Shown one piece after another: positions 1-64,000 of a stretch of DNA of 64,000 nucleotides (position 1 is the stretch's first letter; every line of letters begins with the position of its first letter). Source of the DNA: an uncultured Rickettsiales bacterium (lineage in GTDB: Bacteria > Pseudomonadota > Alphaproteobacteria > Rickettsiales > JABDBP01); contig CAYVHI010000002.1 of the NCBI GenBank assembly GCA_964450945.1, positions 904 to 64,903 on the forward strand. The letters are read 5' to 3'. The translations under genes and the position numbers were made by a program. Below the pieces are notes generated by a model. It was not told the origin of the DNA. It was given only the letters and a program-made list of their open reading frames with translations, and searched no databases.

Positions 1-148
1 GCTTTGTGCTCTGCGATGAAGTGCCGCTACCTAGATCTCCCTTATCAACAAGCAGAACCTTAAGGCCACGGCCAGCAGCATCCCTGGCGATTCCCGACCC
101 GTTAATGCCGCCGCCTATGATGGCTATATCAAAGATTTCATCCGACAA
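1..148 (-). CDS. glpD: FAD-dependent glycerol-3-phosphate dehydrogenase, N-terminal fragment (gene runs off window start)
   Basis: Own reverse-strand translation from TTG at 148: LSDEIFDIAIIGGGINGSGIARDAAGRGLKVLLVDKGDLGSGTSSQSTK. This is the GlpD-type GGGINGxGIAxDAAGRG FAD-binding N-terminus. AAGGA lies 9 nt upstream. Not in the ORF track because it is truncated. Confidence 0.75.
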   Translation of the reverse strand, partial: MSDEIFDIAIIGGGINGSGIARDAAGRGLKVLLVDKGDLGSGTSSQSTK

Positions 149-171
149 TATGCTATCCTTCTGATATTTTT

Positions 172-209
172 ATTTATAAATCAGAATAGCACTTTTGTCA
201 TTTATAAAT
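172..209. promoter_or_regulatory. Two exact copies of the 10-bp palindrome ATTTATAAAT upstream of glpD
   Basis: ATTTATAAAT occurs at 172-181 and 200-209, 28 bp apart, in the gap between the glpD start and the glbN end. The context is AT-rich, so chance is possible. Confidence 0.2.
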
Positions 210-229
210 ACTGGAATAAGAAAAATATT

Positions 230-595
230 TTACTTGTTAAGCACATCTTTTCTAACTGATTCGGCGATTGCTGCAACCTCACTTATTTCAGAGTCCTTAA
301 CGCCAAGTTCCTTTAATGTACTGCCAAGAAGTTCAACCACTGCATCGAAATGCTTATCGTTTAACCCTTTTTCAACCAGGCGCTTATGAGCATTCCGCAT
401 CCCAACGCCGGAATAATTATTGGGGCCACCAAATGCAACTGTGAGGAAATTTTTCTGATGCCGTGCCTGCTTTTGCATATCAACGCCCTCAAAAAAATGT
501 TTTATGCGTGGATCCGCTAAAACTTTCTTGTAAAAAATATCAACAGCTGCACTTACAGCTTTTTCACCGCCAAGACGTTCATATAAAGTTGCCAT
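230..595 (-). CDS. glbN: Group 1 truncated hemoglobin
   Basis: 121 aa. ERLGG...AVDIFYKKVLADPRIKHFF...FLTVAFGGPNNYSG..MRNAH is the typical trHbN pattern. Confidence 0.85.
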   Translation of the reverse strand: MATLYERLGGEKAVSAAVDIFYKKVLADPRIKHFFEGVDMQKQARHQKNFLTVAFGGPNNYSGVGMRNAHKRLVEKGLNDKHFDAVVELLGSTLKELGVKDSEISEVAAIAESVRKDVLNK

Positions 596-678
596 GATAG
601 TTTCTCCTGTTCATGTTGCCATATTATAAGTAGCAAATTATATATACAATGCAACCTATAATTGTAGTAAGGTTTGGG

Positions 679-1560
679 TTATTTTTTGTTTTTCTTTGCC
701 GGTTCGGCAATTGTTGGGCGGCGCCAGATTACTACAGCAACACCTGCAAGTGTAAGGATACCTCCTATAACAGTTGGCCAGGTTAATTTCTCACTCAGGA
801 AAATTATGGCTGAAATGATGCCCATCACCGGCACCATGAGAGTATAAGGGGCTATCTGGCTTATTTCATATTTACGCAGAATCATATACCAGAGTGATTG
901 CGACAGGATGGTTGATATTGAAACCAGATAGATCATGCCGATGAAGACATTAAATGGAATATCCGGCATATGATTAAGAGGCAGAGATTCAAATGTAAGG
1001 CTGATAATAAATAATATTGGTGTTGAAATTATTGATATCCAACCCATCAATGTGAAATATTCGATTGCAGGTATAAGTTTAACTAAGGTGTTGTAAACAG
1101 CCCAGCCAAGCGCCCCCCCCAGTGCCGCAAGGAATGCCCAGTAGTTGCCGAGCACATTCGGCGCACCAACGATAATCAGAGTGCCTATTATTGAAAGCGA
1201 TATACCTGTTATGCTTCGCCAGTGAATTATTTCCCTTAAGAATATAACGCTCAATATCAGCGCAAGTGGTACACGCATCTGTCCGGCAATTACCGATACG
1301 GAAGCATCAAGCCCCATGCGGAGAGAAAGGTAAATCAAACCTGCATGCAGGATAGAGAATGTAAGTGCTACGGCGATTAGTTTTTTAATCGGTATGGAAG
1401 GCTTTTTAAGGAATGGGATGAGCAATACACCAGCAATACCAAAGCGCAGGGTAAGGAGAAAGAATGGAGGAAAATGCGCAAGCACTATTTTTGCTACGAC
1501 AAAATCCAATCCCCATATCATCACAACCAAAAGAGCCTGCAGACGGTGATGAAGAGACAT
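679..1560 (-). CDS. EamA/DMT family transporter
   Basis: 293 aa polytopic membrane protein with about 10 hydrophobic segments and a duplicated EamA-like architecture. Confidence 0.8.
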   Translation of the reverse strand: MSLHHRLQALLVVMIWGLDFVVAKIVLAHFPPFFLLTLRFGIAGVLLIPFLKKPSIPIKKLIAVALTFSILHAGLIYLSLRMGLDASVSVIAGQMRVPLALILSVIFLREIIHWRSITGISLSIIGTLIIVGAPNVLGNYWAFLAALGGALGWAVYNTLVKLIPAIEYFTLMGWISIISTPILFIISLTFESLPLNHMPDIPFNVFIGMIYLVSISTILSQSLWYMILRKYEISQIAPYTLMVPVMGIISAIIFLSEKLTWPTVIGGILTLAGVAVVIWRRPTIAEPAKKNKK

Positions 1561-1565
1561 AAATT

Positions 1566-2657
1566 CTATGAATGTTCGGTTTTCTTAAATGTAGTTAAAT
1601 TTTCGGTAATTGTAGTACAGATGTTTTTAAAAGTCTTTGAAATTATGTGATCAGGTGCTGCAATGCTGATTGGTTTGCCGCTATCAGATGTTTCGGTAAC
1701 CCGGCTATCAAGCGGAATCTGGCCAAGTAGCGGGGCCCCAATGGCATCCGCAAGGTTTTTTGCGCCACCGCTACCGAATATATAATGTTTCTTGCCACTA
1801 TCCGGGTCTTCGAAGAAGCTCATGTTCTCAATAACTCCCAAAATAGGAATGTTAACTTTGCCAAGCATGTTTATAAATTTCTTTACGTCTAAGATGGCTA
1901 TATCCTGAGATGTTGTAACCGCCACGGCACCCCTTACATTGAAATTCTGGGCGATGCTTAAGTGGATATCCCCGGTTCCCGGCGGTAGATCTATTACCAG
2001 AAAATCCAACTCTCCCCAGGTTGCTCCACGCAGCAATTGATAAAGTGCCTTTGAAATCATTGGCCCACGCCATACTACGGGGGCATTCTCATCAAGCAGG
2101 AAGCCCATGGACATGCACTTCACGCCATGGTTCTCCGGTGGAACTATCTGGTTATTCTTTACTTGAGGATCATGTTTACTGATATTCATCATACGTGCAA
2201 CAGATGGGCCATAAATATCAGCATCAACCAACCCAGTCCGGTACCCAAGCAGAGCAAAGGTAGTGGCAAGGTTTGCTGCTATGGTTGATTTTCCAACTCC
2301 ACCCTTCCCTGAGCCTACGATAATAACATTCTTTATACCCGCAATAGGTGAGGGTGAGGGTGGCGATGGAACGTTTTTCTTGTCCACATCCGCAGATTTT
2401 TTTGTTTCGGCCGTTAAAACAACGGTTACCTTCTTCACACCATCTATCTTTGTTAATGCCTGTTCACATTGTTTGCGGATATTTTCGGCTTTTTCCTTTT
2501 CCATATCCCGCATTTCCAAAGCAAAACCAACGCTCCCATCCTTTATTATAATGGATGAGACCATGCCTGCATCTACAATACTCTGATTTTTTTCCGGCAA
2601 GTATATGGATGCAAGTACTTGAATAACAAATTCTTTTGTAATTTTTGACATATTCAA
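1566..2657 (-). CDS. apbC: Mrp/ApbC-type Fe-S cluster carrier ATPase
   Basis: 363 aa. N-terminal DUF59-like part, deviant Walker A GSGKGGVGKST, and the DADIYGPS motif. Confidence 0.9.
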   Translation of the reverse strand: MNMSKITKEFVIQVLASIYLPEKNQSIVDAGMVSSIIIKDGSVGFALEMRDMEKEKAENIRKQCEQALTKIDGVKKVTVVLTAETKKSADVDKKNVPSPPSPSPIAGIKNVIIVGSGKGGVGKSTIAANLATTFALLGYRTGLVDADIYGPSVARMMNISKHDPQVKNNQIVPPENHGVKCMSMGFLLDENAPVVWRGPMISKALYQLLRGATWGELDFLVIDLPPGTGDIHLSIAQNFNVRGAVAVTTSQDIAILDVKKFINMLGKVNIPILGVIENMSFFEDPDSGKKHYIFGSGGAKNLADAIGAPLLGQIPLDSRVTETSDSGKPISIAAPDHIISKTFKNICTTITENLTTFKKTEHS

Positions 2658-2732
2658 AAAAAGTCTATATAGCTTATAGTCCTTTTTTTATCGTACAAAA
2701 TGATTAACTGCAAGGAAATCTAAGGAATTAAA

Positions 2733-3860
2733 ATGGCTTGGGGTGATAAAAACAATCAAGGCCCATGGGGTAAATCTCCGCCTCCGGAAGATGGTGGCGG
2801 CAGAAGGCCTAGTAATGATGATAGGGCTGACCTTGAGGAACAGATAAAAAAACTAAAAGATGGGTTCTATAAGTATTTTCGTAGTGGCAGCGGCGGTCCA
2901 GTTAATAATTTCAAGGCACTGACCATAGCTGCCATAGTATTTTTTGTACTATGGCTGGCCAATGGTTTCTATAAAGTGGATCCGGATGAGCAAGCTGTTA
3001 TTCTGCGTTTCGGTAAATTTAATCGTATGGCTGATTCCGGCTTAAACTACCACCTGCCTTCCCCGATAGAATCAGTAATCATTGAAAAGGTTACACGCGT
3101 GAACCGGATTGAGGTTGGCTTCCGTTCAAATGTTTTCACCCGCGGAAGAAGTTCTGAATCAGGACAGAATATACTGGAAGAAAGCCTCATGCTTACCGGC
3201 GATGAAAATATAGTGGATATAAACTTTGAAGTGCAATGGCGTGTATCTGACATCAAGGATTATGTGTTTAATATCAGGGATCAGGAATTGACCATTAAAG
3301 CGGTTGCAGAAAGCTCAATGCGTGAAATCATTGGTAAAACCCCAATTGCTTCCGCACTGGCTGAAGGTCGCTTGCAGATTGAACTTGAAACGCAGAAGCT
3401 TCTACAAAACATTCTTGATTCATATAAATCTGGTGTCCAAATTGTAACGCTTAAGATGTTGAAAGTTGATCCGCCGGGGGCAGTTATTGATGCTTTCCGA
3501 GACGTACAGACTGCAAGGGCTGATAAGGAACGCCTGGAGAATGAGGCGGAATCATACCATAACGACATTGTTCCAAGAGCAAGAGGGGAAGCCGAAAGAA
3601 TAGTCCAGGAAGCTGAAGGTTATAAAAAGGAAGTTGTAGCAAGGGCGCAAGGTGAAGCAAGCCGGTTTATTGCTGTTTATGAAAAATATATAAATGCGCG
3701 TGATGTTACCAAAAGGCGTATGTACCTTGAAACAATGGAAGACATACTACGCGGTACAAATAAGATAATAATGGATAATGGCGGGACAAAGGGAAGCGGT
3801 GTTGTTCCATATCTTCCGCTTAACGAACTTAATAAAAAATCTCCAGTGGTGACACAATAA
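2733..3860 (+). CDS. hflK: FtsH protease modulator HflK
   Basis: 375 aa. Gly/Pro-rich N-terminus, single TM and SPFH/band-7 domain. Directly followed by hflC. Confidence 0.9.
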   Translation: MAWGDKNNQGPWGKSPPPEDGGGRRPSNDDRADLEEQIKKLKDGFYKYFRSGSGGPVNNFKALTIAAIVFFVLWLANGFYKVDPDEQAVILRFGKFNRMADSGLNYHLPSPIESVIIEKVTRVNRIEVGFRSNVFTRGRSSESGQNILEESLMLTGDENIVDINFEVQWRVSDIKDYVFNIRDQELTIKAVAESSMREIIGKTPIASALAEGRLQIELETQKLLQNILDSYKSGVQIVTLKMLKVDPPGAVIDAFRDVQTARADKERLENEAESYHNDIVPRARGEAERIVQEAEGYKKEVVARAQGEASRFIAVYEKYINARDVTKRRMYLETMEDILRGTNKIIMDNGGTKGSGVVPYLPLNELNKKSPVVTQ

Positions 3861-3861
3861 T

Positions 3862-4710
3862 ATGGAAAACAAACCTCAATATATAATATCCATCGTCATT
3901 CTGGTGCTTTTACTGCTAAACTCTTTCTTCGTTCTTGAACAAAGGCAGCAGGCGCTGGTAGTACAGTTTGGTGAAGTAAAAAAGGTTATCAAAACCCCGG
4001 GATTAAAATTCAAGATGCCGATAATTCAGGATGTAGTTATTTTTGATAACCGCATCCTTGACCTGAACGCTGACCCAAGGGAATTGATTGCAGCAGACCA
4101 GAAACGTTTGATAGTTGATGCTTTTGCAAAATATCAGATTGTTGATCCCTTAAAATTCTACCAGACGGTTAGGGATGAAATAGGTGTAAGGAACCGACTC
4201 AACTCAATCCTTGATTCATCGCTGCGCCAGGTTCTTGGCAGTGTTCCGCTCAACACCCTACTTACCAGTGAGCGCGTTAGGATAATGAGAAATATTACAA
4301 ACATTGTTGACATGCAAACATCATCTTTTGGCATAAAGGTCGTTGATGTAAGGATAATGCGTGCTGACTTGCCGAAGGAAAACAGTGAAGCTATTTACCG
4401 CCGTATGCAGACAGAGCGTGAAAAAGAAGCAAAGCAGTTGCGTGCACAGGGTGAAGAACGTGCACAGGGTATTCGCTCAAGAGCAGAAAAGGATAGAGTG
4501 ATTATTATAGCTGAAGCTCGCAAAAAATCTCAGATAATGCGAGGTGAAGGAGATGGAGAGGCAGCAAAAATATTCGCTGATGCTTTCAACCGAGACCCAG
4601 AATTCTCAAATTTCTACAGGTCAATGCAAGCTTACCGTGAAACCTTAAAAAAGGACGATACCACAATCCTCCTGTCTCCAGACAAAGGGTTCCTAAAATA
4701 CTTTGAATAG
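3862..4710 (+). CDS. hflC: FtsH protease modulator HflC
   Basis: 282 aa with N-terminal TM and SPFH domain. Conserved hflK-hflC-degP order. Confidence 0.9.
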   Translation: MENKPQYIISIVILVLLLLNSFFVLEQRQQALVVQFGEVKKVIKTPGLKFKMPIIQDVVIFDNRILDLNADPRELIAADQKRLIVDAFAKYQIVDPLKFYQTVRDEIGVRNRLNSILDSSLRQVLGSVPLNTLLTSERVRIMRNITNIVDMQTSSFGIKVVDVRIMRADLPKENSEAIYRRMQTEREKEAKQLRAQGEERAQGIRSRAEKDRVIIIAEARKKSQIMRGEGDGEAAKIFADAFNRDPEFSNFYRSMQAYRETLKKDDTTILLSPDKGFLKYFE

Positions 4711-4730
4711 GTATATGGAAAGATAGTTTT

Positions 4731-6185
4731 ATGAAAAAGATATTTTCTTTATTGATAATTTTAGTTTTGCAGATGAATCAGGCGAGAGCGCAAGCCCCGG
4801 AAGGTTTTGGTGAACTTGCAGAAAAGCTTACTCCTGCAGTCGTAAACATTTATACCAGCCAGGTGATAAAAGAGAAATCTATTGATATTCCAGGCGTTGC
4901 GCCATTTGATAGCCTCCCGCCAGGACACCCATTGGAAGAATTCAATGAGCTTTTTAATGAATTATATAAACGCCGCGGTGGTGAAAACGGTTACATGGAA
5001 CGCGATGTAGTCTCACTTGGTTCAGGTTTTGTAATATCAGAAGATGGCACTATAGTTACTAACTACCATGTAGTGGCGGATGCATCAGAAATCAATGTTG
5101 CATTCCCTGATGATACAAAATTCAAGGCTGAAGTTATAGGCAAAGACCAGAAAACTGATCTTGCAGTATTAAAGATAAAGACTGATAAGAAACTTAATTA
5201 TGTAACATTCGGTGATTCAGATAATGCAAAAGTAGGCGACTGGGTTATTGCGGTTGGCAATCCGTTTGGCCTTGGCGGCACAGTTACTGCTGGCATAATT
5301 TCTGCGCGCGCGCGCGATATAAACGCTGGTCCGTTCGATGATTTCATACAGACAGATGCAGCAATTAATCGCGGTAATTCCGGTGGCCCAATGTTTAATA
5401 TGAAAGGTGAAGTAATAGGGATAAACACGGCAATATTTTCGCCTTCTGGTGGCAGTGTAGGGATTGGATTTGCAGTACCTTCTAACCTTGCAGAGCCAAT
5501 AATTAATCAGTTAATTAAAGATGGAAAGATTGAACGTGGCTGGCTGGGTGTGAAGATACAGACAGTAAGTGATGAAATTGCTGAAAGCCTTGGCCTTGAT
5601 AAAGCTAAAGGTGCTTTAGTTGTAGAGGTTACAAAGGATAGCCCAGCCGATGAAGCTGGCATTTTACCAGGCGATATAATTATTGAATATGATGGTAAGG
5701 AAGTTAATACAATGAAGAAGCTTCCACGCTTTGTTGCAGAAACAAAGATAGGAAATAAAGTGAAAGTTGTAGTATGGAGAGACGGCAAGAGAGTTGAGGT
5801 TATTTCAAAGATAGAGGAATTAAAAGAAGAGAAAGTAAAAAAGACAGAAAGGAAACCTTTAGAAGAAAAAGAAGAAGCACCTGATTCAGAAGATATACTT
5901 GGCCTGAAGGTAACAGCGCTAACTTCATCACTGCGTGATCGTTATAAGGTTCCTTCTGATATAGATGGATTGCTTGTTGTTGAAGTAAGTAAATCAAGTG
6001 GAAAGGTAGCAAGGGTAATTCGTGCTGGTGATATAATATTGCAAGCCAACCAGAAGAAGGTGACAACACCGAGAGAGCTTGAAATGTCTGTAAAAGAAAT
6101 CAAGGCACAAAACAGGAAAGCTTTGCTTCTCCAGCTTTACCGCAATGGCGATAGTATTTTCTTTGCAATACCGGTAGAGGATTAG
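4731..6185 (+). CDS. degP: Periplasmic serine endoprotease DegP/HtrA family (two PDZ domains)
   Basis: 484 aa. Signal peptide, TNYHVV (His), DLAVLK (Asp), GNSGGP (Ser), and two PDZ-like C-terminal regions. Confidence 0.9.
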   Translation: MKKIFSLLIILVLQMNQARAQAPEGFGELAEKLTPAVVNIYTSQVIKEKSIDIPGVAPFDSLPPGHPLEEFNELFNELYKRRGGENGYMERDVVSLGSGFVISEDGTIVTNYHVVADASEINVAFPDDTKFKAEVIGKDQKTDLAVLKIKTDKKLNYVTFGDSDNAKVGDWVIAVGNPFGLGGTVTAGIISARARDINAGPFDDFIQTDAAINRGNSGGPMFNMKGEVIGINTAIFSPSGGSVGIGFAVPSNLAEPIINQLIKDGKIERGWLGVKIQTVSDEIAESLGLDKAKGALVVEVTKDSPADEAGILPGDIIIEYDGKEVNTMKKLPRFVAETKIGNKVKVVVWRDGKRVEVISKIEELKEEKVKKTERKPLEEKEEAPDSEDILGLKVTALTSSLRDRYKVPSDIDGLLVVEVSKSSGKVARVIRAGDIILQANQKKVTTPRELEMSVKEIKAQNRKALLLQLYRNGDSIFFAIPVED

Positions 6186-6212
6186 AGGCTTTCTAGTTTT
6201 GTATAGAAGATT

Positions 6213-6551
6213 TTAAATATCTGTTGCTAAATATTCGACATAAAAATCTTCCATCTCTAGCTTCAAATTCAAATACTGCTGCAATTGCAAGCAACTATCT
6301 GAACATTCATCAACACCTACTGGGCTTTCATCAGCTATACGCTGTTCATCACTCACCTCTTCCTTTACTTCTGCAATCAGGTGATCAATAACTTTATTGC
6401 AGTTTTTGGCATTAGATGACGGGTAAAGGAAAAGGCAACTTACCAATTCCCTAGCATTTTCCTCTAGCAATTGATTGTTTTTGATTAAATTATGATACTT
6501 CAGATTAATTTTATTAAGCATTGTTGTGCTTATAGATGTGTTACGAAACAT
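6213..6551 (-). CDS. Hypothetical small acidic protein
   Basis: 112-aa ORF 9 nt downstream of the GIY-YIG-like gene in a very AT-rich segment. I recognise no family motif. Confidence 0.45.
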   Translation of the reverse strand: MFRNTSISTTMLNKINLKYHNLIKNNQLLEENARELVSCLFLYPSSNAKNCNKVIDHLIAEVKEEVSDEQRIADESPVGVDECSDSCLQLQQYLNLKLEMEDFYVEYLATDI

Positions 6552-6560
6552 AAAAACTCC

Positions 6561-6944
6561 TTAAAATGAATCTTTCATGATGAAGCTTGGGCCAACTTTG
6601 AAAGCATATGAATATTGATAGTTTTGTTGATATTTATTGTTAGCAGAGGGGCGCTGCATGGTAACCAAATCTTCTACTTCCATTAATCTTTGCCCTCTAG
6701 AATGGTTTGCATGAACGTGAACGTGGGTTGTCGTATTTTTAGAATTTTTACCTATATCATGATTAAGCAATTCTTCACTTAGATCTTCTGTTTGACCAAT
6801 ATATAATGCAATCCAAAAGCCATTTTCTAATGTAGTTAGTATGTAATTTCCTGGCGCTTTTATTAATTTCCCCCCCATCTTATATGAAAAATATGAATAT
6901 TCTTTTCCAGATTGGCCAGGCCATTTAAAAATATTGTTTAACAT
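6561..6944 (-). CDS. Stand-alone GIY-YIG-like domain protein
   Basis: 127 aa. GNYIL-x13-YIGQTEDL..LLNH, then HVHVHANH..RLMEVEDLVTMQRPSAN, aligns by eye to the UvrC N-terminal GIY-YIG (GVYRM..YVGKAKDLKKRL...[21 protein letters not shown]). The conserved Arg position reads Glu. Confidence 0.55.
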   Translation of the reverse strand: MLNNIFKWPGQSGKEYSYFSYKMGGKLIKAPGNYILTTLENGFWIALYIGQTEDLSEELLNHDIGKNSKNTTTHVHVHANHSRGQRLMEVEDLVTMQRPSANNKYQQNYQYSYAFKVGPSFIMKDSF

Positions 6945-7235
6945 GACTTATTCTCCTTTACAATTTTGTTGAAAGGGAGCCATTACTATAAGAAGCAGAT
7001 GTGGATTAGGTGATCCGTATGACTTTCCTTTATTGATTGCGGATCAGATTTCAAAGAACTTAAGAATTATTATAATAGGCAGTTCTTTTACTTCATACAT
7101 TATGCTTCAACTATATACCTTTAAAACATTAATACTCTATAATTCGTAAAATTTAATACTTAGGAATTACAGAGCATTGTGTATTTGCAGAAGGAAACCT
7201 GTGTTAATTCAGCAACTGTTATGCTTAGTTGTATT

Positions 7236-8003
7236 CTAGATAAGCGAGATGACCGAAAGCTGGCAGCCATATTGTTTTATATTGCTAAGGCTGTTCCTGC
7301 GGTAGCTGAAGAAATTGTTTTTTTCTTTAAGGGTATCTCTTCTGGTAAGGCTGATTGCACCAATTCCTATTTTATTCAGCTTATGTTCTATGTAGCCTGG
7401 AAGATCAAAAAGATAATGACCTGCACGTTTTGATTTTTTAAAAAATTCCTTATTGTTAACTGATTCTTTTATAAAGTTATCATAAAATTCTGGGCCAACT
7501 TCATAAGAACTTTCCCCTATGCATGGGCCTACAGATGCAACTATGCTATCAAGTGAAGCGCCAAGCCTTTGCATTGCCGCAGTTGTTTTTTCCAGTATGC
7601 CATATCTTGCTCCTCTCCAGCCTGAATGACAGGCTCCAATGATTTTTTTGTTCTTATCGGCAAACAAAACCGGCGCACAGTCGGCAGTAAGAATTCCAAG
7701 GGTAATGTTTTCTCTGTCTGTAACCAACCCATCTGCTTCCGGCGATAATCCAGGTTCATATGGGTCAATAATTGAAAGAGCTATATCACTGTGGATTTGT
7801 TTTAGCGTGCATAAAGAATCTGGCTTTAGCCCAAGTTTTTTCATTGCAGCTTCGCGGTTTTTCTTTACTACCTCATCTTCATCACCGCCACGGAAATTGC
7901 AGTTAAGGGAAGCAAAAACATCCTTGCTTACACCACCATTTTTAGTAAAGAAGGCATGTTTTACGTGAGTTAATTTTTCCAGTGATGGATCGCTTATAAA
8001 CAT
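7236..8003 (-). CDS. pgeF: Peptidoglycan editing factor PgeF (YfiH/DUF152, laccase-domain protein)
   Basis: 255 aa. Contains TADCAPV and CHSGWRG motifs. Confidence 0.85.
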   Translation of the reverse strand: MFISDPSLEKLTHVKHAFFTKNGGVSKDVFASLNCNFRGGDEDEVVKKNREAAMKKLGLKPDSLCTLKQIHSDIALSIIDPYEPGLSPEADGLVTDRENITLGILTADCAPVLFADKNKKIIGACHSGWRGARYGILEKTTAAMQRLGASLDSIVASVGPCIGESSYEVGPEFYDNFIKESVNNKEFFKKSKRAGHYLFDLPGYIEHKLNKIGIGAISLTRRDTLKEKNNFFSYRRNSLSNIKQYGCQLSVISLI

Positions 8004-8422
8004 TACACTTCCTTCTTTCTTATATGTGTATTAATGGCAACTTCATCAAGAATTATCTGTTCTTGACGGTTTTCTTCTTTTTCCTGTTCTTTTTCTTTTA
8101 TATCACTGATTATTTCATAGCGTTTCACTTCACCGAACAGGTTAAAGATTTCATCTGAAATCGCTTCTATCTTTTGATCCTGTTGTTTTATTACTGAAAT
8201 AATCTTTTCTTCCTTTTTGGTCGCACGCTGGAAGTATGGAGCATATGAAAAAGATGCTTCAAAGGAACTGCCGGCAAGGTTCTTTTCTTCGTTCATCTCG
8301 GCGCGCTGTTTGAGAAGAATTTCTTCAACTTCATCGCGGAATTCTTGTTCTTTTACCAGCTCAATCCTTTTTTCATCCAATATGCGGCGATATAGTTTTA
8401 TAAGTGTTTTTATGGATTTCAC
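8003..8422 (-). CDS. fliJ: Flagellar export chaperone FliJ-like coiled-coil protein
   Basis: 139-aa charged coiled-coil protein immediately downstream of fliI, the canonical position. The sequence itself is low-complexity. Confidence 0.55.
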   Translation of the reverse strand: MKSIKTLIKLYRRILDEKRIELVKEQEFRDEVEEILLKQRAEMNEEKNLAGSSFEASFSYAPYFQRATKKEEKIISVIKQQDQKIEAISDEIFNLFGEVKRYEIISDIKEKEQEKEENRQEQIILDEVAINTHIRKKEV

Positions 8423-8425
8423 CCT

Positions 8426-9754
8426 TTAAAACTCCATACCTAAAATTTCAGCAAGTTTTTTATATCCGCTTTGTAAATCTGCAACTTCCTTTATATCCTG
8501 GCTCATAAAATTTTCTAAGGCCGGATAATATTTTATCGCTTCATCTACTTCCGGATCAGAGCCTTTCTTATATGCACCGAGCCTTATCAGCTCCGCCATG
8601 TTATCATATGTTGAAAGTAGACTCTTTGCCTTTGCCACAATTTTATTTTCTTCGGGCTTGTTACAGTTTGGCATTGTCCTTGAAATACTTTTTAGGATAT
8701 TCACTGCAGGGAAACGGCCGCGTTCTGCAATCACCCTATCCAGCACGATATGTCCATCAAGAATACCGCGTGTCGCATCTGCAATCGGTTCGTTATGATC
8801 ATCACCTTCGACGAGCACGCTGAATAAACCTGTTATAGATCCTTCGCCTGTTCCAGGGCCTGCGCGCTCCAATAATTTTGGCAACTCTGCAAAAACTGTC
8901 GGCGTATAACCTTTGCTTGCCGGAGGCTCGCCAATGGAAAGACCAATCTCACGCTGGGCCGTTGCAAAACGTGTGATACTATCTATCAGGCATAAAACAC
9001 TTTTTCCCTGATCACGAAAATATTCTGCCGTAGTAAGGGTAAGATATGCTGCCTGTTTACGCATCAATGCTGATTCATCTGAAGTGGCAACTATAACGAT
9101 TGATTGTTTTAAACCTTCTTCGCCCAGGTAATCACGGATGAATTCATTAACCTCTCTTCCGCGTTCCCCGATCAGGCCGATTATCTTTACATCCGCTTTT
9201 GAATATCTTGCCATCATGGAAATAAGAACTGATTTGCCAACACCGGAACCGGAAAAAATTCCCATACGCTGTCCATAACAGCAGGTGAGAAAAGTGTTGA
9301 TGGCGCGTACACCCAAATCCATTTTTCCCCCGACAGCCCTTCTTGAACTGGCAATAGGTGGTTTGTTTTTTAAGCTATATGGTTTATTGCCTTTCGGAAT
9401 TATACCCTTTTCATCTATTGGGTCGCCGAAAGCGTTAATGATTCTTCCTACCCATTCGTTATGTGGGTAAACAACCGGCTCAGTATTACCAACTAATACT
9501 TGGCAGCCGACACCAATACCCTCTAGTTCCTGGAATGGCATAAGCATGGTATGGTCTTCCCTGAACCCTACAACTTCACATGAAATTTCCTTCTGGTTTC
9601 TTGCTATTATTTTACAGCGCGAACCAACACTCACTACATGGTTAATCCCTGAACATTCTATAAGCAGTCCTTTGATGGAAGAGACCCTGCCGAATACCTT
9701 AACATCACTTATCCTATTGATTTCACTAATTAAACTGTCGACATGGCTGTTCAT
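8426..9754 (-). CDS. fliI: Flagellum-specific ATP synthase FliI
   Basis: 442 aa. Walker A GSGVGKS, a LIDSITRFA-type Walker B region, and an F1/T3SS ATPase fold. Confidence 0.92.
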   Translation of the reverse strand: MNSHVDSLISEINRISDVKVFGRVSSIKGLLIECSGINHVVSVGSRCKIIARNQKEISCEVVGFREDHTMLMPFQELEGIGVGCQVLVGNTEPVVYPHNEWVGRIINAFGDPIDEKGIIPKGNKPYSLKNKPPIASSRRAVGGKMDLGVRAINTFLTCCYGQRMGIFSGSGVGKSVLISMMARYSKADVKIIGLIGERGREVNEFIRDYLGEEGLKQSIVIVATSDESALMRKQAAYLTLTTAEYFRDQGKSVLCLIDSITRFATAQREIGLSIGEPPASKGYTPTVFAELPKLLERAGPGTGEGSITGLFSVLVEGDDHNEPIADATRGILDGHIVLDRVIAERGRFPAVNILKSISRTMPNCNKPEENKIVAKAKSLLSTYDNMAELIRLGAYKKGSDPEVDEAIKYYPALENFMSQDIKEVADLQSGYKKLAEILGMEF

Positions 9755-9852
9755 TAGATCTGGTTATCCATACAATTTTGTTAAAATGTCAGCTATTATA
9801 ATATGTTAGAATAGGAAATTTTAGTTGAAATTGGTACAAAATTATATATTAA

Positions 9853-9878
9853 TTAATAAATAGTTAAAAAAAAGTTAA
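9853..9878. promoter_or_regulatory. Candidate CtrA boxes: three TTAA half-sites phased at 11 bp (TTAA-N7-TTAA-N7-TTAA)
   Basis: TTAA at 9853-9856, 9864-9867 and 9875-9878 in the divergent fliI/ctrA intergenic region, 70-95 nt upstream of the ctrA ATG. Matches the Caulobacter TTAA-N7-TTAA consensus. Confidence 0.4.
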
Positions 9879-9947
9879 ATTTCTAGCCAATAAAATTAAT
9901 TAATTAACTTTTCAAATAAATCATTCTTTTAAGGGGGAGGATTTTTT

Positions 9948-10736
9948 ATGAGAGTACTACTGGTAGAGGATGATCCTTCCACGGCAAGATCAATTGAATT
10001 AGCCTTAGCTTCTTACGGTATCGTTTGTGACACCGCCTCTTTAGGTGAAGAAGGTTTAGAAATCGGAAAAATTTACGATTACGATATTATTATATTAGAC
10101 CTAATGCTTCCTGATCTCGATGGTTATGAAGTTCTCCGTCGCTTCCGTTCAGAAAAAATTAAAACTCCAATATTAATACTTTCCGGCCTTGCTGGTTCTG
10201 ACCAAAAAATCAGGGGACTTGGCATCGGGGCAGATGATTATGTAACAAAACCTTTCAACAGGGGTGAACTTGTAGCACGTATACAGGCAATAGTCAGACG
10301 TTCCAAAGGACATTCAGAATCAGTTATCAGGGTTGGTAAAGTATCGCTTAACCTTGATGAAAGAGTTGTTGAAGTTGAAAGCAAACCTATTCACCTTACC
10401 AGCAAGGAATATAGCATCCTTGAATTGCTGGCGCTCCGAAAAGGCACAACTATAACAAAAGAAATGTTCTTAAATCACCTTTATGGCGGTATTGATGAAC
10501 CTGAACTGAAAATTATTGATGTGTTCGTATGTAAGCTCCGTAAGAAACTTGCGGATGCAGCTGGTGGTGACAACTATATTGAAACATTATGGGGTAGGGG
10601 ATATATGCTGCGTGACCCAAGCGAGGCGAAAACTTCCGCTAACGCAGAAAAACCTGAGCAGCAAGATGAAGCAGAGGAACCTGTGGCTGCTGCCACAAAT
10701 TCCCGCCAGAAACTGCGCACGGCTGAACAAGCATAA
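9948..10736 (+). CDS. ctrA: Cell-cycle response regulator CtrA (OmpR family) with ~30-aa acidic C-terminal extension
   Basis: 262 aa, near-colinear with Caulobacter CtrA as I recall it (MRVLL.EDD...GEEG...GKIYDYD...[30 protein letters not shown]...WGRGY.LRDP). GGGGAGG SD upstream. Confidence 0.93.
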
Positions 10737-10757
10737 AAATTTATGTACATATTAATT

Positions 10758-10789
10758 AGGACGGAGTAAAAATCCGTCCTATATTTTTT
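10758..10789 (+). terminator. Rho-independent terminator after ctrA
   Basis: AGGACGGA-gtaaaaa-TCCGTCCT 8-bp stem followed by ATATTTTTT. Confidence 0.75.
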
Positions 10790-10805
10790 GTTAAAAAGAT
10801 TTTTT

Positions 10806-11324
10806 ATGAGAACAATATACATACTCCGTCACGCCAAAGCAGGCAAAGCCAATAAAAGCATCCTTGACGACCATGAACGACCACTTACCAAAAAGGGTGT
10901 TGATGCCTGTAAGCTGCTTGCAAAATATGTAAATGAAAACGAAATTTTTCCTGATATGGTTATTTGCTCAACCTCTAAACGTACCAAGAGAACTGCTGAA
11001 CTGGTCTTAAAATCGATTGCTGATAAAGTTCCTGTCCATATGACCTCAAAACTTTATCTGGCAAGTGTTACAGAAATCATTTCGCTTATAAGGAAGCAGG
11101 ATGACAGCATTAAGAAAATAATGATTGTAGGGCATAATCCAGGATTGCAGGAACTTTGCCTTCTGCTTGTTAAAGAGGGAGCAAGAGATAATATAAAAAA
11201 GATGAAAGAACATTTTCCCCCAGGCGCGATGGCTATCTTTGAAATTGATATTAAGAAATGGGATGAAGTTAAGCAGAGATCTTCAGCCCTTAAAGATTTA
11301 GTGCTGCCAAAAAATCTTGGCTAG
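10806..11324 (+). CDS. sixA: SixA-like histidine phosphatase family protein
   Basis: Start moved to MRTIYILRHAKA (RHA/G motif). About 172 aa, with GHNP near the C-terminal half. The track ORF begins at 10788, just after the last terminator base (10789). Confidence 0.65.
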   Translation: MRTIYILRHAKAGKANKSILDDHERPLTKKGVDACKLLAKYVNENEIFPDMVICSTSKRTKRTAELVLKSIADKVPVHMTSKLYLASVTEIISLIRKQDDSIKKIMIVGHNPGLQELCLLLVKEGARDNIKKMKEHFPPGAMAIFEIDIKKWDEVKQRSSALKDLVLPKNLG

Positions 11325-11956
11325 CCGACGATTCTTTTTACCAGTGGTATGGTAACATTTCTTTGTTCGCTAAGGGAAAGCTCATCAGTTTTATTAACAA
11401 ACTCCTTTATGGCAACAAATGAGCGCTCCAAGCGCTTTACCACATAAGCTATCACCTCGGCATCAACTGATAATTGTTTATCGCGGAACTGCTTTATGAG
11501 CAGGGCATTGATAAGCTCATCATCCGGTGGAGAAATTCTTACTGTGATAGCCGATTTCAGTCTTGATGCAAGATCGGGGATACTGAAGGTATTTTTTGAA
11601 ACATCATTCTCTCCGGTAAGAAGGATAAAATTTCCGGATTCCTTTGCGCTATTGAATAAATGCAGGATTGTCTCTTCCTTGAATACTTCATAGTCGTCGA
11701 TGATAAGATTTTTCTGCTGATAGGTTTTCCAGTCTTTTTCTGGCTCGGTGAAGATGGCTTTACTTTTTTCCTGCCATATTTTTGCTAGGTGGGTTTTGCC
11801 GCAAGCTGTTGGACCTGTTATTATTAAAATGTGTGAAGGCCAACCCGGCCATTTTTCTATAAGATGGAAAACTTCCTTATTTGCATCTGAAACAAAAAAA
11901 TCTTCCCGCGAGGATGCAGAGGAAGAAGTAAATCCTAGAGGAAACTGAGCTGCCAT
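11321..11956 (-). CDS. hdaA: DnaA regulatory inactivator HdaA
   Basis: 211 aa, DnaA-like AAA+ domain with GPTACGKTHL Walker A. Size and context are typical of alphaproteobacterial HdaA. Confidence 0.8.
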   Translation of the reverse strand: MAAQFPLGFTSSSASSREDFFVSDANKEVFHLIEKWPGWPSHILIITGPTACGKTHLAKIWQEKSKAIFTEPEKDWKTYQQKNLIIDDYEVFKEETILHLFNSAKESGNFILLTGENDVSKNTFSIPDLASRLKSAITVRISPPDDELINALLIKQFRDKQLSVDAEVIAYVVKRLERSFVAIKEFVNKTDELSLSEQRNVTIPLVKRIVG

Positions 11957-11980
11957 TGGTAGACACTATTGTTATATTAT

Positions 11981-13027
11981 TTAATTTTTATAATAAGCGC
12001 TGGTCTTATAGCGTGAAATAGAAAAACGTATAAGAACACCGATTATCGCTGTTACAGGGACGGCGATAAATACACCTACGACACCAAGAAGTGCAGCACC
12101 AGCAAGCATGCCGAAGATAAGCCATAACGGGTGCAAGCCAACCTTATCACCAACCAGTTTTGGCGTAATAAAATTACTTTCTATAACCTGGCCAAGCATC
12201 ATGACTGCGGCGACAAGACTTATATCAACCCAGTTACTATACTGGAAGGAAGCAACAGCGATAGCCGTTGCAAATCCGGCAAAGAAACCTGCATATGGAA
12301 TGAAAGTAAGGATACCGGTCATAAGCCCGATCACCAAACCAAACTTAAGGCCAACAGACATAAGTCCAATGGCATAAAATATACCCATGATTACGCACAC
12401 GTTGGTTTGCCCACGCACAAAACCTGCTATAGCCCTATCTATAAGTTTTATCTGCTCTCGTATTGTTTTTCTGGTTTTTCTTGGCAGCAAGCCATCAATT
12501 TTTGCAGTTATCCTGTCCCAGTCACGCAGAAGATAGAAAGTTACCACTGGTGTTATAAAGATAAGAGAAAGAATGTTCACAACAGCAACGCCAGATTGCC
12601 ATACATTTGCAACAATAGAAGAACCAAACTGCAATATATATGAAGATGTTTTTTCGACTAGGCCATTACCCTGTTTGATTTGTTCATCACCTATGAGATT
12701 TATTACATCATCAATATAAGGAGCAAACTTGGTTTTGAAGTAAGTATATATCTCAGGAACATGGCTTACAAAAGACATGACCTGCTCATACAGTAGCGGT
12801 GACATCAACACTATTGCTGTAGCCAACATAACAAAAAATATTACGGTTATTATAACTGTTGCCAGGGTTCTGGAAGCTCCCCATTTTTCAAGTTTATCAG
12901 CGGCAGGATCAAGAAAATAAGCCACCAGCATGCCGATTACAAAAGGAAGCAGGATAGAGCGTATCAGGTAAAGGAATACGCAAAATAATATAGCTATAAG
13001 TATCCAAAATAATATTTTCTGTTTCAT
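11981..13027 (-). CDS. AI-2E family transporter (PerM/YhhT-like)
   Basis: 348-aa polytopic membrane protein with an AI-2E-like TM pattern. Confidence 0.8.
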   Translation of the reverse strand: MKQKILFWILIAILFCVFLYLIRSILLPFVIGMLVAYFLDPAADKLEKWGASRTLATVIITVIFFVMLATAIVLMSPLLYEQVMSFVSHVPEIYTYFKTKFAPYIDDVINLIGDEQIKQGNGLVEKTSSYILQFGSSIVANVWQSGVAVVNILSLIFITPVVTFYLLRDWDRITAKIDGLLPRKTRKTIREQIKLIDRAIAGFVRGQTNVCVIMGIFYAIGLMSVGLKFGLVIGLMTGILTFIPYAGFFAGFATAIAVASFQYSNWVDISLVAAVMMLGQVIESNFITPKLVGDKVGLHPLWLIFGMLAGAALLGVVGVFIAVPVTAIIGVLIRFSISRYKTSAYYKN

Positions 13028-14130
13028 TGGTTAAGCTTCGTTATGATCCACATATTTGTATCCATTGAAAGATCAAGATTCTGTTCGGCGAATAATAAAG
13101 GCAAATCTTCTTCTTTTCCATTATATTCTATATAAACAACCACTCTCCTGTTATTAAACTCTTTTACCTCAAGATTTTTTATAAAGGGAGAATTTTTTAT
13201 TGCAGCCTTTATGCTAGCCCATTCGGAAGCATTGGTTATGGGAATAACAGCAGTAAAATTATTTAAATTTATATTTTCAATGCTTTGTACGGAATTATTA
13301 TTTTTCCAGTCATATTCAAGCTTGGAAATGGCAGTCCTTACAGCTTTTTCAAAGAAATCATATTCTGATTTTGTTTCATCACGAGTAACCGGGATAGATT
13401 GAGGGGAAATCGCCGGATTATTTATGGGGGTTAGAATGATTTCCAGATCTGGCATTGTGCCGGTATTATTAATAAGATATCTGGCTTCTGCAAGCAACAC
13501 ATGGTTGACGCCGTATTTATGGGCAAGCTCTATATAGGCTTCGCTGTCTTTCCTTACAATGTTTTCAGTAGAAACTATATTTATATCGTCTAAGTCCCCA
13601 ACCGGCAGTATAAAAGGAACGACCCTGCTTTGCATGCCGGTATTTTCCCAGGCCATTCGCCATAAGTTATCATCAGACCATAAAAGAACATGCTCATCTC
13701 TATAGAAAACGGGGATTATAAGTCTTGGCGGGGAAATATTTATTGCTTCCGTAAAGGCAATGTTTTCACGCATTAACAAGCTGCGCACCACTTCAGGGTT
13801 GAAGCTTACCTGCAATGTAGCACTATACGTTTTTTTCTTTATTATTTTCTCATCCTGAACTTCATAGCTTTTTACCGTTTTTATGACTTCCTCCTGGTTT
13901 ATATGTGATAAATCGGGAGGGGTAGTGGATAAACTTAATATCCCCGCAAGAATACTGAAAGCCTCTACCTGGCCTGATTCAATGGCTTTTTTCTTGGCTG
14001 TTGCAGCACTTTCGGCAGTTTCGGTTATTTTTATGTTATCTATGGTAAAAAGGTCTGGAGCGGCATAAGCGCTGGATATGCTAACAAAACATAGACAAAA
14101 CAGTGTTATTTGTATAAATCTTGAGGCCAT
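13024..14130 (-). CDS. Hypothetical exported protein (possibly DUF2066-like)
   Basis: 368 aa with signal peptide (..SISSAYA). 4-nt overlap with the downstream transporter gene. Family assignment is uncertain. Confidence 0.6.
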   Translation of the reverse strand: MASRFIQITLFCLCFVSISSAYAAPDLFTIDNIKITETAESAATAKKKAIESGQVEAFSILAGILSLSTTPPDLSHINQEEVIKTVKSYEVQDEKIIKKKTYSATLQVSFNPEVVRSLLMRENIAFTEAINISPPRLIIPVFYRDEHVLLWSDDNLWRMAWENTGMQSRVVPFILPVGDLDDINIVSTENIVRKDSEAYIELAHKYGVNHVLLAEARYLINNTGTMPDLEIILTPINNPAISPQSIPVTRDETKSEYDFFEKAVRTAISKLEYDWKNNNSVQSIENINLNNFTAVIPITNASEWASIKAAIKNSPFIKNLEVKEFNNRRVVVYIEYNGKEEDLPLLFAEQNLDLSMDTNMWIITKLNQ

Positions 14131-14151
14131 CGCAGGCGATTATATATTAGT

Positions 14152-15225
14152 TTGATGAATAACAAAGTAAAAAACAGTGTTACATATAAAGACTCTGGTG
14201 TTGATATTGATGCCGGAGATGAGCTTGTTGAAACTATAAAACCCCTTGCAAAATCCACCCGCCGCAAAGGTGCAGATGTTGACCTTGGAGGTTTTGGCGG
14301 CCTGTTCGATTTAAAACCCCTGAAATATAAAGATCCGGTTCTGGTATCCGGCACTGATGGGGTTGGCACAAAATTAAAAATAGCCCACGCAATAGACAAG
14401 CACGATACAATAGGCATAGACCTGGTTGCCATGTGCGTTAACGATATTGTTGTTCAGGGGGCTGAACCACTTTTCTTCCTAGATTATTATGCCACCTCAA
14501 AACTGGAAGTTAGTGTTGCAAAAGAAGTTATAAAAGGCATAGCGGATGGGTGCAAACAGGCTGGATGCGCGCTTATTGGTGGTGAAACCGCTGAAATGCC
14601 AGGGCTATACCAGAAGGGTGATTATGATCTTGCCGGGTTTGCCGTTGGCATAGTGGAAAGGAAAAACATATTGCCAAAGAAAAACCTGAAAGAGGGGGAT
14701 ATTATTATCGGCCTTGCTTCAAGTGGGGTACACTCTAACGGGTTTTCTCTTGTGCGATATCTAATAGAGAAAAATAATATTAGCTATAATGAAAAAGTTA
14801 AGCTTTCAGGAAACAAGACTGTTGGTGAGTTGCTGCTTGAGCCAACAAAAATATATGTAAGAACCTGTCTTGAAATAATAGAAAGAACCGGCGTGAAGGC
14901 ATTTGCCCATATTACCGGCGGAGGGCTTACTGAAAATATCCCAAGAGTCTTGCCAGAAGGTTTTGCTGCTGAGATAAATTGTAAAAGTTGGAAATTGCCA
15001 CCGCTCTTCTCTTGGCTTCTTAACCTTGGCGGAATGGGTGAGAGAGAACTGCTCCGCACTTTTAACTGTGGTATCGGAATGATTATGGTCATAGATAAGA
15101 AAGAACAGAAAAAAGTAGAAGAGATACTTAACCGTCGGAAAGAAAAATATTCAGTTATAGGAAAAATTATTAAGAATAAAACGGCTGAAGTTATTTATAA
15201 AAATGTGGGAAGCATAAGTGGCTGA
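14152..15225 (+). CDS. purM: Phosphoribosylformylglycinamidine cyclo-ligase
   Basis: 357 aa. YKDSGVDIDAG, DGVGTK, GGETAEMP motifs. Confidence 0.93.
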   Translation: MMNNKVKNSVTYKDSGVDIDAGDELVETIKPLAKSTRRKGADVDLGGFGGLFDLKPLKYKDPVLVSGTDGVGTKLKIAHAIDKHDTIGIDLVAMCVNDIVVQGAEPLFFLDYYATSKLEVSVAKEVIKGIADGCKQAGCALIGGETAEMPGLYQKGDYDLAGFAVGIVERKNILPKKNLKEGDIIIGLASSGVHSNGFSLVRYLIEKNNISYNEKVKLSGNKTVGELLLEPTKIYVRTCLEIIERTGVKAFAHITGGGLTENIPRVLPEGFAAEINCKSWKLPPLFSWLLNLGGMGERELLRTFNCGIGMIMVIDKKEQKKVEEILNRRKEKYSVIGKIIKNKTAEVIYKNVGSISG

Positions 15226-15868
15226 TAAGTTAAATATAGGTGTATTAATTTCCGGCAGGGGCTCAAACCTCAAAGCACTTATTAACGCCTGTAAAGAAAA
15301 AAACTTCCCGGCACAGATAGTCCTGATTATTTCCAATAAGAAAAATGCTCCTGGCCTTAAATTTGCTGAAGAAGAAAAAATTCCTTTCACAGTTATTGAA
15401 AATAAAAAATTTGCAGACAGGGAATCATTTGACCGGGCTATGACAGAAAGCCTTGTAAATAGCCGGGTTGAACTTGTTTGCCTTGCTGGCTTCATGCGCC
15501 TTCTGACAAAAGAATTCACAGAAAAATGGCACGATAAACTTATAAACATCCACCCATCACTACTTCCTTCATTCAAAGGAATGGATGTGCATAAGGATGT
15601 CCTAAAATCAGGGGTGAAACTGGCTGGGTGCACCGTACATTATGTTAGGCCGGAGATGGATTCAGGGCCAATCATAGCGCAGGCGGCAGTGCCGGTTTTC
15701 TCTGATGATACTGAAGAGCTGCTTTCTGCCCGCGTGCTTGCTGCCGAGCATAAAATATACCCGCTGGCAGTAAAACTGATTGCTGAAAGGAAAGTTAAGA
15801 TAGTTGGTGAAAGAGTTATTGTTGAAGAAAGGAATAAGGATAATCTTTCTTTGATTAATCCTTCCTAG
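15218..15868 (+). CDS. purN: Phosphoribosylglycinamide formyltransferase
   Basis: 216 aa. [21 protein letters not shown] motifs. Overlaps the purM end. Confidence 0.92.
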
Positions 15869-16287
15869 CCGACAATTTCATTATCGTTGAAGAAAAACTT
15901 AACTTCTATCTTTGCGTTTTCAGCGCTATCTGAACCGTGTACGCAGTTTTCGCCGATACTTTGAGCAAAATCACGCCTGATGGTTCCAGGGGCTGCTTCC
16001 TTTGGGTTAGTTGCACCCATTATCTCACGGTTCTTAGCAACGGCATTTTCACCCTCTAATACTTGAACAACAACCGGGCCAGACATCATGAACTCAACAA
16101 GCTCCCCATAAAATGGGCGGGCTTTATGAACGGCATAGAAATCTTCTGCCTGTTTTTTGGAAAGTTTTATTCTTTTCTGGGCAACGATGCGTAAACCCTT
16201 TTCCTCGAAATAGGAATTGATCTTGCCAGTGATATTACGTTTTGTAGCATCTGGTTTGATAATTGAAAGTGTACGTTCTTTAGCCAT
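15865..16287 (-). CDS. ndk: Nucleoside diphosphate kinase
   Basis: 140 aa. [11 protein letters not shown] ... NCVHGSDS (active-site His). Confidence 0.95.
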
Positions 16288-16409
16288 AAAATTCCTTTTT
16301 GCTTAAAAGTGAGGGGAATAAAGCATCTTGCTGGTAAGAAATCAAGAAAAAACAAGCGTGACCATCAGAAATATATTTTAATTCATATAGTTAATGATAT
16401 TTTAGGTGC

Positions 16410-17051
16410 ATGATTTTTGATGTTTTAACAGTATTTATAAAAGGTTTCATCATAGGAATATCTATTGCTGCACCAGTAGGGCCGATAGGGATATTATGTA
16501 TAAGGAAAACCCTAAGCCATGGCAAACTTTCAGGATTTGCGACAGGTGTGGGCGCAGCATTTGCTGATAGTTTTTATGCCATTATTGCTGCCTTCAGTGT
16601 TGCAATGGTTATGAATTTTTTGACTGTCCATACAATTACAATAAGGGTTGTTGCGGGAATATTGCTGGTTTTTATAGGTGTGAGGATTATCTATAATTCA
16701 AGAAAGTTCCATTCATCTCTTGGTGCGATAAAAGGAACAAGGAAAGATCTTCTTAAAGACTTCATATCGACTTTTTTTCTCACGCTCACCAACCCGGGAA
16801 CCATATTCTCATTCATAGCTATATTTGCCGGAATTGGTTTTATGGAATATAGCGGGATATTTTTACCGGTGATTATGGTCCTAGGGGTATTCCTCGGCTC
16901 CCTGGCATGGTGGGGATTTCTTTCCTACATTGTAAGCCTTACTAAACATAAGATAACACCCCGAACGCTGCGCAATATAAATTTATCTTCCGGAGCCCTT
17001 ATAATTGCTTTCGGTATTGCGGTATTTATTTCACTTATCTATTTGATTTAG
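16410..17051 (+). CDS. LysE/RhtB family amino-acid exporter
   Basis: 213 aa, six hydrophobic segments, PGP-containing N-terminal helix. Confidence 0.8.
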   Translation: MIFDVLTVFIKGFIIGISIAAPVGPIGILCIRKTLSHGKLSGFATGVGAAFADSFYAIIAAFSVAMVMNFLTVHTITIRVVAGILLVFIGVRIIYNSRKFHSSLGAIKGTRKDLLKDFISTFFLTLTNPGTIFSFIAIFAGIGFMEYSGIFLPVIMVLGVFLGSLAWWGFLSYIVSLTKHKITPRTLRNINLSSGALIIAFGIAVFISLIYLI

Positions 17052-17500
17052 GCGGCTTCCTGTTTTTCCCATTTTCCTTCGGCATCCTGCTTCAGGTATG
17101 AAAGGGAAAAACCTTTCGCCTTATAATCTTTCCATCGTTCTTTGGCATTCGCCAGTTCTTCAGGATTATTGCCATCAAAAATATCAAGAAGCCGGTTAAA
17201 ACTTTCGAGGCTAGGTGTAAGCCCGGAAATTGCTACGGCTATTTCAGATTTATTCGGATTTTCATTTTCTGAAGTTATAAAAACCGGCTGGTCTTCAACA
17301 AAACCATCCTGCTTGGTGCCATGAGGAAGAAAGCGGTTTGTGCTGTATGTCCACAGCAGTTTGTTTATCTCTTCCGCTCTGTTTTCACTATTCGTAAAAA
17401 CTACCGCACGCTTGCCTGACTGATAAACCTTCTCAAGAAGTTTTGGTAAAGCCCTTTCAAGGGTTGTTGTGGTGAGATGATAAAAATTAATTTCTTTCAT
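17048..17500 (-). CDS. holC: DNA polymerase III chi subunit
   Basis: 150 aa. INFYHLTTTTLERALPKLLEKV is a typical chi N-terminus. Confidence 0.8.
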   Translation of the reverse strand: MKEINFYHLTTTTLERALPKLLEKVYQSGKRAVVFTNSENRAEEINKLLWTYSTNRFLPHGTKQDGFVEDQPVFITSENENPNKSEIAVAISGLTPSLESFNRLLDIFDGNNPEELANAKERWKDYKAKGFSLSYLKQDAEGKWEKQEAA

Positions 17501-18402
17501 GATGCCTGCCTTAAATGAACATCCCGTTGTGGGAATGGAATCTCAATGCCGTTTTTAACAAATACATCCCATACCGCAAGCATAATCTCACTTTTTATCC
17601 TTAGCCTTTCTCTAACATCATCAATCCAGATTATTACCAGAAGATTTATTGAGCTATCGCCAAACTCTTTAAGATAGCATGAAGGGGCGCTCGGAGATTT
17701 TGAAACCTCAGGGTGTTTTTTTGCTACGCCAAGCACAAGTGATATTGCTTTCTTAAGGTCTGTTTTATATGAAACTCCAATCGTAAAATCAATCCGACCC
17801 TGGCTGTTGCTATATGTCCAGTTGGTAAGCTTGCCGGTTATAAGATCTTCATTCGGGATGAAAGTTTCCTTTAAATCAAAGCCTTCAACCAGCATATTCC
17901 TTATCCCTAAGGATTTTACGGTGCCAACTATTGATGTTCCTTCCAGCTCAACTATATCGCCAACGCGTACTGCCTTTCCCATAAGAATAACTATGCCACT
18001 AATAAAATTGGAAGTGATTTTCTGCAACCCGAAACCTATACCCACACCAAGCGCACCTCCAAGCACTGCAAATGCAGTAAGGTCAATGCCAATTATGTTA
18101 AGTATTATAAGGAATGCAGTGAAGTAGATGAATAATTCAAGACCTTTTATAAGCAGTTCACGGGTGTTGTAATCAAGCTTTGACCTTCTTATCTGCTTTT
18201 TTAAACTTCTTAATATTATTGATGATACCCAGCCAATGATAACAAGGGAGATAAGGAACTTCATTATTATCAGGGCAGATATGTGGAGTTCGCCAACATT
18301 AAAGGCAAGTGATTTTAGGAATTTAAGGCCGGATTCAATCAGGTCTAGAAAATCACCAAAAAAATGTTTTGCCTTAGATGCCTTTTCTATTTCGCTTTGC
18401 AT
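17497..18402 (-). CDS. Small-conductance mechanosensitive channel (MscS family)
   Basis: 301 aa with three TMs followed by an MscS beta domain (GDIVEL..GTVKSLGIR). Confidence 0.8.
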   Translation of the reverse strand: MQSEIEKASKAKHFFGDFLDLIESGLKFLKSLAFNVGELHISALIIMKFLISLVIIGWVSSIILRSLKKQIRRSKLDYNTRELLIKGLELFIYFTAFLIILNIIGIDLTAFAVLGGALGVGIGFGLQKITSNFISGIVILMGKAVRVGDIVELEGTSIVGTVKSLGIRNMLVEGFDLKETFIPNEDLITGKLTNWTYSNSQGRIDFTIGVSYKTDLKKAISLVLGVAKKHPEVSKSPSAPSCYLKEFGDSSINLLVIIWIDDVRERLRIKSEIMLAVWDVFVKNGIEIPFPQRDVHLRQAS

Positions 18403-18437
18403 GCCACCTGCTTAGCAAGCGTAGGAAAGAAATGCAA

Positions 18438-18471
18438 TAAAAAAGGCCTCAGGTTTCCCTAAGGCCTTTTC
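18438..18471 (-). terminator. Rho-independent terminator after phasin gene
   Basis: AAAAGGCCT...AGGCCTTTT stem, extended GGCCTCAGG/CCTAAGGCC. On the minus strand it is followed by TTTTTTATT. Confidence 0.7.
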
Positions 18472-18498
18472 TTCTTCTCTGTGGGCAACAAAGAATTC

Positions 18499-18951
18499 TT
18501 AGTTATTAGAAGCTTTCTTGCTAGATGCTTGTTGAGCAGTTTTGCTAACTTCATTCAGAGCATCTGTAAGACGCTTTGTGATTATTTCAGCAGCTTCCGC
18601 ATTTGATTTAGAAAGTACTTCGAAAACTTCACGGGCATTTGCCATTGCAGATTCGAATTGTGTTTTCACGAAATCAGCTTGCTTTTGAGCGCCAGCTTCC
18701 GGGCTTTGTGAAGAATAAACTTCACGGAAAAGCTGGATAGCTTCTTCACTGCTGTTTTTTGCAATTTCAGCGCCACGGCGAGCAACCGCTTGAACACCAC
18801 CAGCAAAAGCTTGGTTAGCAGCAGTTAATGCTTCGATGTTTCTGCGGCTGAGTGAAAATAATTGATTAAAATCATAATTAGGAGCCTTAAAGTCAGCGAA
18901 GACCTTAAATGCATCCGCTATACGTTGTGATTGAGCCATAAAATCCTCCAA
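18499..18951 (-). CDS. Phasin family protein
   Basis: 150-aa Ala/Gln-rich helical protein. NIEALTAANQAFAGGVQAVARR resembles alphaproteobacterial phasins. Confidence 0.7.
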   Translation of the reverse strand: MEDFMAQSQRIADAFKVFADFKAPNYDFNQLFSLSRRNIEALTAANQAFAGGVQAVARRGAEIAKNSSEEAIQLFREVYSSQSPEAGAQKQADFVKTQFESAMANAREVFEVLSKSNAEAAEIITKRLTDALNEVSKTAQQASSKKASNN

Positions 18952-19015
18952 AAAAAATAAATAAAATCTCTATCAACGCGGCTTATAATATAGATTTCTT
19001 AAGGAATGTCAAATA

Positions 19016-19037
19016 TTTTTGTGCGATGCAACAAAAA
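19016..19037. promoter_or_regulatory. Inverted repeat TTTTTGT-N8-ACAAAAA containing TGC-N3-GCA, upstream of phasin gene
   Basis: Seen 65-86 nt upstream of the phasin start. It could be a regulator (PhaR-type) operator or a weak proC terminator, and I cannot tell which. Confidence 0.2.
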
Positions 19038-19071
19038 GGGACGGTCTAAATATAATATACTTATAATACAG

Positions 19072-19911
19072 TTAGTTAGCTAACTCTTTAGATCTCTTTG
19101 CGGCCTGGGCGGTTGCTTCTTCTATGACTTCTTTTAGGCCTTTACCGCGTGCCATGAGGATTCTTAAAGCTGCCTCGGTAGTGCCGCCTGGGCTTGTAAC
19201 TTCCTGGCATATTTCCATAGGTGCTTTATCCGAAACGACTAAAAGTTCGGCACTGCCAAGCAGGGTCATCTTGGCCAGATCTTCCGCATCTTCATCACTA
19301 AGGCCAAGATTTGTACCAGCACTGATAAGCGCCTCCAGAAAAAGGCTTACATAAGCTGGGCCGCTTCCGGAAATTGCGGTGACTGCATCCATCAATGACT
19401 CATCTGATATGCCTATCACTTCACCAACAGCCTGCAGCAAAGTTTCTGTCATATCTGCCTGGGTTTCGGATACTTTTTTGTTAAATACGGCTGCTGATAT
19501 TCCCCTGCCAATAGTTGCAGGAAGATTTGGCATGACACGGGCAATGGCCGCATTGCTACCCAGATGTTTTTCCAGGAATGAAAGAGTTTTTCCCGCAGCG
19601 ATGGAAATAAACAACACCCTTCCTACATAACCGGAGTAATCAGGAAGGATCTCAGCCATGACCTGTGGCTTTATCGCAAACACAATAGCCTCCGGCTTGA
19701 AATGGCTGTCTATATTCTTGGCGCCGGCAAAGGCAACAATCTTATATTCTTTAGCAATCCTATCTCTTGATGCAGCATCTGGCTCCACAACACGGATATA
19801 TTCCGGCTTTATACCGGAATTAAGCCAGCCGGAAAGAAGTGCATAACCCATCTTGCCGCAGCCGACCAATAAGACTTTTATTGGTGCACTATTTTCTTGT
19901 TTTTCTGCCAT
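19072..19911 (-). CDS. proC: Pyrroline-5-carboxylate reductase
   Basis: 279 aa. LLVGCGKMG NADP-binding motif and C-terminal SPGGTT motif. Confidence 0.9.
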   Translation of the reverse strand: MAEKQENSAPIKVLLVGCGKMGYALLSGWLNSGIKPEYIRVVEPDAASRDRIAKEYKIVAFAGAKNIDSHFKPEAIVFAIKPQVMAEILPDYSGYVGRVLFISIAAGKTLSFLEKHLGSNAAIARVMPNLPATIGRGISAAVFNKKVSETQADMTETLLQAVGEVIGISDESLMDAVTAISGSGPAYVSLFLEALISAGTNLGLSDEDAEDLAKMTLLGSAELLVVSDKAPMEICQEVTSPGGTTEAALRILMARGKGLKEVIEEATAQAAKRSKELAN

Positions 19912-20185
19912 TCTTTTCCAATTTTGCTATACGTTTTGCAAGTTCTTCATTTTCCTTGCGCGCCTTCGCGGCCATTGCCTTTACCACTTCAAATTCCTCG
20001 CGCGTTACCAGATCCATGCGGGAGATAACAGTTTCGAATTGCTGTTTTAAGCGTTCCTCCCAATCTTTCTTAAGACCTATAAAAGAACCCGCGGCGTTTC
20101 CCGCCAGCTTGACAAAATCATCCAGTAATTTGTTATCAGCAAAGAAATCAGCTGGTTTCTTGCTTTTAAATTTATCAGATTGCAT
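19889..20185 (-). CDS. ubiK: UbiK/YqiC family accessory factor
   Basis: 98 aa. DLVTREEFEVVKAMAAKAR..ENEEL coiled coil is typical of the family. Confidence 0.7.
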   Translation of the reverse strand: MQSDKFKSKKPADFFADNKLLDDFVKLAGNAAGSFIGLKKDWEERLKQQFETVISRMDLVTREEFEVVKAMAAKARKENEELAKRIAKLEKNGRKTRK

Positions 20186-20247
20186 ATTTAAAACCTTTAC
20201 CTTATTTTATTGATACATATAGACATTATTTTTAAGGTCGTAAACAA

Positions 20248-21234
20248 ATGATTGTTGTAACTGGTGGGGCAGGATTCATAGGCTCCAATCTTATAGCGGC
20301 GCTTTTAGGGCGCAAATATCACGAGATCGTGGTTGTTGATGAATTCGGCAGCGAAAATAAATGGAAGAACCTTGCCAAACACGAAGTGGCTGAAGTGGTG
20401 GTGCCGGGAGATCTTTTTAACTGGCTTAACAAAAACAAATCATCTGTCGAGATCATATTTCATATAGGTGCCATTGCATCCACCACCGAAGTTGATGTTG
20501 ACCTTATAATACGCAATAACTTCGTTCTCTCCGCCAACCTGTGGGATTGGTGCAGTGAAAATCAGGTGCGGTTTGTCTATGCCTCATCATATGCCACCTT
20601 TGGTGATGGCGCTCAAGGATTTGAAGACGATAATACACTTGAATATCTTTCTAAGTTACGCCCCCTAAACCCTTATGGCTGGGGAAAAAACCTTTTCGAT
20701 ATGCGGGTTGCCCGTGCCGTTGCGCAGAAAAAGAAACTGCCGCCGCAATGGGCCGGCATGAAATATTTTAACGTATACGGACCAAATGAATATCATAAGG
20801 GAACTCAGAAAAGCGTACTATGCCAGATGTATCCACACGCGGCAAAGAGCCTTCCGGTGCGTTTATTCAAATCAGAAAACCCGAAATATAAAGATGGCGA
20901 GCAACTGCGCGATTTCGTTTATGTGAAAGATTGCAACAAGGTGGCCCTCTGGCTTTATGATAACCCAAAAATAAATGGACTGTTTAACGTAGGCAGCGGA
21001 AAAGCCAGAACCTATATTGATCTTGCGGACGCCATGTTCAAGGGCCTCGGCAAAAAAACAAGGCTTGAATACGTTGATATGCCTGCAGGCGTAAAAGATA
21101 AATTCCAGTATTTCACCGAAGCATCGCTTACAAAACTCAGGGCTGCAGGATATACTGAAGCATTTACATCACTTGAAGATGGTGTTGCGGATTACGTAAA
21201 GAATTATTTAAGCGCAGCAGACCAATTTATATAA
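20248..21234 (+). CDS. hldD: ADP-L-glycero-D-manno-heptose 6-epimerase
   Basis: 328 aa. MIVVTGGAGFIGSN, YFNVYGPNEYHKG, RDFVYVKD and a LRAAGY tail match E. coli HldD as I recall it. Confidence 0.88.
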   Translation: MIVVTGGAGFIGSNLIAALLGRKYHEIVVVDEFGSENKWKNLAKHEVAEVVVPGDLFNWLNKNKSSVEIIFHIGAIASTTEVDVDLIIRNNFVLSANLWDWCSENQVRFVYASSYATFGDGAQGFEDDNTLEYLSKLRPLNPYGWGKNLFDMRVARAVAQKKKLPPQWAGMKYFNVYGPNEYHKGTQKSVLCQMYPHAAKSLPVRLFKSENPKYKDGEQLRDFVYVKDCNKVALWLYDNPKINGLFNVGSGKARTYIDLADAMFKGLGKKTRLEYVDMPAGVKDKFQYFTEASLTKLRAAGYTEAFTSLEDGVADYVKNYLSAADQFI

Positions 21235-22038
21235 ATGTTTACACTTATATTTCCAAATATAGACCCAGTACTGGTAGAGTTTGGGCCATTGCCGATCAGG
21301 TGGTATTCCCTTGCCTACATTTTTGGAATACTGCTAGGCTGGTTATATCTTGCTAGGCTAAATAAAAAAGAAACCCCCCATCTATTAACTAAAAAAGCTA
21401 TGGATGACATAATCCTTTGGGCGGTGCTTGGGATTATACTGGGTGGCAGGCTTGGATATATATTGTTTTATAACACATTTTATTATCTGCAGAATCCTCT
21501 TGAGGTTGCCATGGTATGGCATGGCGGGATGTCATTCCACGGCGGCCTTGCCGGAATGATAATCTCAATGATTTTATTCTGCCGGAAATTCAAGATTAAA
21601 TTTTTTGCACTTTCTGACCTGGTTGCGTGCGTAACGCCCATAGGGTTGTTTTTGGGAAGGCTTGCCAATTTTATCAATGGTGAATTATTCGGCAGAGTAA
21701 CAAATGCATATATAGGAATGGTGTTTCCAGAAGGCGGTGATTCCCCGCGCCACCCGAGCCAGCTCTATGAAGCATTCCTGGAAGGTATAGTACTATTCTT
21801 TGTATTATTTTATCTTGTATATTTTACCAATGCCCGCCAGAAAACCGGAACCCTTTCCGGAGTTTTTCTTGTTTTATACGGAGTATTCAGGATTTTTGTT
21901 GAATTCTTCCGGGAGCCTGACCAGCAGCTTGGGTTCCTTGCCATAGGTGTTACCATGGGGCAGATACTTTCTATACCCATGATTATTTGTGGCGCATATT
22001 TCATCTACAGAGCAAGAAGAAAGGCGGATGCTTCTTGA
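21235..22038 (+). CDS. lgt: Prolipoprotein diacylglyceryl transferase
   Basis: 267 aa. WHGGMSFHGG, GRLANFINGEL, PSQLYE motifs. Confidence 0.92.
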   Translation: MFTLIFPNIDPVLVEFGPLPIRWYSLAYIFGILLGWLYLARLNKKETPHLLTKKAMDDIILWAVLGIILGGRLGYILFYNTFYYLQNPLEVAMVWHGGMSFHGGLAGMIISMILFCRKFKIKFFALSDLVACVTPIGLFLGRLANFINGELFGRVTNAYIGMVFPEGGDSPRHPSQLYEAFLEGIVLFFVLFYLVYFTNARQKTGTLSGVFLVLYGVFRIFVEFFREPDQQLGFLAIGVTMGQILSIPMIICGAYFIYRARRKADAS

Positions 22039-23086
22039 AACAATCATAAAGAAGAAAATAACCAGGGATGGTTACCTGACAGTTGCGGATTATATGGCGC
22101 TTGCCCTAGGCCATCCTGAGCATGGCTATTACATGAAAAAGGATCCTTTTGGCGTAAAGGGTGATTTCATAACCGCGCCGGAAATAAGCCAGATGTTTGG
22201 AGAAATGATCGGCGTATGGGCAGTTCAGGCATGGGAAAGAATAGGTTATCCAGCAAAGTTTGCTTTGGTTGAACTGGGGCCGGGAAGAGGAACCTTAATG
22301 TCTGACCTTCTTCGTGCCACTGCAAAAGTAAAATCTCCAAACGGTAAAAGTTTTCATGAATCAATAAATATACATCTTGTTGAGACAAGCCCTTCCCTGA
22401 AAGCCATTCAGAAAGAAAAATTATCATCCTATGAAATCACCTGGCATGATGATTTAAAAGATATTCCTGATATCCCGGCAATCTTTATGGCTAATGAATT
22501 CTTTGATGCATTGCCCATACACCAGTTTGTTAAAACACTGGAAGCCTGGCGGGAAAGAGTGGCAACAATTAAGGATGAAAAATTAATCTTCAAGGAATTA
22601 GAGGAAGAGGGTATGCATGATGATTTAGTGCCGCGCCACCTGAATGACAAAGTTGTTGGCAGCATATATGAATGCTCCCCCGCTTCAGTTATGGTGATGA
22701 CGGAAATAGCAAGGCGCATAGAAAAATATAATGGGGCCGCACTTGTAATTGATTATGGATACATCCACAGCGGTTTCAGAGATACCCTCCAGGCAGTAAA
22801 AAACCATAATTATTCTTCTGTACTTGAAGAGCCAGGAAACGCAGATATCACAGCACATGTTGACTTCAGTATGCTAGAGAAGACAGCTGAGAATATGGGT
22901 GTAAAGCAATGTGAAATAACTACGCAGAAAGAATTTCTTGAAATGATGGGAATAGGATTAAGAGCAAAATTATTAATTCAAAGCTCGCCCACAAAGAAAA
23001 ATGAAATCGAAAGTGCCCTAGAAAGATTGACAGGTCACAACCAGATGGGAACTTTATTCAAGGTCATGGCACTTTACAGTGCCTAG
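22028..23086 (+). CDS. SAM-dependent methyltransferase, NDUFAF7/MidA (DUF185) family
   Basis: Start placed at MLLETIIKK; the track ORF starts at 21989, inside lgt. DFITAPEISQMFGE and ELGPGRGTL motifs. Confidence 0.8.
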   Translation: MLLETIIKKKITRDGYLTVADYMALALGHPEHGYYMKKDPFGVKGDFITAPEISQMFGEMIGVWAVQAWERIGYPAKFALVELGPGRGTLMSDLLRATAKVKSPNGKSFHESINIHLVETSPSLKAIQKEKLSSYEITWHDDLKDIPDIPAIFMANEFFDALPIHQFVKTLEAWRERVATIKDEKLIFKELEEEGMHDDLVPRHLNDKVVGSIYECSPASVMVMTEIARRIEKYNGAALVIDYGYIHSGFRDTLQAVKNHNYSSVLEEPGNADITAHVDFSMLEKTAENMGVKQCEITTQKEFLEMMGIGLRAKLLIQSSPTKKNEIESALERLTGHNQMGTLFKVMALYSA

Positions 23087-23155
23087 GATTAACAAAGTTT
23101 ATCCTGTTGATAGAATAAAACCATGTGTTAATATTTATAGTCGAGAGGGTTTGTT

Positions 23156-23473
23156 ATGAAAAAACTTTTGTTGGTTCCAATGTTTCTAACTTTATTCAGT
23201 CTTGCAATCGTAGTTGCAGGTGAAATAAAAAAGGAGGAAGCGCCAGTTGATCCTCAGAACCAAGCACAGGATGCAGCAACCTCTGGGCAGCCAGCAGAAA
23301 AGGCGGGTGAAGAAAAACAAGATGATGATTTAAGCGGTGGAGTTGCCCTCCCTGATGGTATAAAAATTCCAGATGGCGTTTCTTTAACTGATGAAAGTGA
23401 AGAAGAATCGGGTAAAGAGGAGCAGAAAAATCAAGGCTCTGAATCAGTAGAAAAAACAAAGATAATAAATTAA
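23156..23473 (+). CDS. Hypothetical acidic secreted protein
   Basis: 105 aa with a signal peptide and then an E/D/Q-rich low-complexity region. No family recognised. Confidence 0.5.
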   Translation: MKKLLLVPMFLTLFSLAIVVAGEIKKEEAPVDPQNQAQDAATSGQPAEKAGEEKQDDDLSGGVALPDGIKIPDGVSLTDESEEESGKEEQKNQGSESVEKTKIIN

Positions 23474-23525
23474 TTATATAGGCTATTGACTTTAAACCAG
23501 CCCATGGTAGATTCTGATATCAATT

Positions 23526-23544
23526 AATAATGATTCTCATTTAC
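23526..23544. promoter_or_regulatory. Fur-box-like site upstream of cupredoxin/FTR1 operon
   Basis: AATAATGATTCTCATTTAC matches 14 of 19 positions of the consensus GATAATGATAATCATTATC. It lies 17 nt upstream of the ATG at 23561. Confidence 0.45.
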
Positions 23545-23560
23545 AACTAAAGGATATTTT

Positions 23561-23893
23561 ATGAAAAGATTGTTTTTATTTTCTGCAATAGCTGTTCTAG
23601 CTTCTGTAACCCCAGCAATGGCAGATGATGCCAAAGTTTTTGAAATAGTAATCAAAGACCATAAATTTGAGCCTGCAAGGATTGAAGTTCCAGCAGATGA
23701 AAAATTCAAATTACTGGTAAAAAATAAAGATACTACAGCTGAAGAATTTGAAAGCCATGACTTTAAAAGGGAAAAGGTTATATCCGGCGGGGAAGAAAGA
23801 ACAATCTCTGTTGGCCCACTGAAACCAGGCGAATATAAATTCTATGGTGAATTCAACCCGAAGACAGCGCAAGGTGTTCTGGTAGCAAAATAA
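23561..23893 (+). CDS. Periplasmic cupredoxin-like protein (FtrB/EfeO-N-like), no Cys in mature part
   Basis: 110 aa. Signal peptide (..TPAMA) and a beta-rich ~85-aa domain ending GEYKFYGEFNP. Immediately upstream of the FTR1 permease. Confidence 0.6.
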   Translation: MKRLFLFSAIAVLASVTPAMADDAKVFEIVIKDHKFEPARIEVPADEKFKLLVKNKDTTAEEFESHDFKREKVISGGEERTISVGPLKPGEYKFYGEFNPKTAQGVLVAK

Positions 23894-23894
23894 A

Positions 23895-24716
23895 ATGCTC
23901 TCTTCAGCTATTATTGTATTCCGCGAAGTATTGGAAATTGCACTCATATTGACTGTCATAATGGTTGCAACAAGGCAGTTACGTGAGCGCAATTTACTTG
24001 TCTTGCTTGGTCTTGCTGCTGGCACCATAGGTTCTATTATAATAGCTTTTTTTACTGATACGATTTCAGAATCCTTTGAAGGTTCCGGACAGGAGATATT
24101 CAATGCGGGCATACTTTTCTTTGCCGTACTGGTACTTGGCTGGACAGTTGTGTGGATGAAGAAGCACGGCAGGGAAATCATGCAGCATGCCAAGCATGTT
24201 GGTGAGAAGGTGATGCAGGGCATTATGCCACTTTACAGTGTTTCTGTTGTTATTGCTCTTTCAACACTTCGCGAAGGTGCAGAAATAGTTTTGTTCTCTT
24301 ATGGCCTGCTTGCATCTGGAAAAGAAACGCTTCTTTCAGTTACTATGGGTGGCTTGATAGGTTTTGCCGGTGGCACTGTTATAGGAACATTGTTCTATTT
24401 TGGCATGCTGAGGATTTCACCAAAACATTTATTCGGGGTTACCAGCTGGCTGCTTACCTTCCTTGCGGCAGGAATGGCGGCTCAGGGGGCTGGCTATCTA
24501 ATTGCAGCAGATGTTATCCCGGCGCTTATTGACCCTGTATGGGATACTTCCTGGATCCTGCCAGAAGAAAATATTGTTGGAAAGATTCTGCATTCTTTGA
24601 TTGGTTATACCGATAGGCCTTCTGGCTCACAGCTTATATTTTATGTGGTTACTTTCATTGTCATAGGAACTTTCCTGGTTTATCTTGAAAAAAAATCGGC
24701 CAGGAAGAAACGCTAA
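23895..24716 (+). CDS. FTR1-family high-affinity iron permease
   Basis: 273 aa, seven TMs, two REXXE motifs (REVLE, REGAE). Confidence 0.85.
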   Translation: MLSSAIIVFREVLEIALILTVIMVATRQLRERNLLVLLGLAAGTIGSIIIAFFTDTISESFEGSGQEIFNAGILFFAVLVLGWTVVWMKKHGREIMQHAKHVGEKVMQGIMPLYSVSVVIALSTLREGAEIVLFSYGLLASGKETLLSVTMGGLIGFAGGTVIGTLFYFGMLRISPKHLFGVTSWLLTFLAAGMAAQGAGYLIAADVIPALIDPVWDTSWILPEENIVGKILHSLIGYTDRPSGSQLIFYVVTFIVIGTFLVYLEKKSARKKR

Positions 24717-25885
24717 TACTTCATAATTTTTAGGATATTTAAACTGAAGGCTTTTATTGCCGGGATTAGTGCTGTCATAAGGCCAATCACAAAAGTTATT
24801 AAAACTATATAAAATTCAGCCCAAACAAAAACAAATCCTGAAAATGACAGGTTATAATTATATTCAGTCCATATTCCTATAATATGTACGGCGACATGCG
24901 CCAGTATAAGGCCGGCAGCACAGCCTAAAAAACAAATAATACCGGATTCAATAAAAGGCAACGCAGCAACTTTCAACCTTGAACTGCCAAGCGCGAGCAT
25001 AAGCGCCAGATCGTATCTGCGCTCCTTCAGTAAAAAGCAGAAGGATAAAAAAATGTTAGCAAAAGCAAGCCCAATAAAAAGAAAGGAAACTCCAATTATG
25101 GCATATTTCCACTTTCCAATAATATTCAACAGGTGTTTAGCCTCATTATCGGGATAGACAATTTGAAAATTTGGATTTTTATTAAACTGTGGCTCTATTA
25201 TTGATGATGCTTTGGGAACTAGATATATCAGCATTGCTGCCGTAATTTTCCCATACATTTCTTTATGGATGTTATGAACGGAATCAATGGTTACCAGAAT
25301 AACATCATCAATGGCTGTATTTTTCTTGTTCATTATGCCAATAACGCGGTATGGGAATTCTGCATGCTCTTCCTTGCTTTTACTTAACCCATGTGAACTT
25401 ATAAAACTATCGCCTACCTTGAGGCCAGTTCTCTTTGCCACATTAAATCCTATCAGTGCGGTGTTTAACTTATCAGGGAAATGAGCGGTCTCAACACTGT
25501 AAGACCCAAAACGTATCAGGTAATTTATATTTGTCCCTACTATCCTGAACCCTTCATAGTTATCGCCAAGGATAATAGGGATTACATCAGACAATAGCCC
25601 TTTTGAATTCTGATCAATAATGGCTGCCAGTTCATTTATATCAAAATTTCCTGACGGGATTACTGTATTCAGAACTGTTGATGAAAATATTTGAGCCGGA
25701 TCGCCTTTTGCACCAATTATCAAATCAACACCAGCAATACTCCTTTTCATTCTTTCTTCAAACTGGGAAGAAACAATAAGTATTGAAACGGCTGTAGCGA
25801 TACCAATAGCCATTAGTATAACGCTAATCGCCGTACGATAAGAAGTGTGTAATAAATATTTTGTGCTGAGTTTTAATATGTTCAT
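24713..25885 (-). CDS. ABC transporter permease, FtsX/MacB-like
   Basis: 390 aa. TM1, a large periplasmic domain, and three C-terminal TMs (FtsX fold). Confidence 0.8.
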   Translation of the reverse strand: MNILKLSTKYLLHTSYRTAISVILMAIGIATAVSILIVSSQFEERMKRSIAGVDLIIGAKGDPAQIFSSTVLNTVIPSGNFDINELAAIIDQNSKGLLSDVIPIILGDNYEGFRIVGTNINYLIRFGSYSVETAHFPDKLNTALIGFNVAKRTGLKVGDSFISSHGLSKSKEEHAEFPYRVIGIMNKKNTAIDDVILVTIDSVHNIHKEMYGKITAAMLIYLVPKASSIIEPQFNKNPNFQIVYPDNEAKHLLNIIGKWKYAIIGVSFLFIGLAFANIFLSFCFLLKERRYDLALMLALGSSRLKVAALPFIESGIICFLGCAAGLILAHVAVHIIGIWTEYNYNLSFSGFVFVWAEFYIVLITFVIGLMTALIPAIKAFSLNILKIMKY

Positions 25886-26520
25886 GTTTTCTTATTTAAA
25901 CTCAATGCATTATCGAAGAATTTTTTTATTTTTTTATCTTTGCTTGCGATAACCAGGGAAGCGCCATCCTCTTTCACCATCTCAATTAATAGTTCAAGAA
26001 TTTTTTTGCTGCTTTCTTCATCAAGGCCAAATGCCGGCTCATCTGCGAGCACAATTTTGGGATTATTTATCAGGGCGCGCGCAAGAGCAACGCTTTGTAC
26101 TTCTAAAAGGTTTAGTTTATTCGGCATAAAATCTTTTTTATGCTTCAATCCTATTCTTTCCAATTTTCTTAATGCTGCTACTCTGCTTACCGGTAACCCA
26201 GCCAGGTACTGAGCAAGAGTTATATTTTCAATTACTGAAAGTGAGGGTGCCAGATGGGTTCTCTGAAATATAATACCAATATTCCTGCTACGGAACTCAC
26301 TTTTCTCTTTTTCAGATAATGCGTGTAAATCCAGTTCGTCTATGACTATGCTTCCTTTTTCCGGTTTCAGCAAGCCGGAAATTAGGCTTAGCAGCGTTGT
26401 TTTGCCGCTATCCGCATTTCCGGTGATTATAAGATGCTTACCTTTTTTTAAATTAAGGATGGGAATATTTATTATATTTTTCCCGTCAATACTGTAGTTG
26501 AGTTCTTTTATCTTTAGCAT
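25882..26520 (-). CDS. ABC transporter ATP-binding protein with degenerate signature and H-loop motifs
   Basis: 212 aa. Walker A GNADSGKTT, Q-loop IFQ and Walker B IVLADEP are present. LSGGQ reads LNLLE and the H-loop TH(D) reads SK(D). Confidence 0.8.
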   Translation of the reverse strand: MLKIKELNYSIDGKNIINIPILNLKKGKHLIITGNADSGKTTLLSLISGLLKPEKGSIVIDELDLHALSEKEKSEFRSRNIGIIFQRTHLAPSLSVIENITLAQYLAGLPVSRVAALRKLERIGLKHKKDFMPNKLNLLEVQSVALARALINNPKIVLADEPAFGLDEESSKKILELLIEMVKEDGASLVIASKDKKIKKFFDNALSLNKKT

Positions 26521-26539
26521 TTTAAAGGCTTATACATTC

Positions 26540-26568
26540 TTGACAATACATCATCAACAAAATTTAAA
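26540..26568 (+). promoter_or_regulatory. Possible sigma70-type promoter for corA
   Basis: TTGACA (26540-26545), 17-nt spacer, TTTAAA (26563-26568). The -10 is weak. Confidence 0.25.
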
Positions 26569-26631
26569 GGTTGCCCAAAATAATTTTTTGGTGTTTTACT
26601 CTCTGCGTAATATGATTATAGTATCTAGTTT

Positions 26632-27621
26632 ATGATAGTAATTTACTCACTTGTTGATGGTCAGCTGGAAGTAACACGCAACTTCCAGGGGGAAGCCATA
26701 CCCCAGGATTGTGTATGGATAGATCTTGTTGACCCAAGCACCGAAGAAGAATTGTTTGTTGAAAAACAACTCAATGTAAATGCTCCTACCAGGCAGGAAA
26801 TGAAGAAAATCGAAGTTATGAGCAAATCATATCAGGAAGGCGATGCCACCTATATGACAGCGAGCATACTGAAATTTTTTGAAAAACAGCACGCGGAGAC
26901 CGATGCCATAACTTTCATACTAACCAAAGGGCATCTGGTAACGCTACGTTATTCTAACCCGAAATCTTTTGCGCTGTTTGCCGATTTTGCCAAAGCACAC
27001 CCATATGTTTGCATATCAAGCGATACGGTTTTTGAAGGCTTGCTTGAATCAGTCATTAATCGCCTTGCTGACATTCTTGAACATCTGGGCGAAGAAGTTA
27101 ACAAAATATCTGCCAATATATTCGGCTATAAAGAAAGCCCGGAAGAAGCGAAAATGGATTTCTCTTCAGGCGAACTGAATAAATTCCTGCAGGAAATTGG
27201 ACGGGCAGGTGACCTCGCTTCTAAAATACGTGAGAGCTTGTTGAGCGTTGACCGCGTGCTAATATTCCATAACCATATTTGTGAGGGCAGGGTGGCAAAG
27301 GAAAACGTGGTAAAAATTAAAACCATGCGTACGGATATCCATGCCCTTAGCGAGCAGGCATCTTTCCTTTCCAGTGAAGTTACTTTCCTGCTGGATGCAA
27401 CGCTTGGTATGATCAATATCCAGCAGAACAATATTATTAAAATATTCTCAATAGCGGCGGTGATGTTGATGCCTCCGACGTTGGTTGCAAGCATTTACGG
27501 CATGAACTTCCATAAAATGCCGGAGCTTGATTTTGCCTATGGCTACCCACTTGCTATATTATTGATGCTGATTTCTGCTTTTATTCCTTATCGCTTATTT
27601 AAAAAGAAAGGTTGGTTATAA
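26632..27621 (+). CDS. corA: Magnesium/cobalt transporter CorA
   Basis: 329 aa. YGMNF motif before the last TM. Confidence 0.9.
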   Translation: MIVIYSLVDGQLEVTRNFQGEAIPQDCVWIDLVDPSTEEELFVEKQLNVNAPTRQEMKKIEVMSKSYQEGDATYMTASILKFFEKQHAETDAITFILTKGHLVTLRYSNPKSFALFADFAKAHPYVCISSDTVFEGLLESVINRLADILEHLGEEVNKISANIFGYKESPEEAKMDFSSGELNKFLQEIGRAGDLASKIRESLLSVDRVLIFHNHICEGRVAKENVVKIKTMRTDIHALSEQASFLSSEVTFLLDATLGMINIQQNNIIKIFSIAAVMLMPPTLVASIYGMNFHKMPELDFAYGYPLAILLMLISAFIPYRLFKKKGWL

Positions 27622-27631
27622 CCTGCAAAAC

Positions 27632-27659
27632 TTGACAGGTAACCTAGTTTTCCTATAAA
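27632..27659 (+). promoter_or_regulatory. Sigma70-type promoter directly abutting trhO start
   Basis: TTGACA (27632-27637), 16-nt spacer, TATAAA (27654-27659). The ATG is at 27668, 8 nt after the -10, and no SD is visible. Confidence 0.4.
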
Positions 27660-27667
27660 AACCGCGC

Positions 27668-28498
27668 ATGGAAAGCAATATTGTAATAGCCACTTTCTAT
27701 CACTTTTTCCCATTCCCGGATTTCAAAGAGAAACAGCCGGAATGGCTTTCTTTCTGTAAGAAACATTCGCTTAAGGGAACAATCCTTATCGCCAGTGAGG
27801 GCATTAACTCCACTATTTCGGGAACCCGTGAGAATATTGATAAATTAATGGGTTACTTGAAAAGTGACCACCGGATTTCAGGGCTTGAATGGAAAGAATC
27901 TTATGCTCCGTATCAACCATTTGAACGTATGAAAGTTAGGCTTAAGGAAGAGATAGTACGTATGGGTGTCAAGGACCTGGAAAGGGAACATTATGTTGGA
28001 ACATACATAGAGCCTAAAGACTGGGATTCCTTTATTTCAAGGCCGGATGTGATAACCATAGATACCCGCAATGATTATGAAACCAAGATTGGTAAGTTCA
28101 AGGGCTCAATAGATCCAAATACCAAGACTTTCAGGCAATTTCCCCACTGGGTGAAAGGCAATATGATTGAAGTGGATAAAGCCACGCCAATAGCCATGTA
28201 TTGCACTGGCGGCATTAGATGTGAGAAATCAACGGCATATATGCGCCAATTAGGCTTCAAGAATGTTTATCACCTTAAAGGTGGTATCCTCAAATATTTT
28301 GAAGATACTGAAAATAAAGGGAAAATGTGGGATGGTGAGTGTTTTGTGTTTGATGACCGTGTAGCAGTAAATGACCGCCTGGAGCCTACACCACACACCA
28401 TTTTATGCGATTCCTGCGGCAAACCAATGTCTACAGACGATCTGCGTTTTGCACCAGAAGGTTCCATTACCTGCCCTTTGTGTGCAACAAAAGATTAA
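27668..28498 (+). CDS. trhO: Rhodanese-domain tRNA uridine(34) hydroxylase TrhO (UPF0176)
   Basis: 276 aa. CTGGIRCEKS rhodanese active site and a C-terminal Cys-rich ribbon. Confidence 0.85.
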   Translation: MESNIVIATFYHFFPFPDFKEKQPEWLSFCKKHSLKGTILIASEGINSTISGTRENIDKLMGYLKSDHRISGLEWKESYAPYQPFERMKVRLKEEIVRMGVKDLEREHYVGTYIEPKDWDSFISRPDVITIDTRNDYETKIGKFKGSIDPNTKTFRQFPHWVKGNMIEVDKATPIAMYCTGGIRCEKSTAYMRQLGFKNVYHLKGGILKYFEDTENKGKMWDGECFVFDDRVAVNDRLEPTPHTILCDSCGKPMSTDDLRFAPEGSITCPLCATKD

Positions 28499-28558
28499 TA
28501 TTATTTTTTGCATAACTGATATAAAATAAGACGTTATATTAGAAGAAGAGGGGTTTTA

Positions 28559-28909
28559 ATGCTTTTTTCGAACATATTCCGTTTCTTTAAAGAGGCAAGC
28601 AAACATGCGCCAAAAGTGCAGTCAAATTATAGGAAGATGCAGCCTTTTGATATCAGTAAAGATAAAGGTGAACATGGAATATGGTGTGGTGCTGTTTTTT
28701 CCCTAGATAAAGCTTTATTTGAAATTGAAGCCTGGTTTTCCGAAGCCAGCTCTTTCTTAAAAAAAATATTTAATTTTGAAGCAATAAAAGGTTCTGGAGT
28801 TGGCCCGCAGATATCTAACCCGGCACAGGGTGGCCCTAACCACTCTGAACTGGTAAGGCATACACTTGCATCACAAAGAGCTGCTGAACAGGCACAAAGA
28901 AACAGATAA
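28559..28909 (+). CDS. Hypothetical protein
   Basis: 116-aa ORF with no recognised motif. Its stop overlaps the next ORF's start (TAATG). Confidence 0.4.
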   Translation: MLFSNIFRFFKEASKHAPKVQSNYRKMQPFDISKDKGEHGIWCGAVFSLDKALFEIEAWFSEASSFLKKIFNFEAIKGSGVGPQISNPAQGGPNHSELVRHTLASQRAAEQAQRNR

Positions 28910-29211
28910 TGCTTTTCTCGCAATTAGAAAAACTTACAGCAAAAAAATTAGTATTCGTTAACCTTATCTATGCGCCAAACGATAAGGGAGAGGATGCCTA
29001 TTGCTTCTTTTCAGTTACCGGTGATGGTATGTTAAAACTTCACCAAGATCTTAGAAGGAAGCAATATATTGACCCGAAGGATTATGGCTACATCATAAAG
29101 GAAGGTCTTGGCTACCCGCCGCCTGAGGTGATAAAGGAAATGGAAGAAAAATATAATTACAAACACTCAGAGCATGCGCCGCTCAATACGGAAGAGGAGT
29201 CGGCTGCTTAG
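28909..29211 (+). CDS. Hypothetical protein
   Basis: 100-aa ORF translationally coupled to the upstream ORF. Both begin with MLFS. No recognised motif. Confidence 0.4.
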
Positions 29212-29666
29212 CCTCTACCTCTATAACCTTTCACATCAACTTTCGGAACCCACACATCTTTCGGTGGGTTTTTTGTTTGGTAGAATACATCAATTGGAAT
29301 TCCGCCGCGTGGATACCAGAACCCGGCAATGCGCAGCCACACCGGTTTAATTTCCTTCTCTATTCTCTTGGCTATGTAGATGGTGCAGTCTTCATGGAAT
29401 GCGCCGTGGTTCCTAAATGAATGCATGAAAAGTTTTAATGATTTGCTTTCGAGTAAAAAATCTTTTGGTATGTAATCAATCACCAGATGGGCAAAATCCG
29501 GCTGGCCGGTGAGTGGGCAGAGTGAAGTGAATTCCGGGCAGGTGAAACGTACGGCATAAGCTGTTCCCTTATGCGGATTAGGAACTTTTTCAATTTTTGC
29601 CTTTTCAGGCGTTGCCGGAATCGGGCTATTCTTACCGAGCTGTTTCAAATGTTCATATTTTGCCAT
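29208..29666 (-). CDS. queF: NADPH-dependent 7-cyano-7-deazaguanine reductase (type I)
   Basis: 152 aa. [15 protein letters not shown] motif. Confidence 0.9.
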
Positions 29667-29748
29667 AGGGCAGCATTTATAACAGGAAAAAGGCCGATAT
29701 AAAGTGTTTTATTGCACTTTTTGCCGCAAAACCTTATATTTTCACCCC

Positions 29749-31152
29749 ATGACAGTTATAACAAGATTCGCACCATCACCAACCGGTTTCCTGCATATAG
29801 GCGGCGCACGCACCGCTTTGTTCAACTGGCTATTTGCAAAGAACCAGGGCGGAAAATTCATGCTGCGCATCGAAGATACCGACCGTGAAAGATCAACTCA
29901 GGAAGCGGTAGATGCGATTATTGATGGTATGGAATGGCTGGGCCTTGAATGGGATGAAGCTCCTGTTTTCCAGTTTGACCGCAGCCCACGCCACGCCGAA
30001 GTTGCAATGCAAATGCTGAAAGAAGGAAAAGCATATAACTGCTATGCAACGCAAAGTGAGCTGGAAGAATTCAGAACAAAAAACCCTGGCGCAAAATTCA
30101 GGAGCCCATGGCGTGATGGCGGCACACCACCAGCGGGAATTCCTCCGGTTATAAGATTAAAAGCACCACGTGATGGTAAAACAACCGTGCATGATAAAGT
30201 GGAAGGTGAGGTGACGATAGAAAATACCGAGCTGGATGATATGGTGCTGCTGCGTTCTGATGGAACGCCAACATATATGCTTGCCGTTGTGGTGGATGAT
30301 CATGATATGAACATCACCCATGTTATACGCGGGCAAGACCACCTTACAAACACATTCCGCCAGCTACAGATTTATAATGCGCTTGGCTGGAAAGCGCCGG
30401 AGTTTGCACATATACCATTAATACATGGCGCAGATGGAGCGAAACTTTCCAAACGCCACGGGGCTTTAGGTGTGGATGCATACCGCGAGATGGGTTACCT
30501 GCCGGAAGCGCTAAGGAATTATTTACTCCGCCTCGGTTGGAGCCACGGTGATGATGAAATAATTTTCACCGAACAGGCAATAAAATGGTTCAACCTTGAA
30601 TCAATCGGCAAATCGCCTTCCAAATTTGATTTTACAAAACTTGAAAGCGTTAACGCGCATTATATTAAAGAGATGAATAATAAGGAATTAATAAAAACTT
30701 TAATACCATTTCTAAATAAAGAGTTTGGTAGAAAAATTAGTGATGACGAAAAAGTTAGAATAGAAAATCATGGATTGCTTGGAGCAAAAAATAGATCTAA
30801 AACATTGGTGGAATTAGCTAAGAGTATTAAAATTAACTTAGACGCTCCAAGTCCAACCTTTAAAAAGCTTGATCCTCAGGAAGTAATATCAGTCAGCGGG
30901 GCTGCCATAAGTGCAGTAAGAAGTTGGAGTCCTGAAGTATGGCATAGTCATACTACTTTGGACCAAAACTTTAAAAAATTTGTTGAAAGCAACAAATTTG
31001 AATTTAAAAAAGTGGGGCCTATTTTAAGAGAAGGATTAACGGGTTCTCAAAGTTCTTTACCCATTCCTGAGATAATGGGATTAAAGGGAAAGGAAACTGT
31101 AGAAAATAATCTAAATACCTTCATAAATCTAGCAAAAGACCATAAAAAATGA
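29749..31152 (+). CDS. gltX: Glutamyl-tRNA synthetase
   Basis: Start placed at MTVITRFAPSPTGFLHIGGART (HIGH). KLSKR motif present. The track ORF starts 45 nt earlier. Confidence 0.93.
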   Translation: MTVITRFAPSPTGFLHIGGARTALFNWLFAKNQGGKFMLRIEDTDRERSTQEAVDAIIDGMEWLGLEWDEAPVFQFDRSPRHAEVAMQMLKEGKAYNCYATQSELEEFRTKNPGAKFRSPWRDGGTPPAGIPPVIRLKAPRDGKTTVHDKVEGEVTIENTELDDMVLLRSDGTPTYMLAVVVDDHDMNITHVIRGQDHLTNTFRQLQIYNALGWKAPEFAHIPLIHGADGAKLSKRHGALGVDAYREMGYLPEALRNYLLRLGWSHGDDEIIFTEQAIKWFNLESIGKSPSKFDFTKLESVNAHYIKEMNNKELIKTLIPFLNKEFGRKISDDEKVRIENHGLLGAKNRSKTLVELAKSIKINLDAPSPTFKKLDPQEVISVSGAAISAVRSWSPEVWHSHTTLDQNFKKFVESNKFEFKKVGPILREGLTGSQSSLPIPEIMGLKGKETVENNLNTFINLAKDHKK

Positions 31153-31167
31153 TATTTTTATAAGCAT

Positions 31168-31710
31168 ATGGCCGTTTTACCGTTAGTTATATACCCAGAT
31201 CCAAGATTGAAAATAAAATCCAAACCTGTTGATAAGGTGGATGAACCATTACGCACGTTCATGGATAATATGCTTGAGACAATGTATGAGGAAGGCGGCA
31301 TCGGCCTTGCTGCAGTGCAGGTTGGTGTGCATAAGCGTATACTTGTCATGGATATAAAGCGTGGCTCCAAGCGTTATGAGAACGAAGATAAATCAAAATC
31401 CGAGCCATTGTTTCTTATAAACCCTGAAATCACCTGGAAGTCTGAAGAACTTAATTGTTATGATGAAGGTTGCCTATCTTTACCTGAACAATTTTCTGAA
31501 GTTTTTAGGCCAAAGCAGGTGAAGGTAAAGTATCTTGATTATTGGGGGCAGCCGCAGGAACTTCTGGCTGATGGCCTGCTAGCAACCTGTGTGCAGCATG
31601 AGATTGACCACCTGGACGGAATTGTGTTCATAGACCACATCTCGCCAGTGAAACGCGATATAATTGCAAGAAAACTAAAGAAAAAACAACGCCAAGAAGT
31701 TAAGGCCTAA
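31168..31710 (+). CDS. def: Peptide deformylase
   Basis: 180 aa. GIGLAAVQ, EGCLS, QHEIDH motifs. Confidence 0.93.
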   Translation: MAVLPLVIYPDPRLKIKSKPVDKVDEPLRTFMDNMLETMYEEGGIGLAAVQVGVHKRILVMDIKRGSKRYENEDKSKSEPLFLINPEITWKSEELNCYDEGCLSLPEQFSEVFRPKQVKVKYLDYWGQPQELLADGLLATCVQHEIDHLDGIVFIDHISPVKRDIIARKLKKKQRQEVKA

Positions 31711-32195
31711 AGCGCTGGTTTTGGTGGAGTACCATCTCCCTCTGAACGTTCAGTATGGGTTTCAGGTTGTTCTTGTTTTGCAAATTTTAATGCTGCTGGT
31801 GTTCTTGAAGCATCTTCGCCGCCTCTCTTTTTAAAGCCATTTTCTAAAGCAACTCCTAAAACAGCAAGTTTTACTGGTTTGCTGAAAATAAAATCAATCC
31901 CATATTCTGGTGGAGCTACAAAATCAGGCAAGAACCTTCCGCTTATAACTATAATGGGGCCCTTAAAACCTTTAGCTCTTGCATCTTTTGCAAAATTAAG
32001 ACCATCATCAGAATCATTGGTAACCATATTATTGTCTGATAAAATACCATCTGCCTTATCAATTTTATTGATAGCATCAGCAGGTGAATCTGACTGAATG
32101 GCATTATAACCCAAATGCTCAATAAGCATTACCATACTTTCTCTTACAGTCTTATCATCATCAACAACAAGTATCGTTTTTGTTTCTTCTGCCAT
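31707..32195 (-). CDS. Single-domain response regulator (REC) with Pro/Glu-rich tail
   Basis: 162 aa. VVDDD, acceptor Asp in ILSDNNM, ISG, and SKP (Lys) are all present. There is no output domain. Confidence 0.8.
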   Translation of the reverse strand: MAEETKTILVVDDDKTVRESMVMLIEHLGYNAIQSDSPADAINKIDKADGILSDNNMVTNDSDDGLNFAKDARAKGFKGPIIVISGRFLPDFVAPPEYGIDFIFSKPVKLAVLGVALENGFKKRGGEDASRTPAALKFAKQEQPETHTERSEGDGTPPKPAL

Positions 32196-32268
32196 ATTTA
32201 ACTCTATTTAATTGAGAATTATCAGATTGCCTATTATATACGATAATAATTAAAGAATTATTACAAAT

Positions 32269-33189
32269 ATGAAAATTATTTTTATGGGAACGCCTGACTT
32301 TGCCGTTCCTACATTAAAGCAACTTATAAATTCAAGCCATGAACTGGTGGCGGTATATTCACAGCCGCCACGGCCTGCCGGCAGGGGAAAGAAAGAACAG
32401 AAATCCCCCATACATGAACTGGCAGAACAATATAATATTCAAGTAAAAACACCTGCTTCACTAAAAAAGCCGGAAGCCCAGAAGGAATTTACAGACATGA
32501 AAGCCGATGTGGCGGTGGTTGCTGCATATGGCCTGTTGCTGCCAGAGGCGATTCTTAAGGGAACAAAATTTGGCTGCATAAATGTTCACCCATCGCTTCT
32601 GCCGCGCTGGCGGGGGGCAGCACCAATCCAGCGCGCCATAATGGCGGGAGATAAGGAAACCGGTGTTTGCATAATGCAGATGGATAAAGGCCTTGATACA
32701 GGTGATGTGATGGTGATGGAGCGTTATTCCATTCCTGCCAGAACCACGGCAGGCATGCTGCATGATATGCTAGCAAAAATAGGCGCAAAGCTTGTATTGC
32801 AGACACTTGATAAACTCAGCCGTGGCAAGCTTGAATCTGAAAAACAATCTACAGAAGGAATTACTTACGCAAACAAGATAACCAAGGAAGATGAAAAGAT
32901 AGACTGGCAGAAAACAGCGGCAGAAATAGCAAACCAGATACATGGTCTATCCCCTAGGCCGGGTGCATTTTTTGAATATAAAGGAGAAAAAATAAAAATA
33001 TTTTCTGCAGAAACCCAGGTTGTTGAACATAGTAAGCCGCCGGGAACAATACTTGATAATAACCTTGTTATTGCCTGCGGAAAAAATGTATTAAAACCAC
33101 TAAAATTACAGCGTCCGGGTAAAAACCCTCTTGATATAAAAGATTTTCTGCGTGGGTTTTCCATCCCGGCAGGAGAAGTTCTAAAATAA
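32269..33189 (+). CDS. fmt: Methionyl-tRNA formyltransferase
   Basis: 306 aa. MGTPDFAVP, NVHPSLLPRWRGAAPIQ motifs. Confidence 0.93.
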   Translation: MKIIFMGTPDFAVPTLKQLINSSHELVAVYSQPPRPAGRGKKEQKSPIHELAEQYNIQVKTPASLKKPEAQKEFTDMKADVAVVAAYGLLLPEAILKGTKFGCINVHPSLLPRWRGAAPIQRAIMAGDKETGVCIMQMDKGLDTGDVMVMERYSIPARTTAGMLHDMLAKIGAKLVLQTLDKLSRGKLESEKQSTEGITYANKITKEDEKIDWQKTAAEIANQIHGLSPRPGAFFEYKGEKIKIFSAETQVVEHSKPPGTILDNNLVIACGKNVLKPLKLQRPGKNPLDIKDFLRGFSIPAGEVLK

Positions 33190-33926
33190 TGCCGCGCTAT
33201 AAACTGACAGTTGAATATGATGGAACAGGGCTTGCTGGCTGGCAGCGCCAGAAGCATATGCCCTCAGTTCAGCAGCACCTGGAAGAAGCGATAAAGAAAT
33301 TCTCAGGCGAAAAAATCAATCTTTTCGTTGCCGGCAGGACAGATGCTGGGGTGCATGCGCTGGCGCAGGTTTGCCATTTCGATATGAAGAGGAAAATGAA
33401 GGGTGATGATGTAAGGAAAGCCATAAACCATTTCTTAAAAGGTTTGAAGATTGTGGTTATTAAGGCAGAGGAAGTTGATAAAAGTTTTAACGCAAGGATG
33501 GGTGCAAAAAAACGCCATTATCTATACAGGATATTAAACAGAAAATCCCCCGCCGCCGTTGATAGTGAAAGAGTTTGGCATATAAGGAAAAAACTCGATA
33601 TCAAAGCCATGAATAAGGCCGCCCAAGTACTGATTGGAAAACATGATTTTACCAGTTTCCGCGATGCCGAATGCCAGGCAAAGTCACCAATTAAAACTTT
33701 GGATAAGATTGTTGTAAAAAAGAAAGGGCAGGAGGTGCATATCACAGTTTCAGCACAATCTTTCCTGCACCATATGGTAAGGAACATTACAGGCACACTG
33801 GTGGATATAGGCAAAGGTAAAACAGAACCTGAGGATATGAAAAAGATCCTTAAGGCAAAAGACAGGAAAGCCGCGGGGCCCACAGCACCGGCTTATGGCC
33901 TATATTTCGTAAAAGTAGATTATTAG
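33189..33926 (+). CDS. truA: tRNA pseudouridine(38-40) synthase
   Basis: 245 aa. YDGTGLAGWQ, GRTDAGVHA motifs. Confidence 0.92.
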   Translation: MPRYKLTVEYDGTGLAGWQRQKHMPSVQQHLEEAIKKFSGEKINLFVAGRTDAGVHALAQVCHFDMKRKMKGDDVRKAINHFLKGLKIVVIKAEEVDKSFNARMGAKKRHYLYRILNRKSPAAVDSERVWHIRKKLDIKAMNKAAQVLIGKHDFTSFRDAECQAKSPIKTLDKIVVKKKGQEVHITVSAQSFLHHMVRNITGTLVDIGKGKTEPEDMKKILKAKDRKAAGPTAPAYGLYFVKVDY

Positions 33927-34177
33927 CGGGGATTTTTATATGAAGGCAGGGTTTTATGGGTGCCATCACAGAAAGGCTGGTTTTTGGTTGCTTTACAGCC
34001 GCACAGGGCATATTCCTTTTCCTGCTCAACCTTAAACCAAACTGGGGTTATACCAGTGCCGCCATGTGAGCCATCACAAAAAGGCTGATTATTGCTTTTC
34101 CCGCACGCGCACCAGGCATAATTCTTCTCAGGCTCCAGTTTTACCATGAAATAAGGCTTTTTTGGCGCTTCTGTCAT
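33923..34177 (-). CDS. CDGSH iron-sulfur domain protein (two CDGSH motifs)
   Basis: 84 aa. CACGKSNNQPFCDGSH and CGCKATKNQPFCDGTH. Confidence 0.85.
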   Translation of the reverse strand: MTEAPKKPYFMVKLEPEKNYAWCACGKSNNQPFCDGSHGGTGITPVWFKVEQEKEYALCGCKATKNQPFCDGTHKTLPSYKNPR

Positions 34178-34215
34178 TTGCTTATCTCCCGATTTTCCAT
34201 TATAAGGCTATTCTT

Positions 34216-34806
34216 ATGTTTACAGGTATTATCACAAGTATAGGTGAAGTAAAGGACATAAAGGTAAACAAGATAAGCCGTGACTTTACCATCACCACAA
34301 ATTTTGACATGAAAAAAGTGCCTATTGGCGCCTCTATTTCATGCTCCGGTGTTTGCCTTACGGTTGCTTCAAAAGGCAGGGACTGGTTCAAGGCCAATGC
34401 ATCAAAGGAAACGCTTGATAGAACCACCGCAGGTTTCTGGAAAAAAGGCAAAAAACTCAACCTAGAAGGTTCTCTTAAGATGGGCGATGAGCTGGGTGGC
34501 CATATAGTTTTCGGCCATGTGGACGGGATTGCCGAAGTGGTTTCCAAGCAGAAAGTGGGTGATTCTTATAAATTATCAGTATTTTTCCCGCCAAAATATA
34601 AGAAATTCATAGTTGAGAAGGGGTCTGTTTCGCTGGACGGCGTATCCTTGACGGTAAACGCCCTAAAGGGTAATGTGCTGGAAATAAATCTGGTGCCGCA
34701 TACCTGGCAGAACACAACGTTTTCATCTGTCAGGGTGGGAGATATGCTGAATCTGGAAATTGATATGCTGGCACGTTATGTTGCAAAAAATCTTGAAGCT
34801 ATTTGA
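34216..34806 (+). CDS. ribE: Riboflavin synthase
   Basis: Start placed at MFTGIITSIGEV. Internal duplicated barrel (GDSYKL...). The track ORF starts at 34162, overlapping the CDGSH gene. Confidence 0.9.
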   Translation: MFTGIITSIGEVKDIKVNKISRDFTITTNFDMKKVPIGASISCSGVCLTVASKGRDWFKANASKETLDRTTAGFWKKGKKLNLEGSLKMGDELGGHIVFGHVDGIAEVVSKQKVGDSYKLSVFFPPKYKKFIVEKGSVSLDGVSLTVNALKGNVLEINLVPHTWQNTTFSSVRVGDMLNLEIDMLARYVAKNLEAI

Positions 34807-34834
34807 ACATTCTACTATGCTGGCTGTAAATAGC

Positions 34835-34898
34835 AATTTACTGCGCTTCCGGGGTTCACGTACCTTGCATGTACGCTCCACTCCGGTTCTCGTAAATT
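34835..34898. repeat. Hairpin repeat family copy E (divergent)
   Basis: AATTTAC...GTAAATT 7-bp termini enclose TGCGCTTCCGGGGTTCACGTAC-cttgcat-GTACGCTCCACTCCGGTTCTC. Shares the CACGTAC/GTACGCT core with copies D and F. Confidence 0.55.
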
Positions 34899-34923
34899 TA
34901 CAATTTCCAGCTCAGCCTAGCGA

Positions 34924-36072
34924 ATGTTGAAACAACTTAAAAAAAATAATTTTATGGGTTACGCAGAATTCCTTTCGCCAATTGAAGATATCATTGCTGA
35001 TGCAAAAGCCGGCAAGATGTTCATTCTTGTCGATGATGAGGATCGGGAAAATGAAGGCGATATAATTATTCCTGCTGAGAAGATAAGTGTTGATGCCGTG
35101 AATTTCATGGTGAAGCATGCCAGAGGATTGGTGTGCCTTGCCATAACAAAACAAAGATCAAACGAGCTGGCCTTAAAGCTTATGCCTAGAAGCAATGTCT
35201 CACGCCATTCAACAGCATTCACTGTTTCCATTGAGGCAAAGGAAGGTGTTACAACCGGTATCTCTTCCGCTGACAGGACACAGACAATTAAAGTCGCGAT
35301 AGACCCTAAAAAAGGCGCAAGCGATATATGCACACCAGGCCACGTGTTTCCACTGGTTGCCCGTGATGGCGGTGTTCTGGTGCGTGCAGGCCATACAGAG
35401 GCAGCGGTTGATATAGCAAGACTTGCCGGCCTTAACCCATCTGGCGTTATATGTGAGATAATGAATGATGATGGCACAATGGCACGCATGCCTGAACTTA
35501 CCCAATTTGCTAAACAGCATGATTTAAAGATTGCAACCATTGCTGACCTTATCGCTTACCGCAGGAAGAACGATAAACTGGTGCGCCGTGAACTGGAGAC
35601 AAAATTCAAGACTGAATTCGGCGGTGAGTTCAATATGTATGTTTACCTGAACACAGTTGAATATGCGGAGCACATTGTGCTGGTGAAAGGCAAACTGAAT
35701 ACAAAAGAACCTGTTTGGGTGCGTATGCACTCACTTGATCTGCTTACCGACCTGCTTGGTGATACCACCACCGGAAAGGCAGGTGAACTGCATAAGGCCA
35801 TGAAGATGATAGATAAGAACGGCAGCGGTGTAATCGTCCTTATCAGGGAGCCAAGAAAATCTGCTCTTTCTGATGTTGTGAAGAAGCGTTACCTGGAGCA
35901 GGAAAAAGAGCAGAAAGGCCAGAAAAACCTGAGGGATTATGGTATAGGCGCACAAATTCTTCTCGACCTTGGCGTTAAAGAGATGATACTTCTTACTAAT
36001 TCATCTAAACATTCAATTATCGGCCTTGAAGGTTATGGACTGACAATTGTTGGCGAAAAAGCGATAAAGTAA
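34924..36072 (+). CDS. ribB: 3,4-dihydroxy-2-butanone-4-phosphate synthase fused to a degenerate GTP-cyclohydrolase-II-like domain (RibBX type)
   Basis: The N-terminal half has DRENEGD and a DHBP synthase pattern. The C-terminal half aligns to RibA, but VHSECLTGD...RCDCG reads MHSLDLLTD...TTTGKAG, so the Zn-binding Cys residues are absent. An alternative start exists at 34954. Confidence 0.88.
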   Translation: MLKQLKKNNFMGYAEFLSPIEDIIADAKAGKMFILVDDEDRENEGDIIIPAEKISVDAVNFMVKHARGLVCLAITKQRSNELALKLMPRSNVSRHSTAFTVSIEAKEGVTTGISSADRTQTIKVAIDPKKGASDICTPGHVFPLVARDGGVLVRAGHTEAAVDIARLAGLNPSGVICEIMNDDGTMARMPELTQFAKQHDLKIATIADLIAYRRKNDKLVRRELETKFKTEFGGEFNMYVYLNTVEYAEHIVLVKGKLNTKEPVWVRMHSLDLLTDLLGDTTTGKAGELHKAMKMIDKNGSGVIVLIREPRKSALSDVVKKRYLEQEKEQKGQKNLRDYGIGAQILLDLGVKEMILLTNSSKHSIIGLEGYGLTIVGEKAIK

Positions 36073-36075
36073 TTT

Positions 36076-36498
36076 ATGAAGATACTTATTATAGATGCGC
36101 GCTACTATGAAAAAATTGCGGAGGAAATGCTGCAAGGTGCAGTAGAAGTGTTAGAGAAAGCAAAAGTAAAATATGATGTTGTTACGGTGCCGGGAGCATT
36201 TGAAGTTCCAGCTGCCATATCTTTTGCGCTCAAAAAAAATAAGTATGATGGCTATATTGCACTCGGTTGTGTTATACGCGGTGAAACCTCGCACTATGAT
36301 TATGTTTGTCAGGAAAGCGCAAGAGGGATAAATGATCTTGCCATGAAAAAACATGCAGCGATTGGATATGGAATATTAACGGTTGAGAATGAAGCGCAAG
36401 CATGGGATAGAGCCAAGCGTAGAAAACAGAACAAGGGCGGATTTGCTGCAAAAGCCTGCCTTGATATGATAAACCTTAAAAAGAAACTAAAGGCATGA
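36076..36498 (+). CDS. ribH: 6,7-dimethyl-8-ribityllumazine synthase
   Basis: 140 aa. VPGAFEVP and GCVIRGETSHYDYV motifs. Confidence 0.92.
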   Translation: MKILIIDARYYEKIAEEMLQGAVEVLEKAKVKYDVVTVPGAFEVPAAISFALKKNKYDGYIALGCVIRGETSHYDYVCQESARGINDLAMKKHAAIGYGILTVENEAQAWDRAKRRKQNKGGFAAKACLDMINLKKKLKA

Positions 36499-36935
36499 AG
36501 AATAATACGCGCACAAACGCCAGAACTCTTGCCATCCAGGCTTTATATGACCAGGAAATAAATGGCTCTGCAACCACCCCTGAAGAGCTGGTTACTGATA
36601 TATTAAAATTTTCGGGTAACAACAATGCCGACAAAAAATTCTTAAAAACCCTGATAGAGGGCGCACTGGAAAACTCAAAAAGCTTTGATGAAATAATCAG
36701 CAAATATCTTTCAGGTGGGTGGAACATTGAGAAACTTAACCCACTAATGCGTGTTATACTGCGTGTTGCAACATATGAGCTACAGGCGCTTGCCAATGTT
36801 CCGCCAAAAGTTGTTATAAAGGAATATATGGAACTGACTAAAAAATTTGTTGGTGAAAAGGAAGTGAGATTCACCAACGGCGTTCTAGATAAAATTGCAA
36901 AAGAGCTCCGGCCGCAAGCATTTGCAAATGGATGA
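36495..36935 (+). CDS. nusB: Transcription antitermination factor NusB
   Basis: 146 aa. ARTLAIQALYD at the N-terminus, and the conserved ribH-nusB-thiL order. Confidence 0.9.
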   Translation: MKNNTRTNARTLAIQALYDQEINGSATTPEELVTDILKFSGNNNADKKFLKTLIEGALENSKSFDEIISKYLSGGWNIEKLNPLMRVILRVATYELQALANVPPKVVIKEYMELTKKFVGEKEVRFTNGVLDKIAKELRPQAFANG

Positions 36936-37914
36936 ATTCTCTTTCATAGAAAGACACTTGGCGCCGCTTGCTGCAAAGGAAAAAGGCGCACTTGACCTAA
37001 AAGATGATGCAGCAGTAATTGCCCCAAAAAAAGGAAATGAGTTTGTAATAACCAAAGATGCAATCACTGAAGGTGTTCATTTTTTTTCCGGCGATACACC
37101 AGAAAACATTGCAAGAAAACTATTGGGAGTCAATCTTTCTGACATGGCAGCAATGGGCGCAAAGCCACGTTGTTACCTGATTGCAGGCGTGCTTACAAAA
37201 GCAATAAAAGAACTATGGCTTAAGCGCTTCAACCAGACTTTGGCAGAAATACAGAAGCAATATGGCATCACCATGATTGGTGGTGACACCAGCGTTCAAG
37301 AAAAGATACTTACATTCTCACTGACTATGATCGGTGAAGTTAGAAAGGGAAAATTCTTAAGAAGGAAAGGTGCAAAACCAGGCGATATAATTTTCGTTTC
37401 CGGAACAATAGGTGATTCAGCTCTAGGGCTTCAGATACTAAAAAATAAAATAAATAAAGTTTCAGCAGAGAATAAAAAATTCCTTGTTTCAAGATATCAT
37501 GTTCCAAGCCCACGGGTAAAACTAGGGCAAGAATTGATTGGAGTTGCAAACGCTGCCATCGATATTTCTGATGGGCTGATTGCAGACCTTGGGCATATAT
37601 GTGAATGCTCAGGTGTTAGTGCTGATGTTTTTCTCTCCCAGATACCGCTTTCAAAAGCAGGAAAAGATCTGATAAAGAAAAACCCATCATTCTATAAATA
37701 TGTACTTTCAGGCGGAGATGATTATGAACTTTGTTTCACTGCGCCGGAGAGGTCAATTTCTAAAATTCTTCGTCTTGCAAAGAAGCTAAGAACCCCCATA
37801 ACTCCTATAGGTGTTGTAAAAAAAACAACCGCCGGTGATAGGGTAAGAATATTAGATAATTACCGCAAAGTTATACCGCAACAAGCTGCCGGATATAACC
37901 ACTTCCATAAATAA
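36928..37914 (+). CDS. thiL: Thiamine-monophosphate kinase
   Basis: Start placed at MDEFSFIERHLAPL, overlapping the nusB stop. AIR-synthase-like fold with DISDGL and GGDDYEL motifs. Confidence 0.88.
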   Translation: MDEFSFIERHLAPLAAKEKGALDLKDDAAVIAPKKGNEFVITKDAITEGVHFFSGDTPENIARKLLGVNLSDMAAMGAKPRCYLIAGVLTKAIKELWLKRFNQTLAEIQKQYGITMIGGDTSVQEKILTFSLTMIGEVRKGKFLRRKGAKPGDIIFVSGTIGDSALGLQILKNKINKVSAENKKFLVSRYHVPSPRVKLGQELIGVANAAIDISDGLIADLGHICECSGVSADVFLSQIPLSKAGKDLIKKNPSFYKYVLSGGDDYELCFTAPERSISKILRLAKKLRTPITPIGVVKKTTAGDRVRILDNYRKVIPQQAAGYNHFHK

Positions 37915-37945
37915 AATTAATATATAACAATATCTTAAGCTGGAA

Positions 37946-37984
37946 GTTTCCTAAATTGATAAAATTTTAGGAAAATTGTTTCCT
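37946..37984. promoter_or_regulatory. Inverted repeat TTTCCTAAA-N10-TTTAGGAAA plus a third GTTTCCT half-site upstream of lipoprotein array
   Basis: 37947-37955 and 37966-37974 are exact reverse complements. GTTTCCT is at 37946-37952 and again at 37978-37984. Confidence 0.35.
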
Positions 37985-38053
37985 GTTAATAAAATCTTAA
38001 TATTTGGGGGTTATATATATGATATAATTAAGTAAGTGGAATTAAGGAAAATT

Positions 38054-38395
38054 ATGGAAAAAAAGCTTATAAAAATATTGACTTTGGCGTTTGCCTTTAT
38101 GCTGGTTGGATGTAGCAATGACCCAAGATCTGCTTTTATTCCGTTTTCAGCTATTGGCCAGACATTTAGTCCAAAGCCGATGTACATGAGAGGGTTACCA
38201 GAAGGGGATGATAGTTACTCAGTAGGTTTCAGAGATGGGTGCGATACTTATCTTGGCATACAGGGGGTTGGTTTGATGCAGTTCAAAACATTTAAACAGG
38301 ATACATTGCGTACGATAAATGATCAGTATTATGCACAAGGTTATGAAGACGGAAGGAACCATTGCACATATATAATGCACCCTGCGGTAAACTAG
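38054..38395 (+). CDS. Small lipoprotein, paralog 1 of 5 (most divergent)
   Basis: Start at MEKKLIK with AAGGA SD. Lipobox LVGC. GFRDGCDT ... YYAQGYEDGRNHC. Confidence 0.7.
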   Translation: MEKKLIKILTLAFAFMLVGCSNDPRSAFIPFSAIGQTFSPKPMYMRGLPEGDDSYSVGFRDGCDTYLGIQGVGLMQFKTFKQDTLRTINDQYYAQGYEDGRNHCTYIMHPAVN

Positions 38396-38401
38396 GTATT
38401 T

Positions 38402-38743
38402 ATGGATAAAACTATGAAAAAAGTAATTACCATATTAAGTATAATTATCATGTCGCTCGGTTTTTCTGCGTGCAGCAGGGATAAGCTTGACCTCGCGCAC
38501 GGAGCCAATTTTAATGTTGATCCCCCACCTGGCCCGCCTGAGTATCAGAAAGGATGGAAAGATGGCTGTGAAACAGGCAGGGCAGCATATGCAAACCATT
38601 TTTATAAAATGTTCCTTGATTTCAGGCAGGATGAAGAATTAGCCCAGAACCCTATATATTATCAGGTATGGAAAGATGCTTACCTATATTGCTGGTTCCA
38701 AACGGAAACTGGATATAACCATGGTTGGGGCAACTTTAGGTAA
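38402..38743 (+). CDS. Small lipoprotein, paralog 2 of 5
   Basis: Lipobox FSAC. PPEYQKGWKDGCETG ... FRQDEELAQNPIYYQVWKDAYLYC. Confidence 0.72.
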   Translation: MDKTMKKVITILSIIIMSLGFSACSRDKLDLAHGANFNVDPPPGPPEYQKGWKDGCETGRAAYANHFYKMFLDFRQDEELAQNPIYYQVWKDAYLYCWFQTETGYNHGWGNFR

Positions 38744-38769
38744 ATTATGCTGAAAACTCTTTTTATTGG

Positions 38770-38862
38770 TAAATACTTTGTCGTTAACATTCTCGAATCC
38801 TCATGTACGTTATTGTACACTGCGGTTCTGCGAGTTTTAACTCCTAGTATTTTCCTAATAAG
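38770..38862. repeat. Hairpin repeat family copy F
   Basis: ..TTTGTCGTTAACATTCTCGAATCCTCATGTAC-gttatt-GTACACTGCGGTTCTGCGAG..ACTCCTAGTA. Lies between paralogs 2 and 3, inside the 5' extension of track ORF 38747. Confidence 0.6.
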
Positions 38863-38893
38863 AAGAGTTTTCAGCTATAATTTACTACTTACA

Positions 38894-39193
38894 ATGATTG
38901 CTGTTTTGCTCCTTTCCGCCTGCACCAGAGCGGGTGCGCCGTGGCAGGCATGGATGTATGAAGGGCCGCCAAAACAGGAAGGAGTTGAGTATCCGCCGCT
39001 TTATGTAGAGGGCTGGAAACATGGTTGTGAGACGGGTGTTGCCTCTACAACCAACCACTATTACAAATTTTTTTATGACTGGCGGCAAGATGCGCAGCTG
39101 GCACAAAATAAAGTTTACTACCAAGGTTGGCGGGATGCTTTCGACTATTGCAACCGCTATATGTTCCAATATTTGGCAAAACCTTTCTTTTAA
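38894..39193 (+). CDS. Small lipoprotein, paralog 3 of 5
   Basis: Start placed at MIAVLLLSAC (lipobox LSAC). YVEGWKHGCETG ... WRQDAQLAQNKVYYQGWRDAFDYC. The ORF stays open upstream to 38747 through the repeat, so the start is uncertain. Confidence 0.65.
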   Translation: MIAVLLLSACTRAGAPWQAWMYEGPPKQEGVEYPPLYVEGWKHGCETGVASTTNHYYKFFYDWRQDAQLAQNKVYYQGWRDAFDYCNRYMFQYLAKPFF

Positions 39194-39201
39194 GAGGATA
39201 T

Positions 39202-39678
39202 ATGAAAAACATAATTATAATATTTAGTTTGTTCATACTAGTAGCCTGTAACACTACAAAAGGTGGCACAGAAAGAACATTTGCCTTCCAGCCGATAACG
39301 TTGCCAAAATTACCGCAAGGCTCGCCTGAATATACACAAGGGTGGAGAGATGGTTGTGAAACCGGTATGTCCGTTTATGGTGACCCGACCTATAAAACAA
39401 TTTATAAATGGAAGCGTGACGAGGATCTTGCTGCATCAAACGTTACTTACTATAAAGCCTGGAAAGATTCATACAATGCTTGCCGCCACTACCTGCAAAG
39501 CTGGTCTTTAAATACCCAGCCAAGCAGCCCGTTCACGCCAATGGATAATCCATCTACTGATCCGCTTTTTGAATCAAAGGATATGAAAAGTGATTTCCTT
39601 GGAATACCAAACGGCGAGAATGCTTTTTCCGGCAGCGGTGACATTTTTTCACCAGAAGGAAACATAATGGGGTTCTAG
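39202..39678 (+). CDS. Small lipoprotein, paralog 4 of 5 (extended Ser/Pro-rich C-terminus)
   Basis: Start at MKNIIIIF with AAGAGGA SD. Lipobox LVAC. SPEYTQGWRDGCETG ... WKRDEDLAASNVTYYKAWKDSYNAC. Confidence 0.72.
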   Translation: MKNIIIIFSLFILVACNTTKGGTERTFAFQPITLPKLPQGSPEYTQGWRDGCETGMSVYGDPTYKTIYKWKRDEDLAASNVTYYKAWKDSYNACRHYLQSWSLNTQPSSPFTPMDNPSTDPLFESKDMKSDFLGIPNGENAFSGSGDIFSPEGNIMGF

Positions 39679-40092
39679 ATGAAAAGAATATTCATCAGTA
39701 TAGCAATTGTTCTTCTCCTTGCTTCATGCAAGCAATCAGGATTTCCGCCTATGTTCAGCCATGGACCGAAGGAAGGGGATGGCCCGCCGGAAATGGTACA
39801 GGGCTGGCAGGATGGCTGCCAGAGCGGTACACAGGCTTACGGCTGGGATATATATAAAACATTCTATCCTTTCAAGCAGGATGCAAGGCTTGTAAGCAAC
39901 AGGCTTTATATGACCTACTGGCGTGATGCTTATAATTATTGCCGCCATTACTTAAACGAATATGGCCGTTACGGTGTGCTTGGCCTTGAGCTTTTTGCGC
40001 AACCGACCGGTGATGGTAACATCCGTGATGAAAGAACTGCTACTGTGGGTAAGGGTGATAATGGTATTATGCCAGGCTTCATGGGTTGGTAG
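39679..40092 (+). CDS. Small lipoprotein, paralog 5 of 5
   Basis: Lipobox LASC. PPEMVQGWQDGCQSG ... FKQDARLVSNRLYMTYWRDAYNYC. The start abuts the stop of paralog 4. Confidence 0.72.
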   Translation: MKRIFISIAIVLLLASCKQSGFPPMFSHGPKEGDGPPEMVQGWQDGCQSGTQAYGWDIYKTFYPFKQDARLVSNRLYMTYWRDAYNYCRHYLNEYGRYGVLGLELFAQPTGDGNIRDERTATVGKGDNGIMPGFMGW

Positions 40093-40114
40093 TATAAACG
40101 ATTATAATTAATTA

Positions 40115-40204
40115 GTTATTACGTCGTCGTACTTCGAACTCAAACTCAGTCATATATGTTTTAGATATACTCCTTCGTTTTCGTCTTGTACTCCTAGTAA
40201 TAAT
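40115..40204. repeat. Hairpin repeat family copy A
   Basis: GTTATTACGTCGTCGTACTTCGAACTC...CATATATGT-tttag-ATATACTCC...TGTACTCCTAGTAATAA. The first 26 nt are near-identical to copy B. Confidence 0.7.
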
Positions 40205-40220
40205 TTAACTATAATCAGTT

Positions 40221-40982
40221 ATGTTAGAAATTATTGAATTTCTCTTGGCAATAGGAATCGGTTTGGGCAGTGGTAGTTACGCCACTATGCCTTATTACCG
40301 GCTTCCCAATAATGAGCCATGCGGTGGCAAATGGACAGGGAAACGTTCCCATTGCACATCCTGTGGGCATAAGCTGCGTACACGCGATCTTTTGCCTGTT
40401 TTTAACTGGCTGCTTACTCATGGGAAATGCCAATTCTGTGGTAAAAAAATAAGTCCGGTTTACTTTTTTATAGAACTTTCCTGCACCATATTATCAGTGC
40501 TGATTTACCTAAAATTTGGCTTCAGCGACAAGTATATGCTTTTTATGATACTGGCGGTTTGTCTGGTTATTCTTTCAGCCACTGACTATAGCTATAAAAC
40601 CCTACCAGATGCTGTATTCATAGTTATTGTTATGGTGGGCATGACTTACCGCGCCATAGAGGATTCTGAATTGTTCGGGATGACTTATGGCTTTACCCTG
40701 GCACTCCTTACCTGCCTTTTCTACCGGCAGATTTATGAAAAAATAACCGGCAAAAAGATAAAGAATTATGGCTACCTTAAACTTATCACGGTTTCAGGAA
40801 TATGGCTTACCCCTGGAAATTTTGTGGCATTTATAATTGTTGCTGCTTTATTCATGGGGATGCTAAGGCTTGTTTATGGTAAGAAAAGAGCCCGTTTTGC
40901 AATGCCAATAGCTGCTTCCCTGCTGCTATTTATATTTTATCCAAATCTGCATCTTGCCGTTATTTCAGCAATACCCTCATAA
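40221..40982 (+). CDS. A24-family prepilin peptidase-like membrane protein, second catalytic Asp motif degenerate
   Basis: 253 aa. N-terminal CxxC...CxxC (CTSCGHKL...CQFCGKKISPVY). The first Asp motif ATDYSYKTLPD is present. The expected G-x-G-D-(F/V)-K-L reads NYGYLKL. Confidence 0.7.
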   Translation: MLEIIEFLLAIGIGLGSGSYATMPYYRLPNNEPCGGKWTGKRSHCTSCGHKLRTRDLLPVFNWLLTHGKCQFCGKKISPVYFFIELSCTILSVLIYLKFGFSDKYMLFMILAVCLVILSATDYSYKTLPDAVFIVIVMVGMTYRAIEDSELFGMTYGFTLALLTCLFYRQIYEKITGKKIKNYGYLKLITVSGIWLTPGNFVAFIIVAALFMGMLRLVYGKKRARFAMPIAASLLLFIFYPNLHLAVISAIPS

Positions 40983-41055
40983 ATATAAAGAAAACCTCTT
41001 GCCTATAGCCTTATTTTAGGCAATAAAGTAGACCCTTACCTTTAAGGATTCTTAT

Positions 41056-41131
41056 GGGGAGTTAGCTCAGCGGTTAGAGCAGGGCGCTCATAACGCCTTG
41101 GCCGGGGGTTCAAATCCCTCACTCCCCACCA
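41056..41131 (+). tRNA. tRNA with CAT anticodon (elongator Met or lysidine-modified Ile2; not initiator)
   Basis: GGGGAGT acceptor pairs with ACTCCCC. D arm AGCTCAGCGGTTAGAGC, anticodon loop CTCATAA, T arm GGGGGTTCAAATCCCTC, encoded CCA. The G1-C72 pair argues against fMet. Confidence 0.9.
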
Positions 41132-41181
41132 CTTTCAGCATCACTTTAATATTGAATATAAGCCATTTTTCTGACAAAAAT

Positions 41182-41202
41182 TAACGATTTTCTAACGATT
41201 TT
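41182..41202. repeat. Tandem direct repeat TAACGATTTT x2
   Basis: 41182-41191 and 41193-41202, about 50 nt downstream of the tRNA. Confidence 0.5.
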
Positions 41203-41251
41203 ATGTCAAAATTATGAAGATATAAAATATTAAAAAAGTGACTTTATAAAA

Positions 41252-42229
41252 ATGCCCAATCTTTCCGATAGAAATCTTGAAATAGCTTCTGAAAGTTCTG
41301 TTTTTTCGAGCGGGCAGAATGATGATCCTAAGGATTCTGGTAGCCAAAAATATTATGCTGCTGCTGAAGTTAAAGGAAACGTAGTGCCGTTAGTGGATGT
41401 AGATACTAGGGAAGTTGTCTATGTAAAAAGAGTAGATAGTAAAGAATTTGCGGCAACAAGTAAGGCTGCAAATTTACCTAAGGGAGATTATAAGCACGTT
41501 GTTTTACCTGAGATAAACGGAACACTTGAAGATTTGAAGCCTGATTTAAAAGACAGAGTAGAAAGCAAGCTAAAGCCTCATGAAGCAGGAGATCAGGGGG
41601 CAACAATTGTGGTTCCATCAGTTCCACAGAAAGGTGTTTATCTTGGTTTTAGTACAACTACGGGGATGTTCATGGAAGCGCTTGATGGGAAAAAAATTAG
41701 TGAGCAGGAACTAAGAGGAGTTGCTGATGATTTATATAGAATGAATGAGGCTGGGGTTTCTCATCGTGATTTGGTTAATAACTCTAGTTTTTCCAGGGAT
41801 GATAGCGGGCAATTGCGCATGCATGTTATAGATTTCGAGCCAGACACTTACGCGGCTGGAATGGAACAACATATAACTGATAAAGCCCACCCAGATGTGG
41901 AGGAGTTTAGTTCTGTAGTTGGTGGTCTGGTAGATGCAGGGGTAACCGATCTAAAACCGGAAGTAGCAGAATCTATGACAAAATTCTCAGTTCCAGATAT
42001 GATTTCGCCTGAACTAAAAGCGGAAATAACAAAAAAAGCTGAAGAAAGGTCAGAAACACCAGCTACTCCGGCCGATAATATGTCTCCTGAGGCATTGAAA
42101 GATTTAAGGGAAGCTGCGGCAGGTATGGCTTCAGCACAAGTAACAAGAGTTGATGAAGGTCAGCCGCCAGGCGGAAATAAAAACACCCCTCAGGTGGAAA
42201 AGGGGAATAAAGAACGTGGCCATGATTAA
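41252..42229 (+). CDS. Protein-kinase-like (minimal HRD/DFx core) protein with disordered termini; candidate secreted effector
   Basis: 325 aa. EVVYVKRV (beta3 Lys-like), GVSHRDLVNN (catalytic-loop-like), HVIDFE (DFG-like). The N- and C-terminal ~40-100 aa are polar, Pro/Glu/Lys-rich and low-complexity. Confidence 0.45.
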   Translation: MPNLSDRNLEIASESSVFSSGQNDDPKDSGSQKYYAAAEVKGNVVPLVDVDTREVVYVKRVDSKEFAATSKAANLPKGDYKHVVLPEINGTLEDLKPDLKDRVESKLKPHEAGDQGATIVVPSVPQKGVYLGFSTTTGMFMEALDGKKISEQELRGVADDLYRMNEAGVSHRDLVNNSSFSRDDSGQLRMHVIDFEPDTYAAGMEQHITDKAHPDVEEFSSVVGGLVDAGVTDLKPEVAESMTKFSVPDMISPELKAEITKKAEERSETPATPADNMSPEALKDLREAAAGMASAQVTRVDEGQPPGGNKNTPQVEKGNKERGHD

Positions 42230-42267
42230 ATATCTTTAAAGTTAGAAGTTTATGATAATATATAAAG

Positions 42268-43884
42268 ATGACCACCCTATTACCAACCCCTAAAATTATA
42301 TCAGAAATATTCCATAAGCTTGGCGGTGATGTTGCTGTGCTATCTGGCGGCGGGCAGCTTGGGGTACACTCTCCAATCAACGGAAAACTTATTGCATCTT
42401 TAAGGTTTGATACACAGATAACATTTCAGCAGAAGATAAATGAGGCAATAAGAGCCCAGAAAGAATGGAGCAAACTATCATTATCAGAACGCCAGGATTT
42501 TCTTATTCACCTGGCGAAAACTACAGAAGATTATAAGAAAGATCTGGCTCCATTTATAACTTATGAGGCGGGAAAAGTTTTAAAGGAATCAGAAGGTGAA
42601 GTGAGTAATATAAAAGGAACGATCGATACCACCATAAAAAATGTTACGGCAAGGAATAAGGAGGATAGCACAAGGGAGAAATGGAAACCCTTAGGAGTTA
42701 TTGGACTAATAACCTCATATAATTTTCCTCTCGCTGTTGCCGGCTGGACTATTGCACCAGCACTGCTTTCCGGTAACACGGTTTTATGGAAACCTTCAGA
42801 AAAAACACCCATTACTGCACTTGCATTTGAACTGATATTCAGGAAGGCAGTTAATAGTTATACCAAAGCAAAAGTACCTGAAGCACTTCTTACAGTGGTT
42901 CTCGGAAAAAGTGATATAGGGGAGCAAATGGTGGCAAACGAACACGTAAGCATGATAAGTGCTACCGGCAGTGTAGGGATGGGCAAAGGCATAAAGGCAG
43001 TTACTGCAAAAAAGAGTAAGGCATCTTATAAGCCGATCCTTGAACTTGGTGGGAATAATGCAGTCATCATCTCAAAAAACAATGATGATGCAGGCCTTGA
43101 ATTTGCTGCCTCTTCAATCCTTAAATCTGTATTTGCCACCGGTGGACAACGCTGCACAAATACCCGTAGAGTTATTGTACACCACGATGTATTTGGAAAA
43201 TTTTCTGCCATTATGAAAGATAAATTTCATTCGTTCATACAATCTGCAGCAATATGCAACCCGGTAGAGAGTAAAGATGATGTATATATGTATGCGCCAC
43301 TTATTGATAAACGCGCATATGAGGAATTTGTTTTTGCAAAAGTAGAAGCTGAAAAGGAAGGAGGAACAATCCATTTCGGCAAACGTATGCTGGAAAAAGA
43401 ATTTCCTGATGCATATTATGTGGCACCCGCACTTGCCCTGATGGCAAAACACTCTGATATTATGAAAAAAGAAACTTTTGCACCCATTCTTTTTGTCGCA
43501 CCATATGATGGCAATATTGAAGAAGCTGTAAAATTAGTAAACTTGCCTGAAAATGGTGGGCTGGTGAACGGAATTTATACAAAAGATGAAAGTGAGATAG
43601 CTGCATTTGTAGAAAATAATCTTGCAGGCCACACGGTAATAAATTCGCCGAAAGGCACGGGAACACCGGCGCACGGGCAGGGATTCGGCGGCAATCGTGA
43701 TTCAGGAGAGGGGGTGATTCTATCACCGGACCCACTGCTTTATTTTACTGAAGAAGGGCAGAAGAAAATAAATATATTAAAAACAGGAACAGAGCCGGCA
43801 GCCCAGCCAGATGGTGTTACTGCTTACAGAATGTGTCATAAAGATGGTTCTGTAAGCCGTATTATAATCCACCCTAAATCTTAA
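42268..43884 (+). CDS. NAD(P)-dependent aldehyde dehydrogenase (ALDH7-like) with C-terminal extension
   Basis: 538 aa. YNFPLAVAGW..LSGNTVLWKPSEKTP, ELGGNN (Glu), GGQRCTNTRR (Cys). Confidence 0.88.
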   Translation: MTTLLPTPKIISEIFHKLGGDVAVLSGGGQLGVHSPINGKLIASLRFDTQITFQQKINEAIRAQKEWSKLSLSERQDFLIHLAKTTEDYKKDLAPFITYEAGKVLKESEGEVSNIKGTIDTTIKNVTARNKEDSTREKWKPLGVIGLITSYNFPLAVAGWTIAPALLSGNTVLWKPSEKTPITALAFELIFRKAVNSYTKAKVPEALLTVVLGKSDIGEQMVANEHVSMISATGSVGMGKGIKAVTAKKSKASYKPILELGGNNAVIISKNNDDAGLEFAASSILKSVFATGGQRCTNTRRVIVHHDVFGKFSAIMKDKFHSFIQSAAICNPVESKDDVYMYAPLIDKRAYEEFVFAKVEAEKEGGTIHFGKRMLEKEFPDAYYVAPALALMAKHSDIMKKETFAPILFVAPYDGNIEEAVKLVNLPENGGLVNGIYTKDESEIAAFVENNLAGHTVINSPKGTGTPAHGQGFGGNRDSGEGVILSPDPLLYFTEEGQKKINILKTGTEPAAQPDGVTAYRMCHKDGSVSRIIIHPKS

Positions 43885-45175
43885 TTTTCAGGTTATCTTT
43901 CCTGCACGGAAAGCAGAATTTATTATTTAATTCCTTATAGTGCACTGGTAAAAGAACCACGGATTTATCGCGATAAAGTTCTGCCGGTTTTGCAAAAAAT
44001 ATTCCGGTAAAATTGCTTTTTGCCAGAAGCTTTGTTCCTGAAGGAATGCCGATTGCAATCTCTTGCCCTTCAGATATTTCTTCGATTTCTTCAAATTGGT
44101 ATACGGCGTACAAAGGATTTTCGCCTTTTAATTCTGATTTTTGTTTTACCTGATACCTGTCATCTTTTTCTATAACAACTTTATCTGCCGGGGTTTTATT
44201 TATTATTGGTTTTATTGTATAAAATAAATCTTCCTCTGGAGAGGATTTTCCAAGTCTGATTTCAAGATCAGAAAATTTTAATTTATCCTTAACATGATAA
44301 AGATCAAATACCCCTGTTTCATTTTGTTCGGGTTTTATGGAGGAAATCCCGAGGTTGAAGAAAAGAGATAAAGTGAAGGAAGAAGCCACCTTGAATGAGT
44401 TTATATCTTCGTGCCTTCCGGCTTCAATACCAGTGTTGCTCTCAATGTTTTTCTGGCTGCTGAAAAGCAGTTTCAGAGGTTTTGTTGAAGTGTGGCTGGC
44501 AATACTATCAAGCAGACCTTTAAGTACGGTACGGATTGGTGAGTATAATAAATCTCTTTCGTTGCTGTATGTTGTTATGCAGGTGAGGTTCCCCCTGGCG
44601 GAGTGAATATCAAGAATTCCTGAAATATTTTTTGATAAATAATATAAATCCTGAGCTCTTTTTGTATGATGGTCGCTGGCTGGATCAAGCTCAAGGAAGT
44701 TTGCCGGCACACGATTAAGATCTTTCTGCATGTTTCCTTTTTCATCAACCCCGGTGCGGAAATCATCCCGCACTTCCTGCTGTGCAGAAGGATTCTTCTC
44801 CCAGGCTGAGAAATATTGGCCAGCGGCAAAAGGATTTCCTATGGCAAGATATACAGAACGTTTCAGAAAACCCGCTTCGCCAAGCGCAAGAGTAAATAGA
44901 ACTGCGGCAAGCCCTGCTGGCTCATTTCCATGCACTTGTGTAAGCAGCAGGAAAGGCAGTTTATCTGAAGATTTTACTTCGGACAAATAGGCTGCAGGAA
45001 TTGTTTTTCCTTCAACTTTTATAGTTTGCCGGGTTAGCCAGTCATGCGTGATTTTAAGTTCTTTTAGGGACAACCTGCGGCTGAAAAATACATCGATAAA
45101 TGTATGAGCGTCTGTTATGGAGGAAAAATCCACATTCCATATTTTTTTAAGCAGGTTTCTTGCTCCTTCACTCAT
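43874..45175 (-). CDS. Succinylglutamate desuccinylase/aspartoacylase family Zn hydrolase (long form)
   Basis: 433 aa. VHGNEPAG, ILDIHSARG and GIEAGRHE motifs of the AstE/AspA family. About 100 aa longer than typical AstE. Confidence 0.72.
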   Translation of the reverse strand: MSEGARNLLKKIWNVDFSSITDAHTFIDVFFSRRLSLKELKITHDWLTRQTIKVEGKTIPAAYLSEVKSSDKLPFLLLTQVHGNEPAGLAAVLFTLALGEAGFLKRSVYLAIGNPFAAGQYFSAWEKNPSAQQEVRDDFRTGVDEKGNMQKDLNRVPANFLELDPASDHHTKRAQDLYYLSKNISGILDIHSARGNLTCITTYSNERDLLYSPIRTVLKGLLDSIASHTSTKPLKLLFSSQKNIESNTGIEAGRHEDINSFKVASSFTLSLFFNLGISSIKPEQNETGVFDLYHVKDKLKFSDLEIRLGKSSPEEDLFYTIKPIINKTPADKVVIEKDDRYQVKQKSELKGENPLYAVYQFEEIEEISEGQEIAIGIPSGTKLLAKSNFTGIFFAKPAELYRDKSVVLLPVHYKELNNKFCFPCRKDNLKIKI

Positions 45176-46059
45176 TCTTCCACTCTCCCAACGCTTAAAT
45201 GCCGCATTTCCGGTGTAAGTAAGGGAGCCTCAGTTTTTGAAAGAGGCGTGGTTATAGTGCGAACATCAAAATGCCCATCAAGCGAAAATGCAGAAAGCAG
45301 AACCATTTCCTGATTATCTTTTTTTATTATAACTCCTCTCAGCGCCCCTTGGGATTTTGCCTTTTCCGTAACACGCAGATTGTTTGCTATTTTAAGGGTT
45401 TTTTCATCTTCAAGACTATATACATTCTTATCAATCAATTTGAACGGTGTTTTAGCTAGCAGCTCCTTTGTTTCCTTGTTATGAGGAATCAGCATAGTGC
45501 TCATTTTATGGAACTGCTTCATCCCCGCTTCCATAGCGGCCTTATGGAAATTTCCTATATTTTTTGATACCGCTTCACTAACAAGAAGATCAATATTTCT
45601 CTCTTTTGCCAGTTTGAAACTTTCTCGGTACATATATGGCAGGAAACTTTCTCCTGTCCTATCTTTTCCCCGGATATCCTTATGAAAACATAAAGAGCCG
45701 AATTCGGCGCATTTCATTTTCTTAATAGGAAGGTGTGAGAGCATTACATGAAGAGGAATGGGGATTGTATCCTCAGTCTTCAAATGTTTTAGTTTGTTTT
45801 TAGAGCTAGGGTCCTGCACCAGCATGCGCCGCCCGCCGAGCAGTATATTGTTAGGGCCATAAATAAGGATATATTCTGTTTGCGGGTGAAGATCATATTT
45901 CTCAGGCTCATACCCGGAATAGAAATTTTTACCCTCTCCGGTAAAGATATCATACCGGATTTTCCAAAATAATTGCAGTTGTATATTATTAGGGTCACTT
46001 TTTAGATGAACTAATCTCAGTTCATCATTATGATATTTTCTTTGAGAGGGGTATTTCAT
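45172..46059 (-). CDS. GNAT-related N-acyltransferase of FeeM/OlsB/autoinducer-synthase-like type (not AstA-like)
   Basis: 295 aa. LFWKIRYDIFTGE...EPEKYDLHPQTEYILIY..ILLGGRRML...CAEFGSLCFHKDIRGK fits the N-acyl amino acid synthase pattern. The AstA IDIFDGGPT motif is absent. Confidence 0.45.
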   Translation of the reverse strand: MKYPSQRKYHNDELRLVHLKSDPNNIQLQLFWKIRYDIFTGEGKNFYSGYEPEKYDLHPQTEYILIYGPNNILLGGRRMLVQDPSSKNKLKHLKTEDTIPIPLHVMLSHLPIKKMKCAEFGSLCFHKDIRGKDRTGESFLPYMYRESFKLAKERNIDLLVSEAVSKNIGNFHKAAMEAGMKQFHKMSTMLIPHNKETKELLAKTPFKLIDKNVYSLEDEKTLKIANNLRVTEKAKSQGALRGVIIKKDNQEMVLLSAFSLDGHFDVRTITTPLSKTEAPLLTPEMRHLSVGRVEE

Positions 46060-46083
46060 GAAATATTATTATGAAATGAAAGC

Positions 46084-47433
46084 ATGCAGAAATCAAATTA
46101 TAAAGAGATAGTATTTATAGGCCTGCCCGGGCCATCGCATAATTATGGCGGTCTTGCGCCAGGTGACCTTGCTTCCGAAAAGCATGCCGGAAATATTTCG
46201 CAACCCACCGAAGCAGCCCTTCAGGTAATTAAACTGGCGGAAGTACTCCATGAAAAGGGGGTGACAGTTGCGATACTTCCACCCCACCCGAGGCCATACC
46301 TCCAGGTTGCTGAGAAAATTGGCTATCAGGGAAGCCATAAAGATATTATAAAACTTCTTGCTGCTGAAAATCCAAAACTGCTTAGCATGCTTTATTCCAG
46401 CGCCAGCATGTGGGCTGCCAATTCTGCCACTGTAACACCTGCAGCCGACGCAAAAGATAAAAAACTCCACATAATGCCGGCAAACCTTATATCAAACCTG
46501 CACCGCTCAATAGAAGCGGAACATAGCTATAAAATTTTTTCTCAGATACTTGCTGATAAAAATACTGTCGTACATGAGCCGCTTCCAAATCATGTGGTGT
46601 TTGGTGATGAAGGAGCGGCCAACCATATGCGTATGGCTGCCGCGCACGGGGAAAAGGGCCTTAATATATTTGTATTTGGAAAGGAGGCGACAGTTCCTGG
46701 TTCACCAGCGCCAAAACTATACCCAGCGCGGCAAACAAAGGAAGCAAGTGAAGCTATAGCCAGACTGCACAATATACCAGAAAGCCAGACAGTTTTTATA
46801 AAACAGAACCCGGAAGTAATTGACCAGGGAGTGTTCCATAATGATGTAATTGCTCTCAGCCACCTTAATCTTTTGCTTTATCATGAACATGCATTCTCTG
46901 ATAAAGACAGTGTTATTTATGAAATCACATCGAAGTTTAAAAGCACAACAGGCAATATTCCGGTGTTTATAGAAGTGATGGAAGGAGAGCTTTCTGTAGG
47001 TGATGCTGTACATAGCTATTTCTTCAACAGCCAGATTATTTCAGATAAAGACGGCAATATGATTTTTATCGCGCCTCAGGAAGTAAAGGAAAATAATAAG
47101 GCAAAGAAACTTATAGATAAAATTATTGCCGATAAAACAAACCCTATATCTTCAGCAATCTATGTGGATTTAAAGCAGAGTATGCAAAATGGCGGTGGAC
47201 CTGCCTGCCTGCGCTTACGGGCGGTGCTTTCTGATGAACAGATAAAACATATGGAAGAGAAAACGAACATCATTTTTAATTATGTTCTCGCTGAAAAATT
47301 AAGGAAGTCGATAAAAAAATATTACCCTGAAATGCTGGAGCCAAAACAGCTTGCCAGCCCGGATCTTTACAGAGATGCCATGAAGGCATTAGAAGATATA
47401 GAAAAAATCCTTAACTTGCAGGTTTCAAAGTAG
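46084..47433 (+). CDS. astB: N-succinylarginine dihydrolase
   Basis: 449 aa. GLPGPSHNYGGLAPGDLAS at the N-terminus, and C-terminal NGGGPACLRLR (catalytic Cys) as in AstB. Confidence 0.85.
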   Translation: MQKSNYKEIVFIGLPGPSHNYGGLAPGDLASEKHAGNISQPTEAALQVIKLAEVLHEKGVTVAILPPHPRPYLQVAEKIGYQGSHKDIIKLLAAENPKLLSMLYSSASMWAANSATVTPAADAKDKKLHIMPANLISNLHRSIEAEHSYKIFSQILADKNTVVHEPLPNHVVFGDEGAANHMRMAAAHGEKGLNIFVFGKEATVPGSPAPKLYPARQTKEASEAIARLHNIPESQTVFIKQNPEVIDQGVFHNDVIALSHLNLLLYHEHAFSDKDSVIYEITSKFKSTTGNIPVFIEVMEGELSVGDAVHSYFFNSQIISDKDGNMIFIAPQEVKENNKAKKLIDKIIADKTNPISSAIYVDLKQSMQNGGGPACLRLRAVLSDEQIKHMEEKTNIIFNYVLAEKLRKSIKKYYPEMLEPKQLASPDLYRDAMKALEDIEKILNLQVSK

Positions 47434-48658
47434 CAAAAACCTGATTAAGTATTTTTATTCCCTTGTTGATAAGTGGCTTTGTTGTATTGAGTGGTGGAAG
47501 AATACGTATAACATTGCCACCAGCCCTTTGAGTTGAAAGGCCATTCTCCTTAAGCAGGTTGGAAATTTCTTCAGGATTGAAATTACTTTTAAGTTTGAGA
47601 CCAAGGAAAAACCCTCTGCCACGAACTTCTTCTACTATATGTTTGTTTTTCTTCGCAACTTTTTCCAACTTCTCAAAAAGGATCTTTTCATTTTCCATTG
47701 AAGATCTCTGAAACTCAGAATCCTGGATTATTTTAAGCGTCTCAATAACCGCGACCATGGCAGGCGGCATGCCGGAGAATGTAGCTCCATCATTATATAG
47801 CTGGGCCTCATTTGCTGTAGTTACTGAGCGGATCTTTTCACTGAATAAGGTTGCGCCAACCGGTTCAACCCCGCCGCCAAGTGCCTTAGCGAGCGATAAC
47901 ATATCCGGCTTTATGCCATATAACTGGTGTGCAAAAAGCCTGCCTCCGCCAGCGCGCATCATGCCGGACTGCACCTCATCACAGCCAAGGACTATACCGT
48001 GCTTATCAGCAATCTTCCTAAGTGCTGGCAGGAATTCAGGAGATGGTACAGAAATACCGCTTTCACCCTGTATAGGTTCAACTATAATTCCGGCTACACT
48101 GCTGTTTGCAGCATTCTCCACAGCTTCAATATTATTAAAAGGAAGGCGGATGAACAGTGGCTCCAGCACAGATTTCCATGCCTGTATGCTTTCATATTTT
48201 CCGGTTGCCGCACACTCCATGACCGACCTGCCGTGGAACGCGCCTTCAAATACTATAATCTTGCTGCGCTGCTGACCCAGCATTTCATGATATGCTGTAA
48301 AACCTTTGAGCATTATTTCGTTAGCCTTCATACCATCAAGAGAAAAAATCACGCCGCCTTTGGGATCGAATGTATCAAGGAGCAGGCGCCCTGCTTGAAG
48401 ATGTTCAGCGGTTTCATAAGTAAGAGAAGAGTGGGATTTTCTTTTCTTTTCGCTTATAACAGGTTTCACGATTGCAGGGAAGCAGCTGCCGAACGGTTCA
48501 CAAGCAATGCCGGTGGACCAGTTTAGAATCTTTAACTCTTTCCCCTGTTTATTTTTGGCATATAGGTAGAACCCCTTACCGCTAATTAATTCAAATTGTG
48601 GGTTTGCCAAAGGCATTAATGGACGGTCTTTCGCATTTTTATTGGGTGTAGCAGCCAT
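47411..48658 (-). CDS. Class III aminotransferase (succinylornithine/acetylornithine aminotransferase-like, divergent)
   Basis: 415 aa. FHGRS, DEVQSGMMRAG, SLAKALGGG (PLP Lys). Its 3' end overlaps the astB 3' end by 23 nt (convergent). Confidence 0.85.
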   Translation of the reverse strand: MAATPNKNAKDRPLMPLANPQFELISGKGFYLYAKNKQGKELKILNWSTGIACEPFGSCFPAIVKPVISEKKRKSHSSLTYETAEHLQAGRLLLDTFDPKGGVIFSLDGMKANEIMLKGFTAYHEMLGQQRSKIIVFEGAFHGRSVMECAATGKYESIQAWKSVLEPLFIRLPFNNIEAVENAANSSVAGIIVEPIQGESGISVPSPEFLPALRKIADKHGIVLGCDEVQSGMMRAGGGRLFAHQLYGIKPDMLSLAKALGGGVEPVGATLFSEKIRSVTTANEAQLYNDGATFSGMPPAMVAVIETLKIIQDSEFQRSSMENEKILFEKLEKVAKKNKHIVEEVRGRGFFLGLKLKSNFNPEEISNLLKENGLSTQRAGGNVIRILPPLNTTKPLINKGIKILNQVFATLKPAS

Positions 48659-48774
48659 GAGGTTCCTTATATTGTTAGGTATTAAGACACGACATTATAC
48701 TAATAAATTATAAATCTTGCATAAATTTTTCAATCAGCATAACCTCTAACTCCTAACATATAAGGAGATATATT

Positions 48775-49143
48775 ATGAAAATTTTAAATACCATGGCTTT
48801 TGCTTTGGCTGCAGCACTTTTATTTGTTCCAATTTCTGCAGAAGCAAAAGGAGATAAGGAAGAATTTACAAAGGAAATGAAGGAAGAAAGAGAGAAAGCC
48901 TTTGATCTTAGAATAGAACATCACAAGGCAATGGCTTCCCAATTGCAGAAAACAAAGAAAGTATGTATGGGTGATGATAAGGAAGCATGTAAGAAAGCAC
49001 ATGAAGAAGGAAAAGCCATAAGAGATGATTTCAGGAAAAAGATGAAAGAGTTAAAAGCAAAAAGAAAAGGTATGAGAGAAGAAATGCGTGAAGAGATGAA
49101 AGAAAGGAAAAAAGAGAGAAATAAAGAATCTGATGAAGATTAG
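48775..49143 (+). CDS. Hypothetical secreted Lys/Glu-rich helical protein
   Basis: 122 aa. Signal peptide (..ISAEA) followed by a K/E/M/R-rich repetitive sequence. GGAG SD. Confidence 0.6.
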   Translation: MKILNTMAFALAAALLFVPISAEAKGDKEEFTKEMKEEREKAFDLRIEHHKAMASQLQKTKKVCMGDDKEACKKAHEEGKAIRDDFRKKMKELKAKRKGMREEMREEMKERKKERNKESDED

Positions 49144-49164
49144 GCTTTATTAATTCTCATGCAT

Positions 49165-49196
49165 AAAAAACCCCAGTTTTTACTGGGGTTTTTTAT
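49165..49196. terminator. Bidirectional rho-independent terminator
   Basis: AAAAAACCCCAG-ttttta-CTGGGGTTTTTT between convergent genes. Confidence 0.85.
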
Positions 49197-49200
49197 TGCC

Positions 49201-49692
49201 TTAGATTTCAAATAATGCTTCCACTTCTACGGCGACACCTCGCGGCAACTGAGCTACCCCAACAGCAGCACGGGCATGCTTGCCTTTATCGCCAAAAATT
49301 TGAACGATCAAATCGGAGGCGCCATTTGCAACGAGAGGAGCATCGGTAAATTCTGGTGTTGCATTAACAAATACGCCAAGACGAACACAGCGTTTTATTT
49401 TATCTAAGTTACCACCGCAGGCAACCCTTGCATGAGCCAACACATTAAGTGCGCAAACCTTTGCTGCTTCCTGACCTTGTTTTACATCAAAATCTTTACC
49501 CAATTTTCCTATAAATTTAACCTCCCCATTCCAAGCGGTTATTTGCCCAGAAACTACAAGCTGATTACCTGTTATTACATAAGGAACATAATTGGCGGCA
49601 GGTGTTGCTGCTTCCGGCAGCGTTATATTTAACTCTTTCAAACGGGCATCTATTGAGGATGCCTGGTCGTTTGCAAATGACTTTTTCAGCAT
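49201..49692 (-). CDS. RidA/YjgF family protein
   Basis: 163 aa. LVVSGQ near the N-terminus and C-terminal VAVEVEALFEI are typical of YjgF-like proteins. Confidence 0.8.
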   Translation of the reverse strand: MLKKSFANDQASSIDARLKELNITLPEAATPAANYVPYVITGNQLVVSGQITAWNGEVKFIGKLGKDFDVKQGQEAAKVCALNVLAHARVACGGNLDKIKRCVRLGVFVNATPEFTDAPLVANGASDLIVQIFGDKGKHARAAVGVAQLPRGVAVEVEALFEI

Positions 49693-49809
49693 AAAATTAC
49701 CCTTTTATTTGTTATTACTCTTAAAGAGATTATTACTAACCGCATATGGGCATAATGGGAAGTAAAAAATATATCCACCTAATATACTGATATATAAGTG
49801 TATTTTATG

Positions 49810-49861
49810 TTCACAAAAAGTTCACTGTAATGTAACAAAACTGTAACTTTAGTGTGTTACA
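49810..49861. promoter_or_regulatory. Cluster of short repeats in the virB2 upstream region
   Basis: TTCAC-N6-TTCAC (49810-49825). TGTAAC at 49831 and 49842, inverted GTTACA at 49856, and another TGTAAC at 49983. CATATGGG occurs twice (~49745 and ~49866). Confidence 0.3.
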
Positions 49862-50015
49862 AATGCCATATGGGTTAAAAGAATTTATATTTTATTGTTT
49901 GAAGAATGACATTAAATCTTGTTGTAAATCAAATAATAAAGTATAGATGTTGTGTGTGGAGCACAAAAAATAACCAATATATTGTAACTTGTTTTAATAT
50001 TTAGGAGTAAATGTT

Positions 50016-50345
50016 ATGTTAAGCAATAAACTAGAAACTAATCTTTCCTTACTTTGGAAAGGTACGACAATAGCGCTCATAGCTGCTGTTTTTGTATTAA
50101 TACCAGAAATGGCTTACGCAATAGCTGATTTTGATACTAAACTTTGCGACGTACAAAACGCAATTCTTGGTACACCAGCTAAAGTTATAGCTACCCTTGC
50201 CATCATATTCTTAGGCATCGGTGCATTCTTTGGTAAATTAAACTGGGGTACTGCATTACTTTTTGCAGCAGGTATTATAGCCGTATTTGCTTCTGTAAAA
50301 GTAGTAGAATTCCTTGATAGCAGCGGTGTTGCTAGTACATGTTAG
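50016..50345 (+). CDS. virB2: VirB2/TrbC-type T4SS pilin
   Basis: 109 aa. Long leader ending AYA, then LCDVQNAILGTPAKVIATLAIIFLGIGAFFGK..WGTALLFAAGIIAVFAS. This two-helix pilin layout parallels Agrobacterium VirB2. AGGAG SD. Confidence 0.7.
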   Translation: MLSNKLETNLSLLWKGTTIALIAAVFVLIPEMAYAIADFDTKLCDVQNAILGTPAKVIATLAIIFLGIGAFFGKLNWGTALLFAAGIIAVFASVKVVEFLDSSGVASTC

Positions 50346-50395
50346 AGTAAAACTATTTAACATGATGAAAAAAGGAATGCTATTAAAAAATAGTA

Positions 50396-52804
50396 ATGAT
50401 GACAAAAACTAATGATGCGAAAAGGGATGGAGTCAGGGTTGATATAAATATTTCTGATTTCATCCCTTTTGCATGTCATTATAACCCTCACACAATACTC
50501 ACAAAGAACGGCGAATTACTACAGACTATAAAAATAGTTGGATTCGCTGCCGAAAATATAAGCAATAAAAAAGAAGATAATAAAAAACGGACCTTAAGAG
50601 GCTCGGTAAGGAAAGCTATTCAGACAGGCATTGATAATGATGAATATGCTATATGGTTTCATACCGTAAGAAGGAAAAAGAAACTTTCTGCCGAAGGCGA
50701 ATACAGCGACCAGTTCTCAAAATATACCAATAGTGCCTGGCGCAAAAGGCATGACTGGGATCATAAATATGTTAACGAGCTTTATATAACTATAATAAGG
50801 GAAGGAGAGTCATTTTCTTTCGAAAGTTATGCCGACTATATAAAAACTTCATCTTATAAGGTGCAAAAAAAGGCAAAGAACCTCTTTCTTGAAAAGATAT
50901 ACGATGAACTTGATGAGGTTGTAAAAAAAGTAGTTCAGTCACTTTCAGATTTTGGTGCAAAACGTCTTTCCATGTTTGAATATAAAGGAGTTTTTTATTC
51001 AGAAAACTTAAGGTTTCTAAGTAAAATCATCAACTTTGCTGAATATAATTTTCCGGTTAAGGAGCAGGATTTATCTCACTATCTTCCTATAAACAAAGTT
51101 TCTTTTGGTTTTAATGCCCTGGAAGTAAAAGGTGCCAATGAAAAACATTTTGCTGGTATATTATCAGTAAAGGAATACCACGAAGTATCGGCAAATGCCA
51201 TAGACACATTCTTGCAGTTGCCGTTTGAATTTATCCTGACAGAAACAGTGGATTTCATTAACAGGGAAAAGGCCTTAAAAGGATTTGAGTATCAAAAGTA
51301 TATTTTAAATCTAAGCCAGGATAAGCATTTTTCTGAAATATCTGGGATAACTGAAATAATAAATAGCGATAAAGGAAGAGTTACGGATTTTGGTGAGCAC
51401 CAGATAAGTATAATGGTTATTGAAGACCATTTGAAATTACTGGAATCAGAAATCAATAAAATGCAGGAAGTTTTAGCCACGTTAGGTATACTTTCGGTAA
51501 GGGAAGATATTATGATGGAAGATTGTTTCTGGGCACAGCTTCCGGGCAACTTCTCATTCATAAGGAGGCTGACACCTATAAATACCAACAGGATGGGTGG
51601 CTTTGCCTCACTTTATAATTTTCCTGCCGGTAAACTTACCAACAACCACTGGGGTCCGGCAGTCACAATTTTTTATACCGCAGCCGGAACGCCTTATTTC
51701 TTCAATTTCCATGTAGATGATAATGGGCATACGGCGATAATCGGACCATTCGGCGCCGGAAAAACGGTGCTAATGAATTTCATGCTCTCAGAAGCAAGAA
51801 AATATAATAGCAAGCTTTTCTTTTTTGACCAGATGCGTGCTTCGGAAATTTTTATCCGCGCTATTGGCGGCAAATATGTTTCTTTTGAAGAAACTAAAAA
51901 TAAGTATTTGCCAATTCCAAAAATGAATCCTCTGTTGCTTGCTGAGAATGAGGAAAATATAAAATTCCTGAAAGCCTGGCTGCAATATCTTGTTTCCAGC
52001 TCTGATAACGGGAATGAAGATGAAACAATAAAAGAAAGGCTGGTGGAAATTGTTAAAATAATATTTGCTCTACCCGCACAGGAGAGGAAACTTTCACAAG
52101 TCAGGGACCTTTTTGAAAAGATGGATATGGCAAAACAGGCGGCGGCTCTTGAGGTCTGGTATGGTTCCGGCAGATATTCATACCTGTTTGATAATGATGA
52201 TGACGACTTGAATATTGCCCATATCCAGGGTTTTGATATGACGTTTTTGGTAAAGGAAGGAAAGCCTCTTGGCCCTGTGCTATCTTATTTATTCCATAGA
52301 ATAAGGGAAAAGCTGGATGGTGAACCAACAATAATAGTACTGGATGAAGCATGGTCACTTATTGATAATGCAATCTTTGCCCCGCACATTTCCGAGTGGC
52401 TTGATTTTTTCCGGGAAAGAAATGCTATGGTTATTTTTGCAACAGAAAGCGTTGAAGATGCAAGTAAAAGCAAAATCACAACTTCAATAACCAGCAAGCT
52501 GGCAACAAGGATATTCCTACCCAATCAGTATGCCACTGGCGCTTATAAAAAGGTTTTCGGCCTTAACCATGTAGAATTTGATCTCCTTAACATGATGAGT
52601 AAGAAGCGCCGCAGCTTCCTCTTAAAGCATGGTGAGGATGCCGTGGTTGCCGAACTTGATCTTAGCGGACTTGATGAAATAATATCTATATTGTCTGGTA
52701 CGCCGGAAAACATTAAGATAATGGAAGGGATTATGAATGAAGTTGGTGAAACCGTTGATAAATGGTTACCTGCCTTTATATTCAAGAAAAAAGCAAAAAA
52801 ATGA
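50396..52804 (+). CDS. virB4: T4SS ATPase VirB4
   Basis: 802 aa. N-terminal SDFIPFACHYNPHTILTKNGELLQT, Walker A GPFGAGKT, Walker B IIVLDEAW. Confidence 0.93.
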   Translation: MMTKTNDAKRDGVRVDINISDFIPFACHYNPHTILTKNGELLQTIKIVGFAAENISNKKEDNKKRTLRGSVRKAIQTGIDNDEYAIWFHTVRRKKKLSAEGEYSDQFSKYTNSAWRKRHDWDHKYVNELYITIIREGESFSFESYADYIKTSSYKVQKKAKNLFLEKIYDELDEVVKKVVQSLSDFGAKRLSMFEYKGVFYSENLRFLSKIINFAEYNFPVKEQDLSHYLPINKVSFGFNALEVKGANEKHFAGILSVKEYHEVSANAIDTFLQLPFEFILTETVDFINREKALKGFEYQKYILNLSQDKHFSEISGITEIINSDKGRVTDFGEHQISIMVIEDHLKLLESEINKMQEVLATLGILSVREDIMMEDCFWAQLPGNFSFIRRLTPINTNRMGGFASLYNFPAGKLTNNHWGPAVTIFYTAAGTPYFFNFHVDDNGHTAIIGPFGAGKTVLMNFMLSEARKYNSKLFFFDQMRASEIFIRAIGGKYVSFEETKNKYLPIPKMNPLLLAENEENIKFLKAWLQYLVSSSDNGNEDETIKERLVEIVKIIFALPAQERKLSQVRDLFEKMDMAKQAAALEVWYGSGRYSYLFDNDDDDLNIAHIQGFDMTFLVKEGKPLGPVLSYLFHRIREKLDGEPTIIVLDEAWSLIDNAIFAPHISEWLDFFRERNAMVIFATESVEDASKSKITTSITSKLATRIFLPNQYATGAYKKVFGLNHVEFDLLNMMSKKRRSFLLKHGEDAVVAELDLSGLDEIISILSGTPENIKIMEGIMNEVGETVDKWLPAFIFKKKAKK

Positions 52805-54324
52805 AAAACCGCAGCGTAAAATTACTTATTCTTTTTCTGGCACTTGCCTGCCCTGCGATAGTTTATGCTGCCTGCACGTTCCCTATTTCACTTAATGACT
52901 GTGCTTTTAGTTTTGTTGACCCGGCAACAGGGGAAACAAAATACCAGATCTTGTTTTCAATACTCTGCCGTGTTCAGTATGCCCTTGGTGGCGCTGTTTT
53001 CCAGATGTATCAGGCGATAGAAACCAGGGTTGCCACGCCGGTCAAGGTTTTCGGTACGCTATATATCATATTTTTTTCCGGTGCTTATTTAATGGGACTT
53101 ATTAAGCAGGAAGCAAAGCTGAGCCAATTCGTAATACACATTGTGAAGCTGACCCTGGTTATGATGTTTGCCACCAACCACTGCTTCTTCTTTGATTATA
53201 TTTACACATTGTTCATGGGCGGCATGAATGCTATAGCCCTTATGGCCTTCAGCGGGCTTCCAGGTACACCGCCTGTACTGGGTGCCGGTTCAAGCCCTGC
53301 GGAAATAATCGCCAGGAGCCAGATAATAGGAAATATTGACGTTGCCTTTAATAGCATTATCAGCATACAGAGCATATTCGCCATTATCGTGCTGATTATT
53401 TTCTTCCTTTTAAGCCCCGGCGGCATAATAATTTCTGTCCTACTTTCAGCCGGCACCATTTATATATTCTATGCCTTTGTGAAGCTGTTCATAACTTTTG
53501 CCATCGCCATCATCAGCCTTACATTTGCGATGATTTTCACCCCGGTTTTCATGATATTTGTTCTATTCGAGCAGACGAGGGATCTTTTCTACAACTGGCT
53601 TTCCCTGCTTTTCACTTATGCCATGCAGCCGATAATCATCCTTTTCTACCTTGTTCTCATGGGCCAGATAATGGATATAAGTTTCATACTTAAGGGGCTT
53701 ACCTGCCCAAGCGCCGCAGACGCTGCTGCTACGGATGCCTGCCTGGCAGCCTTCAGGGCGGATGCCTGTGTTGGCACGCCGGTAGTTCCTGACCCTAACG
53801 CCATAATAGTGCCTTACTGCTGGAAAGTGCTTCCGACATTCATTACATTCTTCCAATGGTCATTCTTTCAAATCAAGCCGGGGATGACCTTTGATACACC
53901 GGTTACTTTCGTTATACCAGGCAACCCGCCACAGAATGTGAACATGCCGGCTTTCGCCGCTATTACCGCGCTTTGTTTCTGCTGGCTGGTGGCCGCATTC
54001 ACCGCCATAGAATTCTGCAAGATAGTGCCTGAACTGGCGCAGCGCCTTGGTACTACGCAGGCCCTTCTGAAACCACCAGGTATTGGCAATATCAGTCCAG
54101 GTGTTAATCCAAAAACTGGTGAGTTTGATAGACTTTCTATCGAAGGTGGTAACGTTATTGTTCCGGGATTTACTGCTGGGTATGCCTCAACAACAAGCGT
54201 CAATCAGTGGCGGGATGCACTTTTAAGTAAATTGGGTGGCGCGTGGCCAAAAATTATAAAAGCAACGGATAGTGGTGCGGCCCGCAAAGGAGTAAGCGAC
54301 ATGATGGACAAGCTGAAGAAATAA
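52801..54324 (+). CDS. virB6: T4SS inner-membrane protein VirB6/TrbL family
   Basis: Start at MKNRSVK (ATGA overlap with the virB4 stop). Signal-like N-terminus and multiple TMs with a central Trp-containing region. The position after virB4 matches Rickettsiales rvh loci. Confidence 0.8.
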   Translation: MKNRSVKLLILFLALACPAIVYAACTFPISLNDCAFSFVDPATGETKYQILFSILCRVQYALGGAVFQMYQAIETRVATPVKVFGTLYIIFFSGAYLMGLIKQEAKLSQFVIHIVKLTLVMMFATNHCFFFDYIYTLFMGGMNAIALMAFSGLPGTPPVLGAGSSPAEIIARSQIIGNIDVAFNSIISIQSIFAIIVLIIFFLLSPGGIIISVLLSAGTIYIFYAFVKLFITFAIAIISLTFAMIFTPVFMIFVLFEQTRDLFYNWLSLLFTYAMQPIIILFYLVLMGQIMDISFILKGLTCPSAADAAATDACLAAFRADACVGTPVVPDPNAIIVPYCWKVLPTFITFFQWSFFQIKPGMTFDTPVTFVIPGNPPQNVNMPAFAAITALCFCWLVAAFTAIEFCKIVPELAQRLGTTQALLKPPGIGNISPGVNPKTGEFDRLSIEGGNVIVPGFTAGYASTTSVNQWRDALLSKLGGAWPKIIKATDSGAARKGVSDMMDKLKK

Positions 54325-54434
54325 AAACCCTTCCCACCTGTTTTAATCATTATATTTCAATATATTACCCGTATATAATTCATTCCTGAAAAATGCTATA
54401 ATTGATATGGTTTTCCATGGTTTGTGTATTTAAT

Positions 54435-54451
54435 AAGGCGTAAGCCTTTTT
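54435..54451 (+). terminator. Weak hairpin plus T-run after virB6
   Basis: AAGGC-gtaa-GCCTT followed by TTT. The stem is only 5 bp. Confidence 0.3.
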
Positions 54452-54472
54452 GAAATATAGTTCCTGGTAAGC

Positions 54473-54512
54473 GTGGCCTATTTTAAAGTGCAGACGTTCT
54501 GCACTTGGCCAC
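54473..54512. other. Two-tier hairpin at the low-GC/high-GC transition
   Basis: Outer GTGGCC/GGCCAC (6 bp) and inner AGTGCAGA-cgt-TCTGCACT (8 bp perfect). Confidence 0.5.
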
Positions 54513-54649
54513 TTAAATCTCCATCCGCTTTCGCCCTTCCTAAGGTTACTACGCGTAACATACCTTGGGAAAAAAAGCAGATGGTATAAATGTGCGGCCT
54601 GGAGCGGTTCCAGGCTATCCGCGTCCCGATTCCTCGAGAGGACTTAAAG

Positions 54650-55207
54650 ATGTCTCTCTTTGGTGACGATGAGGCACGAGAAAGAGATCAGCAAAAAGCT
54701 GATGCTGAACGAGAGCGGCAAAGGAAGAAAGGTGAAGATGAGGAAGCTGCTTGGAACGACCGCGAGAAGCGGGCATCGTCAGGCGGTGGCAGTAGCGACG
54801 GTGGTGAGAGGCCAACGCGAGGTGATGGTAACGGCGGTGGTTGCGTTACTACTGTTCTTGCAATCATTCTGGCGCTGTTCCTCATCGGTCTGGTGACTCA
54901 GAGGATGCAGCAGCCGCCCGACAACCCCAACGCCGTGTACAAAACGGCGGAGGAGGTGAAGGCAGGGTACCTGCTCTTCACCGGCGGGACGGTTATCCCG
55001 CTGAAGGACACGAAAAAACTCCGCGAAGATGGTCTGAACATCATCTTTGAGGTGACCACGGAACACGGAAAGTTCCGGGTAGTGTTCGAGAACAAGTACC
55101 GGAATGGCTTCCGGGTGGACAGGATGAGATTTGAACCACCTGACGGTACCTACGACAACACCAACACTTGGTGGGTCGAGAACGACCCGAGGATCCCGAG
55201 GAAGTGA
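54650..55207 (+). CDS. Compositionally foreign bitopic membrane protein (charged Gly-rich N-terminus, one TM, ~100-aa C-terminal domain)
   Basis: Start at MSLFGDDE with GAGAGGA SD; the track ORF starts at 54590. TM is VTTVLAIILALFLIGLVT. Codons in the second half are mostly G/C-ending (CTG, AAC, GAC, ACC, TTC, AAG), unlike all neighbours. Confidence 0.6.
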   Translation: MSLFGDDEARERDQQKADAERERQRKKGEDEEAAWNDREKRASSGGGSSDGGERPTRGDGNGGGCVTTVLAIILALFLIGLVTQRMQQPPDNPNAVYKTAEEVKAGYLLFTGGTVIPLKDTKKLREDGLNIIFEVTTEHGKFRVVFENKYRNGFRVDRMRFEPPDGTYDNTNTWWVENDPRIPRK

Positions 55208-55233
55208 AACTCCTCTGGGGCACATGACAAAAA

Positions 55234-55285
55234 ACAACACCCTCTTTTCGCGTAAGAGAGGGTGTTGTGCTTTCTAGCTTTTTTT
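55234..55285 (+). terminator. Rho-independent terminator after the high-GC gene
   Basis: ACAACACCCTCT-tttcgcgtaag-AGAGGGTGTTGT 12-bp perfect stem, then GCTTTCTAGCTTTTTTT. Confidence 0.75.
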
Positions 55286-55395
55286 AATCTGCTTCCTACT
55301 TCGTCGTACTTTAGGTTTCGGTGTGCTCATGTATCTTTAATACACTCCGCGCACCTTGCCTAGTACTCCTCGTATTAAGCAGATTAAAAAAAGCT
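55276..55395. repeat. Hairpin repeat family copy C with 19-bp perfect terminal inverted repeats
   Basis: AGCTTTTTTTAATCTGCTT (55276-55294) is the exact reverse complement of AAGCAGATTAAAAAAAGCT (55377-55395). The core TACTTCGTCGTACTTT..GTGTGCTCATGTAT-ctttaa-TACACTCCGCGC..CCTAGTACTCC matches copies A and B. Confidence 0.75.
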
Positions 55396-55411
55396 ATATC
55401 CTGCTTTTATA

Positions 55412-55505
55412 TCCGGGTCGCTCTGCGCTAAAGCGCAACCGCTCCCACGTAATAGTTTATTATTTTCCGGGTCGCTCTGAACTTCGTTCAACCGCTCCCG
55501 CGTAA
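55412..55505. repeat. Two tandem ~40-nt hairpin units with conserved flanks and covarying central stems
   Basis: Unit 1 (55412-55452): TCCGGGTCGCTC-TGCGCTaaAGCGCA-ACCGCTCCCACGTAA. Unit 2 (55466-55505): TCCGGGTCGCTC-TGAACttcGTTCA-ACCGCTCCCGCGTAA. Confidence 0.7.
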
Positions 55506-55506
55506 C

Positions 55507-56793
55507 TCACTCCACTGAAAAATAGGCGAGATCCAAAAACGTGAAACGGTTACGCAGGAAAAGCGAATGCATTATCGCCTGGTGATACCACTCTGGCTCC
55601 CAGCCTATATGGGCAGCATCAGTCGAGCAGCCTGCCGCCTCAAGATAGCTTTTAAGTTTTTGTTTAGGAATGCCGACAGCAGAAATTTTCCCAACAATAT
55701 CTTTCCAGTCCTTCGCCAGCATATCATTAAGTTCATCAATCTTTTGCGGCGATGGCCATTTTTTCTTTGCCTCCGCTATTGAACCCTTGCCCACCTGCTC
55801 ACCGAAATATTGCAGCAGCTTTTCTTCATCAAGCGGTATATGGGTTAGTTTCAGCGAAGGGGCTGAAAGCATATCCTCCTGCACGGCGGCCATCGCAAGT
55901 GTGGTTATGCCTATCTGCTCGCCGTGGAATGAAGTGCTGGGAAAAAGCATCTCCATGAAATGGGCAATCAGGTGTTCGCCCTGGCTTGCCGGATAACTGC
56001 CACCGGAAATGAACATGCCAATTCCCGAAAGCACAAGACAGAGGCAGAGAAGTTGCATCACCTCCGCATCACCACCCATTAAACCTTTTGCATTTTCCAT
56101 TAGTGGATTTTCATATTTCTCAAGAAGGACAAACGGCGCAGTCTTATATGGCGTGCCAAGAAGCAGATGGGAAAGCAGCCAGTCACTCTGCGCAGTCGGG
56201 CGGCAGAGCATATCACCAAGCCCGCTTCTTATAAGGCGTGCCGGTGCCTTCATCATGACATCGATATCCATGAAGACCGCGAGAGGCGGATTTGCAGTAA
56301 GCGAAGATTTAAAATTATCAACAATGATTGAAGCGCTAGCCGAACAATATCCATTCATGGAAGGCGCGGTGGCAAAAACCACATAAGGCTTTCTTGCCTT
56401 ATAAGACGCATATTTGCATAGATCATTGATTGTGCCGCTGCCGACCGCAACTATGCCATCATAATCCTTCGACTTCTGCTCTATGGCGCCGGCAGTTGCC
56501 TCATCACAAACAGGATTTCCATCCGACATGAAAGCGGTTACCTGGTATTTTCTTTCCAATACCTTGAAAAGCTTTTCACCCGCCGCCGCAAAAGTATTTT
56601 TATCGCAGACAATGAGCAGGCTCTTGCCAATCGCCAGTTTGGCAAGATACTCATCTGCGTTTTCTATTACGCCCCTGTCAATGACAATGGAACGTATCGG
56701 CAACCTGACGGGAGAACCCGTATCAGGATCATTCCAGGTGTCAGAAAGCAACTGTCCTAAAATAGAAGAATTCTTCATCACTACTTTCGCCAA
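55507..56793 (-). CDS. Iron-containing alcohol dehydrogenase superfamily, glycerol-1-phosphate dehydrogenase-like
   Basis: 428 aa. GSGTINDLCKY nucleotide-binding motif, TAPSMNGY, and the conserved His region GEHLIAHFME. Confidence 0.65.
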   Translation of the reverse strand: MAKVVMKNSSILGQLLSDTWNDPDTGSPVRLPIRSIVIDRGVIENADEYLAKLAIGKSLLIVCDKNTFAAAGEKLFKVLERKYQVTAFMSDGNPVCDEATAGAIEQKSKDYDGIVAVGSGTINDLCKYASYKARKPYVVFATAPSMNGYCSASASIIVDNFKSSLTANPPLAVFMDIDVMMKAPARLIRSGLGDMLCRPTAQSDWLLSHLLLGTPYKTAPFVLLEKYENPLMENAKGLMGGDAEVMQLLCLCLVLSGIGMFISGGSYPASQGEHLIAHFMEMLFPSTSFHGEQIGITTLAMAAVQEDMLSAPSLKLTHIPLDEEKLLQYFGEQVGKGSIAEAKKKWPSPQKIDELNDMLAKDWKDIVGKISAVGIPKQKLKSYLEAAGCSTDAAHIGWEPEWYHQAIMHSLFLRNRFTFLDLAYFSVE

Positions 56794-56796
56794 CTT

Positions 56797-57840
56797 ATGA
56801 TTGACTATAAAATGCTAATATCTTTTAATAAAAACATGCATACACCAGTTCTAAGATTTGTCATAGCAGCTTTATTGTTAAGTTTAATTTTTCTTGCCGG
56901 CGGAACTTCAGCCACAGAAACAAAAAGTTTTGACAAATGGCTTGAGCAGTTTCGCGCTGATGCCGAAAAAGAAGGGATATCAAAACAAACCCTGGATGCC
57001 GCCTTGAAAGGCCTTAAACCATTGCCTGCAGTTGTAAAACTGGATAGGAAACAGCCGGAAACCATAAAAACATTTGTGCAGTACCATAAAGGCGTGGTTA
57101 CTGATGAAAAAGTCCAGAAGGGCAGGGCGAACATTAAAAGAAATGCTGAAATCCTTGCAGAGATTACAGAGAAATATAATGTGCCGGTACGTTTTATCGT
57201 GGCTCTGTGGGGTGTTGAAACACATTATGGAAAAATAACAGGGAGTTTTTCTGTTGTTAATGCTCTGGCAACCCTTGCTTATGATGGAAGGCGCAGTGAT
57301 TTTTTCCGCAAGGAACTGATAAATGCACTTAAGATCATTGATAAAAAACATGTGACTGTACAACAGATGAAAGGATCATGGGCTGGTGCTATGGGGCAAA
57401 CCCAATTCATGCCTTCAAGTTACCTTACTTACGCGGTTGATTATAACAATGATGGCAAAACAGATATTTGGAATTCACCGCCGGATATTTTTGCATCAAT
57501 AGCCAATTACCTTAATAAATCAGGCTGGAAGGTTGATGAAGGCTGGGGTATGAAGGTGAAAATCCCTGAATATCTTGACCAGAGCTTGGTTGATATAAAA
57601 ATTCAGAAAAGCTTAAAGGAATGGCGGCAAATCGGCGTAAAATATGCGGATGGCAAGGAGCTGCCAGGTAATAATATAAAGTTTTCACTTATCAATTTGG
57701 AAGCTGATAAAAAAATTAAAGGCGGAAATCAATATTATTTGATTTCAGATAATTTCAGAACCTTGCTAAAATGGAACCGTTCATTATACTTTGCAACAGT
57801 TGTTGGGTTGTTATCTGATAAATTAATGAATGTACCATGA
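56797..57840 (+). CDS. Lytic murein transglycosylase (MltB/family 3-like)
   Basis: 347 aa. Signal peptide, LWGVETHYG catalytic Glu motif, QFMPSSY. An alternative start at 56836 (MHTPVLRF) is plausible because the divergent gene starts 3 nt away. Confidence 0.8.
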   Translation: MIDYKMLISFNKNMHTPVLRFVIAALLLSLIFLAGGTSATETKSFDKWLEQFRADAEKEGISKQTLDAALKGLKPLPAVVKLDRKQPETIKTFVQYHKGVVTDEKVQKGRANIKRNAEILAEITEKYNVPVRFIVALWGVETHYGKITGSFSVVNALATLAYDGRRSDFFRKELINALKIIDKKHVTVQQMKGSWAGAMGQTQFMPSSYLTYAVDYNNDGKTDIWNSPPDIFASIANYLNKSGWKVDEGWGMKVKIPEYLDQSLVDIKIQKSLKEWRQIGVKYADGKELPGNNIKFSLINLEADKKIKGGNQYYLISDNFRTLLKWNRSLYFATVVGLLSDKLMNVP

Positions 57841-58691
57841 ATCATATTTCAACAGGGCCTAGATTATTTTTACTATGCGTTGTTTCTCTCATGCTTTCGG
57901 GATGCGGCTATTTTGTGAGCTTTTCTCCCGGCAGGATGATTGGGCCTGAAGATAATGAAAAATACTATAAAGTTGGAAAGTCATATAAAATAGAAGATAA
58001 GTGGTATCATCCAAAAGAAGATTTCCATTATAATGAAGTAGGAATTGCTTCGTGGTATGGCCCGGATTTTCACGGCGGCGATACCGCAAACGGCGAAGTA
58101 TTTAATAAATATGCACTGACTGCTGCGCACAAAACACTTCCCATGCCAAGCATGGTAAAGGTTACTAATCTTGAGAATGGCAACTGGGTTAAAGTTAGAG
58201 TTAATGATCGCGGCCCATTTGTCGGTAACAGGATAATAGATGTTTCTAAAGCGGCAGCAGAAAAACTAGGTTTTGTTGATAAGGGAACTGCAAAAGTAAG
58301 GGTGCAGCTACTGAAGGAAGAAACCGAAAAACTTTTTCCTGCCACTAGCTCTATAAGAACAAAGATAGCAACATCCCAGCCATTACCAAAGCAAACAACG
58401 TCGCCGCAAAAAAAATATCTGAAGACAGGCAAAACTATAGAGGCACACCGGCCTCATGAAGGAGAAAAAATATATATACAGGTTGGTGCCTATACTGCTC
58501 ACAGTAAGGCGCAAAACTATGCAAGGAAACTTGGCGAGCTTGGTAAAACAGATGTGGCGCAGGCTTATATTAACGGAGCAAATTATTATAGGGTAAGGCT
58601 TGGCCCAATACAAAGCAGTAAAACAGCAGATAAACTTTTATACAAGGTGGCAAATCATGGTTTTCCGGAAGCATATATCGTTCTTGATTAG
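57837..58691 (+). CDS. rlpA: Septal ring lytic transglycosylase RlpA (DPBB + SPOR domains)
   Basis: 284 aa. Lipobox LSGC, GIASWYGPDFHGGDTANGE, NDRGPF, and a C-terminal SPOR-like YIQVGAY...YRVRLGP. Confidence 0.88.
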   Translation: MNHISTGPRLFLLCVVSLMLSGCGYFVSFSPGRMIGPEDNEKYYKVGKSYKIEDKWYHPKEDFHYNEVGIASWYGPDFHGGDTANGEVFNKYALTAAHKTLPMPSMVKVTNLENGNWVKVRVNDRGPFVGNRIIDVSKAAAEKLGFVDKGTAKVRVQLLKEETEKLFPATSSIRTKIATSQPLPKQTTSPQKKYLKTGKTIEAHRPHEGEKIYIQVGAYTAHSKAQNYARKLGELGKTDVAQAYINGANYYRVRLGPIQSSKTADKLLYKVANHGFPEAYIVLD

Positions 58692-58713
58692 AAAAAATCA
58701 CTCTCATTGGCTA

Positions 58714-58795
58714 TTGATGCGTCGCACCCGTCCTCAAGTCCTCACGTACATTTTAAAGTACGCTGCGGCTTTGCGGTCGGTTGCTCCTATCACTA
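58714..58795. repeat. Hairpin repeat family copy D (divergent), inside the 5' end of the carboxypeptidase ORF
   Basis: TGATGCGTCGCACCCGTCCTCAAGTCCTCACGTAC-attttaaa-GTACGCTGCGGCTTTGCGGTCGGTTGCTCCTATCA. Shares the CGTCG, CTCACGTAC/GTACGCTGCGG and CTCCTA blocks. Confidence 0.55.
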
Positions 58796-59901
58796 GCCTA
58801 ATGATAATGATTTTTGTTTTTCCAAATATTGTTTTTGCCCAGACCTTTGAAACCAAGGCTGGCTACGCCATACTTATCGATGATAAAACTGGAGCGGTAC
58901 TTTTTGAAAAAGACGCTGATGTAAGCATGGCGCCTTCTTCGATGAGCAAACTGATGACCATATATATACTTTTTGACCGGCTGAAATCAGGGGAAGTAAA
59001 GCTTACAGATAAATTCAATGTAAGTGAAAAGGCCTGGCGTACCGGTGGTTCAAAAATGTTTGTAAAGGTAGATTCGGAGATATTAGTTGAAGATTTAATA
59101 CGGGGAATAATAATTCAATCTGGTAATGACGCATGTGTTGTTGTGGCAGAAGGTTTGGCTGGAGCTGAAGAAGTTTTTGCCCAAAAGATGAATATGATGG
59201 CAGAAAAGCTTGGGCTAAAAAACAGCCATTTCAAAAATTCTACTGGCCTTCCGGAAGATGGACATGAAATGTCGGTGCGAGACTTGGCGATACTGGCAAA
59301 GCACCTTATCGATGACTTCCCTGAATATTATCATTATTTTGCAGAAAAAGAATTTGTATATAACAAGATAAACCAGCCTAACAGGAATCTTCTCCTTTAC
59401 AGGAATATTAATGCAGATGGCCTGAAGACGGGGCATGCGGAAAAGGCTGGTTACGGGATTGTTGCTTCCGCCGCGCGCGATGGTAGAAGGCTTATTGCGG
59501 TAGTTAACGGCCTTAAAGGTGAAAAAGAACGTGCCGATGAAGCTCAGAAACTTCTTGAATACGGTTTTGGTGCATTTGAAGTGGTAACGCTTTTTAAGGC
59601 GGGTGAAGCTGTAGAAGAAGCAGAAGTATGGTTCGGAAAAAAGAATGCAGTGCCGCTTGTAACGAAAGAGGATATAACATTTACCCTTCCGCGCTATAGT
59701 AAGGGCGACCTTGGTGTTTCAGTTTTATATAATAGCCCAATAGCGGCACCAATTGGAACAGAGACATCAATAGCTGAACTCTTAATAAAGAGAAAAGATG
59801 CTGAAGATGTTAAAATACCATTATTCGCCGGTGAGAAGATTGAAAAGATATCATTCTTCAAACACCTGATAAGATCACTAAAATACCATATAAAAAACTA
59901 A
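58717..59901 (+). CDS. D-alanyl-D-alanine carboxypeptidase (PBP5/6 class)
   Basis: SMSK (SxxK), SGN and KTG motifs. Start chosen at MRRTRPQ (58717), giving a signal peptide ending VFAQ. Alternative starts at 58801 and 58807. The track start at 58600 overlaps rlpA. Confidence 0.85.
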   Translation: MRRTRPQVLTYILKYAAALRSVAPITSLMIMIFVFPNIVFAQTFETKAGYAILIDDKTGAVLFEKDADVSMAPSSMSKLMTIYILFDRLKSGEVKLTDKFNVSEKAWRTGGSKMFVKVDSEILVEDLIRGIIIQSGNDACVVVAEGLAGAEEVFAQKMNMMAEKLGLKNSHFKNSTGLPEDGHEMSVRDLAILAKHLIDDFPEYYHYFAEKEFVYNKINQPNRNLLLYRNINADGLKTGHAEKAGYGIVASAARDGRRLIAVVNGLKGEKERADEAQKLLEYGFGAFEVVTLFKAGEAVEEAEVWFGKKNAVPLVTKEDITFTLPRYSKGDLGVSVLYNSPIAAPIGTETSIAELLIKRKDAEDVKIPLFAGEKIEKISFFKHLIRSLKYHIKN

Positions 59902-60548
59902 TGGCTGGAAAATTCATATCACTTGAAGGTGGGGAGGGAACTGGTAAATCAACCCAGCTGAAACTTCTTGCAAAAAGCATTGAAAGGGTTGGTATGAGGG
60001 TTATAGAAACGCGTGAGCCTGGAGGAACGGAACAGGCAGAAAGAATACGCTCCATATTAGTTACAGGAAATTCAAGTAAGCTTAATCCCTTTACCGAACT
60101 TCTTCTCCATAATGCTGCCCGCAAAGAACATGTTGAAAATGTAATCAAGCCCGGGCTTGCTGAAGGAAAGATAGTTATTTCTGATCGCTTTGCCGATTCT
60201 ACCGTTGCATACCAGGCATACGGCCATGAGCTTGGCACTGCCATTGTGAAATCCATAACCCAGCTTACCATAGGAAATTTTACTCCAGACCTCACAATAA
60301 TACTGGATATTAAGCCGGAAGAGGGTTTGAAGAGGGCCGGCAGCCGGGCTGGCAGCGAAACCCGGTATGAACAGATGGAAAAAGCATTCCATGAACGGGT
60401 CAGAGAGGGATTTTTAGCTATTGCAAAGCAAGAGCCAGAGCGGTGTGTGGTTATATCATCCGATAAGTCTGTTGAAGCGGTGCATAAAAGCATTATTTCT
60501 GTTGTAAATTCTCATCTTTCCCTTAATTTAAAGATTAGCGATTTCTGA
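59901..60548 (+). CDS. tmk: Thymidylate kinase
   Basis: 215 aa. EGGEGTGKST P-loop and DRF motif. Confidence 0.93.
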   Translation: MAGKFISLEGGEGTGKSTQLKLLAKSIERVGMRVIETREPGGTEQAERIRSILVTGNSSKLNPFTELLLHNAARKEHVENVIKPGLAEGKIVISDRFADSTVAYQAYGHELGTAIVKSITQLTIGNFTPDLTIILDIKPEEGLKRAGSRAGSETRYEQMEKAFHERVREGFLAIAKQEPERCVVISSDKSVEAVHKSIISVVNSHLSLNLKISDF

Positions 60549-60551
60549 TTT

Positions 60552-60642
60552 GGTTATTACGTCGTCGTATTTCGGACTCGCTGTGCTCATGTATGTCAGG
60601 ATACACTGCGCCCAGCTCACCTCATACTCCCTAGTACTAACC
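60552..60642. repeat. Hairpin repeat family copy B
   Basis: GGTTATTACGTCGTCGTATTTCGGACTCGCTGTGCTCATGTAT-gtcagg-ATACACTGCGCCCAGCTC..ACTCCCTAGTACTAACC. Lies between tmk and holB. Confidence 0.7.
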
Positions 60643-60676
60643 CAAACATAAATCGCAGTATAACATTGGGTATAAA

Positions 60677-61750
60677 ATGTCCGAATCTGAAATCATAACG
60701 CCGCGCTCAAGCCAGTTTTTTATTGGTAACACTGGGGCGGAAGAAACAATAACTGAAGCCTTAACTTCAGGAAAGCTGCATCATGCCTGGCTGATAAACG
60801 GGCCAAAAGGAGTTGGCAAGGCAACACTTGCTTACCGAATAGCGCGCTTCATACTTTCTGGAGGTGTAGAAAAAGATGCAGGAGGTGGCACAAACCTTTT
60901 TGGTGAACCAGAACCCGTAAGCCTTTCCATTGATGAGAATTCAGAAACGTTCCAGCAGATAGTTCAGGGTAGCCATCCAGACCTGCTTGTGCTTGAGACA
61001 AACGAAGAAGAAACGGAGATTAAAGTTGATGATGTAAGGAAGATAAATTCATTCATGCGTATGACTTCCGCAAACTCTGGCTGGAAAGTGGTTATCGTTG
61101 ATGAGGTGGATGATATGAACAGGAATGACGCTAACGCCATACTCAAGATTCTTGAAGAGCCGCCGGCAAAATCAATCCTGCTTATGATCTCTCATTCGCC
61201 AGGAAAATTGCTGCCAACCATACGCTCCCGCTGCACCCACCTGAAGCTAAAACCACTTAGTGACGAAGATGTCATGAAGGTGCTTGAAAAAACATTTAAG
61301 AATATAGATAGAGAAGAAGCGGAATTTGCTGTGAAAGTTGCGGATGGTTCGCCAGGAACCGCAGCCGATTTATATATTAACCAGAGCATGGAAGTTTATA
61401 AGGATCTGGTGAATATCCTGAAATCTCTGCCAGCTATTAATTCGGCCGCAGCCCTGAAGTTCAGTGAATGGGTGGCAGCAAAAAATGCCGAAGCAGAATG
61501 GCGCACAGGCAATTATCTCCTGCAGCTTTTACTTTCAAGGGTAATAAAATCCCTTTCCTCAAATGAAAATCTTGAAGAGTTAGTTGAGGAAGAAAATAAT
61601 GTGCTGAAGAGTTTAATGAACAGCAGCCCTATCTCACTGATTGGATTATATAATAATATCTGCGCCCTTGCCGGAGATGCAGAAAATTTAAACTTAGACC
61701 GTAAGATGGCAATGCTTAATATCATTAACGAAATAAGGGCCGCGGCATGA
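60677..61750 (+). CDS. holB: DNA polymerase III delta-prime subunit
   Basis: 357 aa. HHAWLINGPKGVGKATLA, VVIVDEVD, SRC motif (TIRSRC). Confidence 0.88.
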   Translation: MSESEIITPRSSQFFIGNTGAEETITEALTSGKLHHAWLINGPKGVGKATLAYRIARFILSGGVEKDAGGGTNLFGEPEPVSLSIDENSETFQQIVQGSHPDLLVLETNEEETEIKVDDVRKINSFMRMTSANSGWKVVIVDEVDDMNRNDANAILKILEEPPAKSILLMISHSPGKLLPTIRSRCTHLKLKPLSDEDVMKVLEKTFKNIDREEAEFAVKVADGSPGTAADLYINQSMEVYKDLVNILKSLPAINSAAALKFSEWVAAKNAEAEWRTGNYLLQLLLSRVIKSLSSNENLEELVEEENNVLKSLMNSSPISLIGLYNNICALAGDAENLNLDRKMAMLNIINEIRAAA

Positions 61751-63291
61751 AGAAATTCTATATCACAACCCCTATTTATTATGTGAATGATTCGCCGCAT
61801 ATAGGGCATGCCTACACATCACTAGCCTGCGATGTTATGGCGCGTTTCATGCGGCTTGATGGCTATGATGTGAAGTTTTTAACCGGTACAGATGAACACG
61901 GGCAGAAAGTTGCAAAAGCTGCAGAGCAGGCTGGTATTGACCCAAAAAAATTCGTGGATGATGTTTCCGGCAGGTTCAAGGAACTTTGCAAAACCATGAA
62001 TTACAGCAATGATGATTTCATTCGTACTACAGAGGAGCGCCACAAAAAATCAGCCCAGGAATTATGGATGCGGATTTACCACAAAGGTTTTATTGGCATA
62101 AGCAAATATGCTGGGTGGTATTCAGTGCGCGATGAGGCCTATTATACCGAAGATGAGTTAGTCTTGGTGGACGGTAAGAAAAAAGCGCCAACAGGAGCGG
62201 AAGTAGAGTGGATGGAGGAAGAAAGCTATTTTTTCGAGCTATCAAAGTTTCAGGATAAACTGCTTAAGTATTATGAAGAGAATCCTGATTTTATCGCGCC
62301 GGATACGCGCAGGAATGAAGTGATAAGTTTTGTGAAACAGGGTTTACAGGATTTATCAATCTCCCGCACCCGCTTCAACTGGGGTATCCCAGTCCCTAAT
62401 GATGATAAGCATGTCATGTATGTGTGGATAGATGCGCTAGCCAATTACCTGAGCGCCATAGGTTTTCCTGATGAAAATAATCCACAATGGAAATTATGGC
62501 CGGCGGATTTGCATATGGTGGGAAAAGATATCCTGCGCTTTCACGCGGTATATTGGCCGGCGATGCTGATGGCGGCAGAACTGCCGCTGCCGAAAAAGAT
62601 TTTTGCCCATGGCTGGTGGACAGTGGAAGGCCAGAAGATGAGCAAATCCCTAGGCAATGTTATCGCCCCTGCTGATCTGGTGAAAGAATATGGCCTTGAT
62701 CAATCCCGCTATTTCCTGCTCCGCGAATTTCCCTTCGGGCAGGATGGAAATTTCGCAAGAGAAAGAATAATAACCGTAATTAATTCTGAGCTTGCAAATA
62801 ATATAGGGAATCTTTGCCAGCGCACGCTTTCTATGATTCATAAAAATTGTGATGGGGTTGTTCCTGAATATAATAAAGAATTTTCTGACAAAGATTCAGT
62901 TTATATTACTGGAATTAATTTTGAGAAAATTAGAGATGAAATAAAAAACCAAAATTTTCAGCAATTAATATTAGATATTGTAAAGTATTCAACACAAGCT
63001 AATGAATATATTGATAAGAGAGCGCCTTGGAAGTTAAGTAAGGAAGGCAAGAAAGAGGAATTAGGAACAGTATTATACGAGATTGCAGATTCAATAAGAA
63101 AAATAGCAATTCTTTTGCAGCCGTTTATGCCTGCATCTGCTGAAAAAATTCTAAATCAGCTTAGTGTGCCAAAGAATGAAAGAGAATTTAAATGTCTAAC
63201 AAAGGAATTTTCCTTAAAGCCGGGAACAAAATTAGGGGCGCTGGCTCCTGTGTTCCCGCGGTTTGTGGATGAAAAGAAGGCGGCGTCATGA
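61747..63291 (+). CDS. metG: Methionyl-tRNA synthetase (short form)
   Basis: 514 aa. PHIGHAYT (HIGH) and KMSKS motifs. Confidence 0.93.
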   Translation: MKKFYITTPIYYVNDSPHIGHAYTSLACDVMARFMRLDGYDVKFLTGTDEHGQKVAKAAEQAGIDPKKFVDDVSGRFKELCKTMNYSNDDFIRTTEERHKKSAQELWMRIYHKGFIGISKYAGWYSVRDEAYYTEDELVLVDGKKKAPTGAEVEWMEEESYFFELSKFQDKLLKYYEENPDFIAPDTRRNEVISFVKQGLQDLSISRTRFNWGIPVPNDDKHVMYVWIDALANYLSAIGFPDENNPQWKLWPADLHMVGKDILRFHAVYWPAMLMAAELPLPKKIFAHGWWTVEGQKMSKSLGNVIAPADLVKEYGLDQSRYFLLREFPFGQDGNFARERIITVINSELANNIGNLCQRTLSMIHKNCDGVVPEYNKEFSDKDSVYITGINFEKIRDEIKNQNFQQLILDIVKYSTQANEYIDKRAPWKLSKEGKKEELGTVLYEIADSIRKIAILLQPFMPASAEKILNQLSVPKNEREFKCLTKEFSLKPGTKLGALAPVFPRFVDEKKAAS

Positions 63292-64000
63292 AATACATAA
63301 GCACACGCGGGCGCGCGGAAAAAATGAATTTTGAAGAAGTGTTGCTGCAGGGGCTAGCAAGCGACGGCGGGCTTTATGTACCGGAAACTATTCCGCAATT
63401 TACCCCGGCTGAGATTGCCAGCATGAAGGGCCTTACATACCCGGAACTCGCTAAAATAATCATGCAGCCGTATCTGGGTGAAACATTCCCTGATAAGGTT
63501 TGGAGTAAGATTGTGGATGATGCTTATTCAACATTCACCCACAAAGCCACTGCGCCACTGAAACAGATAGGTGATAATGAATGGATTTTAGAATTATTCC
63601 ACGGGCCAACCCTGGCATTCAAGGATTTTGCCCTCCAGCTTCTGGGACGTATGCTTGATGAAATATTAAAGAAGCGCAAAGAAAAAGTTGTTATACTGGG
63701 GGCGACCTCCGGTGATACCGGCTCTGCCGCAATCGAAGGCTGCAAGCACACCAAAAACGCGGATATCTTCATCCTTCATCCGGACGGCAGGACTTCCGAT
63801 ATACAAAGAATGCAGATGACAACAGTTGATGCGAAGAACGTGCATAACGTTGCCATCAAGGGAACTTTTGATGATTGCCAGAATATTGTGAAAGAAATTT
63901 TTTCCAACCGGAAATTCCTTAACCGCCAGCTGGTTGCCGTTAATTCCATAAACTGGGCGCGTATTATGGCGCAGATTGTTTATTATTTCTATGCCGCGCT
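63288..64000 (+). CDS. thrC: Threonine synthase, N-terminal part (runs off window end)
   Basis: Own translation from ATG 63288 (ATGA overlap with the metG stop): MKYISTRGRAEKMNFEEVLLQGLASDGGLYVPE...HGPTLAFKDFALQ (PLP Lys). Not in the ORF track because it is truncated. Confidence 0.9.
   Translation, partial: MKYISTRGRAEKMNFEEVLLQGLASDGGLYVPETIPQFTPAEIASMKGLTYPELAKIIMQPYLGETFPDKVWSKIVDDAYSTFTHKATAPLKQIGDNEWILELFHGPTLAFKDFALQLLGRMLDEILKKRKEKVVILGATSGDTGSAAIEGCKHTKNADIFILHPDGRTSDIQRMQMTTVDAKNVHNVAIKGTFDDCQNIVKEIFSNRKFLNRQLVAVNSINWARIMAQIVYYFYAA

Follow-up and report, generated by a model that had tools for sequence, protein, structure and literature searches.

An orphan reading frame of atypical composition between virB6 and an Fe-ADH-like gene, probably gained in one lineage of Rickettsiales

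A 64,000-nt stretch of DNA from an uncultured Rickettsiales bacterium (here called the window) carries, on the 3' side of virB6, an open reading frame for a 185-residue protein (54650–55207, plus strand) that has no detectable family. We propose that this is probably, though by a modest measure of confidence, a lineage-specific orphan gene, situated in DNA that was gained between virB6 and an Fe-ADH-like gene, a convergent pair that ancestrally abutted one another.

Evidence for this comes from an empty site in a metagenomic relative, L047. Eleven genes are collinear between this relative and the window, at 27–76% amino-acid identity. Its gene order is YjgF-virB2-virB4-virB6-FeADH-SLT2-RlpA-...-MetRS, and its virB6 and FeADH genes overlap by 4 nt. 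In the window, virB6 (TrbL/VirB6, 520 aa; Pfam PF04610, E 4.9e-10) occupies 52762–54324 on the plus strand, in the same position as in L047. The Fe-ADH or glycerol-1-phosphate-dehydrogenase-like gene (428 aa; Pfam PF13685, E 1.1e-36) occupies 55507–56793 on the minus strand; it is convergent with the ORF, also has the same position in L047, and is 45% identical to the L047 orthologue. The overlap in L047 thus marks the whole of 54325–55506, about 1.18 kb, as extra DNA in the present lineage. A tblastn search of L047 with the ORF found no counterpart, and the ORF is likewise absent from all 80 virB4 loci. With L047 as the single outgroup, the extra DNA was probably gained here, although it may instead have been lost in L047.

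The original prediction had allowed for a chimeric assembly. A chimeric contig, or contaminating DNA of some GC-rich organism, would account for the jump in composition described below, and for that alone. Five independent Logan contigs (SRR12808458, SRR12822862, SRR12822863, SRR12816582 and SRR9903539) match the window at 100% identity over 54145–55439, across virB6, the ORF, the repeats and both junctions, and both flanks consist of genes that have the same order in L047. The five identical assemblies exclude a chimera, and we give this explanation practically no weight. Three independent assemblies break at 55439, within the REP-like units described below.

The extra DNA begins with an AT-rich spacer (54325–54472, 30% G+C), which is the lowest-GC part of the intergenic region and is missing in L047. 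Next, on the plus strand at 54473–54512, is the two-tier hairpin that had been predicted there (GTGGCC...GTGCAGA-CGT-TCTGCAC..GGCCAC). It does fold strongly, at -22 kcal/mol with a z-score of -4.1; none of 200 shuffled sequences folds as well, and it is unique in the window. No T-run follows it; it may mark where the virB2-B4-B6 transcript ends, or may act as an insulator. The 18 nt at 54476–54493 match the final six codons of Fe-ADH in inverted orientation at 15 of 18 positions. For this region such a match is no better than chance; it does not extend, and was discarded. Between the ORF and the Fe-ADH-like gene there is a second hairpin, with a 15-bp stem (55234–55268, -24.6 kcal/mol, z -5.4), which was originally described as a strong terminator. 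The hairpin is stable, but by the criteria of a terminator scan it scores on the minus strand only, the plus-strand T-run beginning 10 nt past the stem. We regard it as a likely bidirectional terminator. In the explanation that we prefer, the ORF would be transcribed alone, as a monocistronic unit, parted from the virB transcript by the hairpin at 54473–54512 and from Fe-ADH by that at 55234–55268.

The second hairpin is followed by a palindromic element of 122 nt (55275–55396), MITE- or RPE-like in form, with 25-nt terminal inverted repeats. The arms are 92% complementary (20 nt perfectly so), and the element folds at -49.7 kcal/mol with a z-score of -10.9. Related copies are found at 40112–40205 and 60550–60645. 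A copy other than that at 55275–55396 sits in a second spacer that L047 lacks, g59901 and g60677 having a 4-nt overlap there. A repeat with terminal inverted repeats had been correctly recognised at this place, but it is one copy of a family scattered through the organism's own genome, and is not part of a foreign segment. Two REP-like units (TCCGGGTCGCTCTG-N9/10-CAACCGCTCCCRCGTAA), spaced by 54 nt, follow at 55412–55505. The palindromic and REP-like repeats would represent separate insertions of the genome's own repeat families into the newly opened spacer. No integrase, transposase, tRNA, att site, border direct repeats or target-site duplication was found in 54200–55700.

As first reported, eight overlapping ORFs reach 60 aa or more in this region when both strands are counted (205, 66, 78, 65, 153, 69, 65 and 60 aa). 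The longest is an alternative call of the orphan ORF, from 54590 rather than 54650. A Shine-Dalgarno-like GAGAGGA, read from the sequence on the plus strand at 54636–54642, lies 7 nt 5' of the ATG at 54650, which is where it had been noted. By eye, TGGTATAAA (54582–54590, plus strand) is a candidate extended -10 element; if real, it overlaps the ATG at 54590 and so argues against the 205-aa start. A sigma-70 promoter scan of 54200–55700 gave no site, at this candidate or elsewhere. The gene callers differ on the N-terminal frame: one call is a single product of 205 aa, the other a product of 100 aa together with one of 75 aa from a different frame. When the segment was simulated as a first-order Markov sequence, 2.6% of the simulations contained 205 or more consecutive codons without a stop (p ~0.026). 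For DNA as GC-rich as this, the length of the ORF is barely out of the ordinary, and by itself it argues only weakly for a gene.

The ORF has a G+C content of 55.7%, and the segment 54473–55285 one of 53.3%, compared with 40.9% for the window. The most GC-rich 600-nt interval of the 64 kb falls on the ORF region (z 3.85), at a value reached by 0.1% of intervals of this size. To this extent the segment is foreign in composition, as had been claimed, but the flanking genes have 46.0% G+C (virB6) and 47.7% (Fe-ADH-like), and not the 35–42% originally estimated. The GC3 of the ORF is 0.64, against 0.374±0.053 for the other ORFs of the window, and on a CAI-like index calculated against the window genes the ORF scores 0.52–0.60, against 0.729±0.020 for the other genes.

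This anomaly is not spread evenly along the ORF. The first ~60 codons have a GC3 of approximately 0.42–0.46, near the value of the window's other genes, and the GC-richness of the N-terminal third comes from codon positions 1 and 2 (Gly/Ala/Arg/Asp/Glu codons; GC1 ~0.7). GC3 then jumps within the ORF, at ~54830–54875, and the anomaly at silent sites is confined to the transmembrane (TM) helix and C-terminal domain, from ~54830 onwards. Over 54905–55207, GC3 is 0.79. G/C-ending codons dominate the second half of the ORF, in agreement with the original prediction, with a CAI-like index of 0.52. A strong period-3 signal runs across 54875–55207 (GC3 0.7–0.9, GC2 0.23–0.47). We suggest that a GC-richer source recently supplied the TM and C-terminal part, if not more of the gene, and that the codon usage of this part has not yet drifted to that of the genome. 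It should be added that the N-terminal third, which is not anomalous at silent sites, speaks against the proposed explanation.

The layout of the encoded protein is as predicted: the N-terminus is charged and Gly-rich, a single TM helix follows, and ~100 residues make up the C-terminal part. Residues 1–63 (54650–54838, plus strand) include 30 charged residues; they are predicted to form a long helix at 6–43, followed by a Gly/Ser/Asp-rich linker. The single TM helix is GCVTTVLAIILALFLIGLV, at residues 64–84 (54839–54901, plus strand; Kyte-Doolittle 2.73) or, on a narrower delimitation, 64–82. Residues 85–185 (54902–55204, plus strand) make up a β-rich domain, whose GC3 of 0.79 against a GC2 of 0.38 is a strong period-3 coding signal. 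With one TM helix near the N-terminus the protein is bitopic, and we infer an N-in/C-out orientation. The product would thus be a type II bitopic protein of the inner membrane, with its charged 63-residue N-terminus in the cytoplasm and its β-rich domain of ~100 residues in the periplasm. Structure models of the protein are of low confidence, with pLDDT of 58–60. The AF2 single-sequence model (pLDDT 57.6, pTM 0.51) has five to seven antiparallel strands in the C-terminal domain, and when this low-confidence β-meander of ~100 aa was used for a fold search with Foldseek against the PDB and BFVD, nothing was found below an E-value of 0.2.

No family had been recognised for the protein, and none was found in any of our searches. 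There is no match in Pfam, NCBIfam, PADLOC or PDB sequences, and nothing useful in PHROGs or in a word search of 5.8 billion proteins. Back-translated pattern scans of genomes, metagenomes and viral contigs found no relative of the ORF, tblastn against plasmids and phages and blastn against plasmids gave nothing useful, there is no paralogue within the 64-kb window, and Rfam at a permissive threshold contains nothing relevant. An exhaustive HMMER search of 1.84 billion protein representatives returned the protein itself and one match that is probably spurious (P0002, E 8e-9). The match consists of five near-identical repeats that score ~10 bits each over 37 aa; such a sum over near-identical repeats is not independent evidence, and the match was rejected. 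It also disappears when searched in a six-frame context. PHROG 27516 (E 6e-4) matches just the charged, Gly-rich stretch and the start of the TM helix, and was taken to be compositional. On the basis of these searches, the protein is an ORFan. The original claim of a recent horizontal acquisition thus gains from the empty site in L047 and from the odd codon usage, but neither donor nor homologue was found, and to name a GC-rich bacterium, a virus or the eukaryotic host as the source is for that reason pure inference. It is worth adding that the genome collection contains no relative of the window's virB6, and that the closest VirB4 relative is just 52% identical.

The gain of a small orphan gene has to be weighed against other explanations, of which one concerns the scale of the event. 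The segment of 0.8 kb does not stand as a compositional unit: a maximum-likelihood GC partition of 50–60 kb places the best block at 52840–56744 (~3.9 kb), almost exactly the three genes virB6, ORF and Fe-ADH, the outer two of which have the same order in L047. The anomaly of the ORF is nested in a larger GC-elevated block, and a plain insertion of 0.8 kb may be too simple a description of what happened. Homologous recombination with DNA of a related lineage that had drifted less towards AT could have replaced the whole block, in which case the ORF would already have been in the donor, would be older than it looks, and would be foreign to that donor only. In favour of this, virB6 and the Fe-ADH-like gene have the two highest GC3 values (0.50 and 0.49) among the other 54 ORFs, these values fit the flat GC3 of 0.40–0.51 in L047, and the Fe-ADH-like gene has a CAI-like index of 0.662, about 3 SD low. 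The raised GC3 of these two genes, both of which are present in L047, is not explained by a simple small insertion. On the other side, virB6 has an index of 0.715, inside the range of the window's other genes; boundaries at gene ends are also expected from gene-specific constraints; and there is no donor lineage to point to. The GC3 of the ORF's C-terminal part lies so far above the rest of the block that a second source would still be needed. We consider block replacement a serious possibility, if not a likely one. It is also conceivable, but rather improbable, that there is no functional gene here, and that the region is a fragment of foreign GC-rich coding DNA in which the long frame, the N-terminus, the TM-like stretch and the Shine-Dalgarno-like motif are fortuitous. 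The frequency of such stop-free runs in composition-matched simulations, the permissive DNA implied by eight overlapping ORFs, the lack of a conserved homologue in the protein searches, the disagreement among gene callers and the difference in codon usage between the two halves of the ORF would all be expected of such a fragment. They have to be set against the facts that the open frame is the frame with the period-3 signal, that the ATG has a well-spaced Shine-Dalgarno-like motif, that the TM helix is very strong, that two highly significant hairpins bracket the ORF, and that the AF2 model is a coherent β-meander.

A further explanation gives the ORF a function in the type IV secretion system (T4SS): its product would be an accessory subunit that acts at the inner membrane together with VirB6 and VirB4. 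It might be a counterpart of VirB8/TrbF or of VirB10, or else a C-terminal extension of VirB6 that became detached and then diverged. The ORF does lie directly 3' of virB6, and its product is bitopic like VirB8. In addition, VirB6 of loci L007–L009 (819–878 aa), which carry the closest VirB4 relatives, has an extension of ~390 aa, rich in Gly/Ser/Asp and Lys/Glu and encoded by the GC-richest part of the gene (0.58–0.67), which is missing from the 520-aa VirB6 of the window. The likeness to VirB8 or VirB10 put forward originally holds for topology, but it goes no further. VirB8/TrbF was rejected, with no Pfam hit at E≤0.01 (PF04335) and a score of -2.0 bits against a local VirB8 profile (jackhmmer, 26 related loci, scored with --max), in which the TM helix alone was aligned. 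For VirB10/TrbI (PF03743) Pfam gives no hit, a Pro-rich region is missing, and a protein of this length is much too small. VirB7 and entry-exclusion lipoproteins (TrbK, Eex) were rejected, in that Pfam gives no VirB7 hit, the hydrophobic segment starts at residue 64, and Cys65 comes before it and does not follow an h-region, as the lipobox Cys of a signal peptide would. As to a C-terminal VirB6 module, the virB6 stop codon, 325 nt of DNA and the strong hairpin stand between virB6 and the ORF, and blastp against the VirB6 extensions gives E-values of at least 0.3, although these extensions are not conserved among themselves. The T4SS locus of the window is a virB2-virB4-virB6 islet only. It ends at virB6, as in rvh-type systems, where virB8-B11 and virD4 are in a separate islet (PMC2653234), and the position of the ORF next to virB6 thus has little functional weight. 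The same islet in L047 has no added gene behind virB6, and a T4SS subunit would leave the GC3 of 0.79 unexplained. We therefore find this explanation unlikely, and very unlikely in the more specific version in which the ORF is the first member of a new family, a membrane-anchored protein with a periplasmic β-domain in a deep-branching, rvh-type alphaproteobacterium, perhaps serving as a lineage-specific T4SS adaptor or exclusion factor and perhaps originating from a GC-rich host or co-resident. Nothing found here links the ORF to the secretion system. In the explanation favoured here, the orphan gene would encode an accessory envelope protein and not a core part of the T4SS; L047 has the same virB2-B4-B6 islet without it.

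If the ORF is expressed, it provides a clean and datable case of orphan-gene gain, with an empty-site relative at hand, in a poorly sampled and probably host-associated alphaproteobacterial lineage. The nested GC pattern hints at the recombination-mediated import of a gene block that L047 keeps in the same order. In practical terms, a gene's place beside virB6 should not be taken to mean that it belongs to the T4SS. At present the orphan gene is a curiosity, and opens no long-standing question.

Among known systems, VirB8/TrbF resembles the ORF product in following directly after virB6 (as a VirB8 of 220–260 aa does in 26 fetched loci), and in its bitopic layout, in which a single TM helix joins the N-terminus, predicted to be cytoplasmic in the ORF product, to a C-terminal domain in the periplasm. 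It appears to differ in that this domain is an NTF2-like α+β fold of ~150 aa (140–180), whereas that of the ORF product is ~100 aa and is predicted, at low confidence, to be all-β. The putative cytoplasmic part of the ORF product is longer, highly charged and Gly-rich; the product has no sequence relationship to VirB8, and is missing in L047. The C-terminal extensions of VirB6, seen in rvh-type RvhB6 paralogues and in L007–L009, are likewise on the 3' side of the VirB6 core, and have a charged, low-complexity Gly/Ser/Asp composition with a hydrophobic stretch and then a small terminal domain. In contrast, the ORF is a gene of its own, with its own start, set apart by the 325 nt and the hairpin, and has no detectable similarity to these extensions, which themselves differ from lineage to lineage.

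The palindromic element at 55275–55396 can be compared with Rickettsia palindromic elements and MITE-like repeats, which are also ~100–120 nt long, strongly palindromic, intergenic and dispersed. The comparison is one of form, and here there are three copies in 64 kb, none of them inside genes. The ORF as a whole is closest in character to laterally acquired ORFan islets. Like these, it is short, taxonomically restricted, compositionally atypical and placed between conserved collinear genes, with small mobile repeats adjoining. ORFans are more often AT-richer than their genome. The ORF departs from the typical islet in being GC-richer, in having no integrase, tRNA or att site, and in sitting within a larger GC-elevated block of genes that are also present in L047.

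The T4SS islet in the window consists of virB2 (50016-50345), virB4 and virB6 (52762-54324, +). In NCBIfam its VirB4 is matched best by PRK13898, an equivalog model for VirB4; FliI belongs to clade 3. The closest VirB4 among 5.8 billion proteins has 52% identity, and the few matches with a named source are alphaproteobacterial or Rickettsiales MAGs. Comparison was made with 80 virB4 loci fetched from metagenomes. In L047 (45% G+C), one of these loci, eleven genes are collinear with those of the window: YjgF(-), virB2, virB4, virB6, Fe-ADH(-), SLT2, RlpA, a further three genes, and MetRS; amino-acid identities range over 27-76% (MetRS 65%, YjgF 76%). There, virB6 overlaps Fe-ADH by 4 nt and no intergenic DNA separates the two; by comparison, the window has 1182 nt of extra DNA between them (54325-55506), including an ORF of 185 aa (54650-55207, +). 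By tblastn the ORF has no match in L047 or in any other fetched virB4 locus. Relative to L047, the gene has been gained, and the insertion is lineage-specific.

The extra DNA starts with an AT-rich spacer, followed by a hairpin (54473-54512; -22 kcal/mol, z -4.1), a leader of about 140 nt with roughly 50% G+C, and the ORF. Beyond it lie a bidirectional hairpin (55234-55268; -24.6 kcal/mol, z -5.4), a palindromic element of 122 nt (55275-55396; -49.7 kcal/mol, z -10.9) and two REP-like units spaced 54 nt apart (55412-55505), of the form TCCGGGTCGCTCTG-N9/10-CAACCGCTCCCRCGTAA. An 18-nt inverted match (15/18 bases) links the start of the upstream hairpin (54476-54493) to the last six Fe-ADH codons (55510-55527, AYFSVE). 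It does not extend further, and chance alone would yield about 0.3-0.7 matches of this kind in the region; although its two halves lie at the borders on either side of the extra DNA, it is probably a coincidence.

The computed profile bears out the GC-rich anomaly of the original prediction. The ORF has 55.7% G+C and the segment 54473-55285 has 53.3%, against 40.9% for the window (z = 3.85 for the ORF, a value reached by only 0.1% of windows of the same size), and the maximum of the 64 kb is the 600-nt window from 54601, at 56.2%. GC1/2/3 of the ORF are 0.60/0.44/0.64, while GC3 of the 54 other ORFs is 0.374±0.053 and at most 0.50. A CAI-like index calculated against the window genes (0.729±0.020) is 0.60 for its first half and 0.52 for its second. 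The silent-site anomaly is however uneven, being limited to the TM helix and C-terminal domain. Up to about codon 60, GC3 is 0.42-0.46, near that of the other genes, and the high GC1 (0.72) and GC2 (0.55) arise because Gly, Ala, Arg, Asp and Glu are encoded there; from about 54830 onwards GC3 climbs to 0.63-0.90. The proposed foreign codon usage therefore holds for the latter part only. Half of the arginine codons (50%) are AGR, alongside a mix of G- and C-ending codons; this usage matches no particular host, and is not that of a typical high-GC bacterium either. No donor can be named.

The GC-rich segment is not an assembly artefact. The 205-aa and 100-aa calls are found on Logan contigs assembled independently from five runs (SRR12808458, SRR12822862, SRR12822863, SRR12816582 and SRR9903539), and all five contigs are 100% identical to the window over virB6, the ORF, the hairpin and the palindromic element. 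Three of them stop exactly at 55439, within the pair of REP-like units, as expected of a multi-copy repeat, which suggests that many copies of these units are present elsewhere in the genome. The central hairpins of the two units differ in sequence, and both still pair (TGCGC/GCGCA and TGAAC/GTTCA). The palindromic element is one member of a dispersed MITE- or RPE-like family of about 100-120 nt (core CGTCGTCGTAYTT...GTGCTCATGTAT...ATACACT...TACTCC), with further copies at 40112-40205 and 60550-60645. Like the copy after the ORF, that at 60550 lies in a spacer that is absent from L047, where the flanking orthologues overlap by 4 nt, so that at least two copies appear to have entered between genes that once overlapped. 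The repeats are therefore insertions of the genome's own elements, outside any foreign segment.

Residues 1-63 of the protein include 30 charged residues and 11 Gly. AlphaFold2 predicts a long helix at residues 6-43 (pLDDT 83-91), then a Gly/Ser/Asp-rich linker; residues 64-84 form a single TM helix (Kyte-Doolittle 2.73), and residues 85-185 are modelled, at low confidence, as five to seven β-strands forming an antiparallel meander (pLDDT 59.7 for the full length; 57.6 for the C-terminal domain alone, with pTM 0.51). A half-charged N-terminus of 63 residues is not plausibly translocated, and we therefore infer an N-in/C-out orientation. As anticipated, no family was recognised: Pfam, NCBIfam, PADLOC and PDB sequence searches returned nothing or nothing significant, the sole PHROG match (E 6e-4) covers only a low-complexity stretch, and Foldseek of the predicted structure against PDB and BFVD gave nothing below E 0.2. 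Exhaustive HMMER over 1.84 billion representatives returned only the protein itself and P0002, a protein of 529 aa in which 62 aa recur as five near-identical tandem repeats (MDNWQSMDIPLKNTIKLRDELLRIDTSYNTEDGQIRWLTDN...), each scoring about 10 bits over 37 residues. We reject P0002 as a homologue, because a single chance similarity, present five times, enters the summed E-value each time; the repeats probably inflate its score. P0002 is encoded in an unrelated MAG (locus L004, 10001-11590; GCA_964466055.1), adjoining AbiEii and GIY-YIG genes.

On balance, the extra DNA probably carries a recently gained orphan gene, which would be transcribed separately from virB6 and Fe-ADH; its product would be a bitopic inner-membrane protein of type II, with a small β-domain facing the periplasm. 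A non-functional foreign fragment is a live alternative, if a rather improbable one. The length of the ORF alone is weak evidence of a gene, since 205 or more codons in a row without a stop turn up in 2.6% of composition-matched simulations. The eight overlapping ORFs of at least 60 aa, present on both strands as described, arise because third-position G/C in the sense frame gives C/G at the first position of an antisense frame, which bars stops. Better coding evidence is the coincidence of a period-3 signal (GC3 0.7-0.9, GC2 0.23-0.47), the predicted SD-like GAGAGGA 7 nt before the ATG at 54650, a very strong TM helix, and the two flanking hairpins, both found where expected, as was the repeat element after the second. 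Gene calls are split over identical DNA: some give 205 aa from the ATG at 54590, while on two Logan contigs there are 75 aa in the +1 frame (54669-54896, +) plus 100 aa from Met86. This shows that the Gly/Asp/Glu-rich N-terminal half is ambiguous to, or misjudged by, GC3-driven gene finders.

The flanking genes turned out to be richer in G+C than the 35-42% originally estimated. virB6 has 46.0% (GC3 0.50) and the convergent Fe-ADH/G1PDH-like gene (55507-56793, -) 47.7% (GC3 0.49), the top two GC3 values among the 54 other ORFs. When the stretch of 50-60 kb is partitioned by maximum likelihood with a single segment, the result is 52840-56744 (3.9 kb; G+C 0.480 inside, 0.386 outside), almost exactly virB6, the ORF and Fe-ADH, so the anomaly is nested: a raised block with its peak in the 3' two-thirds of the ORF. 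In L047, GC3 is flat (0.40-0.51), with neither virB6 nor Fe-ADH raised above its neighbours, and the rise is therefore a trait of the window's lineage. The whole block was possibly replaced through recombination with a less AT-drifted relative, which would account for an otherwise unexplained rise in virB6 and Fe-ADH. We consider such an import unlikely, though well worth entertaining; it is compatible with a recently gained orphan gene, and would change only its route of arrival.

Nothing supports a T4SS role of the protein; such a role is possible, but we regard it as very doubtful. The suggested likeness to VirB8 or VirB10 is one of topology, with no match in sequence: the ORF scores -2 bits against a VirB8 profile that was built on 26 fetched loci, and VirB10 is ruled out by the lack of a Pro-rich or TrbI region. 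The protein also has no lipobox, which rules out VirB7 or an exclusion lipoprotein. In the closest VirB4 relatives (L007-L009), VirB6 has a GC-rich extension, rich in Gly/Ser/Asp and Lys/Glu, that is missing from the 520-aa VirB6 of the window. The ORF as a detached extension finds no support: there is no sequence similarity (E at least 0.3), the extensions are unrelated between lineages, and L047 has neither such an extension nor the ORF. VirB6 has 590 aa in L047 and 819-878 aa in L007-L009, and other loci have arrays of three paralogues of about 500 aa.

The arrangement YjgF(-), virB2 (109 aa), virB4, virB6 (50016-54324 in the window) is kept in L007-L009 and L047, where VirB4 identity is only 36-52%, and no separate virB3 ORF is seen between virB2 and virB4. 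In Rickettsia, the rvh T4SS genes also lie in separate islets, one holding virB3-virB4-virB6 and another virB7-B11/virD4 (PMC2653234); virB8 is therefore not to be expected after virB6 in the window. The gain of an islet or ORFan is an ordinary kind of event, seen here in an unusual lineage and in an unusual, GC-rich direction.
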